Virus record (IMG/VR): IMGVR_UViG_2711768059_000001
DNA: 5,904 nt
Origin: a virus
Lineage: Duplodnaviria > Heunggongvirae > Uroviricota > Caudoviricetes
Reading direction: 5' to 3' (one strand)
Shown one piece after another: positions 1 to 5,904 of the stretch. The position numbers were made by a program, and so were the translations under genes. Within the stretch, counting starts at the first letter, position 1, and every line of letters begins with the position of its first letter. The notes beneath the pieces were generated by a model. That model had not been told where the DNA came from. It worked only from the letters and a program-made list of their open reading frames with translations, and made no database searches.

Positions 1-1
1 C

Positions 2-235
2 AGCGATACCTGGCAGGCGGAGCTGCATATCGAAGTTTTCCTGCCTGCTCAGGTGCCGGATTCAGAGCTGGATGCGTGGATGGAGTCCCGGATTTATCCG
101 GTGATGAGTGATATCCCGGCACTGTCAGATTTGATCACCAGTATGGTGGCCAGCGGCTATGACTACCGGCGCGACGATGATGCGGGCCTGTGGAGTTCAG
201 CCGATCTGACTTATGTCATTACCTATGAAATGTGA
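2..235 (+). CDS. U: Tail terminator protein gpU, 3' portion only (5' end lies upstream of the window); stop TGA at 233-235
   Basis: Frame-2 translation from position 2 reads [77 protein letters not shown], which matches my recollection of the C-terminus of lambda gpU. The ORF-track entry 53..235 is only the part after an internal Met. Position immediately upstream of V fits lambda gene order. Confidence 0.88.
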
Positions 236-238
236 GGA
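234..238 (+). promoter_or_regulatory. Shine-Dalgarno-like GAGGA upstream of the V start codon (overlaps the U stop codon)
   Basis: GAGGA at 234-238, 4-nt spacer to ATG at 243. Seen directly in sequence. Confidence 0.6.
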
Positions 239-242
239 CGCT

Positions 243-983
243 ATGCCTGTACCAAATCCTGTAATGCCGGTGAAAGGTGCCGGGACCACCCTGTGGGTTT
301 ATAAGGGGAGCGGTGACCCTTATGCGAATCCGCTTTCAGACGTTGACTGGTCGCGTCTGGCAAAAGTTAAAGACCTGACGCCCGGCGAACTGACCGCTGA
401 GTCCTATGACGACAGCTATCTCGATGATGAAGATGCAGACTGGACTGCGACCGGGCAGGGGCAGAAATCTGCCGGAGATACCAGCTTCACGCTGGCGTGG
501 ATGCCCGGAGAGCAGGGGCAGCAGGCGCTGCTGGCGTGGTTTAATGAAGGCGATACCCGTGCCTATAAAATCCGCTTCCCGAACGGCACGGTCGATGTGT
601 TCCGTGGCTGGGTCAGCAGTATCGGTAAGGCGGTGACGGCGAAGGAAGTGATCACCCGCACGGTGAAAGTCACCAATGTGGGACGTCCGTCGATGGCAGA
701 AGATCGCAGCACGGTAACAGCGGCAACCGGCATGACCGTGACGCCTGCCAGCACCTCGGTGGTGAAAGGGCAGAGCACCACGCTGACCGTGGCCTTCCAG
801 CCGGAGGGCGTAACCGACAAGAGCTTTCGTGCGGTGTCTGCGGATAAAACAAAAGCCACCGTGTCGGTCAGTGGTATGACCATCACCGTGAACGGCGTTG
901 CTGCAGGCAAGGTCAACATTCCGGTTGTATCCGGTAATGGTGAGTTTGCTGCGGTTGCAGAAATTACCGTCACCGCCAGTTAA
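243..983 (+). CDS. V: Major tail tube protein gpV (246 aa) with C-terminal Ig-like (Big_2-type) domain
   Basis: ORF translation [42 protein letters not shown]... ending ...[14 protein letters not shown] matches lambda gpV as I recall it. The track ORF starts at an upstream in-frame ATG (213), but ATG 243 has the SD and does not overlap the U coding end. Stop TAA at 981-983. Confidence 0.95.
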
Positions 984-986
984 TCC

Positions 987-992
987 GGAGAG
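987..992 (+). promoter_or_regulatory. Shine-Dalgarno-like GGAGAG upstream of the G start codon
   Basis: GGAGAG at 987-992, 6-nt spacer to ATG at 999. Seen directly in sequence. Confidence 0.6.
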
Positions 993-998
993 TCAGAG

Positions 999-1421
999 AT
1001 GTTCCTGAAAACCGAATCATTTGAACATAACGGTGTGACCGTCACGCTTTCTGAACTGTCAGCCCTGCAGCGCATTGAGCATCTCGCCCTGATGAAACGG
1101 CAGGCAGAACAGGCGGAGTCAGACAGCAACCGGAAGTTTACTGTGGAAGACGCCATCAGAACCGGCGCGTTTCTGGTGGCGATGTCCCTGTGGCATAACC
1201 ATCCGCAGAAGACGCAGATGCCGTCCATGAATGAAGCCGTTAAACAGATTGAGCAGGAAGTGCTTACCACCTGGCCCACGGAGGCAATTTCTCATGCTGA
1301 AAACGTGGTGTACCGGCTGTCTGGTATGTATGAGTTTGTGGTGAATAATGCCCCTGAACAGACAGAGGACGCCGGGCCCGCAGAGCCTGTTTCTGCGGGA
1401 AAGTGTTCGACGGTGAGCTGA
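999..1421 (+). CDS. G: Tail assembly chaperone gpG (140 aa), the product of normal frame-0 decoding
   Basis: ORF translation MFLKTESFEHNGVTVTLSELSALQRIEHLALMKRQAEQ... ending ...SAGKCSTVS matches lambda gpG. Stop TGA at 1419-1421. Located between V and H as in lambda. Confidence 0.93.
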   Translation: MFLKTESFEHNGVTVTLSELSALQRIEHLALMKRQAEQAESDSNRKFTVEDAIRTGAFLVAMSLWHNHPQKTQMPSMNEAVKQIEQEVLTTWPTEAISHAENVVYRLSGMYEFVVNNAPEQTEDAGPAEPVSAGKCSTVS

Positions 1422-1837
1422 GTTTTGCCCTGAAACTGGCGCGTGAGATGGGGCGACCCGACTGGCGTGCCATGCTTGCCGGGATGTCATCCACGGAGTA
1501 TGCCGACTGGCACCGCTTTTACAGTACCCATTATTTTCATGATGTTCTGCTGGATATGCACTTTTCCGGGCTGACGTACACCGTGCTCAGCCTGTTTTTC
1601 AGCGATCCGGATATGCATCCGCTGGATTTCAGTCTGCTGAACCGGCGCGAGGCTGACGAAGAGCCTGAAGATGATGTGCTGATGCAGAAAGCGGCAGGGC
1701 TTGCCGGAGGTGTCCGCTTTGGCCCGGACGGGAATGAAGTTATCCCCGCTTCCCCGGATGTGGCGGACATGACGGAGGATGACGTAATGCTGATGACAGT
1801 ATCAGAAGGGATCGCAGGAGGAGTCCGGTATGGCTGA
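999..1837 (+). CDS. T: Tail assembly chaperone gpG-T fusion, produced by programmed -1 ribosomal frameshift at the G GGA AAG heptamer (1397-1403); T-specific part is about 1402-1837
   Basis: Slippery heptamer GGGAAAG lies 16 nt before the G stop. The -1 frame continues open for about 144 codons (GKVFDGELSFALKLAREMGRPDWRAMLAGMSSTEYADWHRFY...GGVRYG) to TGA at 1835-1837. The T frame has no convincing independent start (the track's start at 1403 is a GTG inside the slippery region with no SD). Arrangement is the established lambda G/G-T recoding system. Confidence 0.85.
1397..1403 (+). other. Programmed -1 ribosomal frameshift slippery heptamer G GGA AAG (G to G-T recoding site)
   Basis: Heptamer read directly: frame-0 codons GGA (1398-1400) and AAG (1401-1403) preceded by G1397. 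After a -1 slip the reading is GGG AAA GTG..., continuing in the T frame. Confidence 0.82.
1816..1823 (+). promoter_or_regulatory. Shine-Dalgarno AGGAGGAG upstream of the H start codon (lies within the end of the T frame)
   Basis: AGGAGGAG at 1816-1823, 6-nt spacer to ATG at 1830. Seen directly in sequence. Confidence 0.65.
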
Positions 1838-4391
1838 ACCGGTAGGCGATCTGGTCGTTGATTTGAGTCTGGATGCGGCCAGGTTTGACGAGCAGATGGC
1901 CAGAGTCAGGCGTCATTTTTCCGGTACGGAAAGTGATGCGAAAAAAACAGCGGCAGTCGTTGAACAGTCGCTGAGCCGACAGGCGCTGGCTGCACAGAAA
2001 GCGGGGATTTCCGTCGGGCAGTATAAAGCCGCCATGCGTATGCTGCCTGCACAGTTCACCGACGTGGCCACGCAGCTTGCAGGCGGGCAAAGTCCGTGGC
2101 TGATCCTGCTGCAACAGGGTGGTCAGGTTAAGGACTCCTTCGGCGGGATGATCCCCATGTTCAGGGGGCTTGCCGGTGCGATCACCCTGCCGATGGTGGG
2201 GGCCACCTCGCTGGCGGTGGCGACCGGTGCGCTGGCGTATGCCTGGTATCAGGGCAACTCAACCCTGTCCGATTTCAACAAAACGCTGGTCCTTTCCGGC
2301 AATCAGGCGGGACTGACGGCAGATCGTATGCTGGTCCTGTCCAGAGCCGGGCAGGCGGCAGGGCTGACGTTTAACCAGACCAGCGAGTCACTCAGCGCAC
2401 TGGTTAAGGCGGGGGTAAGCGGTGAGGCTCAGATTGCGTCCATCAGCCAGAGTGTGGCGCGTTTCTCCTCTGCATCCGGCGTGGAGGTGGACAAGGTCGC
2501 TGAAGCCTTCGGGAAGCTGACCACAGACCCGACGTCGGGGCTGACGGCGATGGCACGCCAGTTCCATAACGTGACGGCGGAGCAGATTGCGTATGTTGCT
2601 CAGTTGCAGCGTTCCGGCGATGAAGCCGGGGCATTGCAGGCGGCGAACGAGGCCGCAACGAAAGGGTTTGATGACCAGACCCGCCGCCTGAAAGAGAACA
2701 TGGGCACGCTGGAGACCTGGGCAGACAGGACTGCGCGGGCCTTCAAATCCATGTGGGATGCGGTGCTGGATATTGGTCGTCCTGATACCGCGCAGGAGAT
2801 GCTGATTAAGGCAGAGGCTGCGTTTAAGAAAGCAGACGACATCTGGAATCTGCGCAAGGATGATTATTTTGTTAACGATGAAGCGCGGGCGCGTTACTGG
2901 GATGATCGTGAAAAGGCCCGTCTTGCGCTTGAAGCCGCCCGAAAGAAGGCTGAGCAGCAGACTCAACAGGACAAAAATGCGCAGCAGCAGAGCGATACCG
3001 AAGCGTCACGGCTGAAATATACCGAAGAGGCGCAGAAGGCTTACGAACGGCTGCAGACGCCGCTGGAGAAATATACCGCCCGTCAGGAAGAACTGAACAA
3101 GGCACTGAAAGACGGGAAAATCCTGCAGGCGGATTACAACACGCTGATGGCGGCGGCGAAAAAGGATTATGAAGCGACGCTGAAAAAGCCGAAACAGTCC
3201 GGCGTGAAGGTGTCTGCGGGCGATCGTCAGGAAGACAGTGCTCATGCTGCCCTGCTGACGCTTCAGGCAGAACTCCGGACGCTGGAGAAGCATGCCGGAG
3301 CAAATGAGAAAATCAGCCAGCAGCGCCGGGATTTGTGGAAGGCAGAAAGTCAGTTCGCGGTACTGGAGGAGGCGGCACAACGTCGCCAGCTATCCGCACA
3401 GGAGAAATCCCTGCTGGCGCATAAAGATGAGACGCTGGAGTACAAACGCCAGCTGGCTGCACTTGGCGACAAGGTTACGTATCAGGAGCGCCTGAACGCG
3501 CTGGCGCAGCAGGCGGATAAATTCGCACAGCAGCAACGGGCAAAACGGGCCGCCATTGATGCGAAAAGCCGGGGGCTGACTGACCGGCAGGCAGAACGGG
3601 AAGCCACGGAACAGCGCCTGAAGGAACAGTATGGCGATAATCCGCTGGCGCTGAATAACGTCATGTCAGAGCAGAAAAAGACCTGGGCGGCTGAAGACCA
3701 GCTTCGCGGGAGCTGGATGGCAGGCCTGAAGTCCGGCTGGAGTGAGTGGGAAGAGAGCGCCACGGACAGTATGTCGCAGGTAAAAAGTGCAGCCACGCAG
3801 ACCTTTGATGGTATTGCACAGAATATGGCAGCGATGCTGACCGGCAGTGAGCAGAACTGGCGCAGCTTCACCCGTTCCGTGCTGTCCATGATGACAGAAA
3901 TTCTGCTTAAGCAGGCAATGGTGGGGATTGTCGGGAGTATCGGCAGCGCCATTGGCGGGGCTGTTGGTGGCGGCGCATCCGCGTCAGGCGGTACAGCCAT
4001 TCAGGCCGCTGCGGCGAAATTCCATTTTGCAACCGGAGGATTTACGGGAACCGGCGGCAAATATGAGCCAGCGGGGATTGTTCACCGTGGTGAGTTTGTC
4101 TTCACGAAGGAGGCAACCAGCCGGATTGGCGTGGGGAATCTTTACCGGCTGATGCGCGGCTATGCCACCGGCGGTTATGTCGGTACACCGGGCAGCATGG
4201 CAGACAGCCGGTCGCAGGCGTCCGGGACGTTTGAGCAGAATAACCATGTGGTGATTAACAACGACGGCACGAACGGGCAGATAGGTCCGGCTGCTCTGAA
4301 GGCGGTGTATGACATGGCCCGCAAGGGTGCCCGTGATGAAATTCAGACACAGATGCGTGATGGTGGCCTGTTCTCCGGAGGTGGACGATGA
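1830..4391 (+). CDS. H: Tail tape measure protein gpH (853 aa)
   Basis: 853-aa ORF beginning MAEPVGDLVVDLSLDAARFDEQMARVRRHF... matches lambda gpH. Long charged A/E/K/Q/R-rich central region typical of tape measure proteins, glycine-rich hydrophobic C-terminal segment. Start ATG overlaps the T stop (ATGGCTGA) and the stop overlaps the M start (ATGA). Confidence 0.96.
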   Translation: MAEPVGDLVVDLSLDAARFDEQMARVRRHFSGTESDAKKTAAVVEQSLSRQALAAQKAGISVGQYKAAMRMLPAQFTDVATQLAGGQSPWLILLQQGGQVKDSFGGMIPMFRGLAGAITLPMVGATSLAVATGALAYAWYQGNSTLSDFNKTLVLSGNQAGLTADRMLVLSRAGQAAGLTFNQTSESLSALVKAGVSGEAQIASISQSVARFSSASGVEVDKVAEAFGKLTTDPTSGLTAMARQFHNVTAEQIAYVAQLQRSGDEAGALQAANEAATKGFDDQTRRLKENMGTLETWADRTARAFKSMWDAVLDIGRPDTAQEMLIKAEAAFKKADDIWNLRKDDYFVNDEARARYWDDREKARLALEAARKKAEQQTQQDKNAQQQSDTEASRLKYTEEAQKAYERLQTPLEKYTARQEELNKALKDGKILQADYNTLMAAAKKDYEATLKKPKQSGVKVSAGDRQEDSAHAALLTLQAELRTLEKHAGANEKISQQRRDLWKAESQFAVLEEAAQRRQLSAQEKSLLAHKDETLEYKRQLAALGDKVTYQERLNALAQQADKFAQQQRAKRAAIDAKSRGLTDRQAEREATEQRLKEQYGDNPLALNNVMSEQKKTWAAEDQLRGSWMAGLKSGWSEWEESATDSMSQVKSAATQTFDGIAQNMAAMLTGSEQNWRSFTRSVLSMMTEILLKQAMVGIVGSIGSAIGGAVGGGASASGGTAIQAAAAKFHFATGGFTGTGGKYEPAGIVHRGEFVFTKEATSRIGVGNLYRLMRGYATGGYVGTPGSMADSRSQASGTFEQNNHVVINNDGTNGQIGPAALKAVYDMARKGARDEIQTQMRDGGLFSGGGR

Positions 4392-4717
4392 AGACCTTCC
4401 GCTGGAAAGTGAAACCCGGTATGGATGTGGCTTCGGTCCCTTCTGTAAGAAAGGTGCGCTTTGGTGATGGCTATTCTCAGCGAGCGCCTGCCGGGCTGAA
4501 TGCCAACCTGAAAACGTACAGCGTGACGCTTTCTGTCCCCCGTGAGGAGGCCACGGTACTGGAGTCGTTTCTGGAAGAGCACGGGGGCTGGAAATCCTTT
4601 CTGTGGACGCCGCCTTATGAGTGGCGGCAGATAAAGGTGACCTGCGCAAAATGGTCGTCGCGGGTCAGTATGCTGCGTGTTGAGTTCAGCGCAGAGTTTG
4701 AACAGGTGGTGAACTGA
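4388..4717 (+). CDS. M: Tail tip assembly protein gpM (109 aa)
   Basis: ORF MKTFRWKVKPGMDVASVPSVRKVRFGDGYSQRAPAGLNANLKTYSVTLSV... matches lambda gpM. Start overlaps H stop by 4 nt, stop TGA at 4715-4717 overlaps the L start. Confidence 0.93.
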   Translation: MKTFRWKVKPGMDVASVPSVRKVRFGDGYSQRAPAGLNANLKTYSVTLSVPREEATVLESFLEEHGGWKSFLWTPPYEWRQIKVTCAKWSSRVSMLRVEFSAEFEQVVN

Positions 4718-5415
4718 TGCAGGATATCCGGCAGGAAACACTGAATGAATGCACCCGTGCGGAGCAGTCGGCCAGCGTGGTGCTCTGGGAAATCGACCTG
4801 ACAGAGGTCGGTGGAGAACGTTATTTTTTCTGTAATGAGCAGAACGAAAAAGGTGAGCCGGTCACCTGGCAGGGGCGACAGTATCAGCCGTATCCCATTC
4901 AGGGGAGCGGTTTTGAACTGAATGGCAAAGGCACCAGTACGCGCCCCACGCTGACGGTTTCTAACCTGTACGGTATGGTCACCGGGATGGCGGAAGACCT
5001 GCAGAGTCTGGTCGGCGGAACGGTGGTCAGGCGTAAGGTTTACGCCCGTTTTCTGGATGCGGTGAACTTCGTCAACGGAAACAGCGAAGCCGATCCGGAG
5101 CAGGAGGTGATCAGCCGCTGGCGCATCGAGCAGTGCAGCGAACTGAGCGCGGTCAGTGTCTCTTTTGTACTGTCCACACCGACTGAAACGGATGGCTCTG
5201 TTTTTCCGGGGCGTATCATGCTGGCCAACACCTGCACCTGGACCTATCGCGGCGATGAGTGCGGTTATAGCGGTCCGGCGGTCGCGGATGAATATGACCA
5301 GCCGACGTCCGATATCACGAAGGATAAATGCAGCAAATGCCTGAGCGGCTGTAAGTTTCGCAATAACGTCGGCAACTTTGGCGGCTTCCTTTCCATTAAC
5401 AAACTTTCGCAGTAA
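4717..5415 (+). CDS. L: Tail tip assembly protein gpL (232 aa); C-terminal cysteine cluster (CTWTYRGDECGYSG...CSKCLSGC) consistent with a metal/Fe-S binding site
   Basis: ORF MQDIRQETLNECTRAEQSASVVLWEIDLTEVGGERYFFCNEQ... matches lambda gpL. ATG at 4717 shares its A with the M stop codon (TGATG). Stop TAA at 5413-5415. Confidence 0.93.
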   Translation: MQDIRQETLNECTRAEQSASVVLWEIDLTEVGGERYFFCNEQNEKGEPVTWQGRQYQPYPIQGSGFELNGKGTSTRPTLTVSNLYGMVTGMAEDLQSLVGGTVVRRKVYARFLDAVNFVNGNSEADPEQEVISRWRIEQCSELSAVSVSFVLSTPTETDGSVFPGRIMLANTCTWTYRGDECGYSGPAVADEYDQPTSDITKDKCSKCLSGCKFRNNVGNFGGFLSINKLSQ

Positions 5416-5419
5416 TCCC

Positions 5420-5904
5420 ATGACAGAGACAGAATCAGCGATTCTGGCGCACGCCCGGCGATGTGCGCCAGCGGAGTCGTGCGGCTTCGTGGTGAGAGCG
5501 CCGGAGGGGGAAAGATATTTTCCCTGCGTGAATATCTCCGGTGAGCCGGAGGCGTATTTCCGGATGTCGCCGGAGGACTGGCTGCGGGCAGAGATGCAGG
5601 GTGAGATTGTGGCGCTGGTCCACAGCCACCCCGGTGGTCTGCCCTGGCTGAGTGAGACCGACCGGCGGCTGCAGGTGCAGAGTGATTTGCCGTGGTGGCT
5701 GGTTTGCCGGGGGGCGATTCACAAGTTCCGCTGTGTGCCGCATCTCACCGGGCGGCGCTTTGAGCACGGGGTGACGGACTGTTACACGCTGTTCCGGGAT
5801 GCTTATCATCTGGCGGGGATTGAGATGCCGGATTTTCATCGCGAGAGTACCGGGGGTGGGTCCGGGCAGAAGCACGATATGGCTATACATGAGGCGCAAA
5901 GGGG
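5420..5904 (+). CDS. K: Tail tip assembly protein gpK, 5' portion (runs off the window end); N-terminal JAMM/MPN-type metalloprotease motif and start of an NlpC/P60-like domain. Start codon uncertain: 5420 (preferred) or internal ATG at 5564
   Basis: Open frame from ATG 5420 (4 nt after L stop) reads MTETESAILAHARRCAPAESCGFVV...EIVALVHSHPGGLPWLSETDRRLQ...GVTDCYTLFRDAY... It contains E-x-C-G (E19), H68-x-H70, S78 and D81, i.e. a complete JAMM motif, followed by a D-C-Y cysteine typical of NlpC/P60 (Cys about residue 121). Position after L fits lambda order. Confidence 0.85.
   Translation, partial: MTETESAILAHARRCAPAESCGFVVRAPEGERYFPCVNISGEPEAYFRMSPEDWLRAEMQGEIVALVHSHPGGLPWLSETDRRLQVQSDLPWWLVCRGAIHKFRCVPHLTGRRFEHGVTDCYTLFRDAYHLAGIEMPDFHRESTGGGSGQKHDMAIHEAQR

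What the first reader, a model, noticed from the sequence alone, without database searches (positions are those of the whole stretch)
1390..1421. Programmed -1 frameshift site joining G to T (slippery heptamer G GGA AAG)
The heptamer GGGAAAG at 1397-1403 sits 16 nt upstream of the G stop. The -1 frame then stays open for about 144 codons to a stop that overlaps the H start. This is the conserved G/G-T tail chaperone recoding arrangement described for lambda, where a small fraction of ribosomes shift to make the fusion. The six-frame track lists the T frame as a separate GTG-start ORF, which is a mis-parse of this event.
Basis: partly seen in the sequence, partly recalled or inferred. Interest (0 to 1): 0.45.

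Follow-up and report, generated by a model that had tools for sequence, protein, structure and literature searches.

The report
Phage lambda G/GT tail-chaperone frameshift site

Summary
The window is a lambda-type tail gene block (end of U, then V, G, T, H, M, L and the start of K), about 99% identical to phage lambda. Bases 998-1882, which hold all of G, all of T and the slip site, are identical to lambda. GGGAAAG lies at 1397-1403 in the G_GGA_AAG register of gene G (999-1421). The -1 frame then runs 144 codons to TGA 1835-1837, which overlaps the ATG of the tape measure gene H (1830).

This is lambda's own G/GT site (lambda 10109-10115). It has been characterised experimentally since Levin, Hendrix and Casjens (1993): about 4% frameshifting, a gpG:gpGT ratio near 30:1, and sensitivity to tRNA-Lys modification.

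- G matches Pfam Phage_TAC_2 and T matches Phage_tail_T, between the tail tube and tape measure genes.
- GTG 1403 has no usable Shine-Dalgarno sequence.
- All 60 distinct G/T junctions from phages and enterobacterial prophages keep an N_NNA_AA(G/A) motif in the same register.
- In all 60 the T frame is open and shows coding-type variation from the first codon after the slip. Only 2 of 60 have a start codon there.
- A predicted downstream hairpin is not conserved across the family.

Verdict: real, correctly interpreted, already known.

The parts
999..1421 (+). [quoted passage not shown]
   Evidence: ORF. Pfam PF06894 Phage_TAC_2, E = 9e-62. Identical to lambda G 9711-10133.
1397..1403 (+). Slippery heptamer G_GGA_AAG, where the P-site tRNA-Gly and A-site tRNA-Lys re-pair to GGG AAA in the -1 frame
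   Evidence: Sequence and register. Equals lambda 10109-10115. Named as the slip site in PMC3296357 and PMC7618472. A4-A6 are invariant and the motif stays in register in all 60 distinct relatives.
1403..1837 (+). The T segment: the -1 frame part of gpGT (144 codons plus TGA). It is translated only as the C-terminal half of the 279-aa G-T fusion.
   Evidence: One search gives the frame and the fusion. Pfam PF06223 Phage_tail_T, E = 2e-14, alone and within the fusion. No usable SD before GTG 1403. In relatives a start codon is present here in only 2 of 60.
1419..1421 (+). G stop codon (TGA), bypassed by ribosomes that have shifted
   Evidence: Its distance from the motif varies among relatives (16, 4, 1 or 0 nt by the call-30/57 measure) while the motif stays fixed.
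1358..1402 (+). Upstream part of the G/T overlap where the -1 frame is already open. It holds no other in-register slippery motif.
   Evidence: The -1 frame opens after TGA 1355-1357. Only one in-register motif was found in the overlap of lambda-type copies.
243..983 (+). Gene V, the major tail tube protein and binding partner of the T domain. It gives the gene-order context upstream of G.
   Evidence: Pfam Phage_TTP_12 plus Big_2. Lambda V annotation.
1830..4391 (+). Gene H, the tape measure protein and binding partner of the G domain. Its ATG overlaps the end of T by 8 nt.
   Evidence: Pfam TMP_2 plus Tape_meas_lam_C. Strong SD (AGGAGG, -10.3 kcal/mol, 7-nt spacer).
1411..1481 (+). Predicted branched hairpin starting 7 nt after the heptamer. 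Probably not a required stimulator.
   Evidence: MFE -38.7 kcal/mol, z = -2.1. Kept in 12 close relatives but no better than shuffles in 60 relatives.

Best explanation
This is the programmed -1 ribosomal frameshift site of a lambda-type phage. It produces two tail assembly chaperones from one translation start.

Ribosomes begin at the G ATG (999). Most read GCG GGA AAG TGT ... and stop at TGA 1419, making gpG (140 aa). In a small fraction (about 3-4% in lambda), the P-site tRNA-Gly on GGA and the A-site tRNA-Lys on AAG slip back one base and re-pair with GGG and AAA. The next codon read is then GTG at 1403, and translation continues in the -1 frame for 144 codons to TGA 1835. The product is gpGT (279 aa, junction ...SAGK-VFDGEL...).

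The shared G part binds the tape measure protein H. The T part binds the tail tube protein V and recruits it. The fixed slip frequency sets the roughly 30:1 gpG:gpGT ratio that tail assembly needs. Neither protein ends up in the virion.

What was shown here: the sequence, its register, the frames, the domain content, the lack of an independent start signal, identity to lambda, and conservation. What is taken from published lambda experiments on the identical sequence: the slip frequency, the protein interactions and the requirement for the ratio.
For: - Identity to lambda. The whole window is about 99% identical to lambda and its relatives. Bases 998-1882 have no mismatch to NC_001416, so lambda's experimental results apply directly.
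- Anatomy. G_GGA_AAG is in the zero-frame register 5 codons before the G stop, and the -1 frame is open for 144 codons up to the H start.
- Domains. G is Phage_TAC_2 and T is Phage_tail_T. Both are found in the conceptual fusion, which lies between the tail tube gene V and the tape measure gene H.
- No independent start for T. The duplex with the anti-SD before GTG 1403 is only -4.3 kcal/mol, with a 1-nt spacer; about 40% of all window positions score as well. The real starts of V, G, H, M and L score -5.9 to -10.8 kcal/mol.
- Conservation. In 79 loci analysed, reduced to 60 distinct junctions with 12 phage loci added, at 28-100% protein identity, the heptamers are GGAAAAG 49, GGGAAAG 4, GGTAAAG 3, AGAAAAG 2, GGCAAAA 1 and GGGAAAA 1, always in the same register.
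- Frames in relatives. The T frame is open in 60 of 60 and the zero frame stops within 32 codons in 60 of 60.
- Coding signal. Column entropy by T-frame codon position is 0.66, 0.50 and 1.34 from the first codon after the slip, which shows the T frame is the coding frame there.
- Start codons in relatives. Only 2 of 60 have a start-capable codon at the slip. In many, the first one comes after the conserved ELxF..LAREF residues.
- Codon choice. GGA is 12% of Gly codons and AAG is 43% of Lys codons in these genes. Encoding x-Gly-Lys as G_GGA_AAG has a chance of about 2%.
- Literature. GGGAAAG is given as the lambda G/GT slippery sequence, with about 96% of ribosomes staying in frame and tRNA-Lys s2U34 hypomodification raising gpGT (PMC3296357). 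G_GGA_AAG is named in PMC7618472. The 30:1 ratio, G binding H, T binding V and absence from virions are in PMC5009743. A_AAG is the most shift-prone tetramer in E. coli (PMC4066793).
Against: Nothing found here contradicts the explanation. There are three limits. No expression data exist for this particular phage, which differs from lambda at 82 aligned positions plus small indels, all outside 998-1882. Several database records, including RefSeq lambda, annotate T as a free-standing GTG-start CDS, and one even marks an 'RBS' inside the heptamer; these are annotation conventions, not evidence. The primary papers (Levin 1993; Xu 2004, 2013, 2014) could not be opened here, so their content is cited only through reviews and papers that are held.
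Confidence: 0.97

Rival explanations
1. T is a separate gene that starts independently at GTG 1403, as drawn in RefSeq lambda and in the mechanical ORF list. On this view the heptamer is incidental.
For: the ORF listing reports a GTG-start ORF 1403-1837. NC_001416 and several other records annotate T as its own CDS. One record marks a 3-nt 'RBS' at the GGG of the heptamer.
Against: There is no usable SD: -4.3 kcal/mol with a 1-nt spacer, no better than 40% of random positions. The codon at this position is start-capable in only 2 of 60 distinct relatives; the others have GCC, GTC, GTA, GCT or ATA. Even so, the T-frame residues right after it are conserved and show coding-type third-position variation. 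The published work cited treats the T frame as expressed through the frameshift as gpGT.
Confidence: 0.02
2. The shift into the T frame happens during transcription. RNA polymerase slips on the short A run and makes an mRNA with one base more or less, rather than the ribosome slipping.
For: The site contains a homopolymeric stretch (GGG AAA), and transcriptional slippage is used at other loci reviewed in PMC5009743.
Against: The runs are only 3 nt long. From general knowledge, productive polymerase slippage needs runs of about 7-9 A or T. Frameshift level at this site responds to tRNA-Lys U34 thiolation, which is a property of translation (PMC3296357). What is conserved among relatives is the codon register of A_AAG (60 of 60), not run length.
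Confidence: 0.01
3. The frameshift is real but depends on a downstream mRNA structure (1411-1481, 7 nt after the heptamer) as a stimulator, as in dnaX or IS911.
For: A branched hairpin is predicted at canonical spacing, with MFE -38.7 kcal/mol and z = -2.1 (9 of 200 shuffles fold as well). RNAalifold keeps it in 12 relatives, with compensatory changes at 4 pairs.
Against: In 60 distinct relatives, 77.4% of cells pair against 74.9% in shuffles. The number of pairs with double changes is 7 against 7.2 expected, and many pairs are broken in 10-31 sequences. The region encodes the most conserved part of T, so sequence conservation is explained by the protein. [quoted passage not shown]
Confidence: 0.1

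Closest known systems
Phage lambda G/GT programmed -1 frameshift (Levin, Hendrix and Casjens 1993, J Mol Biol 234:124; lambda coordinates 10109-10115)
   Same: Everything relevant is the same. G, T, the heptamer and the overlap with H are base-for-base identical (window 998-1882 equals lambda 9710-10594), with the same flanking genes V and H.
   Different: The host phage is not the lambda reference. There are 82 mismatches and small indels elsewhere in the window, mostly in H, L and K. K is a continuous ORF from 5420, and the last 59 nt are unrelated to lambda.
N15 / HK97 / HK225 / phi80 / Gifsy-1-type G-T homologues, part of the conserved tail-chaperone frameshift of long-tailed dsDNA phages (Xu, Hendrix and Duda 2004, Mol Cell 16:11)
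   Same: The gene order is the same (tube, chaperone, -1 extension, tape measure). The G and T families are homologous. The A_AAG is in the same register, and the -1 ORF ends at the tape measure start.
   Different: Most use G_GAA_AAG rather than G_GGA_AAG, so the P-site re-pairing is near-cognate. The G stop is 0-16 nt from the motif by the call-30/57 measure. Their T lacks lambda's roughly 35-aa C-terminal repeat extension.
E. coli dnaX (tau/gamma) and IS3-family (IS911) -1 frameshift sites
   Same: Both are tandem -1 slippage on a heptamer ending in A_AAG, decoded by the single E. coli tRNA-Lys (mnm5s2UUU). They yield two products in a fixed ratio (PMC5009743, PMC4066793).
   Different: Those sites reach high efficiency with an upstream SD-like element and a downstream hairpin or pseudoknot. 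Here no SD-like element precedes the heptamer, no conserved downstream structure was found, and efficiency is only a few percent.
Retroviral gag / gag-pol -1 frameshift
   Same: The logic is the same. A minor C-terminally extended fusion is made from the same start as the major product, in a ratio of about 20-30:1 that matters for particle assembly (PMC7618472).
   Different: The retroviral sites are eukaryotic, use U_UUU_UUA or similar motifs, need an RNA stimulator, and extend the product with enzymes rather than a chaperone domain.

Membership tests
Lambda-type G/GT tail assembly chaperone with programmed -1 frameshift | Two overlapping ORFs lie between the major tail (tube) gene and the tape measure gene, with the second in the -1 frame of the first | tested here: met
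   V 243-983, G 999-1421, T frame 1358-1837, H 1830-4391.
Lambda-type G/GT tail assembly chaperone with programmed -1 frameshift | [quoted passage not shown] | tested here: met
   G_GGA_AAG at 1397-1403, 5 codons before the G stop. It is the only in-register motif in the overlap.
Lambda-type G/GT tail assembly chaperone with programmed -1 frameshift | Sequence homology of the two parts to gpG and gpT | tested here: met
   PF06894 at E = 9e-62 and PF06223 at E = 2e-14. 100% nucleotide identity to lambda G and T.
Lambda-type G/GT tail assembly chaperone with programmed -1 frameshift | The downstream ORF has no translation start signals of its own | tested here: met
   Weak SD with a 1-nt spacer before GTG 1403. 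A start codon is present at this position in only 2 of 60 relatives.
Lambda-type G/GT tail assembly chaperone with programmed -1 frameshift | The arrangement is conserved in relatives despite sequence divergence | tested here: met
   All 60 distinct junctions keep the motif in register, an open T frame and a closed zero frame.
Lambda-type G/GT tail assembly chaperone with programmed -1 frameshift | A G-T fusion protein is actually produced at a low fixed frequency (about 3-4%) and is required for tail assembly | not testable with these tools
   Established experimentally for the identical lambda sequence according to PMC3296357, PMC5009743 and PMC7618472. No expression data exist for this window's phage.
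dnaX / IS3-type stimulated -1 frameshift | An internal Shine-Dalgarno-like element about 10 nt upstream of the heptamer | tested here: not met
   The 20 nt upstream (GAGCCUGUUUCUGCGGGAAA) pair with the anti-SD only through the heptamer's own GGGA, at -4.3 kcal/mol.
dnaX / IS3-type stimulated -1 frameshift | A conserved hairpin or pseudoknot 5-9 nt downstream of the heptamer | tested here: inconclusive
   A hairpin is predicted in lambda (z = -2.1) and kept in close relatives. It is no better than shuffles across 60 relatives.

The most novel reading that the evidence does not exclude
In the lambda / N15 / phi80 subgroup, the branched hairpin predicted 7 nt downstream of the heptamer (window 1411-1481) may modestly tune frameshift efficiency. 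That would mean the site is not entirely free of stimulators, as the reviews describe it. The evidence does not exclude this for the subgroup. It only shows that the structure is not conserved across the wider family.
Probability: 0.1. Interest if true: 0.2.

Novelty: already known. Interest (0 to 1): 0.06.

Why it matters
The result matters mainly as a correct call on a classic feature. The G/GT frameshift is the founding example of the recoding event conserved in the tail chaperone genes of most long-tailed phages, and it sets a protein ratio that tail assembly depends on.

In practice it is an annotation point. The 144-codon 'T' ORF should be annotated as a joined G-T CDS with ribosomal slippage, not as a free-standing GTG-start gene. 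Several public records, RefSeq lambda among them, still show it as a separate gene.

The finding opens no new biological question.

Tried and rejected
- Downstream stimulatory RNA structure. This looked promising in lambda alone and in 12 relatives. It was rejected as a family-wide feature after the set was enlarged to 60 distinct junctions: pairing 77% against 75% in shuffles, and compensatory pairs 7 against 7.2.
- Independent initiation of T at GTG 1403. Rejected on SD strength and spacing and on the absence of a start codon in 58 of 60 relatives.
- Other slippery sites in the window. Only T_TTT_TTC at 4824 in L is in register, and it leads to a 1-codon -1 ORF. The second GGGAAAG at 5508 is out of register in K.
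- The search for related loci with the G protein alone in viral contigs returned only 99-100% identical copies, which were useless for conservation. Divergent loci came from tblastn against phage records and from a profile scan of genome contigs.
- Primary papers. An attempt to read Xu et al. 2013 (PMC3762263) failed because it is not held, and Levin 1993 is not open. Their content is cited only through papers that are held.
- Origin of the last 59 nt of the window. No match in phages or in complete E. coli genomes. Left unexplained.

Full report
**What the window is.** The 5904-bp window carries, on the + strand, the end of a U-like gene, then V (243-983), G (999-1421), an overlapping -1 frame ORF (1403-1837), H (1830-4391), M (4388-4717), L (4717-5415) and the start of K. 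Pfam assigns:
- V to the lambda tail tube family plus a Big_2 domain;
- G to PF06894 'lambda tail assembly chaperone G' (E = 9e-62);
- the -1 ORF to PF06223 'minor tail protein T' (E = 2e-14);
- H to the tape measure families, and M and L to their lambda families.

Megablast against 50,697 phage records gives about 99% identity over 1-5845 to lambda, HK630, HK629, DE3 and many others. A base-by-base alignment to NC_001416 (window position = lambda position - 8712) shows 82 mismatches and a few small indels. None of them lies between 998 and 1882. G, T, the slip site and the start of H are therefore identical to lambda.

**Checking the observation.** Bases 1397-1403 read GGGAAAG. Because (1397-999) mod 3 = 2, the G frame reads GCG GGA AAG TGT TCG ACG GTG AGC TGA, so the heptamer is in the X_XXY_YYZ register. 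Five sense codons separate it from the stop at 1419-1421.

The -1 frame opens after a TGA at 1355-1357 and stays open to the TGA at 1835-1837. Counted from base 1403 it holds 144 sense codons. The H ATG is at 1830-1832, so the T frame overlaps H by 8 nt. The conceptual fusion is 279 aa, with junction ...PVSAGK|VFDGEL..., and it contains both Pfam domains. All statements in the finding are correct.

**Is it more than chance?** A heptamer on its own is unremarkable: nine XXXYYYZ strings with Y = A or T occur in the window. Only two are in the slippery register of a gene. The other, T_TTT_TTC at 4824 in L, opens a 1-codon -1 ORF.

A -1 frame open for at least 144 codons is found from 0.35% of codon positions in V, H, M and L, and in 47 of 20,000 shuffles of the T region. 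Encoding x-Gly-Lys as G_GGA_AAG needs the minor Gly codon GGA (12% of Gly codons here) and AAG (43% of Lys codons). That is about a 2% chance under the genes' own codon usage.

**Independent start for T?** The 20 nt before GTG 1403 pair with the anti-SD only through the heptamer's own GGGA. The duplex is -4.3 kcal/mol with a 1-nt spacer, and about 40% of all window positions do as well. The real starts of V, G, H, M and L score -5.9 to -10.8 kcal/mol, with spacers of 3-7 nt.

**Comparative evidence.** I collected divergent G/T loci from two sources:
- tblastn against phage records, which gave 12 loci at 28-100% G identity, including HK225, phi80, mEp043, cdtI, Gifsy-1, and Klebsiella and Providencia phages;
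- a T-profile scan of one genome per species, which gave 80 loci across Enterobacterales.

Of the 79 profile-scan loci analysed, 77 showed an in-register motif in the automatic scan. The two exceptions were inspected by eye. One is a decayed Shigella copy that still has GGGAAAG. The other is a Kluyvera prophage with G_GCA_AAA directly before the stop.

After removing duplicates, 60 distinct junctions align without gaps. One search gives these counts:
- The heptamers are GGAAAAG 49, GGGAAAG 4, GGTAAAG 3, AGAAAAG 2, GGCAAAA 1 and GGGAAAA 1. The three A's are invariant.
- The T frame is open for the next 32 codons in 60 of 60. The zero frame hits a stop in 60 of 60, and the +1 frame does so in 58 of 60.
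- Column entropy by T-frame codon position is 0.66, 0.50 and 1.34. The T frame is therefore under protein-coding constraint from the first codon after the slip.
- The codon at the slip is start-capable in only 2 of 60. In many relatives the first ATG/GTG/TTG lies at codon 10 or 24, downstream of the conserved ELxF..LAREF residues. Those residues can only be translated by ribosomes arriving from G.
- The distance from the motif to the G stop varies (16, 4, 1 or 0 nt by the call-30/57 measure) while the motif stays in place, so the motif is what is conserved.

The conserved core A_AAG is the most shift-prone tetramer in E. coli (PMC4066793).

**What is known.** The papers held here identify this exact site.
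- PMC3296357 lists 'Lambda phage GGGAAAG G/GT'. It states that the zero frame is kept about 96% of the time and shows that loss of tRNA-Lys U34 thiolation raises gpGT and lowers phage yield.
- PMC7618472 writes the site as G_GGA_AAG.
- PMC5009743 describes a 30:1 gpG:gpGT ratio as crucial for tail assembly. The G part binds the tape measure protein H, the T part binds the tube protein V, and neither protein is in virions. [quoted passage not shown]

All of these cite Levin, Hendrix and Casjens 1993, and Xu, Hendrix and Duda 2004, 2013 and 2014. I could not open those papers.

**Mechanism.** Shown here: the register, the frames, the domains, the absence of an independent start, and conservation. 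Taken from published work on the identical sequence: tandem slippage of tRNA-Gly (GGA to GGG) and tRNA-Lys (AAG to AAA) in about 3-4% of ribosomes, which yields gpGT, and the chaperone roles of the two products.

**Downstream structure.** RNAfold predicts a branched hairpin that begins 7 nt after the heptamer (1411-1481; -38.7 kcal/mol; z = -2.1). In 12 relatives it is kept, with some compensatory pairs. In the 60-sequence set, pairing is 77.4% against 74.9% for shuffles. Pairs with double changes number 7 against 7.2 expected, and many pairs are broken. I conclude that it is not a conserved stimulator, which agrees with the literature. A modest tuning role in the lambda subgroup cannot be excluded.

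**Rivals.**
- Independent initiation at GTG 1403 is rejected, as described above.
- Transcriptional slippage is unlikely. The homopolymer runs are only 3 nt, the effect depends on tRNA modification, and what is conserved is codon register rather than run length.

**Annotation.** RefSeq lambda (NC_001416) and many other records still list T as a separate CDS 10115-10549. Others label the same CDS 'tail assembly protein GT' or 'frameshift product GT' without joining it.

**Verdict.** The feature is already known and is in fact the type example of its class. Interest is low.

Noticed in passing
window 5846-5904: The last 59 nt of the window match nothing in 50,697 phage records or 5,426 complete E. 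coli genomes, even with word-11 blastn. Lambda-like identity stops abruptly at 5845 inside gene K, although the K reading frame stays open through the foreign stretch. This could be a mosaic or recombination junction, an insertion end, or an assembly or cloning junction.
   Followed up: partly
window 5420-5845 (compare lambda 14133-14557): K is a continuous ORF here, starting at ATG 5420, 5 nt after the L stop. It has an N-terminal Prok-JAB domain (E = 7.5e-15). This matches E. coli prophages, where K is annotated as a 247-aa C40 family peptidase. Reference lambda differs by two 1-nt indels (at window 5413/5414 and 5554) that break this frame, and its K is annotated only from 14276 (window 5564).
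   Followed up: partly
window 1745-1834 (T residues about 115-144): Lambda-type T proteins carry a C-terminal extension of about 35 aa that repeats the motif G(L/I)AGGVR(F/Y)G. The N15, phi80, cdtI and Gifsy-1 type T proteins end after the first copy (alignment A3). It looks like an internal duplication at the very end of gpGT.
   Followed up: no
loci L096-L110, L123, L129, L152: Near-identical lambda G/T sequence turns up on short contigs, several labelled with about 1x coverage, in assemblies of unrelated organisms (Neobacillus, Oceanobacillus, Kitasatospora, Shewanella, Leeuwenhoekiella, Chromatium, Pseudoxanthomonas, Psychrobacter and others). This is most likely lambda control or ladder DNA contaminating those assemblies.
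   Followed up: no
window 4824-4830: T_TTT_TTC sits in the slippery register of gene L, but the -1 frame closes after one codon. It is probably just a chance heptamer. It would give a truncated L if used.
   Followed up: yes
window 213-245: The start of V is ambiguous. The longest ORF starts at ATG 213 (256 aa, as in the original J02459 annotation and in HK630). RefSeq lambda starts V at ATG 243 (246 aa), which has a GAGGA Shine-Dalgarno sequence just upstream.
   Followed up: partly
loci L149, L150, L155, L168, L170, L172, L156, L169: Some relatives carry non-canonical slip motifs: A_GAA_AAG (Morganella), G_GTA_AAG (Pantoea and an Enterobacterales MAG), G_GCA_AAA directly before the stop (Kluyvera) and G_GGA_AAA (Providencia rustigianii). 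In these the P-site tRNA cannot re-pair well, which suggests single-tRNA A-site slippage on A_AAG or A_AAA is enough in this family.
   Followed up: partly

Follow-up and report, generated by a model that had tools for sequence, protein, structure and literature searches.

Where does the tail gene K of lambda-like phages begin, and does its product carry a complete JAMM metalloprotease site? In the 5,904-nt stretch of DNA analysed here (the window), two ATG codons of the K reading frame offer themselves as starts, at 5420 and at 5564, and the proteins they would open differ by 48 N-terminal residues. A reading made from the sequence alone (hereafter, the sequence-only reading) had set out both candidates, at coordinates that agree with the sequence, and had favoured the longer form. 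From comparative sequence analysis and structure prediction, our best explanation overall, to which we give a probability of about 0.93, is that the start of K lies at 5420, that its product has a complete JAMM domain, and that the classical short gpK is artefactual.

Gene order and extent of the window

The window covers a lambda-like tail region, of either a phage or a prophage, and its gene order, V-G/T-H-M-L-K, is the same as in lambda. V (213–983) lies 5′ of G (999–1421), which the T frame overlaps; H (1830–4391), M (4388–4717), and L (4717–5415) follow, with overlaps of 4 nt at the H/M junction and 1 nt at the M/L junction. K comes last, its 5′ two-thirds present after L before the gene runs off the window end, and I and J, which stand 3′ of K in all relatives examined, both lie beyond that end. 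By megablast, the window is 97–99% identical to many lambdoid phages (PhiR34_1, mEp460, lambda hybrids, and phages 434 and 21), and matching prophages occur in 4,359 of 5,426 complete E. coli genomes.

The resemblance of K to known K genes reaches as far as 5845, megablast matches ending at 5845–5847; compared with the lambda gpK family, the window copy can be followed to residue 142 only and diverges at 5846. The K frame stays open throughout the final 59 nt (5846–5904, strand undefined), which fall outside the functional description. Searches for this segment in E. coli genomes, IMG/VR, GTDB representative genomes, and JGI metagenomes found nothing, phage records gave hits at chance level only, and the segment is not repeated locally and does not represent a shuffled version of the sequence expected there. 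Because it matches nothing, the window copy of K cannot be traced to a stop codon. K may here be a truncated or chimeric copy that departs at 5846, or the segment may be an assembly end artefact.

The start region of K

All features of the start region lie on the + strand. The L stop codon, TAA at 5413–5415, aligns with the lambda L stop and is followed by a 4-nt spacer, tccc (5416–5419), and then by the ATG at 5420–5422, the predicted true start and Met1 of the 247-residue form, which is supported by the conservation of this ATG, by homolog N-termini, and by RefSeq (PGAP) and other records. Lambda has a spacer of 5 nt, against the 4 nt of the window. As the sequence-only reading had remarked, this ATG sits 4 nt past the L stop without an obvious Shine–Dalgarno (SD) sequence; none is found in the bases ahead of 5420 (AACAAACTTTCGCAGTAATCCC). 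Codons 1–48 (5420–5563), which we call the extension, separate it from the internal ATG at 5564–5566, which is codon 49 of the long form and the classical lambda K start. The GGAGG placed ahead of that codon in the earlier reading is indeed there, at 5548–5552, inside the codons for Pro43-Glu44-Ala45 and 11 nt ahead of ATG 5564; the classical short start was assumed to use it as its SD-like element.

The K frame is open from 5345, and its first ATG is the one at 5420; the other in-frame candidates are TTG 5378, GTG 5489, 5492, and 5528, and ATG 5564. GTG 5528 (codon 37), the start used in KT232076, was rejected; it would delete Glu19 and helix 1, and its nearest SD-like run ends 20 nt upstream. 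TTG 5378, which lies inside L upstream in the K frame, was set aside as well, homolog N-termini agreeing with ATG 5420 instead. A scan of 5300–5700 found no promoter-like site, and it gives no sign that a short K would be transcribed on its own. The same scan returned one weak terminator-like hairpin, inside L at 5367–5383.

What the choice of start means for the protein is readily seen from the catalytic motif. The predicted zinc-binding part, H68-S-H70-x7-S78-x2-D81 (HSHPGGLPWLSETD), is encoded at 5621–5662, and Glu19 in AESCG, predicted to act as the general base of the active site, has its GAG codon at 5474–5476. Were K to start at 5564, H68 would become residue 20, and Glu19, whose codon lies upstream, would be lost; both consequences had been drawn correctly beforehand, as had the spacing of about 49 residues between the glutamate and the HxH element (exactly 49 from Glu19 to H68).

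A base missing from the lambda reference

The annotation of lambda in NC_001416 places K at 14276–14875 (199 residues), 148 nt past the end of L at 14127. The sequence-only reading had described this arrangement, a short start after a gap of about 148 nt, and its description is accurate; its picture of the classical start as a choice between two in-frame ATGs is not, for in J02459/NC_001416 the upstream ATG (14133) is in a different frame from the annotated K ATG. The cause is a single base. Where the window reads GGAGGCGTATTTCC, J02459/NC_001416 reads GGAGGC-TATTTCC, one G being absent after reference position 14266 (G5554 of the window), and the upstream ATG is out of frame in the reference because of this absence. 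It there opens a 76-codon open reading frame, which begins with MTQTESAILAHARRCAPAESCGFVV before it slips out of register and becomes nonsense; the missing G thus left the annotators of 1982 with the internal ATG only. With the G, lambda gpK has 247 residues and 28.3 kDa; without it, 199 residues and 23.0 kDa. Window residues 1–142 are about 96% identical to G-corrected lambda gpK, with 6 differences, and common K alleles of E. coli prophages are 98% identical to the window K.

Which version is the authentic one? Seven lambda-type records (Lambda_AGU LC730321, of 48,503 bp, KT232076, PV340536, lambda imm434, DE3, HK630, and the J53 prophage) carry the G, and over 1,880 nt they show zero mismatches to the reference and a single gap, which is this G. 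J53 is a K-12 laboratory strain. Suppliers' notes for lambda cI857 Sam7 DNA presumably list a G insertion at 14266. In the MutaMouse transgene, which derives from lambda-gt10, 14266 C>CG is reported in all copies (PMC6760142, Table 5), and the variant table lists it without comment on K. The segment is present in 4,332 E. coli genomes; the best matches among them all carry the G, and their top identity of 99.7% over 322 nt means that the G-less version is reproduced by none of the genomes listed. Besides J02459 and its RefSeq copy NC_001416, the G is lacking in OR974322, from a chicken swab, and in OR474059, which is flagged UNVERIFIED; neither differs from the reference anywhere in the stretch compared, and both may hence be reference-derived. 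From these comparisons, the missing G is most likely a sequencing error in the 1982 reference, and the classical 199-residue gpK of lambda is, on the same evidence, an artefact of it.

Conservation and selection among close relatives

For close relatives, we assembled 180 related stretches, the window itself included, from phage records, E. coli genomes, and IMG/VR. An ATG stands at the position of 5420 in all 169 loci whose alignment reaches residue 1, and in the set as a whole the frameshift is confined to three J02459-type loci. The distance from the L stop to this ATG ranges from 4 to 10 nt among the relatives, an SD never being present. No stop codon occurs in any of 123 unique alleles, and of the 55 variable sites in codons 2–48, 33 are third positions. 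Codons 2–48 have a pooled pN/pS of 0.166 and codons 49–142 one of 0.143, compared with 2.3–4.4 in the other two frames of the same DNA (4.4 and 2.4 for codons 2–48). As the two parts are so alike in pN/pS, the protein is constrained in the extension just as it is in the accepted part of K.

Codon 49 behaves differently from codon 1. Among 124 unique close alleles it is ATG in 57 and ATC, ATT, or ATA in 67, and Met49 is, as the alleles suggest, an ordinary internal hydrophobic residue of an F-x-[IM]-x-P segment. The GGAGG is present in most close alleles and consists of coding bases for P-E-A/E/D. An open extension of 48 codons has by itself a chance of about 10% of arising and is weak evidence; the conservation and domain tests go far beyond chance.

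Distant relatives

The long N-terminus is also the rule in remote homologs. A scan of 1.84 billion cluster representatives with P0004, a full-length relative 98% identical to the window K, gave 2,787 hits, from which 105 full-length-like representatives below 62% identity were taken as the distant set. Two database proteins that scored above genuine homologs, P0001 and P0002, proved to be assembly artefacts with internal duplications and were ignored. In the great majority of the 105, the N-terminus lies within about 8 residues of Met1, and in only one does the protein start near residue 49 (offset −48). Glu19 is kept in 100 of them, alongside Cys21 (94) and Gly22 (102); of the zinc-binding part, His68 is found in 103, His70 and Asp81 in 102 each, and Ser78 in 95, with Thr in a further 7. 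Residue 49 is Ile in 67 of these representatives and Met in 14.

Domain architecture and predicted fold

If the extension belongs to the enzyme, profiles and structures of the JAMM family should cover it, and they do. Against the Pfam profile Prok-JAB (PF14464, cutoff 25 bits), the long form scores 54.8 bits (E-value 1e-14) over profile positions 4–103 of 114, matched by residues 4–98, whereas the short form scores 25.4 bits, at the cutoff (E-value 1.4e-5), over positions 63–107 only. The extension thus supplies profile positions 4–62, including the Glu, and a domain comparison of the kind the sequence-only reading had proposed comes out in favour of the long form. The JAB/MPN+ (JAMM) metalloprotease domain, as delimited by Pfam and Foldseek, is predicted to occupy residues 1 to about 105 (5420–5734), and the window contains its complete motif of E19, H68, H70, S78, and D81.

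In sequence searches of solved structures, residues 4–108 align with two JAB proteins, 2KKS and 2KCQ, as well as with Pyrococcus furiosus JAMM1 (PfJAMM1), the alignments to 2KKS, 2KCQ, and 5LDA beginning at residues 4–13. Each of them pairs E19 with a family glutamate, that of PNEACG in 2KKS, of PEEGCG in 2KCQ, and of SVEVCG in PfJAMM1 (5LDA). This pairing, together with the retention of Glu19 across the distant set, upholds the argument that a complete JAMM motif requires the upstream glutamate.

An AlphaFold2 model of P0004, built from a shallow alignment (37 sequences at ≥69% identity), has a mean pLDDT of 79.6, with values of 83–94 for residues 1–40 and 91–92 for residues 51–70. Residues 1–40 are predicted to form a helix (3–15) and two strands (20–27 and 30–36). 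The best Foldseek match in the PDB is PfJAMM1 bound to the ubiquitin-like SAMP2 (5LDA), with 107 aligned columns at an rmsd of 2.5 Å and a TM-score of 0.67 normalised to the target; Rpn11, CSN5, and 2KKS follow after the PfJAMM1 entries (5LDA/5LD9). An alignment of 107 columns is too long for residues 49–105, so the predicted MPN fold must take in the extension as well. The earlier reading had named as the contrary outcome a structure prediction that leaves the 48 upstream residues outside this fold; the model places residues 1–40 inside it with high confidence. By profile, motif, and predicted MPN fold, the window K fits the JAB/MPN+ (JAMM) family.

In full-length relatives, the remainder of the protein is a second peptidase domain. 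There NlpC/P60 (PF00877, cutoff 23 bits) matches residues 111–224 with 47.6 bits, and relatives 98% identical to the window K hold both the JAB and the NlpC/P60 domains within 247 residues. The window contains the start of the NlpC/P60 (C40) domain, residues 111–142 (5750–5845), and this fragment scores 13.8 bits. C121, H187, and H199 are invariant in full-length relatives; only the catalytic Cys121 (codon 5780–5782) lies inside the window. The C-terminal half of the model matches MepS/Spr-type NlpC/P60 peptidases by Foldseek.

Competing accounts of the K start

Could the short form nonetheless be the sole product, started at ATG 5564 by means of GGAGG 5548–5552, with the upstream 144 nt an untranslated spacer? 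The GGAGG lies 11 nt ahead of that ATG, and this is how K is annotated in the lambda reference and in several curated records derived from lambda; these short annotations, however, derive from a reference in which the missing base hid the long frame. The supposed spacer is moreover under frame-specific purifying selection as strong as that on the rest of K and encodes a conserved Glu and half of the JAB domain, and the proposed start codon specifies Ile in 67 of the 124 close alleles and in the majority of the distant homologs. As judged from these sequences, the selection pattern and the non-conserved Met49 effectively exclude a K that is short only. An account in which both products are made, full-length K from 5420 and, in alleles that have ATG 5564, a truncated protein by internal initiation, meets less resistance, and we regard it as unlikely. 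The truncated protein would amount to an NlpC/P60 peptidase on its own, what is left of its JAB domain being crippled; the SD-like GGAGG and the ATG are present in both the window and lambda, and phage K proteins with the NlpC/P60 domain only have been noted (Iyer et al., PMC1779556). Yet the internal ATG is missing from more than half of the close alleles and from 86% of the distant representatives, so that any short product would not be a conserved feature. The GGAGG is also accounted for by the Pro-Glu-Ala codons, its 11-nt spacing is longer than optimal, and by the model a fragment from residue 49 would be devoid of three secondary-structure elements of the MPN fold.

The deletion in J02459 could also be a real mutation of the lambda cI857 Sam7 stock, in which case a 199-residue gpK would be functional and the JAB domain dispensable in the laboratory. 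OR974322 and OR474059 do show the same G-less sequence, but the latter is UNVERIFIED, and the stretch of the former, a chicken-swab record, is identical to the reference in a way that suggests reference-guided assembly. Against a real deletion stand the seven lambda-type records that match the reference over 1,880 nt save for this G, the lambda-gt10 transgene that carries it (PMC6760142), and the best E. coli genome matches, all of which have it. The concordance of the seven records with the transgene makes such a mutation highly improbable. We thus return to a K gene that starts at 5420, the reading that the sequence-only analysis had preferred and that pN/pS, the conserved ATG, the N-termini of distant homologs, the Prok-JAB score, and the AlphaFold model have all borne out.

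A possible route from translation to tail tip assembly

On the preferred reading, the K coding sequence begins at ATG 5420, 4 nt past the L stop, and its product, of 247 residues in relatives, would be an N-terminal JAB/MPN+ (JAMM) zinc metalloprotease (residues 1 to about 105) fused to a C-terminal NlpC/P60 cysteine peptidase whose part would run from Cys121 onward. The 48 upstream residues, comprising helix 1, two beta strands, and the catalytic Glu, would be an integral part of the enzyme and not a leader. Given the lack of an SD ahead of 5420 and the end-to-end packing of H, M, and L, K is most likely translated by coupling to L; it is plausible that ribosomes terminating on L restart at 5420.

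What might such an enzyme do? The protein family with the JAB and NlpC/P60 combination, TAPK, was predicted to cleave a ubiquitin-like domain from the neighbouring gpI (Iyer et al. 2006, PMC1779556). gpK is described as required for tail assembly and as being of unknown location and role (PMC12617516); by mass spectrometry it went undetected in lambda virions, and only residues 135–223 of gpI are resolved in the tail tip (PMC10721106). The JAB domain of gpK may accordingly process the ubiquitin-like N-terminal domain of gpI, the product of the next gene, during tip assembly, gpK itself presumably not being retained in the virion. Such processing is compatible with the absence of gpK from virions and with the presence of gpI 135–223 in the tip. 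That full-length gpK is an active JAMM isopeptidase, which removes the gpI ubiquitin-like N-terminal domain and leaves the plug of residues 135–223, we put forward tentatively, as a possibility with the odds somewhat against it.

Relation to known systems

K goes by several family names, including TAPK, "C40 family peptidase" in RefSeq (e.g., WP_000194780.1), and phrog_30 in PHROG. The GenBank lambda protein NP_040598 (199 residues) has 48 N-terminal residues fewer, which is a difference of annotation and not of biology.

The archaeal JAMM1 of P. furiosus (5LDA/5LD9), the best structural match, shares with K a minimal single-domain MPN+ fold with the same E…HxH…S..D motif, and both are associated with a ubiquitin-like beta-grasp partner, SAMP2 for PfJAMM1 and gpI for K (PMC1779556). 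The archaeal JAMM1 desampylases are 22–25% identical to K, which differs from them in its fusion to NlpC/P60 and in acting in phage tail assembly. Against NF041370, the NCBIfam equivalog model of the Haloferax desampylase, K scores 30–33 bits at a cutoff of 130, a value so far below the cutoff that K should be considered a homolog of the desampylase family and not a member. This weak full-length similarity to the haloarchaeal enzyme nonetheless seems to fit the theme of gpI processing. The eukaryotic MPN+ isopeptidases Rpn11 and CSN5 share the fold and the catalytic motif with the modelled K (Foldseek E-values of 2e-4 to 1e-3), but differ in their Ins-1 and Ins-2 insertions, their length of about 300 residues, their residence in large complexes, and their low identity (16–22%).

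For the second domain, the C-terminal part of full-length K matches MepS/Spr (PDB 8XUD, 2K1G, and 7V6S), with Cys121, His187, and His199 conserved. Unlike MepS/Spr, K lacks a signal peptide and any lipobox context, and of this domain the window holds the first ~32 residues, including the Cys. The F-type pyocin protein PA0639 / pyoF8, from a Pseudomonas tailocin, is described as a gpK homolog and is likewise absent from mature particles, a likeness taken from its description.

Annotation status and significance

The long form is already in use outside the lambda reference. In related prophages, among them the J53 lambda prophage (WP_000194780.1), RefSeq PGAP calls a "C40 family peptidase" gene of 744 nt, and some recent phage records also start K at the long-form ATG. 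The short K persists in NC_001416 and in HK630, DE3, and lambda imm434, which contain the G and were annotated by similarity, and recent literature still quotes 199 residues for gpK (PMC7291167). The JAB + NlpC/P60 architecture has been known since 2003–2006. Since PGAP calls the long form and the architecture has been described, the long K is not a new biological feature; its start is a correct and worthwhile annotation fix for the lambda reference. Our literature search found no paper linking 14266insG to the K start, and none stating that lambda K is mis-started. The window itself holds an ordinary lambda-type K gene, correctly annotated by modern tools.

The correction matters, as lambda serves as the reference model for phage tails of the long non-contractile type and the role of gpK within it is still obscure. 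A single-base error in a landmark reference has spread to curated annotations (HK630, DE3, lambda imm434), and possibly to a family database, while automated pipelines called K correctly on other genomes. A gpK of 247 residues with a complete JAMM active site bears on how K is cloned, modelled, and mutated, and on how the 2006 prediction of gpI processing is put to the test. If gpK does cleave gpI, work on the 199-residue protein would have used an enzyme without its catalytic Glu and part of its fold, and this incompleteness could help explain why the role of gpK has stayed obscure.

The K gene and its neighbours

The junction between L and the long form of K varies among alleles in the length of its spacer, whereas the K ATG itself and the absence of a Shine–Dalgarno sequence are constant. 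The window carries 4 nt between the L stop codon and this ATG (TAAtcccATG, 5413-5422), as compared with 5 nt in lambda (TAAatcccATG, positions 826-836 of L001, our lambda reference locus), and a third allele group has a 10-nt spacer (TAAatcccggtttATG). At the other end of the gene, the final 59 nt of the window (5846-5904) are unrelated to K, which the preceding 426 nt match at 97-99%. The K frame stays open across these 59 nt (…HRESTGGGSGQKHDMAIHEAQR). Searches with this segment of E. coli genomes, IMG/VR, GTDB representative genomes and JGI metagenomes returned no match, and those of phage records returned chance-level hits only. The segment does not repeat nearby sequence, and it is not a shuffled version of the K continuation expected here. 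It may represent a contig end that is chimeric or of low quality, or else a real disruption of K.

Further upstream, an ORF of 140 aa (999-1421) is overlapped by a second ORF in a different frame (1403-1837), the layout that one would expect of lambda G together with its programmed -1 frameshift product, G-T.

Gene I, which follows K and lies outside the window, likewise has two rival starts, as seen when positions 1474-2145 of L001 are compared with the related loci L006 and L181 1995-2567. The lambda reference annotation gives a gpI of 223 aa that overlaps K by 103 nt (L001 1474-2145, NC_001416 14773..15444), while RefSeq PGAP, in the J53 prophage, and the lambda-type record PV340536 give 190 aa, starting at an ATGA that overlaps the K stop codon. 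The residue numbering of the cryo-EM paper follows the 223-aa form; Goulet et al. (2020) give 190 residues.

Discrepancies in reference and database records

Besides 14266 C>CG, the variants listed for the lambda-gt10-derived MutaMouse transgene include 137 AG>A relative to the lambda reference, both being single-base differences (PMC6760142, Table 5). Position 137, near the left end and outside the window, may be another reference error.

Among database proteins, P0001 and P0002 scored higher than genuine K homologs. In both, parts of K are duplicated internally and then give way to out-of-frame sequence. The two look like short-contig assembly artefacts and were left out.

The frameshifted lambda reference also contains a 76-codon orphan ORF (L001 834-1064, NC_001416 14133..14363), in which K residues 1-45 run into out-of-frame sequence. 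The PHROG family phrog_7305, annotated as "unknown function", has a profile of 76 positions, matching K residues 1-76. Judging only by these equal lengths, phrog_7305 may derive from orphan K fragments of this kind, in which case the error in the lambda reference would have been carried into a family database.
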